Source of the DNA: Escherichia coli | GTDB lineage: Bacteria; Pseudomonadota; Gammaproteobacteria; Enterobacterales; Enterobacteriaceae | NCBI RefSeq assembly: GCF_013315695.1 | Contig: NZ_CP054353.1 | Length of the DNA: 64,000 nt | Reading direction: 5' to 3' (one strand) | Shown here: in pieces, positions 1 to 64,000 of the stretch | Position numbering within the stretch: the first letter of the stretch is position 1 | Layout of the letters: every line of letters starts with the position of its first letter | The notes under the pieces: model-generated | What the model saw: the letters and a program-made list of their open reading frames with translations, nothing else | Database searches by the model: none | What the model was told of the DNA's origin: nothing | Position numbers and translations under genes: made by a program

Positions 1-609
1 GCTGCGTTCGTGCGCTTCGTCAATAATGATGGTGTCGTACTGCATCAGCAGGCGGTCTTGCTGGATCTCTGCCAGCAGGATACCGTCGGTCATCAGCTTG
101 ACCATCGTGTTATCACTTACGTGATCGCTGAAACGCACTTTGTAACCGATGCAACCGCCCGGCTCCGTTTTCAGCTCTTCCGCAATACGGTTAGCCACCG
201 TTCGTGCCGCCAGGCGACGCGGTTGGGTATGACCGATCAGCCCTTTAATACCGCGCCCCAGCTCCATACAGATTTTCGGTAGCTGAGTCGTTTTACCGGA
301 ACCGGTTTCCCCGGCGACGATCACCACCTGGTGATCACGAATCGCGTCGAGAATGTCCTGCTTTTTCTGACTAACCGGCAAATTGTCGGGATAAGTGATT
401 TCCGGTCGTGCCGCTTCACGCAGCAGTACTTTCCCTGCCGCCTGGTCAATCTCTTTCGCCATCTCCTGGAAAATGGCCTGTTGTGCATCAGGATTTTTAA
501 CCTTCTTAACACCGTGCAGACGGCAAGAAAAACGCTGTCTGTCGCGCAGCATCAGCGAATCCAGCCGCTGCTGCAAGGCCGTAAAGGTCAATTTTTGTTG
601 TTCTGTCAT
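1..609 (-). CDS. hrpA: ATP-dependent RNA helicase HrpA, N-terminal part (gene continues beyond window start)
   Basis: Reverse-strand translation from ATG at 607-609 reads MTEQQKLTFTALQQRLDSLMLRDRQRF... with the GETGSGKT Walker A motif; divergent from azoR as in K-12. Not in ORF track because it runs off the window edge. Confidence 0.9.
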   Translation of the reverse strand, partial: MTEQQKLTFTALQQRLDSLMLRDRQRFSCRLHGVKKVKNPDAQQAIFQEMAKEIDQAAGKVLLREAARPEITYPDNLPVSQKKQDILDAIRDHQVVIVAGETGSGKTTQLPKICMELGRGIKGLIGHTQPRRLAARTVANRIAEELKTEPGGCIGYKVRFSDHVSDNTMVKLMTDGILLAEIQQDRLLMQYDTIIIDEAHERS

Positions 610-800
610 AACGTTAGTGGGCAGTAGGCTGCCTGATTAATTTTCTTTTAAATGATAGATATAGAGTACCACATCGCGGCTTTCTATGCGTTGTTCAATA
701 AATTCGAACATAGGCTTCGATTTATTGCGCTATCTCTGTGGCAGGATTGTGAATAAAGTGTCAGCAAGCAACGGGGCATCGCCCATTCAAACATCTATAA

Positions 801-1415
<615 letters not shown>

Positions 1416-1432
1416 CCGGACACGATCTTGAT

Positions 1433-1456
1433 GTGGACTGTAGATATTCAGTCCAC
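1433..1456. terminator. Hairpin between convergent azoR and ynbD (possible bidirectional terminator)
   Basis: Inverted repeat gtggactg / agtccac with 9-nt loop immediately after the azoR stop; no strong T-tract. Confidence 0.3.
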
Positions 1457-1468
1457 ATCTCAATCCGC

Positions 1469-4532
<3,064 letters not shown>

Positions 4533-4547
4533 TTTCTCTATTTTCCT

Positions 4548-5444
4548 TCAGTAACAGCAGTAGCGAATAAAATAAAAAAATACCGGAGCGGTGAAAATTA
4601 ATGAGTCAATCCTGTCAAGGAGTCCGCCATGTCCTGGTAATAGTTTTCCACTATCTTTAACACCAATATCTCGTTTGATGGCTGACATCACTACATCGCC
4701 GCAAAAACCACTTACCCCAATCAGTAACCCCGCCAATAATGCCTGCCAGGCGTTTAAGGGTGTCAATAACGGTCCAATGATCATCGACGCTATCATGGTG
4801 GTGATTACGCCGCCCATCAGACCTTCCAGTGTTTTTCCCGGGCTGACTTTGGGGACCACTTTTCTTCTGCCGCAGGATTTTCCCCATAAATACTGTGCAA
4901 TATCGTTTGACTCGGTTAATGCCAAAAGAAATAACACCAGTAACGCCCCGCCCTGGATATTTGTGGTTGGCAACATTAATAACCAGGCGGCATGACTCAA
5001 GGCGAAAACGGTCATTATCCAGCCACAAAAAATGGCACTCACGGTATGCAGAAAACCAGAGGGGTCACCCACTAAAACTCGCCAGGTGGCTAATATCAGA
5101 AACCCAGCCAAAGGTATAAATAACAGAAACAGCTCAAAGCAATTAAAACCGATAAGCAAATAGTTAAGAGGAATACCCCAATATAACCAACGCGGAAAAT
5201 GTACGGATATAAGCGTACAATATTCTTTCAATGCCAGAAAACTTATCAGCGCAAAAAACGTCAACGTCATCCAGCGTGGACCTGAAATCACCATTGAAAA
5301 ACAAATGACGATGCCCCACCAGGTACGAATACGTAATGTAACCTCACCCCCTTTTCCCTCCGGTAACCGCCATATCAGAAAACGGTTTATCAGCGTTGCT
5401 AAAATTAACAACGCGAAAAGTGTTGCCAGAGATTTTTCCAGCAT
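4548..5444 (-). CDS. ynbB: CDP-diglyceride synthetase (CdsA)-like membrane protein
   Basis: 298-aa polytopic membrane ORF; ATG at 5442-5444 overlaps the ynbA stop by 1 nt (operon coupling). Confidence 0.85.
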   Translation of the reverse strand: MLEKSLATLFALLILATLINRFLIWRLPEGKGGEVTLRIRTWWGIVICFSMVISGPRWMTLTFFALISFLALKEYCTLISVHFPRWLYWGIPLNYLLIGFNCFELFLLFIPLAGFLILATWRVLVGDPSGFLHTVSAIFCGWIMTVFALSHAAWLLMLPTTNIQGGALLVLFLLALTESNDIAQYLWGKSCGRRKVVPKVSPGKTLEGLMGGVITTMIASMIIGPLLTPLNAWQALLAGLLIGVSGFCGDVVMSAIKRDIGVKDSGKLLPGHGGLLDRIDSLIFTAPVFFYFIRYCCY

Positions 5445-6049
5445 TATCTTTCAGCACTCATCAGGAGCACACTTCGACAACGATTAATCGCAGTCCAGAG
5501 AAGCAAAATTGAAGCAATGCTCCATAAAAGATTATTCCATTGCATCCACTGTGGATAAATGGCAACAGCCAGCCCCCACAACCCAAATATTAACGCACGA
5601 TCGCTTTTGCCGAATGGACCGGCATAACTGCGAATACCGTTAATCGTCTGCGCGAGTAAACCGCAAAACTCAGTTAATATGGTGCAAAATAACATGAGTA
5701 TTACGAGTGATGCGTTACTTTCCGGTAAAAATAAAAACGGTAAATAAAGCGCAATATCGGAAATAACATCGCCAGTTTCATTCAAAATCGCCCCAAGACG
5801 TGTTTGCTGATTGCACTCACGCGCCATCATGCCATCCAGCGCATTGAGCGCCATACGGATAAAAAGCACGATAGGCAATAGCAAAAAGAGGATGGGTTGT
5901 GCCACCAACATCAACAGCAATCCGGTAAGAAGAGAAAGCGCCAGTGCAGCAAGAGTGATGTGATTCGCTGTAACATGGTGCTTATTAAGCCAAAACATCG
6001 TCGGCCTTAACAGCGACTGAAAGAGCGGTTTTATCTGGTAGAGCGTCAT
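5444..6049 (-). CDS. ynbA: CDP-alcohol phosphatidyltransferase-family membrane protein
   Basis: ORF track 5444..6055; ATG at 6047-6049 gives 201 aa (MTLYQIKPL...); CDP-alcohol phosphatidyltransferase-like motif region DGMMARE. Confidence 0.8.
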   Translation of the reverse strand: MTLYQIKPLFQSLLRPTMFWLNKHHVTANHITLAALALSLLTGLLLMLVAQPILFLLLPIVLFIRMALNALDGMMARECNQQTRLGAILNETGDVISDIALYLPFLFLPESNASLVILMLFCTILTEFCGLLAQTINGIRSYAGPFGKSDRALIFGLWGLAVAIYPQWMQWNNLLWSIASILLLWTAINRCRSVLLMSAER

Positions 6050-6219
6050 TATCAATCCTTGATAATTCGGTTTGCGCTATGGTGCATCAATTCCCCTGAC
6101 GGAGATATCGCAACACGCCGCTTCATTAAAAATTCAGAATATATCAAGGTATTGGGGACTCACCGTCAGGAATGATTATCCCCAATAAATCAAGTGGTTA
6201 AAAATTATTACGCTGTTAT

Positions 6220-6597
6220 TCAATACAACTCATTAAGTTTTCTCATCGCTTGTTCCCGTATTGCGCGCGTCTTACCGTTAAGCGCCAGCTGGCGGACTAA
6301 ATCCAGTTCAGGGTTAACAAGCTCTAACGCCAGCAAAGGATCACGTTTCAGCCTCGCCTTCAATACATCAACTGGGAAACGGGGATCATTCATCGCCATA
6401 ATCCACCACTCGGGATCAATTTCTGCCGCTAGTGCCGCAGACGGTGTATGGCGATTGTTAAGTGCGCCGAACTTGAAAAATGTAAGATTGCTTTTCGCCA
6501 GCGTACTCCACCATATACGATCCGGTTGTTTTGCCAGTTTATCCAGTTGCGCTAATGCATCGGAGTCAAGTGCATAATAAACACGTAACGCTTCGTT
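6220..6597 (-). pseudogene. ydbD: 3-prime remnant of ydbD, truncated by IS1
   Basis: Reverse-strand frame is open from the IS1 boundary (6597) to TGA at 6220-6222 (...TNEALRVYYALDSDALAQLDKLAKQPDRIWW...KLNELY*), with no start codon; position matches the gene preceding ynbA in K-12. Confidence 0.6.
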
Positions 6598-6652
6598 GGT
6601 GATGCTGCCAACTTACTGATTTAGTGTATGATGGTGTTTTTGAGGTGCTCCA

Positions 6653-6928
6653 GTGGCTTCTGTTTCTATCAGCTGTCCCTCCTGTTCAGCTACTGACGGG
6701 GTGGTGCGTAACGGCAAAAGCACCGCCGGACATCAGCGCTATCTCTGCTCTCACTGCCGTAAAACATGGCAACTGCAGTTCACTTACACCGCTTCTCAAC
6801 CCGGTACGCACCAGAAAATCATTGATATGGCCATGAATGGCGTTGGATGCCGGGCAACAGCCCGCATTATGGGCGTTGGCCTCAACACGATTTTACGTCA
6901 CTTAAAAAACTCAGGCCGCAGTCGGTAA
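6653..6928 (+). CDS. insA: IS1 InsA (transposition inhibitor / N-terminal part of InsAB transposase)
   Basis: 91-aa [42 protein letters not shown]..., zinc-finger CxxC...CxxC; A6C slippery site ttaaaaaac near its 3-prime end. Confidence 0.95.
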
Positions 6929-7350
6929 CCTCGCGCATACAGCCGGGCAGTGACGTCATCGTCTGCGCGGAAATGGACGAACAGTGGGGCTATGTCGGGG
7001 CTAAATCGCGCCAGCGCTGGCTGTTTTACGCGTATGACAGGCTCCGGAAGACGGTTGTTGCGCACGTATTCGGTGAACGCACTATGGCGACGCTGGGGCG
7101 TCTTATGAGCCTGCTGTCACCCTTTGACGTGGTGATATGGATGACGGATGGCTGGCCGCTGTATGAATCCCGCCTGAAGGGAAAGCTGCACGTAATCAGC
7201 AAGCGATATACGCAGCGAATTGAGCGGCATAACCTGAATCTGAGGCAGCACCTGGCACGGCTGGGACGGAAGTCGCTGTCGTTCTCAAAATCGGTGGAGC
7301 TGCATGACAAAGTCATCGGGCATTATCTGAACATAAAACACTATCAATAA
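6847..7350 (+). CDS. insB: IS1 InsB frame (expressed as InsAB by -1 frameshift)
   Basis: 167-aa ORF in -1 frame relative to insA, ending ...HYLNIKHYQ. Confidence 0.9.
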
Positions 7351-7505
7351 GTTGGAGTCATTACCACTTGAACCGATAATAAACGCAGAAATTCTATTTT
7401 GTAGCTCATTGTTGCCTCCTGTGTGAATTGTTCGAATCTACCAGGCTGCGATGAAAGAAGTCGTGTAGTAGAGAGCTATACCCGCAACAAGCGGGGCAGA
7501 CGTTC

Positions 7506-7829
7506 TTATTTCTGTAACCATTTTCCGTTAATGCCCTGCACATATTCTCCTGATTTAGCGCGAGCTACGAGCTTTTGCCCGGCAAGTTTCGCGATATCAT
7601 CTACCGACACATTATTTTGCTTTGCCAGTTGTTGATAGCTCGCTTTACGTTCGGCATTAATGTCGGTTACTAATTTCTCTGTTTCAGCATCTGTTTTCAG
7701 CGCAACCAGATAACCATAAAATGTTTCCCCTACCCGCCCCTGAGTTCTGGCTTCATCCAGAGTCAATGCCATTACATTGCTGCTTACCAAGCCAACAAGA
7801 AATGCACAAAGAAGTAATGTTCTTTTCAT
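7506..7829 (-). CDS. ydbL: Periplasmic protein YdbL (DUF1318)
   Basis: ORF track 7506..7910; start set at MKRTLLLCAFLVG... signal peptide (107 aa), last gene of ydbH-ynbE-ydbL. Confidence 0.85.
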   Translation of the reverse strand: MKRTLLLCAFLVGLVSSNVMALTLDEARTQGRVGETFYGYLVALKTDAETEKLVTDINAERKASYQQLAKQNNVSVDDIAKLAGQKLVARAKSGEYVQGINGKWLQK

Positions 7830-7836
7830 CATCACC

Positions 7837-8022
7837 TCAAAAAAGATCGCTACGGGTCTCAAGCAGCTCTTCGACATCTTTGTCTGCCTTGATGATGATC
7901 TCATGCTCAATTTTAACGTTCATATTGATAGTGATCGGTTCCTTAGGTGCAGCGACTTCAATGCGAGGCGTACAGCCAACCAGCATAAAAGATGACGTCA
8001 ACGCAGCCAGTAAAATTTTCAT
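7837..8022 (-). CDS. ynbE: Lipoprotein YnbE
   Basis: 61-aa ORF MKILLAALTSSFMLVGC... with lipobox LVGC; overlaps the ydbH stop by 4 nt. Confidence 0.85.
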   Translation of the reverse strand: MKILLAALTSSFMLVGCTPRIEVAAPKEPITINMNVKIEHEIIIKADKDVEELLETRSDLF

Positions 8023-10658
8023 TGTTTTTCCTCACACTCTTTTCCTTGCGGACAGTCATTTCCCGGCAGACGCGCGTTCTGCTCCAGCCATGCCTGGAGA
8101 TTATCGCCAAAGCGTAAACTGCGCCACAGCGTAAAAATATTCTCTTCATGATGGTAATTAAGATTTACCGTACCGCTTTTACCATCAACGCGACTGGTAC
8201 CTGTAATGTTGGCCTGCATGGTTAATAAACCGAGATTATCTAAATTAATTTTTGTCGATGAACGGCTAATTTCCATATAGCGCAACCAGTTAATTGCTGA
8301 ACCCGCGGTCATATTGTCTTTCACCACCGCATCTGCGGTGTCTTTATCCAGCCGCAAGGTCATCGGCCCGCTATTTGCCAGCCAGCCGTCTTTCACTATC
8401 CATTTTTCGTTGTTTAGCCATAACGGCAATGCACCACTAAATGCCCCGGACATGGCGAATTGTTTCGGATTGACGGCGCTAACCAGTTCGCTGGAGGAAA
8501 GATTATTCAGCCGCAACAGCGCCGGGTCATGTTGCGGCATACGTAATTGTTTCATCAGCACGTTACCGCCTAACACATCAACGCTAACATCAGTCAACAG
8601 CAATGGTTCTTCTTCAGTCCACGGATAACGACCTTGCAAATCAGCCGTAATATTTTTCGCTGTCACCAGATTAATCACTTCGGCAATTCGCAACGTAACG
8701 GGGCCGCGAGTCCCCAGATGCCAGGCTCCATCGGCAAAACGGAAAGGCAGGACAAAATCGACACCGTTAACCTGATTATCTGGCATCCAGGCACTACCGC
8801 CTTTCAACACACCGTGCCCTCCCGCGCGGAATCCTTGTTCAGGCGCAGCAGAAAATGCGACCTGGGCATATAGTTCGCCATCGCGTAAGTTCATCTTCCA
8901 GTCGGGTGGCACCAGCGGCTGGAATACGGTCAGTGATTGTTTAGGCCACCAGGCGTTACCGCGCAGACGAATACCGTCCCAGCGACCATTTACCCGAACC
9001 GGGCCAATCTCACCAGCATGTAAATCGCCTTTAAAGAGGAAATACGTCGGATCGCGTCCATCGACGCTAAATTTTAAGGTTGATGGCGGTAACACACTGC
9101 CGCCAGTGAACAGCGTTTGCCCGGCGTCCAGTGACAGCGCGCCGCTAAAGGAGGGATGCTGTGCGTCACGTACCCAGACGACGGGCTTGTCGAGAATTAG
9201 TCGCGGCTTTTCAACCGTCATCGTACCGTATTGTAACTGGTCGAAACCGGTGGAGAGATCGGTCAGCGTAATCGTGCTGTCATGCCACTCACCCTTTCCT
9301 GCGACATCCCAGGTGGCATTCATCGGTGTAAAACTGCCTTTTCCCCAGTAGCGCCACTGCCAGCGGCCAGCGTCAGGGAGAAAATCATTCGCCAGTCCAT
9401 CCATATGCAGCACGAAATCGCCCAGTTCATTTTCATGCGCCTGCAAAATGGCCTGCAAACGTCCGTCAACACCACGTTGGGTGACTTTTACACCCGCTAA
9501 AGGCCAGCGGATTTCATCGATGTCCAGCGAATCAATGACTCTTCCCTTTGAACGAAGTAACGCGCCTGGCTCAAAGGTCAACGTTGGGTCAGACAGACTT
9601 CCACTTAGCTGCGCAGGTAAACGGGCATATAAAATGAGGTCCGCCTGTTTCGCTTCACCGGTCAGTTGCATAGGCAGCTGGCTGTTATCCATGCTTAATT
9701 TTCCTGGGCCAAAATTAAGCACCGCGTTGCCTTTACCCGCTTGCCCCTGGGTCAGCACACTCAGTCGTCCGCTGACCAGAGCGTTCTCGAGCCCTGCCTG
9801 CCAGTTGTCGACTTTGACACCCAGTCGGCCACTCAAAGGAAAACCTGCATACGGCCAGCTCCAGCGACCATCGCTTACGGTCAATTGTTGACGAGTAATT
9901 TGCCACGGCAAATCGAGCAACGGATCGCCGTTATCCCGTGCCAGCACGATCAATTGCCCGCTATTTTCCTGCCAGTCCAGCTCTGCATCCACCAGTGACG
10001 GTTCCTGCGGCAAGTTTAACGTCGCAGTAGCATGCCCACTTACCGGAAGTCCATCCGGCACGAGCGGCATAGTAAATTCCCCCTCCAGTTTAACCGGCGG
10101 CTGATTTTCAAACGCGACGACATCCAGTTCGCTGACTGTAAGTTGTTGCCCTTTCAGCTGGCCTTGAAATTTAACTTTTTCGCCCTGATAACGCAGTTGC
10201 TGGATATCGGAGGTTAATGCGAGAGAGAGTTTTCCCTGCCATTCCTGCCAGGGAGAAAAAATCAGTTTATCGATATTGATCCAAGTGTTAGGCAACATGG
10301 CCTGCCACTGCGCGAGGTTTTTTGGAGCGGCTGGCGATTGCTCCGTCTGCGGCAATTTCGCCAGACAAGTAGAATCAAGTTCTACCGTGCCGACGTTCAA
10401 TAACCAGCGGCTGGGATGTGAAAGGCTGGCGTTGGTGATATGCGCAAGCTGACAATCTCCCACCAGATAACGGAGATCGGGAATGATTAAACCTTTACGC
10501 GTAATGCGTGGGCTTTCATCTAATGCAATACGTGTCCCGAGCGGTAGCCAGATGCCCGCCAGCGTGGGAACCCACAGCCCGAGCGTCATCAGCAGCGTCA
10601 ACGGCACAAGAATAATCAGTAATAACAGCGCGAGAACGGCTTTATATTTACCCAGCAT
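8019..10658 (-). CDS. ydbH: AsmA/TamB-like large envelope protein YdbH
   Basis: 879-aa ORF with N-terminal TM anchor (MLGKYKAVLALLLLIILVPL...); divergent from ldhA as in K-12. Confidence 0.9.
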   Translation of the reverse strand: MLGKYKAVLALLLLIILVPLTLLMTLGLWVPTLAGIWLPLGTRIALDESPRITRKGLIIPDLRYLVGDCQLAHITNASLSHPSRWLLNVGTVELDSTCLAKLPQTEQSPAAPKNLAQWQAMLPNTWINIDKLIFSPWQEWQGKLSLALTSDIQQLRYQGEKVKFQGQLKGQQLTVSELDVVAFENQPPVKLEGEFTMPLVPDGLPVSGHATATLNLPQEPSLVDAELDWQENSGQLIVLARDNGDPLLDLPWQITRQQLTVSDGRWSWPYAGFPLSGRLGVKVDNWQAGLENALVSGRLSVLTQGQAGKGNAVLNFGPGKLSMDNSQLPMQLTGEAKQADLILYARLPAQLSGSLSDPTLTFEPGALLRSKGRVIDSLDIDEIRWPLAGVKVTQRGVDGRLQAILQAHENELGDFVLHMDGLANDFLPDAGRWQWRYWGKGSFTPMNATWDVAGKGEWHDSTITLTDLSTGFDQLQYGTMTVEKPRLILDKPVVWVRDAQHPSFSGALSLDAGQTLFTGGSVLPPSTLKFSVDGRDPTYFLFKGDLHAGEIGPVRVNGRWDGIRLRGNAWWPKQSLTVFQPLVPPDWKMNLRDGELYAQVAFSAAPEQGFRAGGHGVLKGGSAWMPDNQVNGVDFVLPFRFADGAWHLGTRGPVTLRIAEVINLVTAKNITADLQGRYPWTEEEPLLLTDVSVDVLGGNVLMKQLRMPQHDPALLRLNNLSSSELVSAVNPKQFAMSGAFSGALPLWLNNEKWIVKDGWLANSGPMTLRLDKDTADAVVKDNMTAGSAINWLRYMEISRSSTKINLDNLGLLTMQANITGTSRVDGKSGTVNLNYHHEENIFTLWRSLRFGDNLQAWLEQNARLPGNDCPQGKECEEKQ

Positions 10659-10865
10659 GGGTAGTTAATATCCTGATTTAGCGAAAAATTAAGCATTCAA
10701 TACGGGTATTGTGGCATGTTTAACCGTTCAGTTGAAGGTTGCGCCTACACTAAGCATAGTTGTTGATGAATTTTTCAATATCGCCATAGCTTTCAATTAT
10801 ATTTGAAATTTTGTAAGATATTTTTAGTAGCTTAAATGTGATTCAACATCACTGGAGAAAGTCTT

Positions 10866-11855
10866 ATGAAACTCGCCGTTTATAGCACAAAACAGTACGA
10901 CAAGAAGTACCTGCAACAGGTGAACGAGTCCTTTGGCTTTGAGCTGGAATTTTTTGACTTTCTGCTGACGGAAAAAACCGCTAAAACTGCCAATGGCTGC
11001 GAAGCGGTATGTATTTTCGTAAACGATGACGGCAGCCGCCCGGTGCTGGAAGAGCTGAAAAAGCACGGCGTTAAATATATCGCCCTGCGCTGTGCCGGTT
11101 TCAATAACGTCGACCTTGACGCGGCAAAAGAACTGGGGCTGAAAGTAGTCCGTGTTCCAGCCTATGATCCAGAAGCCGTTGCTGAACACGCCATCGGTAT
11201 GATGATGACGCTGAACCGCCGTATTCACCGCGCGTATCAGCGTACCCGTGACGCCAACTTCTCTCTGGAAGGTCTGACCGGCTTTACTATGTATGGCAAA
11301 ACGGCAGGCGTTATCGGTACCGGTAAAATCGGTGTGGCGATGCTGCGCATTCTGAAAGGTTTTGGTATGCGTCTGCTGGCGTTCGATCCGTATCCAAGTG
11401 CGGCGGCGCTGGAACTCGGTGTAGAGTATGTCGATCTGCCAACCCTGTTCTCTGAATCAGACGTTATCTCTCTGCACTGCCCGCTGACACCGGAAAACTA
11501 CCACCTGTTGAACGAAGCCGCCTTCGATCAGATGAAAAATGGCGTGATGATCGTCAATACCAGTCGCGGTGCATTGATTGATTCTCAGGCAGCAATTGAA
11601 GCGCTGAAAAATCAGAAAATTGGTTCGTTGGGTATGGACGTGTATGAAAACGAACGCGATCTGTTCTTTGAAGATAAATCCAACGACGTAATCCAGGATG
11701 ACGTATTCCGTCGTCTGTCTGCCTGCCACAACGTGCTGTTTACCGGGCACCAGGCATTCCTGACAGCAGAAGCTCTGACCAGTATTTCTCAGACTACGCT
11801 GCAAAACTTAAGCAATCTGGAAAAAGGCGAAACCTGCCCGAACGAACTGGTTTAA
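10866..11855 (+). CDS. ldhA: Fermentative D-lactate dehydrogenase (NAD-dependent)
   Basis: 329-aa ORF MKLAVYSTKQYDKKYLQQVNESFGFELEFF... with GxGxxG NAD-binding motif (GVIGTGKIG). Confidence 0.97.
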   Translation: MKLAVYSTKQYDKKYLQQVNESFGFELEFFDFLLTEKTAKTANGCEAVCIFVNDDGSRPVLEELKKHGVKYIALRCAGFNNVDLDAAKELGLKVVRVPAYDPEAVAEHAIGMMMTLNRRIHRAYQRTRDANFSLEGLTGFTMYGKTAGVIGTGKIGVAMLRILKGFGMRLLAFDPYPSAAALELGVEYVDLPTLFSESDVISLHCPLTPENYHLLNEAAFDQMKNGVMIVNTSRGALIDSQAAIEALKNQKIGSLGMDVYENERDLFFEDKSNDVIQDDVFRRLSACHNVLFTGHQAFLTAEALTSISQTTLQNLSNLEKGETCPNELV

Positions 11856-11863
11856 TCTTGCCG

Positions 11864-11890
11864 CTCCCCTGCATTCCAGGGGAGCTTATT
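11864..11890 (+). terminator. Putative ldhA terminator hairpin
   Basis: Stem ctcccctg / caggggag with 5-nt loop, 8 nt after the ldhA stop, followed by cttattc. Confidence 0.4.
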
Positions 11891-11965
11891 CAGATAATCC
11901 CCAAAGACCTTTCATCCTCTATTCTTAAAATAGCCCTGAGTCAGAAACTGTAATTGAGAACCACA

Positions 11966-12388
11966 ATGAAGAAAGTAGCCGCGTTTGTTGCGCTAAGCCT
12001 GCTGATGGCGGGATGTGTAAGTAATGACAAAATTGCTGTAACCCCAGAACAGCTACAGCATCATCGCTTTGTGCTGGAAAGCGTAAACGGTAAGCCCGTG
12101 ACCAGCGATAAAAATCCGCCAGAAATCAGCTTTGGTGAAAAAATGATGATTTCCGGCAGCATGTGTAACCGCTTTAGCGGTGAAGGCAAACTGTCTAATG
12201 GTGAACTGACAGCCAAAGGACTGGCAATGACCCGTATGATGTGCGCCAACCCACAGCTTAATGAACTCGATAACACCATTAGCGAAATGCTGAAAGAAGG
12301 TGCACAAGTGGATCTGACCGCGAACCAGTTAACGCTGGCGACCGCGAAACAGACATTAACTTATAAGCTGGCGGATTTAATGAATTAA
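11966..12388 (+). CDS. hslJ: Heat-shock lipoprotein HslJ
   Basis: ORF track 11954..12388; ATG at 11966 gives MKKVAAFVALSLLMAGC... (140 aa) with lipobox. Confidence 0.9.
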   Translation: MKKVAAFVALSLLMAGCVSNDKIAVTPEQLQHHRFVLESVNGKPVTSDKNPPEISFGEKMMISGSMCNRFSGEGKLSNGELTAKGLAMTRMMCANPQLNELDNTISEMLKEGAQVDLTANQLTLATAKQTLTYKLADLMN

Positions 12389-12651
12389 TAGCTGCCACAG
12401 CTCCCGGCGGCAAGTGACTGTTCGCTACAGCGTTTGCCGTTGGGTAATGCACACATCCCAATCGCCGTACCATCCAGTTGACGGGCAACAGAAAGCGAAC
12501 CGCCGATCATTGCACAATTTGCTTCTCCACTACTGGACATCGACGCTTTTAAACCTGGCGCTACGTGCGCCGCAGTCGCCTGCTGAACAGGTTCACTATT
12601 ACACGCCGACAATAATAAAGCGGCACACCCTACCCAAAACGCTGCTCGCAT
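12385..12651 (-). CDS. ydbJ: Small periplasmic/lipoprotein YdbJ (DUF333)
   Basis: 88-aa ORF MRAAFWVGCAALLLSACNSEPVQ...; convergent with hslJ, 4-nt overlap. Confidence 0.85.
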   Translation of the reverse strand: MRAAFWVGCAALLLSACNSEPVQQATAAHVAPGLKASMSSSGEANCAMIGGSLSVARQLDGTAIGMCALPNGKRCSEQSLAAGSCGSY

Positions 12652-12923
12652 CTTTTCTTCCTCTGATCTTCAAGCCAAACGACACCGCCATAAATAATAG
12701 GCAGCACAGAGGGCGACGTCGAGAGCTGTCCTGCGCGTTGCCCCGCATTTTTACTTTTTTATGGCTATTTTTTGCCCTCTGTTTGATCAAAACATTCATT
12801 ACGCTGATGTGGGGGACACAAAAGCGAAAATGCAGAAGAAAGCCATTTGCTAAAATTGAAGGATTACTACTGGGCGCGCAGCAATTTCGTGCGCCCCTCA
12901 TTTGCGCAATGTAAGGGTGTCAT

Positions 12924-15900
12924 ATGATTACTATTGACGGTAATGGCGCGGTTGCTTCGGTGGCGTTTCGCACCAGTGAAGTTATCGCCATCTACCCTAT
13001 TACCCCCAGTTCCACGATGGCAGAACAGGCTGATGCCTGGGCCGGAAACGGCTTGAAGAACGTTTGGGGAGACACACCACGCGTGGTTGAAATGCAGTCG
13101 GAAGCGGGTGCTATCGCTACCGTGCATGGCGCTTTGCAGACGGGTGCCCTTTCAACATCGTTTACGTCATCGCAGGGTTTGCTGCTGATGATCCCGACGC
13201 TGTACAAACTGGCAGGCGAACTGACGCCATTTGTCCTGCATGTAGCGGCACGTACCGTTGCCACACATGCACTCTCTATTTTTGGCGATCATTCCGACGT
13301 TATGGCGGTGCGCCAGACGGGTTGCGCGATGTTGTGTGCGGCTAACGTCCAGGAAGTGCAAGACTTTGCTCTCATTTCGCACATCGCAACGCTGAAGAGC
13401 CGCGTGCCATTTATTCATTTCTTTGATGGTTTCCGCACGTCCCACGAAATCAATAAAATTGTCCCGCTGGCCGATGACACTATTCTTGATCTCATGCCGC
13501 AGGCCGAAATTGATGCTCATCGCGCCCGGGCGCTCAACCCGGAACATCCGGTGATCCGCGGTACGTCCGCCAATCCTGACACTTATTTCCAGTCTCGCGA
13601 AGCCACCAACCCCTGGTACAACGCGGTCTATGACCATGTTGAACAGGCGATGAATGATTTCGCTGCCGCGACAGGTCGTCAGTATCAACCGTTTGAGTAT
13701 TATGGGCATCCGCAAGCGGAACGGGTGATTATCCTGATGGGCTCAGCCATTGGCACCTGTGAAGAAGTGGTTGATGAATTGCTAACCCGTGGCGAAAAAG
13801 TCGGCGTGCTGAAAGTTCGCCTGTACCGTCCCTTCTCCGCCAAACACTTGCTACAAGCTCTGCCGGGATCCGTACGCAGCGTGGCGGTACTGGACAGAAC
13901 CAAAGAACCCGGTGCCCAGGCAGAACCGCTCTATCTGGATGTGATGACCGCACTGGCAGAAGCCTTTAATAATGGCGAGCGCGAAACCCTGCCCCGTGTC
14001 ATTGGTGGGCGCTATGGTCTTTCATCCAAAGAATTTGGCCCGGACTGTGTACTGGCGGTATTTGCCGAGCTCAACGCGGCTAAACCGAAAGCGCGCTTTA
14101 CGGTTGGTATTTACGATGATGTGACCAATCTGTCACTGCCGTTGCCGGAAAACACCCTGCCAAACTCGGCGAAACTTGAAGCCTTGTTTTATGGCCTTGG
14201 TAGTGATGGCAGCGTTTCCGCGACCAAAAACAATATCAAGATTATCGGTAATTCCACGCCGTGGTACGCACAGGGCTATTTTGTTTACGACTCCAAAAAG
14301 GCGGGCGGCCTGACGGTTTCTCATCTTCGTGTGAGCGAACAGCCGATTCGTTCCGCTTATCTGATTTCCCAGGCTGATTTTGTTGGCTGCCACCAGTTGC
14401 AGTTTATCGATAAATATCAGATGGCTGAACGTTTAAAACCTGGCGGCATTTTCCTGCTCAACACGCCGTACAGCGCAGATGAAGTATGGTCGCGCTTGCC
14501 GCAGGAAGTTCAGGCCGTGTTAAACCAGAAAAAAGCGCGCTTCTATGTGATTAACGCGGCGAAAATCGCCCGCGAATGTGGCCTGGCGGCCCGTATTAAT
14601 ACCGTCATGCAGATGGCTTTTTTCCATCTTACGCAAATTCTGCCTGGCGATAGCGCCCTCGCAGAATTGCAGGGTGCGATTGCCAAAAGTTACAGTAGCA
14701 AAGGCCAGGATCTGGTGGAACGCAACTGGCAGGCTCTGGCGCTGGCACGTGAATCCGTAGAAGAAGTTCCGCTGCAACCAGTAAATCCGCACAGCGCCAA
14801 TCGACCGCCAGTGGTTTCCGATGCCGCCCCTGATTTCGTGAAAACCGTAACCGCGGCGATGCTCGCCGGGCTTGGTGATGCCCTCCCCGTTTCGGCGCTG
14901 CCGCCAGACGGCACCTGGCCGATGGGCACCACGCGCTGGGAAAAACGCAATATCGCCGAAGAGATCCCCATCTGGAAAGAGGAACTCTGCACCCAATGTA
15001 ACCACTGCGTCGCTGCTTGCCCACACTCAGCTATTCGCGCAAAAGTGGTACCGCCTGAAGCGATGGAAAACGCCCCTGCCAGCCTGCATTCGCTGGATGT
15101 GAAATCGCGTGATATGCGCGGGCAGAAATATGTCTTGCAGGTGGCTCCGGAAGATTGCACGGGTTGTAACCTGTGCGTCGAAGTTTGCCCGGCGAAAGAC
15201 CGTCAGGATCCAGAGATTAAAGCCATCAATATGATGTCGCGGCTGGAACATGTCGAGGAAGAGAAAATCAATTACGACTTCTTCCTGAATTTACCAGAAA
15301 TCGATCGCAGCAAACTGGAACGTATTGATATTCGTACATCGCAACTGATTACACCGCTGTTTGAATATTCAGGTGCTTGCTCTGGTTGTGGCGAGACGCC
15401 GTATATTAAATTGCTGACTCAGCTCTATGGCGATCGGATGTTGATCGCTAACGCTACGGGTTGTTCTTCAATTTATGGTGGTAACCTGCCCTCCACACCA
15501 TATACCACTGATGCCAACGGTCGTGGACCGGCATGGGCGAACTCGCTGTTTGAAGATAACGCCGAATTCGGCCTTGGTTTCCGCCTTACGGTCGATCAAC
15601 ACCGTGTCCGCGTGCTGCGTCTGCTGGATCAATTTGCCGATAAAATCCCGGCGGAATTACTGACTGCGTTGAAATCAGACGCTACGCCAGAGATTCGTCG
15701 TGAACAGGTTGCAGCTTTACGCCAGCAACTCAACGATGTTGCCGAAGCACATGAACTGCTACGTGACGCAGATGCTCTGGTGGAAAAATCAATCTGGCTG
15801 ATTGGTGGTGACGGCTGGGCTTACGATATCGGCTTTGGTGGTCTGGATCATGTATTGAGTTTGACGGAAAACGTCAACATTCTGGTGCTGGATACGCAAT

Positions 15901-16448
15901 GCTATTCCAACACCGGTGGTCAGGCGTCGAAAGCGACACCGCTGGGTGCAGTAACTAAGTTCGGCGAGCACGGCAAACGTAAAGCGCGTAAAGATCTTGG
16001 CGTCAGTATGATGATGTACGGTCATGTTTATGTGGCGCAGATTTCTCTCGGCGCGCAGCTGAACCAGACGGTGAAAGCGATTCAGGAAGCGGAAGCGTAT
16101 CCGGGACCATCGCTGATCATTGCTTATAGCCCGTGTGAAGAGCATGGTTACGATCTGGCTCTCAGCCACGACCAGATGCGCCAACTCACTGCTACCGGCT
16201 TCTGGCCGCTATATCGCTTCGATCCTCGTCGTGCCGATGAAGGCAAACTGCCGCTGGCGCTGGATTCACGCCCGCCGTCAGAAGCACTGGAAGAAACGTT
16301 ACTTCATGAGCAACGTTTCCGTCGTCTGAATTCGCAGCAGCCAGAAGTGGCAGAACAGTTATGGAAAGATGCTGCAGCTGATTTGCAAAAACGCTATGAC
16401 TTCCTGGCACAAATGGCCGGAAAAGCGGAAAAAAGCAACACCGATTAA
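12924..16448 (+). CDS. ydbK: Pyruvate:flavodoxin/ferredoxin oxidoreductase
   Basis: 1174-aa ORF with tandem 4Fe-4S ferredoxin motifs (CTQCNHCVAACP, CTGCNLCVEVCP) and a TPP-binding region; matches K-12 YdbK (Pfo) in length. Confidence 0.95.
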   Translation: MITIDGNGAVASVAFRTSEVIAIYPITPSSTMAEQADAWAGNGLKNVWGDTPRVVEMQSEAGAIATVHGALQTGALSTSFTSSQGLLLMIPTLYKLAGELTPFVLHVAARTVATHALSIFGDHSDVMAVRQTGCAMLCAANVQEVQDFALISHIATLKSRVPFIHFFDGFRTSHEINKIVPLADDTILDLMPQAEIDAHRARALNPEHPVIRGTSANPDTYFQSREATNPWYNAVYDHVEQAMNDFAAATGRQYQPFEYYGHPQAERVIILMGSAIGTCEEVVDELLTRGEKVGVLKVRLYRPFSAKHLLQALPGSVRSVAVLDRTKEPGAQAEPLYLDVMTALAEAFNNGERETLPRVIGGRYGLSSKEFGPDCVLAVFAELNAAKPKARFTVGIYDDVTNLSLPLPENTLPNSAKLEALFYGLGSDGSVSATKNNIKIIGNSTPWYAQGYFVYDSKKAGGLTVSHLRVSEQPIRSAYLISQADFVGCHQLQFIDKYQMAERLKPGGIFLLNTPYSADEVWSRLPQEVQAVLNQKKARFYVINAAKIARECGLAARINTVMQMAFFHLTQILPGDSALAELQGAIAKSYSSKGQDLVERNWQALALARESVEEVPLQPVNPHSANRPPVVSDAAPDFVKTVTAAMLAGLGDALPVSALPPDGTWPMGTTRWEKRNIAEEIPIWKEELCTQCNHCVAACPHSAIRAKVVPPEAMENAPASLHSLDVKSRDMRGQKYVLQVAPEDCTGCNLCVEVCPAKDRQDPEIKAINMMSRLEHVEEEKINYDFFLNLPEIDRSKLERIDIRTSQLITPLFEYSGACSGCGETPYIKLLTQLYGDRMLIANATGCSSIYGGNLPSTPYTTDANGRGPAWANSLFEDNAEFGLGFRLTVDQHRVRVLRLLDQFADKIPAELLTALKSDATPEIRREQVAALRQQLNDVAEAHELLRDADALVEKSIWLIGGDGWAYDIGFGGLDHVLSLTENVNILVLDTQCYSNTGGQASKATPLGAVTKFGEHGKRKARKDLGVSMMMYGHVYVAQISLGAQLNQTVKAIQEAEAYPGPSLIIAYSPCEEHGYDLALSHDQMRQLTATGFWPLYRFDPRRADEGKLPLALDSRPPSEALEETLLHEQRFRRLNSQQPEVAEQLWKDAAADLQKRYDFLAQMAGKAEKSNTD

Positions 16449-16476
16449 ATGCTCTGGATAAGGATCATCCAATTCT

Positions 16477-16581
16477 AAAAAAAAGCCCGGACGACGGTTC
16501 GGGCTTGTCTCATTATTTGTTGGATAAACAGTAACAAGGGTCCAACAGAAAATAATCTTTGTGACAATAAAGGCATATAAC
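16477..16581 (-). ncRNA. micC: MicC sRNA (Hfq-dependent repressor of ompC)
   Basis: Reverse complement reads GTTATATGCCTTTATTGTCAC... and ends in hairpin GCCCGAACCGTCGTCCGGGC plus T8; the 5-prime seed and terminator match MicC; lies between ydbK and ompN as in K-12. Confidence 0.8.
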
Positions 16582-16838
16582 CCGCGAAGAATAACGCATC
16601 ACTATTTAAATGTATAATTTTTATTTTGTATATGTCGCCAACAATATATTCACCAGACTTATTATCATTTCAGAAGAATTATTTGATTAAGGTTTTACTT
16701 AAGGCGTAACAAATAATATTTATCGTCTAACTGAACTTCTCCTTTAGGATGCTTTCACTCCCCGAAATGGGGATAAAAGGCAAGGTGATGCTGCCAACTT
16801 ACTGATTTAGTGTATGATGGTGTTTTTGAGGTGCTCCA

Positions 16839-17114
16839 GTGGCTTCTGTTTCTATCAGCTGTCCCTCCTGTTCAGCTACTGACGGGGTGGTGCGTAACGG
16901 CAAAAGCACCGCCGGACATCAGCGCTATCTCTGCTCTCACTGCCGTAAAACATGGCAACTGCAGTTCACTTACACCGCTTCTCAACCCGGTACGCACCAG
17001 AAAATCATTGATATGGCCATGAATGGCGTTGGATGCCGGGCAACAGCCCGCATTATGGGCGTTGGCCTCAACACGATTTTACGTCACTTAAAAAACTCAG
17101 GCCGCAGTCGGTAA
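16839..17114 (+). CDS. insA: IS1 InsA
   Basis: 91-aa ORF identical to the InsA of copy 1. Confidence 0.95.
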
Positions 17115-17536
17115 CCTCGCGCATACAGCCGGGCAGTGACGTCATCGTCTGCGCGGAAATGGACGAACAGTGGGGCTATGTCGGGGCTAAATCGCGCCAG
17201 CGCTGGCTGTTTTACGCGTATGACAGGCTCCGGAAGACGGTTGTTGCGCACGTATTCGGTGAACGCACTATGGCGACGCTGGGGCGTCTTATGAGCCTGC
17301 TGTCACCCTTTGACGTGGTGATATGGATGACGGATGGCTGGCCGCTGTATGAATCCCGCCTGAAGGGAAAGCTGCACGTAATCAGCAAGCGATATACGCA
17401 GCGAATTGAGCGGCATAACCTGAATCTGAGGCAGCACCTGGCACGGCTGGGACGGAAGTCGCTGTCGTTCTCAAAATCGGTGGAGCTGCATGACAAAGTC
17501 ATCGGGCATTATCTGAACATAAAACACTATCAATAA
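17033..17536 (+). CDS. insB: IS1 InsB frame
   Basis: 167-aa ORF identical to the InsB of copy 1. Confidence 0.9.
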
Positions 17537-17551
17537 GTTGGAGTCATTACC

Positions 17552-18357
17552 TCGATTACGGACGTAATTATGGCGTAATGTACGACATCGAAGGCTGGAC
17601 CGATATGCTGCCTGAATTTGGCGGTGACTCTTATACCAATGCAGACAACTTTATGACTGGTCGTGCCAACGGCGTCGCGACTTATCGTAATACTGATTTC
17701 TTCGGTCTGGTAAATGGTCTGAACTTCGCAGTGCAGTATCAAGGTAACAACGAAGGTGCCAGTAATGGTCAGGAAGGCACCAACAACGGACGTGATGTTC
17801 GCCATGAAAACGGTGACGGCTGGGGTCTTTCCACAACATATGATTTAGGCATGGGCTTTAGCGCTGGTGCGGCATACACCTCATCTGACCGCACCAATGA
17901 CCAGGTTAACCATACTGCGGCAGGTGGTGATAAAGCAGACGCGTGGACTGCTGGGCTAAAATACGATGCTAACAATATTTACCTGGCAACCATGTATTCA
18001 GAAACACGTAACATGACCCCGTTTGGCGACAGCGATTATGCAGTTGCGAACAAAACCCAGAACTTTGAAGTTACTGCACAGTACCAGTTTGATTTTGGTC
18101 TGCGTCCGGCAGTCTCTTTCCTGATGTCTAAAGGCCGTGACCTTCACGCTGCCGGTGGTGCAGACAACCCGGCAGGTGTTGATGATAAAGATCTGGTTAA
18201 ATACGCCGATGTTGGCGCGACTTACTATTTCAACAAAAATATGTCCACCTACGTTGACTATAAAATCAACCTGTTGGATGAAGATGACAGCTTCTACGCT
18301 GCCAACGGCATCTCTACCGATGATATTGTCGCTTTAGGTCTGGTTTATCAGTTCTAA
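17552..18357 (+). pseudogene. ompN: Outer-membrane porin OmpN, 5-prime-truncated by IS1 (about 110 N-terminal codons missing)
   Basis: Frame is open from the first base after IS1 (..[25 protein letters not shown]...LGLVYQF*), which aligns to the middle and C-terminus of OmpC-family porins; no signal peptide or promoter remains. Confidence 0.85.
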
Positions 18358-18365
18358 ATCCTCCT

Positions 18366-18390
18366 GCCCGCTGTTATGGCGGGCTTTTTC
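18366..18390 (+). terminator. Rho-independent terminator after ompN
   Basis: Stem gcccgc / gcgggc with 6-nt loop followed by TTTTT. Confidence 0.6.
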
Positions 18391-18416
18391 TGCTTATTCT
18401 TCCTCCTTTGATCTAA

Positions 18417-18932
<516 letters not shown>

Positions 18933-18939
18933 CACTAAC

Positions 18940-18965
18940 GCCCGCACATTGCTGCGGGCTTTTTG
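18940..18965 (+). terminator. Rho-independent terminator after uspF
   Basis: Stem gcccgca / tgcgggc with 6-nt loop followed by TTTTT. Confidence 0.6.
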
Positions 18966-19107
18966 ATTCATTTCGCAAATGTGCTGACATTTTCCCCTCT
19001 AATCCGTACCATACACGCCACAGTTTTTATATCAGATTTCTTATGCTGGGCGTTCCGGCATGACGCATACTCTTCTGATGCCATATAACGAATTGAGTCG
19101 CTTTTAA

Positions 19108-19161
19108 ATGTCGCAAAATCAAGAAATTAGTAAGAAAGAACAATACAACCTGAACAAGTAA
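19108..19161 (+). pseudogene. ttcC: ttcA-like 5-prime fragment marking the prophage attR
   Basis: ATG TCG CAA AAT CAA GAA ATT AGT AAG AAA GAA CAA TAC AAC CTG AAC AAG TAA encodes [17 protein letters not shown], a diverged copy of the TtcA N-terminus ([17 protein letters not shown]) at 33431. Confidence 0.7.
19132..19157. repeat. Prophage attachment core, right copy (26-bp direct repeat)
   Basis: aagaaagaacaatacaacctgaacaa, identical to 33455..33480 inside the ttcA start. Confidence 0.75.
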
Positions 19162-19257
19162 GGGCAAAAATCACAACTCTCTGACTCATAAGTATTTTAC
19201 TTATTTTTCAATGTGTTAAATATCATCAGCGACAACAATAAGCTACGATAACCCACT

Positions 19258-19310
19258 CTTTTTTTGCCCCTTTTTTGCCCCTTTTGCAGCGCTTTGCCCC
19301 ATTTTTGCCA
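19258..19310. repeat. Cluster of four TTTTGCC(CC) direct repeats
   Basis: tttttgcccc ttttttgcccc ttttgcagcgc tttgcccc atttttgcca; between attR and the sitA regulatory region. Confidence 0.4.
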
Positions 19311-19421
19311 TCAACAATTTTCCTCATCAAGTCATTTCAAAGCCTAATAGGTGCCCTACTTTTTTCCTCAGTACCACGTCGCCAGCAGGAAACAACCTAA
19401 TCCCGGTTCGGATCTAAAATT

Positions 19422-19440
19422 GCTAATGATAATCATTTTC
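19422..19440 (+). promoter_or_regulatory. Fur box upstream of sitA
   Basis: gctaatgataatcattttc matches the 19-bp Fur consensus GATAATGATAATCATTATC at 16/19 positions. Confidence 0.6.
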
Positions 19441-19462
19441 ATTTTGTATTGCTTATGCTATA

Positions 19463-19484
19463 AAACATAGCCGTTGCTATGTTT
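19463..19484 (+). promoter_or_regulatory. MntR operator upstream of sitA
   Basis: Perfect palindrome aaacatagc-cgtt-gctatgttt, the MntR-box architecture, 33 bp upstream of the sitA ATG. Confidence 0.7.
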
Positions 19485-19516
19485 GTTCTAATTTTGCTCA
19501 CTATAGGTACTAAATT

Positions 19517-20431
19517 ATGTACTCAATAAAAAAAGTAACCATGCTCTTGGGGTGCCTCGCCCTCACCTGCTCGATCGCATTTCAGGCGAGTGCAACTGAA
19601 AAATTCAAGGTCATTACAACATTTACCATCATCGCAGATATGGCCAAAAACGTGGCTGGAGATGCTGCAGAAGTCTCATCCATAACCAAGCCCGGTGCAG
19701 AAATTCATGAGTATCAGCCTACCCCTGGCGATATTAAACGTGCGCAGGAGGCACAACTGATTCTCGCCAATGGTATGAATCTGGAATTGTGGTTCCAACG
19801 CTTTTACCAGCATCTTAATGGGGTTCCAGAAGTAATTGTCTCTTCGGGTGTGACGCCAGTAGGGATCACTGAAGGCCCCTATGAGGGCAAACCTAACCCC
19901 CATGCCTGGATGTCGCCAGATAATGCTCTGATTTACGTCGATAATATTCGTGATGCGTTGATAAAATACGATCCGGCAAATGCACAAACCTACCAACGTA
20001 ATGCCGATACTTATAAAGCCAAGATTACCCAAACCCTTGCCCCCCTGCGTAAGCAGATTGCTGAACTCCCTGAGAATCAGCGATGGATGGTCACCAGTGA
20101 AGGGGCTTTTTCTTATCTCGCACGCGATTTGGGGCTAAAAGAGCTTTATCTGTGGCCGATTAATGCCGATCAACAAGGCACGCCGCAGCAGGTACGTAAG
20201 GTTGTTGATATGGTGAAGAAAAATCATATCCCGGCAGTCTTTAGCGAGAGTACGATTTCCGATAAACCAGCGCGTCAGGTTGCGCGTGAAACCGGCGCGC
20301 ACTACGGCGGTGTACTCTATGTCGATTCCCTGAGCACAGAAAACGGCCCGGTACCTACGTATATCGACCTTCTGAAGGTTACTACCAGTACGCTGGTACA
20401 GGGAATTAAAGCCGGGAAAAGGGAGAAATAA
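19517..20431 (+). CDS. sitA: Mn/Fe ABC transporter periplasmic substrate-binding protein SitA
   Basis: 304-aa ORF with signal peptide, cluster-9 metal-binding family (SitA/YfeA/MntC-like). Confidence 0.9.
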
Positions 20432-21258
20432 TGATGCAATCTGCGGGCATTGTCGTTAATGATGTTACTGTCACCTGGCGTAACGGGCACACAGCACTGC
20501 GCGATGCATCCTTCACAGTACCAAGTGGATCTATTGCCGCTCTGGTTGGGGTAAACGGTTCCGGAAAATCGACGTTGTTTAAAGCGATTATGGGATTTGT
20601 GCGTCTGACCAGCGGAAAGATATCTGTTCTGGGTATTCCCACGCGACAGGCGCTACAGAAAAACCTGGTTGCCTACGTCCCTCAGTCAGAAGAGGTTGAC
20701 TGGTCATTTCCTGTACTAGTGGAAGATGTGGTGATGATGGGCCGCTATGGGCACATGGGTATGTTGCGTATAGCCAAAAAGAGGGATCGTCAGATTGTCA
20801 CCGATGCGCTGGAACGTGTCGATATGGTGGATTTTCGCCATCGACAAATCGGCGAGCTTTCCGGTGGACAAAAGAAACGCGTCTTTCTGGCGAGAGCGAT
20901 TGCACAGCAGGGTGATGTGATCCTGCTGGATGAACCTTTTACCGGCGTTGATGTGAAAACCGAAGCGAAAATCATCAGCCTGTTGAGGGAGTTACGCGCG
21001 GAAGGCAAGACGATGCTTGTCTCAACGCACAATCTCGGCTCAGTCACGACATTTTGCGATTATACGGTCATGGTCAAAGGCACCGTCCTGGCAAGCGGGC
21101 CGACAGACACCACTTTTACAGCCGAGAACCTGGAGCTGGCTTTTAGCGGCGTACTGCGCCATGTCACACTTAACGCCTCGGAAGAAAGCATTATTACTGA
21201 CGATGAACACCCTTTTGTGGCACATCGACCGTCAGCGGTGCAGAGGGAAGCAAGATGA
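20431..21258 (+). CDS. sitB: Mn/Fe ABC transporter ATP-binding protein SitB
   Basis: 275-aa ORF with Walker [13 protein letters not shown] signature LSGGQKKR and Walker B ILLDEP. Confidence 0.9.
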
Positions 21259-22112
21259 ACGTGCTACTGGAACCCTTCAGCTATGAATATATGCTCAATG
21301 CGATGTGGGTCTCGGCGATGGTCGGCGGTCTCTGCGCTTTCCTGTCATGCTATCTGATGCTAAAAGGCTGGTCGCTGATTGGCGATGCGCTGTCGCACTC
21401 TATTGTCCCGGGTGTTGCGGGGGCATATATGCTGGGGCTTCCGTTTTCTCTGGGAGCCTTCTTTTCCGGCGGACTGGCAGCGGGCAGCATGCTGTTTCTT
21501 AACCAACGCACTCGCTTAAAAGAAGATGCCATCATCGGCCTGATCTTCTCCTCCTTTTTTGGCCTGGGGCTGTTTATGGTGTCATTGAACCCGACATCCG
21601 TGAACATTCAGACCATCGTCCTAGGCAATATTCTGGCAATCGATCCGGCGGATATCCTGCAACTCACTATCATTGGCATTCTCTCGATCATCGTGCTTTT
21701 TTTCAAATGGAAAGATCTTATGGTGACCTTTTTCGACGAGAATCACGCCCGTGCTATTGGATTGCATCCGGGCAGATTAAAAATCCTCTTCTTCACCCTG
21801 CTGTCGGTTTCGACCGTTGCGGCGCTGCAAACGGTTGGTGCCTTTCTGGTGATCTGTCTGGTGGTGACTCCCGGTGCAACAGCATGGTTGTTAACCGATC
21901 GTTTTCCCCGCCTGCTCATAATTGCTGTAACTATTGGCAGTGTAACCAGTTTCCTCGGCGCGTGGGTCAGTTACTTTCTGGACGGCGCGACAGGTGGAAT
22001 CATCGTGGTGGCGCAGACACTGCTGTTTCTTTTAGCATTTGTATTTGCGCCCACCCATGGGCTTTTGGCAAATCGTCGGCGTGCGCATAAAGCGCTGGAG
22101 GATCGCTCATGA
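21255..22112 (+). CDS. sitC: Mn/Fe ABC transporter permease SitC
   Basis: 285-aa polytopic membrane ORF; start overlaps the sitB stop. Confidence 0.9.
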
Positions 22113-22966
22113 TGGCATTATTACTGGAGCCACTGCAGTTCACCTTTATGAGTCACGCACTGCTGATTTCACTGGTAGTTTCCATACCCTGTGCGCTGCT
22201 GTCGGTCTTTCTGGTCCTGAAAGGTTGGGCACTGATGGGTGACGCGATGAGTCATGCGGTTTTTCCTGGCATCGTGCTTGCCTGGATTCTGGGGTTACCT
22301 CTGGCTACAGGGGCATTTATCGCCGGAGTATTCTGCGCGGTGGCGACGGGATACCTGAAAGACAACAGCCGAATCAAGCAAGATACAGTGATGGGGATTG
22401 TTTTTTCTGGCATGTTTGCCGCAGGTCTGATCTTGTATATTGCAGTCAAACCAGACATACATCTTGACCATATTCTTTTCGGCGACATGCTCGGGGTAAC
22501 CATCGGCGATATAATCCAGACGATGATTATTGCCGGGCTGGTTACACTTGTTATTAGCGTAAAATGGCGGGATTTTTTGCTGTTCAGCTTTGATTATCAA
22601 CAGGCGCAGGTAAGCGGTTTGCATACGCGATGGCTGCATTATGGGCTGCTGTGCATGGTTTCCCTGACCATTGTGGCGACGCTGAAAGCAGTAGGTATCA
22701 TTCTCTCCATTTCTCTGCTCATTGCGCCTGGCGCCATTGCGGTACTCCTGACACAACGCTTTCATATTGCACTCCTACTGGCGACTGGCATATCGGTAAT
22801 AGTCTCAATGACTGGTGTTTGGCTGTCCTTTTTTATCGACAGCGCACCCGCTCCGACGATTGTCGTCTTATTCGCGGTTGTGTTCATCATGACGTTTACC
22901 GTTATCAGTTTCAACGCACGCACAAAGGGAAACGCTCATAGACAGGATCTGTTATCCCCCAATTAG
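22109..22966 (+). CDS. sitD: Mn/Fe ABC transporter permease SitD
   Basis: 285-aa polytopic membrane ORF paralogous to SitC; start overlaps the sitC stop. Confidence 0.9.
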   Translation: MMALLLEPLQFTFMSHALLISLVVSIPCALLSVFLVLKGWALMGDAMSHAVFPGIVLAWILGLPLATGAFIAGVFCAVATGYLKDNSRIKQDTVMGIVFSGMFAAGLILYIAVKPDIHLDHILFGDMLGVTIGDIIQTMIIAGLVTLVISVKWRDFLLFSFDYQQAQVSGLHTRWLHYGLLCMVSLTIVATLKAVGIILSISLLIAPGAIAVLLTQRFHIALLLATGISVIVSMTGVWLSFFIDSAPAPTIVVLFAVVFIMTFTVISFNARTKGNAHRQDLLSPN

Positions 22967-23077
22967 CACAACATCCGAGGGCAGCATTGTCCGCTAGTAC
23001 ACTGCAGTCCAGAAAGTCATGGGCGGACGTTGGGAGGAGGCGCTAATCCTTTCATACAAAAAATATGTAAAATCAAT

Positions 23078-23150
23078 AACGGCTGTAAATCATTCAATAC
23101 TCGCACTATCGGAAGTTCACCAGCCAGCCGCAGCACGTTCTTGCATACGA
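23078..23150. repeat. Diverged direct repeat, left copy (3-prime end of a small membrane-protein gene plus downstream sequence)
   Basis: aatcattcaatactcgcactatcg matches 24557..24580 at 22/24; similarity continues through cttgcatacgacgtg. Reverse strand encodes ...LALSIVIGGLVKLKPQTRRMQERAAAGW* with no start codon. Confidence 0.5.
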
Positions 23151-23417
23151 CGTGTCTGCGGTTTCAACTTCACCAGTCCACCAATCACGATGGACAGTGC
23201 CAAGACAGCACTAGCAAAAACAGGAAATTAGCAGTCTCAGCAGAACACCGACCAGACGGTGAAGAAACAAAAAAGGATACGCAAAGGGGCCGCAGTTCCC
23301 GATTGATAAAAAAGCCAGCTTATGCGCTTTTTTTTCATGTATTATTAAGTATTGGTTAGCGTCTTTTTAATCAGAACTTTAAAGACAAGCCATTTGTAAG
23401 AAAACCGACAGATTCGG

Positions 23418-24233
23418 TTGACAAGCAGGAGTAATACTTTGGACATAAGAAAAGATTTGGAATCAGTAGCCCAATATATAAGTAGACTGTTATCGATAGG
23501 GTACGAATTTAGCCGTTTTGATAAAGACTGGGTCCATTTAAAAAATGAAGAGGATTTTCGTTTTATTTCAAGAATACCATTTGCAACACGGAATAAAGTG
23601 GAAGCAGTATATGCGGAAGGCAGAGATATGGCACTTTATATGTCTGATGAGTTACTATCCATTAATAGTGATTTCAGTAAATTTCCAACGTTGACAGCTA
23701 TTATCGAAAGATTCAAGGACACTTGGGTTTATGGTAATTATGATTCGGAAGTGCCAAATATAGCTAAAAAAACATGCGAAGAAAATGCAGTTCAGCTTTG
23801 GTCTGTAGAACAGATGTGTTCCTTATTCAAAAAGCAAGAACAACTATTAGCAGCAGTACGTATCACATTGCAGATGCTACAAGATAGTGACCTATACAAG
23901 ATGGAGAATGGTTTACCTCTTATGAAACAAGAAGCTAATATTCATGTCAGTGGAATTTCCGGTTCTAGTATCAATATACATTCTTCAGGTGCTACGGCAA
24001 CTACTACGACAAATTATAATGAGCCCACAATATTTAATGAAATGATTGAGGCAATAAAATCGAAAAACTTTGATGGCGCGACAGAATCACACCTTATAGA
24101 TAATGTACAGGCACTGGCAGCCAGTCACCAAAGCGGCTGTTTTAAAGAAGCATATAAGGACTTTATTAATAATGTATCTGCACACATTACAGTATTTACT
24201 CCATTTCTTGCTGGCATATCATCTTTACTATAA
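23418..24233 (+). CDS. Orphan hypothetical protein in AT-rich islet (function unknown)
   Basis: 271-aa ORF from the track; no in-frame ATG near the 5-prime end, likely start TTG at 23439 with AGGAG 8 nt upstream; AT-rich codon usage unlike flanking genes; C-terminal low-complexity Ser/Thr stretch and hydrophobic tail. Confidence 0.5.
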   Translation: MTSRSNTLDIRKDLESVAQYISRLLSIGYEFSRFDKDWVHLKNEEDFRFISRIPFATRNKVEAVYAEGRDMALYMSDELLSINSDFSKFPTLTAIIERFKDTWVYGNYDSEVPNIAKKTCEENAVQLWSVEQMCSLFKKQEQLLAAVRITLQMLQDSDLYKMENGLPLMKQEANIHVSGISGSSINIHSSGATATTTTNYNEPTIFNEMIEAIKSKNFDGATESHLIDNVQALAASHQSGCFKEAYKDFINNVSAHITVFTPFLAGISSLL

Positions 24234-24556
24234 AATAAGTGACAGATACATTAATACATAACGAAAAATCTTTTTAGCTACTCATTCATATCAATAGTGC
24301 CCTACCATAGGGCACATTATTCGTGGAACTCGTTTATGACAAAAGAATTTTGATGGTCTGCCTGATGCAACAGATATAATTCTGGGAGTGTTGAGTAAGA
24401 GTATTCACCGGCGCTCAACACAAATGCCAGCAAGCACGAGAAAGAGCAGGTAAGCCTGAGTGTTCAGGAAATGTTTGAAAAGGCTAATATGTGGCTGGTT
24501 TCAGATTAAACGCCTTGAACCGTCATATTACTTAAGTACAATCCGCCTAGACTAGC

Positions 24557-24630
24557 AATCATTCAATAGTAGCACTATCGAGCGCTCGCCAGTCGAGCGC
24601 AATCATGCTCCTTGCATACGGCGTGCAGCA
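24557..24630. repeat. Diverged direct repeat, right copy
   Basis: aatcattcaatagtagcactatcg ... cttgcatacggcgtg; partner of 23078..23150. Confidence 0.5.
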
Positions 24631-24778
24631 TATCACAAAACGATTACGCCATGACGGACTGCAGGCTACTCAATATCTGGCTCGATTAGCGTATTGGCAT
24701 GATTTAACAGACCCCGGCGCTTATTCCCAGCAACCTGAAGCGGCACCTCTTCCTGTGTTGCGTTTACAACTCCCTTTT

Positions 24779-25072
24779 TCACCCACGATTAACCAACAGC
24801 CAGACCAGCAGACAAGCCACCACCGGCACAGAAAAATCCATCAGGCTTGCCACATCCCACACGCGCGGATCAAAACCACCCCACCACGGCATATTCATAC
24901 GCTTGCCATGCCCGAACATTTCAATCCAGCGATATTCTGCCTGGGTATGTTCACGAGCAATGAAGAACGTACAACCGGCTATCGCCCCGTAAGCCCAGTT
25001 TCCGGTAAAAAGACCAACCAGTACCTGCGCAGCCACAGCACAAAGTGCATGAAGGAAAGGTGTTATATCCAT
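24779..25072 (-). CDS. Small hydrophobic (probable inner-membrane) protein, function unknown
   Basis: ORF track 24779..25087; ATG at 25070-25072 preceded by AGGA; MDITPFLHALCAVAAQVLVGLF... with about three predicted TM segments; its C-terminus is homologous to the fragment encoded by the left direct repeat. Confidence 0.5.
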   Translation of the reverse strand: MDITPFLHALCAVAAQVLVGLFTGNWAYGAIAGCTFFIAREHTQAEYRWIEMFGHGKRMNMPWWGGFDPRVWDVASLMDFSVPVVACLLVWLLVNRG

Positions 25073-25148
25073 TTTCATCCTACCCAATAAAACGAGGCGC
25101 TCGGCCCCTTAATATTATTTAGACGCAAGCGTCGGTAATGACTCCAAC

Positions 25149-25652
25149 TTATTGATAGTGTTTTATGTTCAGATAATGCCCGATGACTTTGTCATGCAGC
25201 TCCACCGATTTTGAGAACGACAGCGACTTCCGTCCCAGCCGTGCCAGGTGCTGCCTCAGATTCAGGTTATGCCGCTCAATTCGCTGCGTATATCGCTTGC
25301 TGATTACGTGCAGCTTTCCCTTCAGGCGGGATTCATACAGCGGCCAGCCATCCGTCATCCATATCACCACGTCAAAGGGTGACAGCAGGCTCATAAGACG
25401 CCCCAGCGTCGCCATAGTGCGTTCACCGAATACGTGCGCAACAACCGTCTTCCGGAGCCTGTCATACGCGTAAAACAGCCAGCGCTGGCGCGATTTAGCC
25501 CCGACATAGCCCCACTGTTCGTCCATTTCCGCGCAGACGATGACGTCACTGCCCGGCTGTATGCGCGAGGTTACCGACTGCGGCCTGAGTTTTTTAAGTG
25601 ACGTAAAATCGTGTTGAGGCCAACGCCCATAATGCGGGCTGTTGCCCGGCAT
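25149..25652 (-). CDS. insB: IS1 InsB frame
   Basis: 167-aa ORF identical to the other InsB copies. Confidence 0.9.
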
Positions 25653-25846
25653 CCAACGCCATTCATGGCCATATCAATGATTTTCTGGTGCGTACCGGGT
25701 TGAGAAGCGGTGTAAGTGAACTGCAGTTGCCATGTTTTACGGCAGTGAGAGCAGAGATAGCGCTGATGTCCGGCGGTGCTTTTGCCGTTACGCACCACCC
25801 CGTCAGTAGCTGAACAGGAGGGACAGCTGATAGAAACAGAAGCCAC
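25571..25846 (-). CDS. insA: IS1 InsA
   Basis: 91-aa ORF identical to the other InsA copies. Confidence 0.95.
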
Positions 25847-25925
25847 TGGAGCACCTCAAAAACACCATCATACACTAAATCAGTAAGTTGGCAGCATCAC
25901 CCCCGGCGTTAAGGGGAGAGATAAG

Positions 25926-26060
25926 ATGGTGCATTACGAAGTAGTTCAGTATTTGATGGATTGTTGCGGTATCACTTACAACCAGGCTGTGCAGGCTTTA
26001 CGCAGCAACGCCTGGGATCTCTGGCAGGCAGAAGTCGCTATACGTAGCAACAAGATGTGA
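25926..26060 (+). CDS. ydaG: Rac-prophage small protein (YdaG-like, 44 aa)
   Basis: Below the ORF-track cutoff; ATG 25926 to TGA 26058-26060 encodes MVHYEVVQYLMDCCGITYNQAVQALRSNAWDLWQAEVAIRSNKM; assigned by size and position next to sieB. Confidence 0.5.
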   Translation: MVHYEVVQYLMDCCGITYNQAVQALRSNAWDLWQAEVAIRSNKM

Positions 26061-26070
26061 GATTCGCAAA

Positions 26071-26226
26071 ATGCAAAAAATCGACCTCGGCAACAACGAA
26101 TCCCTGGTGTGCGGCGTGTTCCCCAACCAGGATGGAACGTTCACTGCCATGACGTATACCAAAAGCAAAACATTTAAAACCGAAACTGGTGCGCGCCGAT
26201 GGTTGGAGAAGCACACAGTAAGCTAA
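26071..26226 (+). CDS. ydaF: Rac-prophage small protein (YdaF-like, 51 aa)
   Basis: Below the ORF-track cutoff; ATG 26071 to TAA 26224-26226 encodes MQKIDLGNNESLVCGVFPNQDGTFTAMTYTKSKTFKTETGARRWLEKHTVS; convergent with sieB. Confidence 0.5.
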   Translation: MQKIDLGNNESLVCGVFPNQDGTFTAMTYTKSKTFKTETGARRWLEKHTVS

Positions 26227-26711
26227 CGATTAAAACGTCTACTCCTGCTGTTCCAGAATAACTTCATAAAATGGGAGTATTTTTCGGTGACGAGATAATA
26301 AGAACAGTTTGCGCTATCACTCTGATGTTGAATGATGCCCTTCCGTTCTAATTTTTTCATAACCGGGTTACGGCAAGGAGAAGTGATAATAAGATTTCCT
26401 GTTTTAAGGAAATCTTTAAATACAGCGATTTCTTTCTCAGATAAACGAAGCAATACTCGTTGCTCTGGTAGTAATGAATAATGCTTTTGAATATGTGCTC
26501 GCAATCTTGAGAAGGAAATGGCGACCACGAAAGAAAAGGCAAAAACGATAATCTGAAAGAGCCAAGGTATTTCAGTATAAGCATTGAATGCGACAGTAAA
26601 CTCTTTCGGTATCAGCCAGAGAGTGAGACCAAAAATGATAATCGTATACATAAGTCTTTCGAGTGGCTCGTTAGCAAAAAGTTTCAATAATGGAGTAGAT
26701 ACATCCAACAT
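26223..26711 (-). CDS. sieB: Superinfection exclusion protein B
   Basis: ORF track 26223..26834; ATG at 26709-26711 gives MLDVSTPLLKLFANEPLERLMYTIIIFGLTLWLIP... (162 aa) with two TM helices. Confidence 0.85.
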   Translation of the reverse strand: MLDVSTPLLKLFANEPLERLMYTIIIFGLTLWLIPKEFTVAFNAYTEIPWLFQIIVFAFSFVVAISFSRLRAHIQKHYSLLPEQRVLLRLSEKEIAVFKDFLKTGNLIITSPCRNPVMKKLERKGIIQHQSDSANCSYYLVTEKYSHFMKLFWNSRSRRFNR

Positions 26712-27151
26712 ATCAATAACTCTCAACTGTAAGGGTATTGAAATGTTAACACAAGCTCTCGCTGTAGGGGTATAGCCGAGACCACCGAAGCCCGGAGGTG
26801 GTGAAATAAAACCGGGCACAACACGAAGGCGCATTTCCGATATCCATAAAGAGTCGGTCTTGTCTGTTAAATTTAAATGGTGGGAGTGCGCCTCCGGTTG
26901 TAAATAACGACATTGCTGTGTGTAGTCCTGGCGGCATCAGTTTTTTCTTGAAGTTCGGCTGATGTCCGCCCTTTTTTAAGTGAATTTTGTGATGCGGTGA
27001 ATGCGGCTAAGCGCACGTGGCACAGTTAAAAGTCATGTTAGTCCTTATTGGTTTGGGTGGGAAAGCCGACTGTAATTGTTAACTGGTTGCAGTCACCTGG
27101 AGGCACCAGGCACCGCATCAACAAAGTTCATTTGTAAAAATGGAGATAATT

Positions 27152-27373
27152 ATGATTGCACATCACTTCGGAACTGATGAAATACCACGTCAGTGTGTGA
27201 CTCCTGGCGATTATGTTCTTCATGAAGGCCGGACATATATTGCCTCGGCAAACAATATTAAAAAGCGAAAACTATATATTCGTAACCTGACCACAAAAAC
27301 ATGCATTACTGACCGCATGATTAAAGTCTTCCTCGGTCGTGATGGTTTACCTGTAAAGGCGGAGTCATGGTGA
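27152..27373 (+). CDS. kilR: Rac-prophage killing protein KilR (FtsZ inhibitor)
   Basis: ORF track 27140..27373; ATG at 27152 after GGAG gives [42 protein letters not shown]... (73 aa). Confidence 0.9.
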
Positions 27374-27543
27374 TGACTAAGAAAATAAAATGTGCTTACC
27401 ACCTTTGCAAAAAAGACGTTGAAGAAAGCAAAGCTATTGAAAGAATGCTTCACTTCATGCACGGGATTTTATCAAAAGACGAACCGAGAAAATATTGCAG
27501 TGAATCTTGTGCCGAAAAAGACCAGATGGCACATGAACTTTAA
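27373..27543 (+). CDS. ydaE: Rac-prophage small zinc-binding protein YdaE
   Basis: Below the ORF-track cutoff; ATG overlaps the kilR TGA (TGATG); [56 protein letters not shown] (56 aa) with a Cys-rich motif. Confidence 0.7.
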   Translation: MTKKIKCAYHLCKKDVEESKAIERMLHFMHGILSKDEPRKYCSESCAEKDQMAHEL

Positions 27544-27617
27544 TTAATTGACTATTCGAAACTGAATTTATGCCAGAAATGGCAGGTATTCGCTCAACCT
27601 TAATTAAGGAGAAAAAC

Positions 27618-27893
27618 ATGATTACCAATTATGAAGCCACTGTTGTAACTACCGATGACATTGTTCACGAGGTGAATCTGGAAGGAAAGCGCATTGGCTA
27701 CGTAATTAAAACAGAAAATAAAGAAACCCCATTCACTGTGGTTGATATCGATGGTCCATCAGGCAACGTAAAAACACTTGATGAAGGTGTCAAAAAAATG
27801 TGCCTGGTGCATATCGGAAAGAATCTGCCCGCAGAAAAAAAAGCCGAATTTCTGGCAACTCTAATTGCAATGAAATTAAAAGGTGAAATCTGA
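27618..27893 (+). CDS. racC: Rac-prophage protein RacC
   Basis: ORF track 27570..27893; ATG at 27618 gives MITNYEATVVTTDDIVHEVNLEGKRIGYVIKTENKETPF... (91 aa). Confidence 0.85.
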   Translation: MITNYEATVVTTDDIVHEVNLEGKRIGYVIKTENKETPFTVVDIDGPSGNVKTLDEGVKKMCLVHIGKNLPAEKKAEFLATLIAMKLKGEI

Positions 27894-27994
27894 AAGAAAT
27901 AGCCTGCGTATGGCGCAGGCTATGAACAGTGTGTATCCGGCAAGATCATTCACTGAACAAAACGAATTTTAATCTGAGTTGAGGTTAAAAAACA

Positions 27995-30595
27995 ATGAGC
28001 ACAAAACCACTCTTCCTGTTACGGAAAGCGAAAAAATCATCCGGTGAACCTGACGTCGTCCTGTGGGCAAGCAACGATTTTGAATCGACCTGTGCCACTC
28101 TGGACTACCTGATCGTTAAGTCAGGTAAAAAACTGAGCAGCTATTTTAAAGCTGTTGCCACGAATTTTCCTGTCGTTAATGACCTGCCCGCTGAAGGTGA
28201 GATCGATTTTACCTGGAGTGAACGCTATCAACTCAGCAAAGACTCCATGACATGGGAACTAAAACCGGGAGCAGCACCAGACAACGCTCACTATCAAGGC
28301 AATACCAACGTCAACGGCGAAGACATGACTGAGATTGAGGAGAATATGCTACTCCCAATTTCTGGCCAGGAACTGCCCATTCGTTGGCTTGCTCAACACG
28401 GCAGCGAAAAACCGGTAACGCACGTTTCACGCGACGGACTCCAGGCATTACACATTGCTCGGGCTGAAGAACTACCGGCTGTTACTGCCCTGGCTGTTTC
28501 CCACAAAACCAGCCTGCTCGACCCGCTGGAAATTCGCGAACTCCACAAACTGGTTCGTGACACTGACAAAGTTTTCCCTAATCCTGGTAATTCAAACCTG
28601 GGACTGATAACTGCTTTTTTCGAAGCATACCTGAACGCTGACTACACCGATCGAGGACTGCTGACAAAAGAGTGGATGAAGGGTAATCGTGTTTCACACA
28701 TCACTCGCACGGCTTCCGGTGCTAATGCTGGCGGCGGAAACCTCACCGATCGCGGCGAAGGTTTCGTACACGATCTGACGTCACTGGCGCGCGACGTAGC
28801 CACTGGCGTACTGGCCCGTTCAATGGATCTGGACATCTATAACCTTCATCCGGCACACGCTAAACGCATTGAGGAAATTATCGCTGAAAATAAACCGCCC
28901 TTTTCTGTTTTCCGCGACAAATTCATCACCATGCCTGGCGGGCTGGATTATTCCCGCGCCATCGTGGTTGCGTCCGTAAAAGAAGCACCAATTGGGATCG
29001 AGGTCATCCCCGCGCACGTCACTGAATATCTGAACAAAGTACTGACTGAAACCGATCATGCCAACCCTGATCCGGAAATCGTGGATATTGCCTGCGGTCG
29101 CTCCTCTGCCCCGATGCCGCAGCGAGTAACAGAAGAAGGAAAACAGGATGATGAAGAAAAACCGCAACCATCTGGAACAACGGCAGTTGAACAGGGAGAG
29201 GCTGAAACAATGGAACCGGACGCAACTGAACATCATCAGGACACGCAGCCGCTGGATGCTCAGTCACAGGTAAATTCTATTGATGCGAAATATCAGGAAC
29301 TGCGGGCAGAACTCCATGAAGCCCGGAAAAACATTCCATCAAAAGATCCTGTCGATGCCGATAAATTGCTTGCTGCATCACGTGGTGAATTTGTTGACGG
29401 AATTAGCGACCCGAACGATCCGAAATGGGTAAAGGGGATCCAGACTCGCGATTGTGTGTACCAGAACCAGCCAGAAACGGAAAAAACCAGCCCGGATATG
29501 AATCAACCTGAGCCAGTAGTGCAACAGGAACCGGAAATAGCCTGCAATGCCTGCGGCCAGACTGGCGGGGATAACTGCCCTGACTGTGGTGCGGTGATGG
29601 GCGACGCAACATACCAGGAAACATTCGATGAAGAGAGTCAGGTTGAAGCTAAGGAAAATGATCCGGAGGAAATGGAAGGCGCTGAACATCCGCACAATGA
29701 GAATGCTGGCAGCGATCCGCATCGCGATTGCAGTGATGAAACTGGCGAAGTCGCAGATCCCGTAATCGTAGAAGACATAGAGCCAGGTATTTATTACGGA
29801 ATTTCGAATGAGAATTACCACGCGGGTCCCGGTGTCAGTAAGTCTCAGCTCGATGACATTGCTGATACTCCGGCACTATATTTGTGGCGTAAAAATGCCC
29901 CCGTTGACACCACAAAGACAAAAACGCTCGATTTAGGAACCGCTTTCCACTGCCGGGTACTTGAACCGGAAGAATTCAGTAACCGCTTTATCGTAGCACC
30001 TGAATTTAACCGCCGTACAAACGCCGGAAAAGAAGAAGAGAAAGCGTTTCTGATGGAATGCGCAAGCACAGGAAAAACAGTTATCACTGCGGAAGAAGGC
30101 CGGAAAATTGAACTCATGTATCAAAGCGTTATGGCTTTGCCGCTGGGGCAATGGCTTGTTGAAAGCGCCGGACACGCTGAATCATCAATTTACTGGGAAG
30201 ATCCTGAAACAGGAATTTTGTGTCGGTGCCGTCCGGACAAAATTATCCCTGAATTTCACTGGATCATGGACGTGAAAACTACGGCGGATATTCAACGATT
30301 CAAAACCGCTTATTACGACTACCGCTATCACGTTCAGGATGCATTCTACAGTGACGGTTATGAAGCACAGTTTGGAGTGCAGCCAACTTTCGTTTTTCTG
30401 GTTGCCAGCACAACTATTGAATGCGGACGTTATCCGGTTGAAATTTTCATGATGGGCGAAGAAGCAAAACTGGCAGGTCAACAGGAATATCACCGCAATC
30501 TGCGAACCCTGTCTGACTGCCTGAATACCGATGAATGGCCAGCTATTAAGACATTATCACTGCCCCGCTGGGCTAAGGAATATGCAAATGACTAA
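27995..30595 (+). CDS. recE: Exodeoxyribonuclease VIII (RecE)
   Basis: 866-aa [44 protein letters not shown]...; full length with the C-terminal nuclease domain; overlaps the recT start by 8 nt. Confidence 0.95.
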
Positions 30596-31397
30596 GCAAC
30601 CACCAATCGCAAAAGCCGATCTGCAAAAAACTCAGGGAAACCGTGCACCAGCAGCAGTTAAAAATAGCGACGTGATTAGTTTTATTAACCAGCCATCAAT
30701 GAAAGAGCAACTGGCAGCAGCTCTTCCACGCCATATGACGGCTGAACGTATGATCCGTATCGCCACCACAGAAATTCGTAAAGTTCCGGCGTTAGGAAAC
30801 TGTGACACTATGAGTTTTGTCAGTGCGATCGTACAGTGTTCACAGCTCGGACTTGAGCCAGGTAGCGCCCTCGGTCATGCATATTTACTGCCTTTTGGTA
30901 ATAAAAACGAAAAGAGCGGTAAAAAGAACGTTCAGCTAATCATTGGCTATCGCGGCATGATTGATCTGGCTCGCCGTTCTGGTCAAATCGCCAGCCTGTC
31001 AGCCCGTGTTGTCCGTGAAGGTGACGAGTTTAGCTTCGAATTTGGCCTTGATGAAAAGTTAATACACCGCCCGGGAGAAAACGAAGATGCCCCGGTTACC
31101 CACGTCTATGCTGTCGCAAGACTGAAAGACGGAGGTACTCAGTTTGAAGTTATGACGCGCAAACAGATTGAGCTGGTGCGCAGCCTGAGTAAAGCTGGTA
31201 ATAACGGGCCGTGGGTAACTCACTGGGAAGAAATGGCAAAGAAAACGGCTATTCGTCGCCTGTTCAAATATCTGCCCGTATCAATTGAGATCCAGCGTGC
31301 AGTATCAATGGATGAAAAGGAACCACTGACAATCGATCCTGCAGATTCCTCTGTATTAACCGGGGAATACAGTGTAATCGATAATTCAGAGGAATAA
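30588..31397 (+). CDS. recT: Single-strand annealing recombinase RecT
   Basis: ORF track 30531..31397; ATG at 30588 gives [35 protein letters not shown]... (269 aa). Confidence 0.95.
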
Positions 31398-31453
31398 TTC
31401 AGCCTGGCGGTGTAATGCACCGCCAACTTGAAATATTTTTTATGAGAAAAATT

Positions 31454-31648
31454 ATGAGATATGACAATGTTAAACCATGTCCATTTTGTGGTTGTCCATC
31501 AGTAACGGTGAAAGTCATTTCAGGATATTACCGAGCGAAGTGTAACGGATGCGAATCCCGAACCGGTTATGGTGGAAGTGAAAAAGAAGCACTCGAAAGA
31601 TGGAATAAACGAACCACTGGAAATAATAACGGAGGTGTTCATGTATAA
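31454..31648 (+). CDS. ralR: Restriction-alleviation protein / type I toxin RalR (Lar)
   Basis: ORF track 31415..31648; ATG at 31454 gives MRYDNVKPCPFCGCPSVTVKVISGYYRAKCNGCESRTGYGG... (64 aa). Confidence 0.85.
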   Translation: MRYDNVKPCPFCGCPSVTVKVISGYYRAKCNGCESRTGYGGSEKEALERWNKRTTGNNNGGVHV

Positions 31649-31829
31649 AATTACCGCCACTATTGAAAAGGAAGGTGGCACTCCTACTAACTGGACAAGA
31701 TATTCAAAATCTAAACTAACGAAATCAGAATGCGAAAAAATGCTCTCAGGTAAAAAAGAAGCAGGCGTTTCCAGAGAGCAGAAAGTAAAACTGATAAATT
31801 TTAATTGCGAGAAACTTCAGTCCTCGTGA
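31641..31829 (+). CDS. ydaC: Rac-prophage protein YdaC
   Basis: ORF track 31569..31829; ATG at 31641 (GGAGG upstream) gives MYKITATIEKEGGTPTNWTRYSKSKL... (62 aa); overlaps the ralR 3-prime end by 8 nt. Confidence 0.7.
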   Translation: MYKITATIEKEGGTPTNWTRYSKSKLTKSECEKMLSGKKEAGVSREQKVKLINFNCEKLQSS

Positions 31830-31928
31830 ATTGCATTGTATTCAAATTAAAACTTCATAGCTGATTATTAATAATCAACATCGGGCGTCAATTTCAGTCT
31901 AACATTGGCGCCTGCCAGAGGTGATGCG

Positions 31929-32144
31929 ATGGCACAAGTAATCTTTAATGAAGAGTGGATGGTTGAATACGGCCTGATGCTTCGCACTGGTCTGGGGGCC
32001 AGACAAATTGAAGCATACCGCCAGAACTGTTGGGTGGAGGGCTTCCACTTCAAACGAGTATCTCCTTTAGGTAAGCCAGACAGCAAACGAGGGATTATCT
32101 GGTACAACTATCCAAAGATAAATCAGTTTATCAAAGACTCATGA
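31929..32144 (+). CDS. xisR: Rac-prophage excisionase
   Basis: ORF track 31905..32144; ATG at 31929 gives [44 protein letters not shown]... (71 aa); stop overlaps the intR start region. Confidence 0.8.
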
Positions 32145-32145
32145 T

Positions 32146-33379
32146 ATGTCTAAATTACCAACAGGTGTCGAGATTAGAGGTAGATACATTCGCATCTGGT
32201 TCATGTTTCGAGGAAAACGATGTCGGGAAACATTAAAAGGCTGGGAGATTACAAACAGTAATATTAAAAAGGCCGGAAATTTAAGAGCGCTGATAGTTCA
32301 TGAAATAAACTCCGGTAAATTTGAGTATTTAAGACGTTTTCCCCAGTCCAGCACTGGGGCAAAAATGGTGATAACGAGAGTCATAAAAACGTTCGGAGAG
32401 CTTTGTGATATCTGGACAAAAATTAAAGAGACAGAGTTAACAACAAACACAATAAAGAAAACGAAATCACAATTAAAAACACTCAGAATAATAATTTGTG
32501 AAAGTACCCTGATATCACATATTCGTTATAGCGATATCTTAAACTACCGGAATGAACTGCTGCATGGAGAAACGCTTTACCTGGATAATCCAAGATCCAA
32601 CAAAAAAGGAAGAACCGTGCGCACAGTTGATAACTATATCGCCCTGCTCTGTTCGCTGTTACGTTTTGCGTATCAGTCGGGATTTATATCAACCAAACCA
32701 TTTGAAGGAGAAAAAATTACAGCGAAACAGAATAAAGCCTGATCCGTTATCTAAAACAGAATTCAATGCATTAATGGAAAGTGAAAAAGGACAGAGCCAG
32801 AACATGTGGAAATTTGCAGTTTACTCAGGACTTCGTCACGGGGAACTGGCAGCTCTGGCGTGGGAGGATGTGGATCTCGAAAAGGGAATAGTGAATGTCA
32901 GAAGAAACCTGACGATACTTGATATGTTCGGTCCCCCAAAAACAAATGCCGGGATCCGGACAGTAACACTACTGCAGCCTGCTCTTGAAGCACTGAAGGA
33001 GCAATACAAACTGACCGGGCATCATCGCAAAAGCGAAATCACCTTTTATCATCGGGAGTACGGCAGAACCGAAAAGCAAAAACTGCATTTTGTTTTCATG
33101 CCCAGGGTGTGTAACGGAAAACAAAAACCTTATTACTCGGTAAGCAGTTTGGGGGCAAGGTGGAATGCAGCAGTAAAACGTGCTGGTATTCGCCGCCGTA
33201 ATCCGTACCATACGCGGCATACTTTTGCCTGCTGGCTGTTGACGGCAGGAGCGAACCCGGCATTTATAGCCAGCCAAATGGGGCATGAAACTGCGCAGAT
33301 GGTGTATGAAATTTACGGTATGTGGATTGATGACATGAACGACGAACAGATAGCCATGTTGAATGCGCGGTTATCATAG
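32146..33379 (+). pseudogene. intR: Rac-prophage tyrosine integrase, apparently split by a +/-1 frameshift near 32709-32716
   Basis: ORF 32146..32742 (198 aa, ...STKPFEGEKITAKQNKA*) and ORF 32552..33379 carry the N- and C-terminal parts (catalytic ...HTRHTFACWLL...) in adjacent frames; frames switch in the run gagaaaaaatt; the sum of the parts is about 411 codons. Confidence 0.7.
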
Positions 33380-33430
33380 TTGCAAAGTTTGCCCCCAATT
33401 TGCCCCATTTAGTACCAGAGAACTGAAATA

Positions 33431-34366
33431 ATGCAAGAAAATCAACAAATTACAAAGAAAGAACAATACAACCTGAACAAATTACAAAAACGTCTGCGTC
33501 GTAACGTGGGCGAAGCCATTGCTGACTTCAATATGATTGAAGAAGGCGATCGCATCATGGTTTGCCTCTCCGGGGGTAAAGACAGCTATACCATGCTGGA
33601 AATTCTGCGCAATTTGCAGCAAAGCGCGCCAATCAATTTTTCGCTGGTGGCTGTTAACCTCGATCAAAAACAACCGGGCTTCCCGGAACACGTTCTGCCC
33701 GAGTATCTTGAAAAGCTGGGCGTTGAGTACAAGATTGTGGAAGAGAACACTTACGGTATCGTGAAAGAGAAGATTCCGGAGGGCAAAACCACTTGCTCAC
33801 TGTGTTCTCGTCTTCGTCGCGGTATCCTTTATCGCACCGCAACGGAACTGGGGGCGACGAAGATCGCGTTGGGTCACCATCGTGACGATATCCTGCAAAC
33901 GCTGTTCTTAAATATGTTCTACGGCGGCAAGATGAAAGGTATGCCTCCGAAACTGATGAGCGATGATGGCAAACATATCGTGATTCGCCCGCTGGCCTAC
34001 TGCCGCGAGAAAGATATTCAGCGCTTTGCCGATGCAAAAGCGTTCCCGATTATTCCGTGCAACCTGTGCGGTTCACAGCCTAACCTGCAACGTCAGGTGA
34101 TTGCTGACATGTTGCGTGACTGGGATAAACGTTATCCGGGGCGTATCGAGACGATGTTCAGCGCGATGCAGAATGTGGTGCCATCGCATCTGTGCGATAC
34201 CAACCTGTTCGATTTCAAAGGCATTACCCACGGTTCTGAAGTGGTTAACGGGGGTGATCTGGCGTTTGATCGCGAAGAGATCCCTCTACAACCGGCGGGT
34301 TGGCAGCCTGAAGAAGATGAAAATCAGTTGGATGAGTTACGACTGAATGTGGTTGAAGTGAAATAA
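33431..34366 (+). CDS. ttcA: tRNA 2-thiocytidine(32) synthetase TtcA
   Basis: 311-aa ORF with PP-loop SGGKDS and CxxC motifs; the att core lies inside its first 50 nt. Confidence 0.95.
33455..33480. repeat. Prophage attachment core, left copy (26-bp direct repeat)
   Basis: aagaaagaacaatacaacctgaacaa, identical to 19132..19157. Confidence 0.75.
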
Positions 34367-34371
34367 CCCGG

Positions 34372-34450
34372 ATAGCGCCCGATGCGCAAGCTTATCGGGC
34401 TACTCTTATGGAGGCCGGAGAAGACGCGGCCAGCGTCGCATCCGGCAATC
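34372..34450. repeat. REP/BIME-type extragenic palindromes
   Basis: cccgatgcgcaagcttatcgggc and gcggccagcgtcgcatccggc resemble REP consensus units in opposite orientations, between convergent ttcA and dbpA. Confidence 0.5.
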
Positions 34451-34494
34451 CCGAAGAAGATGTTTACTCTTGCACCCGGCAATTCAACATTTCA

Positions 34495-35868
34495 TTATTT
34501 TAATAACCGCACCCGGCACGTTTTTCCTTTAATCTTCCCGCCCTGTAACTGTTTCCATGCTTTATGAGCAACAGCCTGACGCACCGCGACATAGACATGC
34601 GCCGGATGCACGGCGATTTTGCCAATATCTGCGCCATCAAGCCCGATGTCTCCTGTCAGCGCACCTAATACATCACCCGGGCGCATTTTGGCTTTTTTCC
34701 CGCCATCGATACATAACGTTGCCATTTCTGCTTCCAGCGGCACAATGGAACTATTAACTGGCGGCGTTTGCCAGTTAAGTTTTATCTGCAACATGTCAGA
34801 AATGATATTGGCCCGCTGTGCTTCTTCCGGGGCACAGAAACTGATCGCCAGACCGCTATTTCCTGCACGAGCTGTACGGCCGATGCGATGTACATGAACT
34901 TCAGGGTCCCACGCCAGCTCAAAGTTCACCACCAGCTCAAGCGATTTTATATCCAGACCACGCGCAGCAACATCAGTCGCGACCAGTACACGGGCGCTAC
35001 CGTTAGCAAAACGGACCAGGGTCTGATCGCGATCACGTTGCTCCAGATCGCCGTGTAACGACAATGCACTTTGCCCTACTTCATTCAGCGCGTCGCAGAC
35101 AGCCTGGCAATCTTTTTTGGTATTGCAAAACACCACGCAAGAGGATGGCTGATGCAAACTTAATAACCGTTGCAACAGCGGAATTTTGCCTTTGCTGGAT
35201 GTCTCATAAAATTGTTGTTCAATGGGAGGCAGAGCATCTGTTGAGTCAATTTCAATCGCCAATGGATCGCGTTGCACTCGTCCGCTGATTGCGGTGATGG
35301 CTTCCGGCCAGGTTGCCGAAAACAGAAGCGTCTGTCGAGATGCTGGCGCAAAACGGATAACATCATCAATGGCATCGCTAAATCCCATATCCAGCATGCG
35401 ATCGGCTTCATCCATCACCAGCATATTCAACGCATCCAGTGATACCGTGCCTTTTTGCAGATGGTCCAGCAAACGACCCGGGGTTGCCACGATAATATGC
35501 GGCGCATGTTGCAACGAATCACGCTGCATACCGAACGGTTGACCACCGCACAACGTCAAAATTTTGGTATTTGGCAGAAAACGCGCCAGCCGACGCAATT
35601 CACCTGCTACCTGATCCGCCAGTTCACGCGTAGGACACAGCACTAAAGCCTGGGTTTGAAATAGCGACGCATCAATTTGCTGTAACAAGCCGAGGCCAAA
35701 AGCCGCCGTTTTGCCACTGCCGGTTTTCGCCTGCACGCGAACATCTTTTCCGGCAAGGATCGCCGGAAGCGCGGCGGCCTGCACCGGCGTCATGGTTAAA
35801 TAACCCAACTCATTAAGGTTCGTGAGTTGGGCGGGAGGCAAAACATTCAGGGTAGAAAAAGCGGTCAC
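34495..35868 (-). CDS. dbpA: ATP-dependent 23S rRNA helicase DbpA (DEAD-box)
   Basis: 457-aa ORF with AKTGSGKT, DEAD and SAT motifs. Confidence 0.95.
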   Translation of the reverse strand: MTAFSTLNVLPPAQLTNLNELGYLTMTPVQAAALPAILAGKDVRVQAKTGSGKTAAFGLGLLQQIDASLFQTQALVLCPTRELADQVAGELRRLARFLPNTKILTLCGGQPFGMQRDSLQHAPHIIVATPGRLLDHLQKGTVSLDALNMLVMDEADRMLDMGFSDAIDDVIRFAPASRQTLLFSATWPEAITAISGRVQRDPLAIEIDSTDALPPIEQQFYETSSKGKIPLLQRLLSLHQPSSCVVFCNTKKDCQAVCDALNEVGQSALSLHGDLEQRDRDQTLVRFANGSARVLVATDVAARGLDIKSLELVVNFELAWDPEVHVHRIGRTARAGNSGLAISFCAPEEAQRANIISDMLQIKLNWQTPPVNSSIVPLEAEMATLCIDGGKKAKMRPGDVLGALTGDIGLDGADIGKIAVHPAHVYVAVRQAVAHKAWKQLQGGKIKGKTCRVRLLK

Positions 35869-35897
35869 AATCTATTCTCGTGGTCATCGACGCAAAG

Positions 35898-36071
35898 TCA
35901 GCAGGCACGTATCCTCGCAGATCTACGCTCACGATGCGACAATTTAATCGGTTCTTCATCGGGGGGTGGGTCAGGCATGGGTTGCGGGCGAGGGATCGGA
36001 TCGGGCACAGGAACAGGATCGCCAGGAATCGGTTCAGGGACAGGAATTTGCAAATAAATGAGTGTCGTCAT
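35898..36071 (-). CDS. Candidate proline-rich small protein (57 aa), unannotated
   Basis: Below the ORF-track cutoff; ATG at 36069-36071 preceded by GGAGGG; encodes MTTLIYLQIPVPEPIPGDPVPVPDPIPRPQPMPDPPPDEEPIKLSHRERRSARIRAC*; co-oriented with zntB, fnrS and dbpA. Confidence 0.35.
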   Translation of the reverse strand: MTTLIYLQIPVPEPIPGDPVPVPDPIPRPQPMPDPPPDEEPIKLSHRERRSARIRAC

Positions 36072-36128
36072 ATTTCCCTCCGGTCATTGGGTGGACTCTT
36101 AAAGGGTAGACGCTGATATATAACAGGC

Positions 36129-36250
36129 AAAAAAAAGCCGACTCATCAAAGTCGGCGTCGTACGAATCAATTGTGCTATGCAGTAATTCAAAAAAGGAAG
36201 TAAGACAATATGGAGCGCAACGCCCATCGCTTGACGTTGCATTCACCTGC
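36129..36250 (-). ncRNA. fnrS: FnrS sRNA (FNR-activated, Hfq-dependent)
   Basis: Reverse complement starts GCAGGTGAATGCAACGTCAAGCGATGGGCG... and ends in hairpin GCCGACTTTGATGAGTCGGC plus T8; 122 nt; lies between zntB and dbpA as in K-12. Confidence 0.8.
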
Positions 36251-36285
36251 AAGGGAGATATTGCCCTGAATGGGTAGAGAGTTTA

Positions 36286-36299
36286 TTGACTTCGCTCAA
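36286..36299. promoter_or_regulatory. FNR binding site of the fnrS promoter
   Basis: ttgacttcgctcaa (TTGAT-N4-ATCAA type), centred about 42 bp upstream of the inferred FnrS 5-prime end. Confidence 0.6.
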
Positions 36300-36345
36300 A
36301 CTTTGCGGCGTTTTTGTATACAGACAGCCGGGAAAATTGCTTTTG

Positions 36346-37350
<1,005 letters not shown>

Positions 37351-37583
37351 TTATTTTGTAGTCTAGCCTTCTGGCCCTGTTACGCAACATCTCATCACCC
37401 CATTACCCTGAAATGATTAATAAAATTCTGTCTAAATTGAATACAAAAAGCAAAATGCTTTTCCATATACAAACCGTGTGAAGTGTTAAATAGCGTCTAT
37501 CATTATCAGAATTATCTGATCATATGACGTGGCTTTTTTGCGATCGGATAGCAACAAAAATTGATAAAAATAACGGGATCTCA

Positions 37584-38816
37584 ATGATTACGCACAACTT
37601 CAATACCCTGGACTTACTCACCAGTCCTGTCTGGATCGTTTCGCCCTTTGAGGAACAGTTAATTTATGCCAACAGCGCGGCGCGACTGTTGATGCAAGAC
37701 CTCACGTTTAGTCAGCTACGAACCGGTCCCTATTCCGTCTCCTCACAAAAAGAACTGCCGAAATACCTCTCCGATCTGCAAAACCAACACGATATTATCG
37801 AAATCCTCACCGTTCAACGTAAAGAAGAGGAAACAGCATTAAGCTGTCGGCTTGTTTTGCGAGAGCTGACAGAAGCAGAACCGGTGATTATTTTCGAAGG
37901 TATCGAAGCGCCGGCAACGCTGGGTTTAAAAGCCAGTCGCTCGGCAAATTATCAGCGCAAAAAACAAGGTTTTTATGCGAGCTTTTTTCTGACTAACTCT
38001 GCACCAATGTTGTTGATTGCCCCCTCACGAGATGGCCAAATCGTTGATGCTAACCTCGCCGCGCTCAATTTCTATGGTTATAACCATGAAACGATGTGCC
38101 AGAAACATACCTGGGAAATAAATATGCTCGGGCGTCGCGTCATGCCTATCATGCATGAAATTTCGCATTTACCCGGTGGCCATAAGCCTTTGAATTTTGT
38201 TCATAAACTGGCGGATGGTTCGACTCGTCATGTGCAGACCTATGCCGGTCCGATTGAAATTTATGGCGACAAGCTCATGTTATGTATTGTGCATGATATT
38301 ACTGAGCAAAAACGGCTGGAGGAGCAGCTGGAACATGCTGCCCACCATGACGCGATGACCGGATTACTGAATCGGCGACAGTTTTATCACATTACCGAGC
38401 CAGGCCAAATGCAGCACCTCGCCATCGCTCAGGATTACAGCTTGTTGCTCATCGACACCGATCGTTTTAAACACATTAACGATCTCTATGGGCATTCTAA
38501 AGGTGATGAGGTGTTATGCGCCCTCGCCCGCACCCTCGAAAGTTGCGCTCGCAAAGGCGATTTGGTGTTTCGTTGGGGAGGCGAAGAGTTTGTCTTATTG
38601 CTACCAAGAACCCCACTGGATACCGCGCTTTCGCTGGCTGAAACTATCCGCGTAAGCGTGGCAAAAGTGAGTATTTCGGGCTTACCACGCTTTACCGTCA
38701 GCATTGGTGTGGCGCATCACGAAGGAAATGAAAGCATCGATGAGCTGTTTAAACGCGTTGATGATGCTTTGTATCGGGCGAAAAATGATGGACGCAACCG
38801 CGTGCTGGCGGCATAA
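37584..38816 (+). CDS. dgcM: Diguanylate cyclase DgcM (PAS-PAS-GGDEF)
   Basis: ORF track 37524..38816; ATG at 37584 gives MITHNFNTLDLL... (410 aa) with an intact RWGGEEF active-site motif. Confidence 0.9.
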   Translation: MITHNFNTLDLLTSPVWIVSPFEEQLIYANSAARLLMQDLTFSQLRTGPYSVSSQKELPKYLSDLQNQHDIIEILTVQRKEEETALSCRLVLRELTEAEPVIIFEGIEAPATLGLKASRSANYQRKKQGFYASFFLTNSAPMLLIAPSRDGQIVDANLAALNFYGYNHETMCQKHTWEINMLGRRVMPIMHEISHLPGGHKPLNFVHKLADGSTRHVQTYAGPIEIYGDKLMLCIVHDITEQKRLEEQLEHAAHHDAMTGLLNRRQFYHITEPGQMQHLAIAQDYSLLLIDTDRFKHINDLYGHSKGDEVLCALARTLESCARKGDLVFRWGGEEFVLLLPRTPLDTALSLAETIRVSVAKVSISGLPRFTVSIGVAHHEGNESIDELFKRVDDALYRAKNDGRNRVLAA

Positions 38817-38836
38817 GCCGCGGATGCGTCTCGAGA

Positions 38837-39400
38837 TCAACGACTGCGCTTAGCGTGGCGCTCCCAGTTTTCTTGCTTTGCCTGTGCCGTTTTACGTAGT
38901 GCGACGTAACACGCCCCGCTGCCGCCATGATGCGGTAGCGCGGTACAATATGCCTGGACATCATCAAATTCGGTCAACCAGCGCGCCACATAGCTGCGGA
39001 CAATATTGGCATGTGATTTATCTTCCCGCCCTTTACCATGAATAATCAGCACATTACGCAAACCATCCGCCAGGGCTTGTTGAATGAAACTGAACACCAT
39101 TTTGCGGCACTCTTCCACCGGCTGGCGCAAAAGATTCAGGCTCGCCTGTTGCGGATATTTACCACTGCGCAGCTTATCCAGCACCCCATGTTGCAACCCT
39201 TCCCGCCGAAACTCCAGCGGCTGAGTTAGCGGGATGATGTCGAGAAATCCAGTGGTGAGGAAATTATCAAGTTGCAGCGTGTCGATACGCTGCGGCGCAC
39301 GTTGGTTACGCGTGGGATGCCAGTGGACATCTGTAGCATGTTTCAGCGGCTGGACATCTTCCATGGCGTCAAGAAACAGCGATTTGTCGTCAAGGTTCAT
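38837..39400 (-). CDS. smrA: Smr-domain DNA endonuclease SmrA
   Basis: 187-aa ORF with C-terminal Smr domain (...LIIHGKGREDKSHANIVRSYVARWL...). Confidence 0.9.
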   Translation of the reverse strand: MNLDDKSLFLDAMEDVQPLKHATDVHWHPTRNQRAPQRIDTLQLDNFLTTGFLDIIPLTQPLEFRREGLQHGVLDKLRSGKYPQQASLNLLRQPVEECRKMVFSFIQQALADGLRNVLIIHGKGREDKSHANIVRSYVARWLTEFDDVQAYCTALPHHGGSGACYVALRKTAQAKQENWERHAKRSR

Positions 39401-39627
39401 GTTACATCCTCCCGCAATTAAGAGCGCGATATGATAACCAGACCGGGCTGGTCCAACAACGTATTACCCAAATTTCCAGTAATAAGTTCCAAATGTTGCC
39501 GATATTTTAAGCAAAATGCTTATGCATGATTATTCATTCACTATATTAATAATGTAACTTATATTTTCGTGAAATCTGTCACTGAAGAAAATTGGCAACT
39601 AAAGGTTAAAACCGTTATAACACAGTC

Positions 39628-39722
39628 ACCGGCGCAGAGGAGACCATGCCGGATTTAAGACGCGGATGCACTGCTGTGTGTACTGTAGAGTCTGGCGGAT
39701 GTCGACAGACTCTATTTTTTTA
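39628..39722 (+). ncRNA. mcaS: McaS (IsrA) sRNA
   Basis: ACCGGCGCAGAGGAGACCATGCCGGATTTAAGACGCGGATGCACTGCTGTGTGTACTGTAGAGTCTGGCGGATGTCGACAGACTCTATTTTTTT; matches McaS and its terminator; lies between smrA and abgR as in K-12. Confidence 0.8.
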
Positions 39723-39729
39723 TGCAGTT

Positions 39730-40638
39730 TTAACTTTGCAGATAGCCGCATTCTCGCCGAAATTGCGTGATTAATGACGCGGTCAGTGGTGTCTGGCGAC
39801 TATCACGCCGCTGAATCAAATAATAGGTCGCTTTCGGTAAAATTTCGCTAACCGGCAACATCACCAGCCCCTGTCCGTGCAAGGGATCGCAGCCCATTTC
39901 TTCAGGTAGTATGCTGAGAAAATCGCTTTTTGCCACCAGACTGATACAGGCTGAGAACGTCTCGCAGACTACGCCGACCTGTGGCGTTTGCGCCTGCTCG
40001 TCAAGCAATTCACTCAACTGTTTGTAGTAGCTGCCGTGTGGCGTCGGCATTGTCCAGCTGTAGTCCAGTAACTGTTTGATCGAACGGGCACCAATGGCGG
40101 GATGTCCCGGGCGGCAAAAGATCGCGAATTGCTTTTCCAGTAATTTCTCAAAAGTAAATTCGTGGTCGTAGGGTCCCTGATAATAGGTATTGATGGTGAA
40201 ATCCAGTTCTCCCTGGCGCAATTCATTAATCATCGACACCAGTTGCCCTTCCATAATGCGTACTTTTACCTGTGGATGCTGCTGATGAAAACGAGATATG
40301 ACAGCTGGCATCAGACTGCGGGAAATACTGGCCCCCATGCCGATATTAATTTGCCCTGCCAGTTGCCCTTGTCGTTGGCGAATATCCTCTTGCGCTGCGC
40401 GCAGCTCTTCAAGAATAAGACTGGCGTGCTGATAAAAACTTTCACCGGCATCAGTTAACGTCACGCCTTTACTACGGCGAAAAAAGAGTTGCGCCGCTAA
40501 CCCTTCTTCCAGCTCCTGAATAGATTTACTCAGTGCCGGTTGCGACATATTCAACATTCGGCTCGCTCCGCGAATGCTGCCCTGACGAGCCACTTCAACA
40601 AAAGCCCGAATTTGATGAATTTTTACCTGAAAAGCCAT
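39730..40638 (-). CDS. abgR: LysR-family regulator of the abg operon
   Basis: 302-aa ORF with N-terminal helix-turn-helix; divergent from abgA. Confidence 0.9.
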   Translation of the reverse strand: MAFQVKIHQIRAFVEVARQGSIRGASRMLNMSQPALSKSIQELEEGLAAQLFFRRSKGVTLTDAGESFYQHASLILEELRAAQEDIRQRQGQLAGQINIGMGASISRSLMPAVISRFHQQHPQVKVRIMEGQLVSMINELRQGELDFTINTYYQGPYDHEFTFEKLLEKQFAIFCRPGHPAIGARSIKQLLDYSWTMPTPHGSYYKQLSELLDEQAQTPQVGVVCETFSACISLVAKSDFLSILPEEMGCDPLHGQGLVMLPVSEILPKATYYLIQRRDSRQTPLTASLITQFRRECGYLQS

Positions 40639-40813
40639 GACGCCACCGATAACCGTTATTTATCAGACCAAAGAAACTGGCATCTACTTTAATGCAGATG
40701 ATTGTGTCAGGGTAATTTATGAACGGTTAAAACTGTGAAAAATCAGTTAGTGATAAGTAAAAACTATCGCTACGTGAACCGGGTCACACTTTTTACTGAT
40801 GACGGGAAAGGTT

Positions 40814-42124
40814 ATGGAGTCTTTGAATCAATTTATTAATTCGCTTGCCCCAAAATTATCGCACTGGCGACGTGATTTTCACCACTATGCAGAGTCTGGC
40901 TGGGTGGAATTCCGCACTGCCACCGTTGTTGCGGAAGAATTGCACCAGCTCGGTTATTCACTGGCGCTGGGCCGCGAAGTCGTTAATGAAAGTAGCCGGA
41001 TGGGATTACCTGATGAATTCACTCTACAACGCGAATTCGAGCGCGCTCGTCAACAGGGGGCGCTAGAACAATGGATTGCGGCTTTTGAAGGCGGTTTCAC
41101 TGGCATCGTCGCTACCCTGGATACCGGTCGCCCCGGTCCGGTGATGGCTTTCCGTGTCGATATGGACGCGCTGGATCTCAGTGAAGAGCAGGATGTCAGC
41201 CATCGCCCCTACCGCGACGGTTTTGCGTCATGTAACGCCGGAATGATGCATGCCTGTGGTCATGATGGACATACCGCCATTGGGCTTGGGCTGGCGCATA
41301 CCCTTAAACAGTTCGAGTCCGGACTACATGGCGTCATCAAACTGATTTTTCAACCTGCAGAGGAAGGTACGCGTGGCGCGCGGGCGATGGTCGATGCAGG
41401 AGTAGTGGATGATGTTGATTATTTTACTGCCGTGCACATTGGCACTGGCGTACCTGCGGGCACCGTGGTGTGCGGCAGTGATAATTTTATGGCAACCACC
41501 AAATTTGACGCGCACTTCACCGGAACCGCCGCTCACGCAGGCGCAAAACCAGAAGACGGTCACAATGCCTTGTTGGCTGCAGCACAAGCAACTCTTGCAC
41601 TGCATGCAATCGCCCCGCACAGCGAAGGAGCTTCCAGAGTAAACGTGGGCGTTATGCAGGCAGGAAGCGGTCGTAATGTTGTTCCTGCCTCGGCGTTGCT
41701 GAAAGTGGAAACACGCGGGGCCAGCGACGTCATTAATCAATATGTTTTTGAACGTGCACAACAAGCGATTCAGGGCGCAGCAACCATGTATGGTGTCGGC
41801 GTTGAAACTCGTCTGATGGGTGCAGCTACCGCCAGTTCTCCTTCGCCGCAATGGGTCGCATGGTTGCAAAGTCAGGCGGCTCAGGTCGCGGGGGTCAATC
41901 AGGCCATTGAACGTGTTGAAGCGCCTGCGGGTTCCGAAGATGCCACATTAATGATGGCCCGCGTGCAGCAACATCAAGGGCAAGCCTCCTATATGGTGTT
42001 TGGCACACAGCTGGCGGCAGGTCATCACAACGAAAAATTCGATTTTGACGAGCAGGTTCTCGCTATTGCCGTCGAAACGCTGGCGCGCACCGCGCTCAAT
42101 TTTCCCTGGACGCGAGGTATCTGA
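40814..42124 (+). CDS. abgA: p-Aminobenzoyl-glutamate hydrolase subunit A (M20 peptidase)
   Basis: ORF track 40799..42124; ATG at 40814 gives MESLNQFINSLAPKL... (436 aa). Confidence 0.9.
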   Translation: MESLNQFINSLAPKLSHWRRDFHHYAESGWVEFRTATVVAEELHQLGYSLALGREVVNESSRMGLPDEFTLQREFERARQQGALEQWIAAFEGGFTGIVATLDTGRPGPVMAFRVDMDALDLSEEQDVSHRPYRDGFASCNAGMMHACGHDGHTAIGLGLAHTLKQFESGLHGVIKLIFQPAEEGTRGARAMVDAGVVDDVDYFTAVHIGTGVPAGTVVCGSDNFMATTKFDAHFTGTAAHAGAKPEDGHNALLAAAQATLALHAIAPHSEGASRVNVGVMQAGSGRNVVPASALLKVETRGASDVINQYVFERAQQAIQGAATMYGVGVETRLMGAATASSPSPQWVAWLQSQAAQVAGVNQAIERVEAPAGSEDATLMMARVQQHQGQASYMVFGTQLAAGHHNEKFDFDEQVLAIAVETLARTALNFPWTRGI

Positions 42125-43569
42125 TGCAGGAAATCTATCGTTTTATCGACGATGCGATTGAAGCCGATCGCCAACGTTATACCGATATTGCCGATCAAAT
42201 CTGGGATCATCCAGAAACACGTTTTGAAGAGTTCTGGTCAGCGGAGCATCTGGCTTCGGCGCTGGAGTCTGCAGGCTTCACCGTTACCCGCAACGTAGGC
42301 AATATCCCAAATGCCTTTATTGCTTCGTTTGGTCAAGGCAAACCGGTTATCGCCCTGCTGGGGGAATATGACGCCCTGGCAGGTTTAAGTCAGCAAGCAA
42401 GTTGCGCGCAACCTACATCCGCGACGCCCGGTGAAAATGGTCACGGTTGCGGACACAATTTGCTGGGAACCGCCGCCTTTGCCGCAGCAATAGCCGTCAA
42501 GAAATGGCTGGAACAATATGGGCAAGGCGGCACGGTGCGCTTTTATGGTTGTCCTGGCGAAGAAGGCGGCTCGGGTAAAACGTTCATGGTCCGCGAGGGG
42601 GTATTTGATGATGTGGATGCGGCACTCACCTGGCACCCGGAAGCCTTTGCCGGTATGTTCAATACCCGCACGCTGGCAAACATTCAGGCATCATGGCGCT
42701 TTAAAGGGATCGCAGCACATGCCGCGAATTCCCCTCATTTGGGACGCAGCGCCCTTGATGCCGTAACGTTGATGACCACTGGCACCAACTTCCTCAACGA
42801 ACATATTATTGAAAAAGCGCGCGTACACTATGCCATCACAGAGAGCGGCGGGATCTCGCCCAACGTGGTCCAGGCGCAGGCAGAAGTGCTTTATCTTATC
42901 CGCGCCCCCGAAATGACCGACGTGCAGCATATTTATGATCGGGTCGCCAAAATCGCCGAAGGTGCGGCATTGATGACCGAAACCACGGTTGAATGCCGCT
43001 TCGACAAAGCCTGTTCCAGTTATCTCCCGAATCGCACCTTAGAAAATGCCATGTACCAGGCCCTATCCCATTTTGGTACTCCGGAATGGAACTGCGAAGA
43101 ACTGGCTTTTGCGAAACAAATTCAGGCTACGCTCACCCCCAACGATCGGCAAAACAGTCTGAATAATATCGCTGCAACCGGTGGCGAAAACGGCAAGGCT
43201 TTTGCACTACGTCATCGTGAAACGGTACTGGCGAATGAAGTCGCTCCATATGCCGCCACCGATAACGTGCTTGCGGCATCGACTGATGTCGGCGACGTCA
43301 GTTGGAAACTGCCTGTTGCCCAGTGTTTCAGCCCCTGCTTTGCCGTCGGTACCCCGCTACATACGTGGCAACTGGTTAGCCAGGGGCGAACATCTATTGC
43401 TCATAAAGGAATGCTGCTGGCGGCGAAAACTATGGCAGCAACCACACTTAATCTCTTCATTGATTCAGGGCTATTGCAAGAATGCCAACAAGAGCATCAG
43501 CAAGTTACGGACACGCAACCGTATCACTGCCCTATCCCGAAAAACGTGACACCGTCACCTTTAAAATAA
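42124..43569 (+). CDS. abgB: p-Aminobenzoyl-glutamate hydrolase subunit B (M20 peptidase)
   Basis: 481-aa ORF; start overlaps the abgA stop. Confidence 0.9.
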   Translation: MQEIYRFIDDAIEADRQRYTDIADQIWDHPETRFEEFWSAEHLASALESAGFTVTRNVGNIPNAFIASFGQGKPVIALLGEYDALAGLSQQASCAQPTSATPGENGHGCGHNLLGTAAFAAAIAVKKWLEQYGQGGTVRFYGCPGEEGGSGKTFMVREGVFDDVDAALTWHPEAFAGMFNTRTLANIQASWRFKGIAAHAANSPHLGRSALDAVTLMTTGTNFLNEHIIEKARVHYAITESGGISPNVVQAQAEVLYLIRAPEMTDVQHIYDRVAKIAEGAALMTETTVECRFDKACSSYLPNRTLENAMYQALSHFGTPEWNCEELAFAKQIQATLTPNDRQNSLNNIAATGGENGKAFALRHRETVLANEVAPYAATDNVLAASTDVGDVSWKLPVAQCFSPCFAVGTPLHTWQLVSQGRTSIAHKGMLLAAKTMAATTLNLFIDSGLLQECQQEHQQVTDTQPYHCPIPKNVTPSPLK

Positions 43570-43605
43570 CAACAACAACGCAAACACAACAAACGAGGAA
43601 TGCCC

Positions 43606-45132
43606 ATGAGTATGTCATCCATACCGTCGTCCTCCCAATCCGGGAAGCTCTATGGCTGGGTCGAAAGAATTGGTAACAAGGTTCCCCATCCTTTTTTGCT
43701 CTTTATCTATTTGATTATCGTACTCATGGTGACGACGGCAATTTTGTCGGCCTTTGGCGTCAGTGCGAAAAACCCGACCGATGGTACGCCGGTGGTGGTG
43801 AAAAACCTGCTCAGTGTGGAAGGATTACACTGGTTTTTACCCAATGTTATTAAAAACTTTAGCGGTTTTGCTCCACTTGGCGCGATCCTGGCGCTGGTTT
43901 TAGGTGCCTGTCTGGCGGAGCGCGTCGGCTTACTGCCAGCGTTGATGGTTAAAATGGCATCGCATGTGAATGCCCGCTACGCCAGTTATATGGTGCTGTT
44001 TATTGCTTTTTTCAGCCACATTTCTTCCGATGCGGCGTTAGTGATCATGCCACCGATGGGTGCGCTAATTTTTCTGGCGGTGGGCAGGCATCCAGTTGCA
44101 GGTTTACTGGCTGCCATTGCAGGCGTAGGTTGCGGTTTTACGGCTAATTTACTGATTGTCACAACCGACGTGTTGCTGTCGGGGATCAGCACGGAGGCTG
44201 CGGCTGCGTTCAATCCGCAAATGCACGTCAGTGTAATTGATAACTGGTATTTTATGGCCAGCTCCGTAGTCGTACTGACGATTGTTGGCGGCCTGATAAC
44301 CGACAAAATCATTGAGCCACGTTTAGGTCAATGGCAGGGAAACAGCGATGAGAAACTGCAGACATTGACCGAAAGTCAGCGTTTTGGTTTACGCATAGCA
44401 GGTGTCGTATCGCTACTTTTTATTGCTGCGATTGCGCTGATGGTGATCCCGGAAAACGGGATATTGCGCGATCCGATTAATCACACCGTGATGCCATCAC
44501 CCTTTATTAAAGGTATCGTGCCACTGATCATTCTTTTTTTCTTTGTGGTCTCGCTGGCTTATGGCATCGCTACCCGCACAATTCGACGTCAGGCGGATTT
44601 ACCGCATTTAATGATTGAACCGATGAAAGAGATGGCGGGATTTATCGTGATGGTTTTTCCCCTCGCCCAGTTTGTCGCCATGTTTAACTGGAGCAACATG
44701 GGGAAATTCATCGCCGTGGGGCTGACCGATATACTGGAAAGTTCAGGGCTTAGCGGCATCCCGGCGTTTGTCGGTCTGGCGTTGCTTTCCTCTTTCTTAT
44801 GCATGTTTATCGCCAGCGGTTCCGCAATCTGGTCGATTCTGGCCCCCATTTTCGTACCAATGTTTATGCTACTTGGCTTTCACCCGGCATTTGCGCAAAT
44901 CCTCTTTCGTATTGCCGACTCATCCGTATTGCCTTTAGCACCAGTATCTCCTTTTGTTCCACTGTTTCTTGGATTCCTGCAACGCTACAAACCAGACGCG
45001 AAACTGGGTACTTACTATTCGTTAGTTTTGCCCTATCCACTTATCTTTTTGGTGGTATGGCTGCTGATGTTGCTGGCGTGGTATCTTGTCGGTCTGCCGA
45101 TAGGTCCGGGGATTTACCCACGTTTGTCTTAA
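43606..45132 (+). CDS. abgT: p-Aminobenzoyl-glutamate transporter
   Basis: ORF track 43600..45132; [30 protein letters not shown]...; polytopic AbgT-family membrane protein. Confidence 0.9.
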
Positions 45133-45142
45133 GAGAGAACGG

Positions 45143-45658
45143 ATGCTGAGATTACTTGAAGAAAAAATTGTCACGCCACTGGGTCCACTGTGGGTGATTT
45201 GCGATGAGCAATTTCGCCTGCGGGCGGTTGAATGGGAAGAGTACAGCGAACGCATGGTGCAGCTGCTGGACATCCATTACCGCAAAGAAGGCTATGAACG
45301 CATTTCTGCCACCAACCCAGGTGGTTTAAGTGACAAGCTTCGTGAATATTTTGCCGGTAATCTTAGCATTATTGATACGCTTCCCACTGCCACGGGGGGG
45401 ACGCCATTTCAGCGCGAAGTCTGGAAAACACTACGTACTATCCCCTGCGGGCAGGTAATGCATTACGGCCAACTGGCTGAACAATTGGGCCGCCCCGGTG
45501 CGGCGCGTGCCGTAGGTGCGGCAAATGGATCGAATCCCATCAGCATTGTTGTGCCTTGTCATCGGGTCATTGGCAGAAACGGTACCATGACCGGATATGC
45601 AGGCGGAGTTCAGCGAAAAGAGTGGTTATTACGCCACGAAGGTTATCTTTTGCTGTAA
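45143..45658 (+). CDS. ogt: O6-alkylguanine-DNA alkyltransferase
   Basis: 171-aa ORF with active-site PCHRV motif. Confidence 0.95.
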
Positions 45659-45819
45659 ACATTAAACAATTTGTGCCAGCTTGTTCACACTTTTATGTAA
45701 AGTCACCCTTAACAACTTAAGGGTTTTCAAATAGATAGACATATATTTACATCTAATATCGGAATTCTCTGCTGTTAAGGTTTGCTTAGACTTACTTGCT
45801 CCCTAAAAAGATGTTAAAA

Positions 45820-45833
45820 TTGACAAATATCAA
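45820..45833. promoter_or_regulatory. FNR autoregulatory site in the fnr promoter
   Basis: ttgacaaatatcaa (TTGAT-N4-ATCAA), 20 bp upstream of the fnr ATG. Confidence 0.6.
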
Positions 45834-45852
45834 TTACGGCTTGAGCAGACCT

Positions 45853-46605
45853 ATGATCCCGGAAAAGCGAATTATACGGCGCATTCAGTCTGGCGGTTGT
45901 GCTATCCATTGCCAGGATTGCAGCATCAGCCAGCTTTGCATCCCGTTCACACTCAACGAACATGAGCTTGATCAGCTTGATAATATCATTGAGCGGAAGA
46001 AGCCTATTCAGAAAGGCCAGACGCTGTTTAAGGCTGGTGATGAACTAAAATCGCTTTATGCCATCCGCTCCGGTACGATTAAAAGTTATACCATTACTGA
46101 GCAAGGCGACGAGCAAATCACTGGTTTCCATTTAGCTGGTGACCTGGTGGGATTTGATGCAATCGGCAGCGGTCATCACCCGAGCTTCGCGCAGGCGCTG
46201 GAAACCTCGATGGTATGTGAAATCCCGTTCGAAACGCTGGACGATTTGTCCGGTAAAATGCCGAATCTGCGTCAGCAGATGATGCGTCTGATGAGCGGTG
46301 AAATCAAAGGCGATCAGGACATGATCCTGCTGTTGTCGAAGAAAAATGCCGAGGAACGTCTGGCTGCATTCATCTACAACCTGTCCCGTCGTTTTGCCCA
46401 ACGCGGCTTCTCCCCTCGTGAATTCCGCCTGACGATGACTCGTGGCGATATCGGTAACTATCTGGGCCTGACGGTAGAAACCATCAGCCGTCTGCTGGGT
46501 CGCTTCCAGAAAAGCGGTATGCTAGCAGTCAAAGGTAAATACATCACCATCGAAAATAACGATGCGCTGGCCCAGCTTGCTGGTCACACGCGTAACGTTG
46601 CCTGA
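45853..46605 (+). CDS. fnr: Anaerobic global regulator FNR
   Basis: ORF track 45796..46605; ATG at 45853 gives [32 protein letters not shown]... (250 aa) with the Cys cluster and C-terminal helix-turn-helix. Confidence 0.97.
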
Positions 46606-46625
46606 TTCTTCCGCATAACTCACTA

Positions 46626-46674
46626 TCCTTCTGTCATATCATTAAATTTTTCTGATTTATTGATCTGACAGAAG
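46626..46674. repeat. Perfect 10-bp inverted repeat with a 29-bp AT-rich spacer downstream of fnr
   Basis: ccttctgtca (46626-46635) ... tgacagaagg (46665-46674). Confidence 0.4.
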
Positions 46675-46756
46675 GTTCATCACTGTTTCATTCACCAGAT
46701 ATGGGTTAATCTTTTAATTACAAACTGCGTTGACAGTTGTTGTAAGGAGACCCTGT

Positions 46757-47707
46757 ATGGCTATGTATCAGAACATGCTCGTTGTTATCGATCCTAACCA
46801 GGACGACCAACCAGCATTGCGGCGAGCTGTTTATTTACATCAACGGATTGGTGGCAAAATTAAAGCCTTTTTGCCGATCTATGACTTCTCATACGAAATG
46901 ACCACCCTGCTCTCTCCGGACGAACGTACCGCTATGCGTCAGGGCGTCATCAGCCAGCGTACAGCCTGGATCCACGAGCAGGCAAAATATTATCTCAATG
47001 CTGGCGTTCCCATTGAAATTAAAGTGGTCTGGCATAACCGTCCTTTCGAAGCCATCATTCAGGAAGTGATCAGCGGCGGGCACGATTTGGTGCTAAAAAT
47101 GGCGCACCAACATGACCGTCTGGAAGCGGTGATTTTTACGCCAACGGACTGGCATCTGTTACGCAAATGCCCAAGCCCCGTGTGGATGGTGAAAGACCAG
47201 CCGTGGCCGGAAGGGGGTAAGGCGCTGGTGGCGGTGAATCTCGCCAGTGAAGAGCCGTACCATAATGCGCTCAATGAAAAACTGGTCAAAGAGACGATCG
47301 AACTGGCGGAACAAGTCAACCATACCGAAGTTCATCTGGTTGGCGCTTATCCGGTAACGCCAATTAATATCGCGATTGAACTGCCGGAATTTGATCCGAG
47401 CGTTTATAACGATGCCATTCGTGGGCAACATTTGCTGGCAATGAAAGCCCTGCGGCAGAAATTCGGCATTAATGAAAACATGACGCACGTAGAAAAAGGT
47501 CTGCCAGAAGAGGTGATTCCTGATTTGGCGGAGCACTTACAGGCGGGGATTGTGGTTCTGGGCACGGTCGGACGTACCGGTATTTCAGCAGCATTCCTCG
47601 GCAACACGGCGGAACAGGTGATTGATCATCTTCGCTGCGACCTGCTGGTCATTAAACCTGACCAGTATCAAACACCCGTTGAACTGGATGACGAAGAAGA
47701 CGATTAA
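46757..47707 (+). CDS. uspE: Universal stress protein E (tandem Usp domains)
   Basis: ORF track 46730..47707; ATG at 46757 (GGAGA upstream) gives [25 protein letters not shown]... (316 aa). Confidence 0.9.
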
Positions 47708-47727
47708 CGACTCTTCAATAACTGACA

Positions 47728-47756
47728 AGGCCCGAGTTATCGGGCCTATTTTTTAC
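47728..47756 (+). terminator. Rho-independent terminator after uspE
   Basis: Stem aggcccg / cgggcct with 6-nt loop followed by ATTTTTT; abuts the ynaJ stop. Confidence 0.6.
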
Positions 47757-48014
47757 TTACTGCTCTTCGCCGCCAAGAAAATAAATTCCCAACGGTATTG
47801 CCAGCAACACAGTAAAGACCAGGCTATAAACAAAAATCATCGATGACTGAATCACATACATTGATGTCGTCCACTCAGACAGCGGAATATTGTACTGTTC
47901 TATAACGCCGCCGATGGTCGCGCGAGTCACAACCGACGCCGCAATAATGAAAACCGCCAACAAACCAAAGAGAAATTTCTTCCCTTTCGCTGACTTCAGT
48001 TTCGCCATAATCAT
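47757..48014 (-). CDS. ynaJ: Small inner-membrane protein YnaJ
   Basis: 85-aa ORF MIMAKLKSAKGKKFLFGLLAVFIIAASVV... with two TM helices. Confidence 0.85.
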   Translation of the reverse strand: MIMAKLKSAKGKKFLFGLLAVFIIAASVVTRATIGGVIEQYNIPLSEWTTSMYVIQSSMIFVYSLVFTVLLAIPLGIYFLGGEEQ

Positions 48015-48257
48015 GATGTAATCCTTGTGCAGACAAATTTCTTGTTACCTAAACGTAACAATACCATGACATTTCACTCTTGTCTGCTCTGAAAACCTCA
48101 CCTCTTAGCTGGATTTACAATCAATGCATTGATTTGTTAGCTAATGTTGCTACTTACTTCCCTGACTATTGATGATCTGAATGAATTGTCGCGGTAAAAT
48201 AGCCCCGCCAGGGGTTTCCGGCATGACGACAATTATCTGGAGGAGCCTGATAAAACA

Positions 48258-49289
48258 ATGATCGCTGAACTGTTTACAAATAATGCGCTTAATCTGGTCA
48301 TTATTTTCGGTAGCTGCGCAGCATTGATTCTGATGAGCTTTTGGTTTCGCCGTGGAAATCGTAAAAGAAAAGGATTTTTATTCCATGCGGTGCAATTTTT
48401 AATCTACACCATAATTATTAGTGCTGTTGGTAGCATCATTAACTATGTTATAGAAAACTATAAACTCAAATTTATCACCCCAGGCGTTATCGATTTTATC
48501 TGTACGTCCCTGATTGCGGTTATTCTGACGATTAAGCTATTTCTGCTGATTAATCAGTTTGAAAAACAGCAGATTAAAAAAGGTCGCGATATCACCAGTG
48601 CGCGGATCATGTCGCGCATTATCAAAATCACCATTATTGTGGTGCTTGTTCTGCTTTATGGCGAACATTTCGGCATGAGCCTTTCTGGCTTGTTGACCTT
48701 TGGTGGTATTGGTGGTCTGGCTGTCGGTATGGCCGGTAAAGATATTCTGAGTAACTTCTTTTCCGGGATTATGCTCTATTTCGACCGTCCTTTCAGTATT
48801 GGCGACTGGATCCGTTCACCGGACAGAAATATCGAAGGTACAGTAGCGGAAATTGGCTGGCGAATTACCAAAATTAAGACCTTTGATAATCGTCCATTGT
48901 ACGTACCGAACTCGCTGTTTTCGTCGATCAGCGTAGAAAATCCTGGACGAATGACCAACCGGCGCATTACCACGACCATTGGTTTACGTTATGAGGATGC
49001 GGCAAAAGTGGGCGTTATTGTCGAAGCCGTACGTGAGATGCTGAAAAATCACCCGGCCATCGACCAGCGACAAACCTTACTGGTTTATTTCAACCAGTTT
49101 GCTGATTCGTCATTAAATATTATGGTTTATTGCTTTACCAAAACCACGGTATGGGCTGAATGGCTTGCTGCACAGCAAGACGTTTATTTGAAGATTATCG
49201 ATATTGTACAGTCACACGGCGCGGACTTTGCCTTCCCCAGCCAGACGCTGTATATGGATAACATTACACCGCCGGACCAGGGTCGCTAA
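48258..49289 (+). CDS. ynaI: MscS-family mechanosensitive channel YnaI
   Basis: 343-aa ORF with N-terminal TM helices and the MscS beta-domain. Confidence 0.9.
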
Positions 49290-49339
49290 ATCAGACATCA
49301 CTGGCGTTATCCACAAGGGTAACGCCAGTTCCCATCACA

Positions 49340-50953
49340 TCAATGCTTCACAATATACATAGTCCGACTGTACGCCACATCTTCAGGGTTATTAATGGGA
49401 TAACCTTTCAGCCACGGCTTGATTAATCGTCCATTGGTATATTGATAAATTGGTGCAATCGGTGCTTGCTCCATGAGGATTTTTTCTGCCGCGTTGTAAT
49501 CGGCATTACGCGCTTTAACGGTATTTTCCATCGATGCCTGGGCCAGAACTTTGTCATATGCCGGATTGTTAAAGCGTGAAATATTCCCGGAATGCGTTGA
49601 CGTTAATAATGTCAGGAAAGTGGAGGGTTCATTATAATCCCCTACCCACGAGGCTCGGATAACATCAAAATTGCCGGTGTTACGGCTATCGATATAGGTT
49701 TTCCATTCCTGATTTTGCAATTTAACATCTACGCCAAGGTTCTTTTTCCACATTGATGCTACAGCAATCGCAATTTTTTGATGGTTTTCTGAAGTGTTAT
49801 ACAAAAGCGTCAGCTTCAGCGGTTTTTGCGGACCATAACCAGCTGCGCTCAACAAAGTTTTTGCCTGCGCATTCAGTTCTTCCTGACTCATTTGTTCAAA
49901 CGGCGAAGGTTCCGGCGTAAATCCCGCGGTAACATCTGGTGTAAAATGCCACGCTGGCTTTTCGCCCGTCCCCAACACTTTTTCGGTCATCAGGCGGCGA
50001 TCTATCGTCATACTTAATGCCAGACGAACGCGCTGATCTGCCGTCGGCCCTTTTTGCGTGTTAAACGCATAATAATAGGTCCCGAGCTGCGGCGGCGTAT
50101 AAACCTGCCCCGGAATATCCTTCAACAGCTTCTGATACATATTTTTCGGGAAGGATTCGGTGATATCAATATCCCCCGCGAGGTAACGCTTAGTGGCTGC
50201 GGATTCCTGATTAATTGGCAGGAAGGTCACTTTTTGCAGTACCGTTTTGGCGTTATCCCAATAATGGGTATTCGGCACCACGACCAGTTTTTCATTGACT
50301 ACGCGCTCTTTAAGAACATAAGCGCCATTGCCGATCAGATTTCCGGGTTTCGTCCACTCTTTACTGCTTTCTACGTTGGCTTTTTGCACCGGGAAGAAGG
50401 CAAAGTTAGCGGTTAAATTCACAAACCACGGCAACGGTTTATCAAGCTGGATTTTCAAAGTATGGGCATCAACTGCGGTGACGCCAAGCTGGTCAGGCGC
50501 GGCTTTACCATCAATAATCGCCTGTGCGTTGTTGATTCCCGCCAGCGCGGCAAACCATGCAAATGGCGATAGCGTTTTCGGGTCCACCAGACGTTGCCAG
50601 CTGTAGACAAAATCTTGCGCCGTTACCGGTGTGCCATCCGCCCATTTTGCGTTATCGCGCAGGGTAAAAGTCCAGATACGGTTGTCATTACTTTTCCACT
50701 GAGTCGCAACGCCGGGGACAATCTCCCCTTTCTCGTTCTGATTCACCAGTCCTTCAAACAGATCGCGAATGACCTGAATCTCTGGCAGACCCACGGCTTT
50801 AGCGGGATCCAGCGACGCTGGCTCATCTTTAATGTGGCGCACCAGCTCCTGCTTCTCTGCCAGTACTGTGCCGCTCGGAACTTCAGCAGCATACGAAAGA
50901 GAAATGCTGCTGACCAACAGCGCACAACACGTGACTGAAACAGAGTGCTTCAT
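49340..50953 (-). CDS. mppA: Murein tripeptide ABC-transporter periplasmic binding protein
   Basis: ORF track 49340..50974; ATG at 50951-50953 gives MKHSVSVTCCALLVSSISLSYA... (537 aa), OppA-like. Confidence 0.9.
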   Translation of the reverse strand: MKHSVSVTCCALLVSSISLSYAAEVPSGTVLAEKQELVRHIKDEPASLDPAKAVGLPEIQVIRDLFEGLVNQNEKGEIVPGVATQWKSNDNRIWTFTLRDNAKWADGTPVTAQDFVYSWQRLVDPKTLSPFAWFAALAGINNAQAIIDGKAAPDQLGVTAVDAHTLKIQLDKPLPWFVNLTANFAFFPVQKANVESSKEWTKPGNLIGNGAYVLKERVVNEKLVVVPNTHYWDNAKTVLQKVTFLPINQESAATKRYLAGDIDITESFPKNMYQKLLKDIPGQVYTPPQLGTYYYAFNTQKGPTADQRVRLALSMTIDRRLMTEKVLGTGEKPAWHFTPDVTAGFTPEPSPFEQMSQEELNAQAKTLLSAAGYGPQKPLKLTLLYNTSENHQKIAIAVASMWKKNLGVDVKLQNQEWKTYIDSRNTGNFDVIRASWVGDYNEPSTFLTLLTSTHSGNISRFNNPAYDKVLAQASMENTVKARNADYNAAEKILMEQAPIAPIYQYTNGRLIKPWLKGYPINNPEDVAYSRTMYIVKH

Positions 50954-51135
50954 AAGTTTCCCTCTAACCGACATTAAAATTGATGCGTAATTATTTGTTT
51001 CGCCTTAAAGAAATGCAAACAACTTCCATCAAAAAAGTGATACAAGATCGATAACATAGCGTTGAAGAAAAGGATTTGATAATCCGCAAAATTTGCACAA
51101 CACTGCCTGTAATACTTCCTGAACCAGAGACGATC

Positions 51136-51864
51136 ATGACCGTAACTCGCCCACGCGCCGAACGCGGCGCATTTCCGCCCGGTACAGAACATTACGGACG
51201 TTCATTATTGGGCGCGCCGTTAATCTGGTTTCCGGCCCCTGCAGCCAGTCACGAAAGTGGTTTGATTCTGGCTGGCACTCACGGTGATGAAAACTCTTCG
51301 ATCGTCACGCTCTCCTGTGCTCTGCGGACTTTGACACCGTCTTTGCGCCGCCATCATGTGGTGCTGTGTGTGAATCCTGACGGCTGCCAGTTAGGGTTAC
51401 GGGCCAATGCTAATGGTGTGGATTTAAACCGAAACTTTCCGGCAGCGAACTGGAAGGAAGGTGAAACAGTTTATCGCTGGAACAGCGCCGCTGAAGAACG
51501 TGATGTCGTTTTACTGACAGGTGGCAAACCTGGCTCCGAACCTGAAACCCAGGCGCTGTGCCAACTTATACACCGCATTCAACCTGCCTGGGTGGTCTCA
51601 TTCCACGATCCGCTGGCCTGTATTGAAGATCCCAGACACAGCGAATTAGGTGAATGGCTGGCCCAGGCGTTTGAATTGCCTCTGGTAACCAGCGTCGGTT
51701 ATGAAACACCTGGCTCTTTCGGCAGTTGGTGTGCAGATCTCAACTTGCATTGCATCACCGCAGAGTTTCCACCCATCTCCTCCGACGAAGCCAGCGAAAA
51801 ATATCTCTTTGCGATGGCAAACTTGCTGCGCTGGCATCCTAAAGATGCAATTCGCCCGTCGTGA
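51136..51864 (+). CDS. mpaA: Murein peptide amidase A (gamma-D-Glu-Dap amidase, M14 family)
   Basis: ORF track 51076..51864; ATG at 51136 gives MTVTRPRAERGAFPPGTEHYGRSLLG... (242 aa) with zinc-ligand HGDE motif. Confidence 0.9.
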   Translation: MTVTRPRAERGAFPPGTEHYGRSLLGAPLIWFPAPAASHESGLILAGTHGDENSSIVTLSCALRTLTPSLRRHHVVLCVNPDGCQLGLRANANGVDLNRNFPAANWKEGETVYRWNSAAEERDVVLLTGGKPGSEPETQALCQLIHRIQPAWVVSFHDPLACIEDPRHSELGEWLAQAFELPLVTSVGYETPGSFGSWCADLNLHCITAEFPPISSDEASEKYLFAMANLLRWHPKDAIRPS

Positions 51865-52804
51865 ACTGAAGCGCCGGTTCCACATCTACCGCCAGCCAGG
51901 TCGGTCCGTCAAGATCGGCGAAACTGACCTGCGGCACCAGCGGTAAAGCGGCGCTAATGGCACGAGAGGTACACAACATGCAGCCCAGCATCAGACGAAA
52001 ACCTTGTGCACGCGCTTCAGTCGCCAGCGCCAGCGCTTCCGTCAGACCACCGGTTTTATCAAGCTTAATGTTAACCATCTCATAGCGCCCTTTCAGCGCC
52101 TTCAGATTGCTACGAGTATGACAACTTTCATCAGCACAAATCGGTAACGGATGAATAAAATTCTCCAGCGCCGCATCGTCCTGCGCAGAAAGCGGTTGTT
52201 CAAGCATCGCAACGCCTAAATCTGCCAATAGCTGGCAACGCGCCGCCAACCCTTCTGCACGCCAGGATTCATTTGCATCAACGATCAGCGTCGCATCGGG
52301 CACAGCGGTGCGAATTGCCACCATCCGCTCACTGATAAGATGGTTATCCAGCTTCACTTTCAGTAATTTCGCGCCTGCCTGCCAGAGTGTTGATGCACTA
52401 TTGGCCATCTGATCAGGCGTACCGATGACTATCGTCTGTGCCGTGGTGACTGTCTCGGGAAGCGTTATGCCGATCAAAGCAGCCAGCGATTGCTGCTGTT
52501 TTCGCGCCGCCAGATCCCACAATGCACAATCCAGCGCATTACGTGCTGCGCCGGCAGGGAGGATTTTTTGCAACTCCTCCCGTGTCAGCCCTTTCTCTAA
52601 TTGCGGCACGACGCTCATAATTTGCGCCATTACCGAGGCATCACTTTCTCCATAACGCGGATACGGCGTGCATTCACCGGTGCCTTTAATACCTTCTTCT
52701 TCCAGTTCAACCACCACCACGCGCGCTTCACTGCGACTTCCCCGAGCAATCACAAACGGGGTATGTAAGGGCCAGGCCTCCTCAAATACCTTAACGGTTC
52801 TCAT
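51839..52804 (-). CDS. ycjG: L-Ala-D/L-Glu epimerase (enolase superfamily)
   Basis: ORF track 51839..52846; ATG at 52802-52804 gives MRTVKVFEEAWPLHTPFVIARGSR... (321 aa); 26-nt convergent overlap with mpaA. Confidence 0.9.
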   Translation of the reverse strand: MRTVKVFEEAWPLHTPFVIARGSRSEARVVVVELEEEGIKGTGECTPYPRYGESDASVMAQIMSVVPQLEKGLTREELQKILPAGAARNALDCALWDLAARKQQQSLAALIGITLPETVTTAQTIVIGTPDQMANSASTLWQAGAKLLKVKLDNHLISERMVAIRTAVPDATLIVDANESWRAEGLAARCQLLADLGVAMLEQPLSAQDDAALENFIHPLPICADESCHTRSNLKALKGRYEMVNIKLDKTGGLTEALALATEARAQGFRLMLGCMLCTSRAISAALPLVPQVSFADLDGPTWLAVDVEPALQFTTGELHL

Positions 52805-52922
52805 CTTTACTCCTTGTTGTCGCGGTGGTCTGCGGATTAAGCGCAAATAGCGTTTGCTGTGTTATTGACAGTTAGCATAAACTAGGTGTGACGTTAACTA
52901 TATGTAAACAGGAAAGATAATC

Positions 52923-53429
52923 ATGTCACAAACCGTTCATTTCCAGGGCAACCCGGTTACAGTCGCCAATTCCATCCCGCAGGCGGGTAGCAAAGCGCAG
53001 ACTTTTACTCTCGTGGCAAAAGATCTGTCTGACGTCACCCTCGGTCAGTTTGCGGGTAAACGCAAAGTGCTGAACATTTTCCCGAGTATTGATACCGGTG
53101 TTTGCGCCGCATCAGTACGTAAGTTTAACCAACTGGCAACCGAGATCGACAACACCGTTGTGCTGTGTATCTCTGCCGATCTGCCGTTCGCCCAGTCTCG
53201 TTTCTGCGGCGCAGAAGGTCTGAACAACGTTATCACCCTCTCCACTTTCCGTAACGCTGAATTCCTGCAAGCCTACGGTGTGGCAATTGCTGATGGCCCA
53301 CTGAAAGGTCTGGCAGCGCGTGCCGTTGTGGTTATTGATGAAAATGACAATGTGATTTTCAGCCAGCTGGTGGATGAAATCACCACCGAGCCGGATTACG
53401 AAGCAGCTCTGGCTGTACTGAAAGCATAA
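52923..53429 (+). CDS. tpx: Thiol peroxidase (atypical 2-Cys peroxiredoxin)
   Basis: 168-aa [22 protein letters not shown]... with peroxidatic Cys in IDTGVC. Confidence 0.97.
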
Positions 53430-53432
53430 GTT

Positions 53433-53468
53433 AATATGCCTGATGGTGTTGCACCATCAGGCATATTC
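53433..53468. terminator. Bidirectional terminator between tpx and tyrR
   Basis: 15-bp perfect stem atatgcctgatggtg / caccatcaggcatat with 3-nt loop. Confidence 0.6.
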
Positions 53469-53472
53469 ACGC

Positions 53473-55014
53473 TTACTCTTCGTTCTTCTTCTGACTCAGA
53501 CCATATTCCCGCAACTTATTGGCAATCGCGGTATGTGAAACGCCGAGACGTTTTGCCAGTTTGCGCGTGCTGGGATAATTGCGATAAAGCTGGGTTAATA
53601 CCGAGCGTTCAAAACGGCTGGTGATTTCGTCCAGCGAACCTTCCATCGCATCTTCGCCCACGGCTACCGTTGCGGCGTCATAATCCGGCAACAAAATATC
53701 CTGTGGACGCAGCTCATAACCGTCCAGTTGTGTCAGTGCACGATAGATAGCGTTCTTTAACTGCCGCACATTTCCCGGCCACGCATAACGCGTAAGTACA
53801 GTATTCAGATCAGCGGCCAGTTTCGGACGCGGCACGCCCTGCTCGTCGGCAAAGCGGGCGACGAACAGCTCGGTTAACGGCATGATGTCCTGCGGACAGT
53901 CACGTAGCGGCGGCAGATTGAGCGTCAACACGTTCAGACGATAATAGAGATCTTCACGGAACACGCCTTTTTGCACCAGTTCGACCAGATTCTTCTGCGT
54001 AGCACAAATCACCCGCACATCGACATGCACCTCATGGTCTTCGCCAACCCGACGGAAGGTGCCATCATTAAGGAAACGCAGTAATTTCGCCTGCATCCGT
54101 GGTGACATTTCCCCTATTTCATCCAACAGCACCGAACCACCGTTCGCCTGCTCAAAGAACCCTTTCTTCCCTTCCGGAGCATGACCAAACAGTTCACTCT
54201 CGACCGCATCTTCCGGTATGGACGCACAGTTCAGCGCCAGGTAAGGTTTGCTCGCTCTGGGGCTTGCCTGATGACAGGCGTAGGCAAAGAGATCTTTTCC
54301 GGTGCCGGTATCACCCGTAATCAGCAGTGGCGCGCTTAGCATCGCCAGTTTCTGCGCCTGTTCGACAACATGCTTCATTTTCGGGCTGACGGCGACAATT
54401 TGACTAAAGGCGCTGACGTCCTGGGCAGCGACATTTTGCAACTGACGGCCCATACGAATCGTTGATCGCAGCATCACCACCGCACCGGTCAGGACGTGTT
54501 GATCATTTTCATCCTGAAGATAAACAGGCGTAATCTCCATCAGGAAATTCTGCCCATTAATAACGACATGCTCGTTATGCGAATCTTGCGGTTCGCTTTC
54601 CAGCCAGCGTAAAAAATTAAAGCCGTTAATCAATTGCGCGGCGGTATGGTTGCGCAGGCGATCCAATTTTTGCCCAAAAAGCTGACAGCTCGCCGGGTTC
54701 GCCATATCCACTTTGCTTTTCATATCGACAGAAAGCACAGGTTCAGGCAACGCCTCCAGTAACGCGCTCAACGCCAGATGCTCACGTTCGGAAGGCATCC
54801 ACGGGACAGTACGCACATCGGTAACACCTGCAATACGGCGTATTTCGGCCATCAGAGTGCTGAAACTCTCAAACTCCAGTTCAGCAAAATTGAGGTAGAT
54901 TCGCCCAATGGGGTCAATCTCAATACCGCGTAAATCAATGCCTCTTAGCACGAGTAGATCGAGTAATTCGCGGGTCAGACCGAGTCGGTCTTCACAAAAG
55001 ACTTCCAGACGCAT
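53473..55014 (-). CDS. tyrR: Aromatic amino-acid regulator TyrR (sigma-54-type AAA+ domain)
   Basis: ORF track 53473..55041; ATG at 55012-55014 gives MRLEVFCEDRLGLTRELLDLLVLRGIDL... (513 aa). Confidence 0.95.
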   Translation of the reverse strand: MRLEVFCEDRLGLTRELLDLLVLRGIDLRGIEIDPIGRIYLNFAELEFESFSTLMAEIRRIAGVTDVRTVPWMPSEREHLALSALLEALPEPVLSVDMKSKVDMANPASCQLFGQKLDRLRNHTAAQLINGFNFLRWLESEPQDSHNEHVVINGQNFLMEITPVYLQDENDQHVLTGAVVMLRSTIRMGRQLQNVAAQDVSAFSQIVAVSPKMKHVVEQAQKLAMLSAPLLITGDTGTGKDLFAYACHQASPRASKPYLALNCASIPEDAVESELFGHAPEGKKGFFEQANGGSVLLDEIGEMSPRMQAKLLRFLNDGTFRRVGEDHEVHVDVRVICATQKNLVELVQKGVFREDLYYRLNVLTLNLPPLRDCPQDIMPLTELFVARFADEQGVPRPKLAADLNTVLTRYAWPGNVRQLKNAIYRALTQLDGYELRPQDILLPDYDAATVAVGEDAMEGSLDEITSRFERSVLTQLYRNYPSTRKLAKRLGVSHTAIANKLREYGLSQKKNEE

Positions 55015-55084
55015 GGGAACCTTCACCTGAAAAAAGAACAATTAATATGATGATATGACACTATTTGGATAGCAGGAAGGTTTC

Positions 55085-55102
55085 TGTCAACAATCATTGA
55101 CA
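55085..55102. promoter_or_regulatory. Candidate TyrR box in the tyrR promoter
   Basis: tgtcaacaatcattgaca resembles TGTAAA-N6-TTTACA, about 70 bp upstream of the tyrR start. Confidence 0.4.
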
Positions 55103-55161
55103 CAAAGACGGAAAAACGGGCACTTCGGCGTAAAGATATCCGGTCAGCACCCGATATTGCA

Positions 55162-64000: not shown

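Follow-up and report, generated by a model that had tools for sequence, protein, structure and literature searches.

The spacer of 151 bp between fnr and uspE holds an inverted repeat whose role raises a question, namely whether it works in DNA, as part of the region upstream of uspE, or in RNA, as part of the fnr transcript. In enteric bacteria FNR acts as the master oxygen regulator, and its level is under tight control. The way in which the fnr mRNA ends, and in which this end is stabilised, seems to be undescribed in the literature searched, and the element is now defined precisely. The window, which is the whole stretch of 64,000 nucleotides analysed, is a segment of a non-K-12 Escherichia coli chromosome with a gene content that includes abgT, ogt, fnr, uspE and ynaJ. 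The sequence comparisons favour, with moderate confidence, a reading in which one 49-bp stretch combines two overlapping functions, that of an RNA hairpin at the 3' end of fnr and that of an upstream element of the uspE promoter. The features of the locus are given below in window coordinates, with the K-12 start sites of uspE converted through the ATG at 46757.

45853..46605, plus strand: fnr coding sequence (250 amino acids and TGA stop), from the open reading frame table and from RefSeq, which annotates it in E. coli genomes that have the identical region.
46603-46605, plus strand: fnr stop codon TGA.
46606..46626, plus strand: C-rich, G-poor linker from the fnr stop codon to the hairpin, read from the sequence.
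46627..46647, plus strand: hairpin 5' arm CCTTCTGTCATATCATTAAAT, variable between genera with its complementarity to the 3' arm kept.
46648..46654, plus strand: hairpin loop TTTTCTG, in which RNAfold closes one further U.G pair and leaves 5 nt unpaired.
46655..46675, plus strand: hairpin 3' arm ATTTATTGATCTGACAGAAGG, which spans -65 to -45 when counted from the uspE start at 46720.
46654..46669, no strand given: conserved motif GATTTATTGATCTG(A/G)C, a putative uspE upstream element, from invariant columns of the 49-species alignment.
46660-46665: near-invariant TTGATC within the motif, equal to -60 to -55 relative to the uspE start site.
46668, plus strand: A/G polymorphism within E. coli, A in the window (U-A pair) and G in K-12.
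46676..46705, plus strand: pyrimidine-rich, G-poor tail 3' of the stem (TTCATCACTGTTTCATTCACC...), without a U-tract.
46683..46691, plus strand: sigma-70 -35 region of uspE, CTGTTTCAT, from the alignment and Mendoza-Vargas et al. 2009 (PMC2760140, supplementary file 3).
46705..46712, plus strand: -10 region of uspE, GTTAATCT, with the hexamer TAATCT at 46707-46712, from the alignment and PMC2760140.
46718..46720, plus strand: uspE start sites, in K-12 at -39 (5' RACE) and -37 (454 sequencing) from the ATG (PMC2760140).
46757..47707, plus strand: uspE coding sequence (316 amino acids and stop).
47728..47757, plus strand: canonical intrinsic terminator of uspE (8-bp GC-rich stem, 4-nt loop, T-run), which serves as an internal contrast.

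The original prediction described a perfect 10-bp inverted repeat, CCTTCTGTCA and TGACAGAAGG, separated by a long AT-rich spacer. The two 10-mers are present and fully complementary, although their coordinates, 46627-46636 and 46666-46675, exceed those first given by one base, and the first of them begins at the 22nd nucleotide past the fnr stop codon. The 29 nt between them do not form a long loop, as most of these bases are themselves paired. A repeat search extends the arms to 21 nt (46627-46647 and 46655-46675), with 19 of the 21 positions complementary and 7 nt in between. On the plus strand RNAfold predicts one hairpin in which 20 pairs enclose a loop of 5 nt, with an energy of -24.3 kcal/mol, a GC-rich base and an AU-rich top (z = -4.7; none of 200 dinucleotide shuffles is equally stable), and the minus strand of the same region adopts a weaker fold than the plus strand. 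The GC content of the element is 31%, and of the 1634 segments of 60 nt with GC of at most 36%, none folds on either strand as stably as the full hairpin. The runner-up among such AT-rich folds is located at about 31396-31455 (-19.7 kcal/mol on the plus strand and -18.9 on the minus strand). The 10-mer by itself constitutes little proof, because 1.8 +/- 1.2 perfect 10-bp inverted repeats with a spacer of 3-40 nt are expected per shuffled window, against 10 observed. Another inverted repeat of the window, at 53433-53467, has perfect arms of 16 bp with a 3-nt spacer, and further perfect repeats of at least 10 bp with short spacers are found at 1430-1459, 9692-9721, 26391-26416, 27899-27923, 33088-33126, 33811-33863, 49300-49329 and 50883-50913; these other perfect repeats are probably terminators or REP-like elements. 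A scan of 45000-48500 with Rfam 15 revealed no match over 46600-46700 even at E <= 10, and the four weak matches outside the hairpin are at chance level. Similarly, a scan with consensus promoters and terminators called no element over the hairpin or over the promoter of uspE.

Of 5426 complete E. coli genomes, 5396 carry the 49-mer, always in a single copy; RefSeq places no annotation over it in E. coli genomes. The 49-mer exactly as it stands in the window occurs in 1277 of the 5396, the remainder differing at one base or more. The 10-bp repeat is thus perfect in the window and in only a minority of E. coli genomes. The three variant genomes that were inspected, K-12 MG1655 among them, carry G at 46668 (TGGCAGAAGG). 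Through this A46668G change a U-A pair of plus-strand RNA becomes a U.G wobble; the DNA acquires a T.G mismatch, and the minus strand an A.C mismatch. A second difference in the spacer, C in the window and T in K-12, is located at 46608, 3 nt past the fnr stop and outside the hairpin. In the clinical isolate E. coli Z247 (NZ_CP021207.1) the IS30-family element ISApl1 lies between the hairpin and uspE (L002:2630-3740). Homology of Z247 to the window ends at about 46719, at the mapped uspE start, and uspE is there separated from its own promoter.

A scan for UspE with one genome per species provided 80 Enterobacteriaceae loci among the matches listed, and in about 50 of these 80 the end of fnr lies 131-151 nt upstream of uspE. 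Every compact locus inspected (about 50 species in more than 20 genera) displays a long hairpin 3' of the fnr stop, which begins 8-37 nt past it (median 19) and comprises 14-24 pairs, a loop mostly of 5 nt and an energy of -20 to -30 kcal/mol. Stem length is 19-23 pairs for Escherichia, Citrobacter, Salmonella and Kosakonia, and for Enterobacter, Huaxiibacter and Cedecea it is 14-17. Outside the family, hairpin and motif are both present in Pantoea ananatis as well. Poor conservation of the arms in close relatives had been named as the observation that would speak against a functional element, and the structure is instead kept throughout these species. One record of the set, L088 (AP025685.1), is labelled Salmonella enterica serovar Choleraesuis and may be mislabelled: its UspE is only 88% identical to that of E. 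coli, and its fnr-uspE spacer (TTGCCGGGTAATAATTT...TTGACCCGGCAA; ...GGTTAATCTTACTTTAC) resembles those of Cedecea and Buttiauxella, unlike the two S. enterica subspecies in the set.

The pairing of the two arms was assessed on a sequence-only MAFFT alignment of 49 species. RNAalifold recovered only the five most conserved pairs from this alignment, and therefore the full stem of 22 pairs was imposed by hand and its pairs counted. Paired cells amount to 84%, against 28-46% when the partners are slid by 1-3 columns, and both sides change at 12 of the 22 pairs; none of 500 shuffles matches the observed values. The 3' arm is close to invariant, in contrast to a variable 5' arm. The changes of the 5' arm at core pairs are nearly all transitions that keep a wobble, as illustrated by one pair that is A-U in 33 sequences, G.U in 14 and other in 1, and by a second that is G.U in 30, A-U in 15 and other in 2. 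RNAalifold also reports a 5-bp helix between GGGTT (46703-46707, in the uspE -10 region) and GACCC (46749-46753, after the Shine-Dalgarno), at columns 103-107 and 152-156, which could form only in fnr read-through RNA. One of its pairs changes from G-C to A-U in 14 species, which may merely reflect two clades.

The plus-strand fold is more stable than the minus-strand fold in 41 of 45 distinct sequences, by a mean difference of -5.1 kcal/mol, and for this reason the hairpin is an RNA structure of the fnr 3' UTR and not a symmetric DNA site. Positions of the stem that depart from Watson-Crick pairing comprise 122 G.U pairs against 6 A.C mismatches, an excess that would be partly automatic if the G/U-rich 3' arm were fixed for other reasons and the 5' arm changed by transitions. 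Transversions are nearly absent from core pairs, which still favours RNA pairing. Changes of the 5' arm that keep a wobble are those predicted for pairing in fnr-sense RNA and are disallowed for a symmetric protein site or a cruciform. It is extremely unlikely that the palindrome is a feature of the DNA, either the site of a dimeric uspE regulator or a cruciform that renders the promoter sensitive to supercoiling. Such a feature would be well placed, directly upstream of the uspE -35 and with a 3' half conserved together with uspE, but arms of 21 bp far exceed operator half-sites, the two halves are very unequally conserved, and neither a duplex nor a cruciform tolerates the asymmetry seen in the non-Watson-Crick positions and in the strand energies. 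In addition, uspE retains a single half in 29 species. The suggestion in the original prediction of a protein-binding site upstream of uspE is plausible for the 3' half only, which stays at a fixed distance from uspE even where the 5' arm has been lost. A dimeric DNA-binding protein does not explain the symmetry of the arms. The other suggestion made there, a structured element in the uspE upstream region, holds as regards a conserved and covarying hairpin. This hairpin, in contrast, belongs to plus-strand RNA of the fnr 3' UTR and lies outside the uspE mRNA, because the uspE start is 43-45 nt downstream.

The hairpin resembles an intrinsic terminator in its stable stem (here unusually long) and its short loop near the stop codon, and lacks the tract of 7-8 U-rich nucleotides that directly follows the stem of such terminators. 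In the 8 nt past the stem, five or more U occur in none of 45 species, the mean is 2.9 and E. coli has three (UUCAUCAC); the sequence that follows the stem is AAAACUUCC in Enterobacter and AGGCUCAU in Klebsiella. The view that this is no classical terminator was thus correct, although the reason first offered, a loop that is too long, was not: the loop has 5-7 nt and it is the U-tract that is missing. The 30 nt past the stem contain on average 8.1 C and 4.1 G, with C exceeding G in 44 of 49 species, although the rut-like signal is weak, since C and G are about equal beyond these first 30 nt. Across species the mean composition of the linker is 38% C and 12% G. Dar and Sorek 2018 (PMC6061677) described Rho-dependent E. 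coli transcripts whose steady-state 3' ends carry stable stem-loops that no uridine-rich tail follows; these stem-loops protect against PNPase and RNase II and have a rut-like excess of C over G just downstream. The same authors expect stem-loops that lack U to interconvert with intrinsic terminators in evolution, and consider that those with weak U-tails may be inefficient intrinsic terminators with Rho as a backup. The fnr hairpin has the attributes of such a protective 3' stem-loop, being stable, devoid of a U-rich tail and directly followed by the bias of C over G. The supplements of Adams et al. 2021, which focus on 5' UTR and internal ends, show no 3' end at the hairpin among the entries listed, and neither the TERMITe nor the Cappable-seq data hold a relevant entry for fnr or uspE. 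A full-text literature search on the fnr terminator, on fnr-uspE and on the hairpin sequences also returned nothing relevant.

The closest rival explanation is that of a plain Rho-independent terminator of fnr, non-canonical in its long stem and weak U-tail (UUCAUCACUGUUUCAUUC in E. coli), which would be self-sufficient with moderate efficiency and would leave the 3' arm constrained by RNA pairing only. It differs mainly in mechanism and is considered unlikely, albeit with some real chance. The distance of the stem from the stop codon and its GC-rich base agree with it, as does the replacement of the hairpin by canonical terminators in seven lineages (below), and inefficient weak-U stem-loops backed by Rho are a class allowed for by Dar and Sorek (PMC6061677). 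However, no U-tract is conserved among the 45 species, and many genera have the U-poor sequences given above for Enterobacter or Klebsiella. Two observations on the 3' arm, that its motif stays invariant beside uspE after loss of the 5' arm and that its bases are invariant even where they are unpaired, are also left unexplained by a terminator. A third role for the stem, as an RNase III site in the fnr 3' UTR at which a protective hairpin would be removed, in the manner of lambda sib, or an fnr-uspE read-through transcript processed, is very unlikely. The 19-23 pairs of several genera, about two helical turns, do exceed what a terminator or a barrier to exonucleases needs. Against this, the stem has only 14-16 bp in Enterobacter, Huaxiibacter and Cedecea, short canonical terminators substitute for it in seven lineages, and the literature search gave no RNase III data for fnr, the tiling-array paper naming only fnrS.

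The 3' arm appears to have a second set of constraints, which would belong to the uspE promoter. Both start sites mapped in K-12 and the sigma-70 -35 and -10 regions assigned to them (CTGTTTCAT and GTTAATCT) are those of Mendoza-Vargas et al. 2009 (PMC2760140), and the intergenic region drives a PuspE-gfp reporter (PMC2831072). The published -35 and -10 coincide with invariant blocks of the 49-species alignment, and CTGTTTCA of the -35 region is invariant in all 49 species. The motif GATTTATTGATCTGGC extends from -66 to -51 relative to the mapped start. Bases of the 3' arm that are unpaired in many species, at positions of T.T or C.T mismatch, are nonetheless invariant. In E. coli, Pantoea and Erwinia alike, TTGATC stands 37-39 nt from the -10, although the intervening sequence differs. 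Erwinia amylovora has other GC-rich hairpins past fnr and keeps ATATTGATCCG; Erwinia billingiae has the same 44 nt as E. amylovora with one difference, and no fnr was called in the 1.5 kb upstream. The motif thus holds a fixed position in relation to the core promoter and is retained with the gene, as expected of an upstream element. From this pattern of conservation it appears to be a sequence-specific upstream element of the sigma-70 promoter of uspE, and is probably a binding site, still putative, for a protein.

Candidate sites were compared with the motif by eye, on the basis of their consensus sequences, and rejected. For sigma-54 the TGGCA is present and the -12 GC absent, and for sigma-32 the arrangement TTGATC-N13-CCCCCTGT fits Enterobacter and not E. 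coli. Sites for CRP or FNR centred near -61 match in one half-site only, a LexA box (CTGT-N8-CCAG) is found only in Escherichia, and a Pho box for PhoB is limited to a single repeat. The motif may also resemble the IHF core (YAANNNNTTGATW) and, on the complementary strand, the nucleation motif of H-NS (TCGATAAATT), both of which are tentative leads.

It is highly doubtful that the motif acts in RNA, as a site for a protein or small RNA on fnr read-through transcripts or in a longer uspE leader from an upstream promoter. Such a leader is conceivable in Erwinia, because an extended -10 (TGTTATAAT) is found there just upstream of TTGATC, and a site in RNA would suit bases that are invariant even when unpaired. 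In contrast, the mapped start sites of K-12 lie about 50 nt downstream of the motif, the alignment offers no TAnnnT candidate for a -10 in the enterobacterial motif or loop, and the constant spacing to the -10 suits a promoter element rather than an RNA site.

The two halves of the hairpin are separable, and have been separated in nature. In 29 of the 80 listed species, additional DNA lies between fnr and uspE; it measures from about 90 to over 1300 bp and is of at least five kinds that are unrelated in content. The loci are the following.

Split loci: L010, L014, L016-L018, L020-L026, L029-L031, L040, L044, L046 and L047.
Split loci, remainder: L063-L065, L067-L069, L078, L081, L082 and L084.

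In the examples compared with intact relatives, homology to the compact arrangement begins again close to the hairpin apex. On the uspE side of the split loci the loop, the 3' arm and the promoter are kept and the 5' arm is gone, and the local folding energy there changes from -22.5 kcal/mol in intact loci to -12.1 in split ones. The identity of the motif is 14.8 of 16 in the 29 split loci and 14.9 of 16 in intact loci, a retention that is partly due to shared ancestry, because the 29 represent perhaps five or more independent insertion events and not 29. Its start is likewise held at a median of -98 from the uspE ATG in split loci, against -99 in intact ones. The fnr side is visible in 13 split loci, six of which keep the long hairpin, while seven have a canonical GC stem followed by a run of at least six U. 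These canonical terminators may have arrived with the inserted DNA, without selection as replacements. All six copies of the hairpin on the fnr side have lost the exact ATTGATC core (AATGGTT, ACTGGTA, AACGATC, ATCGATC, ATTGGTC), and the 5' arm compensates. The split loci can be interpreted, from these sequences, to mean that fnr requires a 3' stem-loop, be it the old hairpin or a true terminator, and that uspE requires the motif.

A duplicated segment with the loop, the 3' arm and the -35 flanks the insert on both sides in Citrobacter and in Enterobacter/Lelliottia, and the apex of the hairpin may be a recurrent point of insertion or duplication. The inserts hold unannotated open reading frames (L063:~860-1220 and L082, in Yokenella and Trabulsiella; L017/L022/L025:~1215-1390). 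One encodes a cysteine-rich protein of 118-119 amino acids (MNWEIKNMLVCPDSG...) and another a hydrophobic peptide of about 55 amino acids that is read from a duplicated uspE-like promoter. A Pfam search of the inserted reading frames found nothing significant.

From the strand, conservation and covariation of the structure, the position of the uspE start and the separable halves, we infer the following mechanism of termination and end protection, with a protein bound at the motif. Once the polymerase passes the fnr stop, the nascent plus-strand RNA would fold into the hairpin of about 20 bp, which would form the 3'-terminal structure of the fnr mRNA. Because a U-tract is absent, the hairpin by itself is probably poor at releasing the polymerase, and transcription would be likely to end with assistance from Rho, or else at weak sites a short way downstream, where the flank is rich in C and poor in G. 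Trimming by 3'-5' exonucleases back to the base of the stem would then set and protect the fnr 3' end, and the hairpin end so trimmed would limit read-through into the uspE promoter. In DNA, the downstream half would serve as the uspE upstream element, most likely bound by a protein. The 5' arm would evolve freely, mainly by transitions that give G.U pairs, and in this way track the constrained 3' arm.

Since 21 bp are shared by the fnr hairpin and the uspE promoter, a coupling of expression is conceivable. It is quite unlikely, however, that the overlap is itself regulatory, in the sense that polymerase traffic from fnr, or a factor that acts on both DNA and RNA, would couple FNR to a stress protein, with the apex as an entry point for genes. 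If this were true, the recurrent inserts at the apex (at least five kinds in the 29 species, several with duplications) would point to a specific mechanism of recombination or duplication at the palindrome. In the preferred reading of two overlapping functions, the locus constitutes a natural case of an RNA hairpin and a promoter element on one sequence that have been repeatedly parted by insertions. It illustrates how wobble pairing frees one arm while the other is fixed, as well as the interchange between U-less stem-loops and terminators. From a practical perspective, deletion of fnr or cloning of a "uspE promoter" from the intergenic region must allow for the overlap. The overlap and its repeated resolution by insertions appear to be a neat, modest finding.

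Several known systems share features with the two elements. The fnr hairpin resembles lambda sib and other RNase III retroregulation hairpins in its length of about 20 bp and its position downstream of a coding sequence, and differs in that its stem is shorter than 20 bp in some genera. Like REP and BIME elements, the fnr hairpin is a palindrome that is imperfect and extragenic, lies in a 3' UTR and could serve as a barrier to exonucleases; unlike them, it is single-copy in the 5396 E. coli genomes, low in GC, devoid of the REP consensus and without a match in Rfam. Canonical terminators, such as that of uspE at 47728-47757, have in common with it the location past a stop codon, the GC-rich base and the short loop, and they have replaced it in seven lineages. 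In contrast to these, the fnr hairpin lacks a U-tract in 45 of 45 species, has a stem two to three times longer and has no upstream A-tract. The motif, for its part, is comparable to upstream promoter elements and to the sites of class I activators or nucleoid proteins that have their centre near -55 to -62 of sigma-70 promoters, given its location from -66 to -51, its fixed spacing to the -10 and the fact that it travels with uspE. It is not A/T-tract-like, in contrast to the rrnB UP element, and by eye it does not conform to the CRP/FNR consensus. The stem-loops of Dar and Sorek (PMC6061677) provide the parallel for the hairpin in its place just past a coding sequence, in the missing U-rich tail and in the excess of C over G directly downstream, and, as those authors predicted, it can give way to intrinsic terminators in evolution. 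Relative to these stem-loops the fnr stem, at about 20 bp, is of unusual length and AU-rich in its upper half, and both the Rho dependence and a 3' end at the stem base are putative for fnr. The fnr hairpin is thus a known kind of element, packed unusually tightly with the uspE promoter.

Follow-up and report, generated by a model that had tools for sequence, protein, structure and literature searches.

Probable loss of an imported pgrR cassette between mppA and mpaA in a lineage of Escherichia coli

In the 64-kb stretch of Escherichia coli DNA analysed here (hereafter the window), the peptidoglycan-recycling genes mppA and mpaA stood back to back, with only a short non-coding spacer between them (Table 1). 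The start codon of mppA occupied the complement of 50951-50953 and the ATG of mpaA 51136-51138, which leaves exactly 182 bp between the two. The directly divergent arrangement and its spacing, as given in a preliminary description of this DNA, were confirmed. On one side the locus was bordered by fnr, uspE, ynaJ and ynaI, and on the other by ycjG, tpx, tyrR and ycjF. None of MppA, MpaA and YcjG was truncated, and all three showed 99-100% identity to their counterparts in GN03139, the closest cassette-bearing strain, or to reference proteins. MppA shared 99% identity with the MppA of both GN03139 and K-12; MpaA was 100% identical to that of GN03139 and matched its NCBIfam family with 476 bits (cutoff 157). 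Four further genomes, MS 21-1 among them, were 99.9-100% identical to the window around the locus, and MSB1_4I was 99.991% identical to it across 34.7 kb. In the 99.9-100% identical genomes, the RefSeq names of the pair were also mppA and mpaA.

Table 1. Features of the mppA-mpaA locus, in positions of the window
Feature	Position	Strand	Description	Basis
Patch of 20 mismatches to GN03139	49160..50922		within mppA	mismatch maps
mppA	49340..50953	-	murein tripeptide ABC transporter substrate-binding protein; intact, 537 aa	ORF list
mppA-mpaA spacer	50954..51135		182 bp, non-coding; collinear with, and equal in length to, the spacer of other Escherichia species
Predicted sigma-70 promoter of mppA	50990..51019	-	-35 TTTGCA at 51019-51014, 18-nt spacer, -10 AATAAT at 50995-50990	promoter scan
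30-bp repeat, single copy (deletion junction)	51011..51040		AAATGCAAACAACTTCCATCAAAAAAGTGA	overlap of two flank alignments to K-12 and GN03139
Two conserved blocks upstream of mpaA	51074..51106	+	ATTTGAT at 51074-51080; TTTGCACAACACTGC at 51092-51106
mpaA	51136..51864	+	murein tripeptide amidase; intact, 242 aa	NCBIfam NF007897
ycjG	51839..52804	-	L-Ala-D/L-Glu epimerase; intact

According to the preliminary description, a regulator gene (pgrR), ycjY and two gene fragments lie between mppA and mpaA in K-12, and this region is absent here. The gene order given for K-12 was right: MG1655 has the order mpaA-ymjC-ymjD-ycjY-pgrR-mppA, with 2,628 bp between the two start codons, not 182 bp. Compared with the K-12-type locus, the window keeps the order and orientation of ynaI, mppA, mpaA, ycjG, tpx and tyrR, with a nucleotide identity of 97-99%, and the upstream sequences are shared over 87 bp for mppA and 125 bp for mpaA. 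However, it is without pgrR, ycjY, ymjD and ymjC, it carries one copy of a 30-bp repeat and not two, and it has no PgrR-controlled ycjY promoter upstream of mpaA. The missing DNA corresponds to a cassette made up of ycjY, another hydrolase gene and an NmrA-type SDR gene, with pgrR divergent from them. A tblastn search of the 64-kb window found no copy of PgrR, YcjY or the SDR protein, the sole match being a 26%-identical LysR paralogue at 40222-40623. The 182-bp spacer and this search together confirmed that the pgrR/ycjY region is absent from the locus.

Where the cassette is present, its content differs among strains. The mppA-mpaA gap measured 4,173 bp in O55:H7, 3,293 bp in GN03139, 2,628 bp in K-12 and about 1.5 kb in SCU-124. 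GN03139 carries pgrR, ycjY and an intact SDR gene of 212 aa. O55:H7 has in addition the second alpha/beta hydrolase gene, which is frameshifted, and in SCU-124 and similar genomes pgrR and ycjY are both truncated. These versions indicate that the cassette is decaying through other, independent deletions and that the K-12 version is itself reduced.

The compact layout was found in 173 of 5,426 complete E. coli genomes (about 3%), which belong to several unrelated lineages; a stricter search for sequences spanning the junction retained 165. At least 80% of the pgrR gene was present in 5,208 of the 5,426 genomes, and no pgrR match at all was obtained in 183. As the last number is close to the sum of the 173 compact genomes and eight others without any of this locus, the compact genomes do not just carry pgrR at another place, and no copy was seen elsewhere in the window either. 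These counts indicate that pgrR is absent from genomes with the compact layout. About 125 of the compact genomes formed one allele class, which includes the strains ST648 and IMT16316, and smaller classes stood at 98.6%, 97.2% and about 95% identity. The allele of the window occurred in only five of the 5,426 genomes, with an identical junction in all five, which points to a recent, lineage-specific event. One strain, E. coli MFDS1019527 (L089, 1-3514), had a prophage (with a tyrosine integrase, NinB and other genes) inserted in mppA; a 66-bp 5′ fragment of the gene was left and the spacer was otherwise compact.

We also surveyed the locus outside E. coli by scanning for MpaA in one genome per GTDB species and examining 80 loci. 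In nearly all of the approximately 70 other Enterobacteriaceae species, mppA and mpaA were directly divergent with no pgrR between them. This was the case in E. albertii, E. whittamii and three cryptic or divergent Escherichia lineages, and also in Citrobacter, Enterobacter, Klebsiella, Raoultella, Kluyvera, Leclercia, Lelliottia, Kosakonia, Pluralibacter and others. The spacer was exactly 182 bp in five of the six other Escherichia species (the five with an empty site); in other genera it was mostly 176-203 bp, with an overall range of 138-316 bp. The presence of the compact pair across the outgroups implied that the compact layout is the ancestral, family-wide architecture. The window resembles this ancestral pair in that its genes are adjacent and divergent, with the same 182 bp as in the five other Escherichia species, and in that the conserved blocks TAATTATTTGT, AAATGCAAA, ATTTGAT and TTTGCACAACACTGC lie at the same positions. 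A few loci departed from the general pattern. Salmonella enterica subsp. arizonae and diarizonae (L025 and L026, approximately 6560-10000) had about 3.1-3.4 kb between mppA and mpaA; this interval had no PgrR match, and therefore holds different DNA, inserted into this spacer or close to it. Citrobacter sp. 18056 (L047) had about 9 kb between the two genes.

Homologues of PgrR with 88-89% identity were found in Klebsiella, Raoultella, Kluyvera, Enterobacter, Citrobacter and Salmonella. In Raoultella ornithinolytica and Klebsiella aerogenes, a pgrR-type LysR gene was divergent from a five-gene operon encoding a DLH-type hydrolase, a second alpha/beta hydrolase, an NmrA-type SDR, an adh_short dehydrogenase and an Old Yellow Enzyme. 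The DLH-type hydrolase was 92% identical to YcjY and the NmrA-type SDR 82-83% identical to the E. coli SDR. The O55:H7 cassette was collinear with the first four genes of this six-gene module over 3.6 kb, at 79% nucleotide identity. The module occurred in three different contexts in Klebsiella and Raoultella, one of them an integrative conjugative element. On a Klebsiella aerogenes contig (L099, 1-12900), it lay inside a conjugative element beside genes with TraG, TraC, RAQPRD and DUF3262/2976/3487 domains. In Klebsiella and Raoultella the module is not sited between mppA and mpaA, and it has two further genes that were kept in no E. coli version examined; it is the source type of the cassette that is wholly absent from the window. 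From these comparisons, the cassette is a fragment of a mobile six-gene hydrolase/reductase module that was acquired horizontally and is decaying, and pgrR appears to be the cognate regulator of this imported module rather than an ancestral partner of mppA and mpaA. Judging by its domains, we can only guess that the module had a function of the detoxification or catabolism type. A fragment of QueH (epoxyqueuosine reductase) was noticed between pgrR and the mppA-side repeat in O55:H7 (L093, 2616-2690) and DJH_137urine (L095, 4144-4236). It suggests that the cassette once lay beside queH in its source; the fragment was absent from the Klebsiella and Raoultella modules examined.

The only species other than E. 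coli with the cassette was Escherichia sp. E1V33 (L006, 7431-9906), a relative of E. whittamii, which had the truncated K-12-type version. Compared with K-12, its cassette was 97-98% identical and the flanks only 85-90%, a difference implying that the E1V33 copy was acquired horizontally. The left crossover fell within the 30-bp repeat. On the right side, an E. coli-like tract extended at least 35 bp past the right repeat, and the crossover lay about 100 bp beyond the other repeat copy. Integration of a circle was set aside for this copy because the E. coli-like sequence runs past the right repeat.

The deletion junction of the window could be located precisely. Against both K-12 and GN03139, the window aligned in two blocks that overlapped by exactly 30 bp, at the repeat of Table 1. 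Cassette-bearing strains have two copies of this 30-mer in direct orientation: one borders the mppA promoter region, and the other is 125 bp ahead of mpaA. Two copies with 28-30 identical bases out of 30 were found in K-12 (28/30), GN03139 (29/30), MN06021, SCU-101, O139, NMBU_W05E18 and E1V33, and in GN03139 the two copies agree over 25 consecutive bases. The window has a single copy, with no other trace of the cassette. The 30-mer was also single-copy in all seven of the outgroup and cryptic Escherichia that were typed. With these single copies and with spacers of 182 bp in five Escherichia species, it follows that the duplication arose together with the insertion. The compact 182-bp spacing is thus ancestral, and the cassette was inserted with a 30-bp duplication of its target.

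The two copies could be told apart by sequence type. The CCGGC type (TTCCGGCAAAA) was found in the outgroups and in the mpaA-side copy of most cassette-bearing strains, and the CCATC type (TTCCATCA) in the mppA-side copy of all eight cassette-bearing E. coli examined. The single copy of the window is of the CCATC type and has the mppA-side G at 51015. In this it differs from the ancestral pair, CCATC being otherwise specific to cassette-bearing E. coli. The other compact E. coli alleles sampled were all CCGGC, except for a different variant in AR_0013, and none was CCATC. It seems, therefore, that the site in the window descends from an occupied site and was restored, rather than never having been occupied.

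The flanking sequences gave a similar picture. The right flank (51041-53429, 2.4 kb) was 100.000% identical to that of the cassette-bearing GN03139, compared with 98.3-98.7% for the compact alleles of ST648, M160133 and AR_0013 (98.7% for the ST648 type). In neighbour-joining trees of the two flanks, the window grouped with the cassette-bearing GN03139 and SCU-101 on both sides. The compact alleles were polyphyletic and occupied at least four separate places within E. coli. The compact strains ST648, IMT16316, M160133 and AR_0013 have the same 182-bp spacer and gene content as the window, and the ST648 type differs from it at only two of 211 positions around the spacer. However, apart from their different junction type, their flanks are 1-3% divergent and their positions in the trees are different. 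On these grounds the other compact lineages appear to be separate events or to have separate histories. The ST648-type allele, with its CCGGC repeat, may be a separate deletion or a never-occupied site, between which the repeat type does not distinguish. For the window, repeat typing, flank identity and flank trees taken together argue for a secondary loss, the direction of change being judged from 14 E. coli loci and outgroups.

We thus consider it quite probable that the cassette was inserted in an ancestor of E. coli and later lost from the window lineage by recombination between the 30-bp repeats. The acquired cassette would have entered the ancestral mppA-mpaA spacer and duplicated 30 bp of its target. 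In the window lineage, recombination between the two direct repeats would then have removed the whole cassette, about 3.1 kb if the closest cassette-bearing relative is taken as the measure, leaving one repeat copy and restoring the ancestral spacer to the base. Alternatively, an empty allele might have been imported by homologous recombination from a donor of, for example, the ST648 type, or the cassette might never have been carried, with no deletion in the window lineage in either case. Compact alleles are carried by about 3% of E. coli and also occur in sister species, and E1V33 is an instance of the locus being exchanged between lineages. The mppA gene of the window also differs from that of GN03139 by the patch of mismatches listed in Table 1. 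The right end of this patch is within 90 bp of the junction, as would be expected of an imported tract, and zero mismatches were found at 48122-49159 and at 51016-54219. Recombination with foreign DNA may have made the deletion or brought it in; otherwise, mppA may have been replaced independently, either in the lineage of the window or in that of GN03139. The position of the patch next to the junction is the main reason why we retain an imported empty allele as an explanation, though an unlikely one. Such an import would have to account for a CCATC repeat where the other sampled compact alleles and the outgroups have CCGGC or another non-CCATC sequence, and for a right flank without any difference from a cassette-bearing strain across 2.4 kb. 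It would also need a right crossover inside a 12-bp interval of the repeat. In addition, the mppA allele of the window was found in no sampled compact genome outside its own five-genome clade.

A site-specific mobile module, with repeats resembling attL and attR and with loss through excision by a recombinase, was considered as well. A duplication of 30 bp is too long for the typical target duplications of transposases, the cassette was lost exactly in several lineages, a 97-98% identical copy occupies the same site in the divergent E1V33, and the parent module occurs inside an integrative conjugative element. However, no integrase or transposase was annotated in any cassette version examined (K-12, GN03139, MN06021, SCU-101, O139, O55:H7, NMBU_W05E18, DJH_137urine and SCU-124). 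The E. coli-like tract beyond the repeat in E1V33 fits homologous recombination of a linear fragment and not the integration of a circle. Moreover, an identical repeat of 25-30 bp is already sufficient for RecA-dependent or slippage-mediated deletion. Excision by a dedicated recombinase therefore seems highly improbable. It would be just as surprising if the cassette and its repeats were a mobilisable module without a recombinase of its own, excising as a circle and re-entering empty mppA/mpaA spacers, where its regulator captures the neighbouring peptidoglycan-recycling genes. Were this so, the window, the ST648-type lineage and E1V33 would each capture one moment in a history of recurrent loss and gain at a single site embedded in a promoter. 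Repeats around a segment can in principle also collapse in poor assemblies and produce a compact layout artificially. But a 30-bp repeat is far shorter than a read, 165-173 complete genomes are compact and 183 have no pgrR anywhere. The probability of an artefact is practically nil, and we rejected it on the grounds that five independent complete genomes have the same junction. Recombination between the repeats thus remains our preferred explanation for the window.

We also searched the spacer for conserved elements. Across 73 spacers (the window and 72 other species), four blocks were at least 85-90% conserved, at 50988-50998, 51011-51019, 51074-51080 and 51092-51106. The only sigma-70-like promoter found in the spacer was that predicted for mppA, and both of its hexamers fall in conserved blocks. 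As the predicted -35 hexamer is inside the repeat, the occupied and the empty forms would both keep an intact mppA promoter, and mppA would still be transcribed from it after the deletion. The scan found no consensus sigma-70 site for mpaA. The two blocks nearest to mpaA were kept in occupied and empty forms alike, and we infer that they are candidates for an ancestral mpaA promoter or operator. No Rfam family was found in 50700-51400 at E ≤ 1. In GN03139, no terminator-like site was found on the coding strand between the SDR gene and mpaA; with no mpaA promoter found either, read-through into mpaA is neither favoured nor disfavoured.

PgrR is reportedly described as a peptidoglycan recycling switch, and its K-12 regulon is said to come from work by Shimada, Yamazaki and Ishihama in 2013, as cited in PMC5934670 and PMC10505187. 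The preliminary description had concluded that mppA and mpaA lost their dedicated regulator. The loss itself was supported, being secondary in the window lineage according to repeat typing and flank identity. The idea that PgrR was the native, dedicated regulator of the pair was not. It is contradicted by the near-general absence of pgrR between mppA and mpaA in the other Enterobacteriaceae species, and by the targets given in the K-12 regulon table, which are ycjY-ymjDC-mpaA, ycjG and ycjXF-tyrR, with mppA not listed in that table (PMC5934670). PgrR is also negatively autoregulated (PMC10505187). In a compact strain, mpaA would probably be expressed only from the adjacent 125 bp, as in other enterobacteria, and not from the PgrR-repressed ycjY promoter. 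Transcription of mpaA from this conserved stretch would take place instead of, or besides, read-through from the ycjY promoter. By analogy with K-12, mpaA, ycjG and ycjXF-tyrR would be free of PgrR repression in a compact strain, and the loss of this repression would be the sole effect to be expected. These regulatory consequences are drawn from the K-12 regulon table and from promoter-like motifs.

The loss described here is a routine repeat-mediated deletion of a decaying accessory cassette, that is, ordinary gene-content variation and no new kind of system. The polymorphism is already visible in annotated public genomes and its direct importance is small. The deletion brings back the ancestral layout of the family and leaves the conserved elements of the spacer untouched, and no pathway is stripped of its native control. 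It is mildly unexpected that the K-12 "peptidoglycan recycling regulator" appears to be an import, whose position upstream of mpaA is confined to E. coli and a single sampled relative. This restricted distribution implies that the regulation of mpaA and ycjG known from K-12 may not hold in other enterobacteria. Natural pgrR-null lineages, among them the window's clade of five genomes and the far larger group of the ST648 type, are ready material for testing the contribution of PgrR.

Some other features were seen in the window. In the annotation of near-identical genomes, there was no gene between ynaJ and ynaI (region 48014-48258); K-12 MG1655 has an IS5 copy (insH) beside ynaI. At approximately 29340-33380, the MSB1_4I annotation mapped onto the window placed a Rac-type prophage remnant beside ttcA, with recE, recT, ralR, xisR and a frameshifted intR. 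At 61524-63278, the same annotation has ycjT (kojibiose phosphorylase) without its N-terminus abutting a fragment of a carbohydrate ABC permease gene without its C-terminus. By comparison with the K-12 gene order, the part of the ycj sugar operon that lies between ycjO and ycjT seems to have been deleted, which would be a second deletion in the window relative to K-12.
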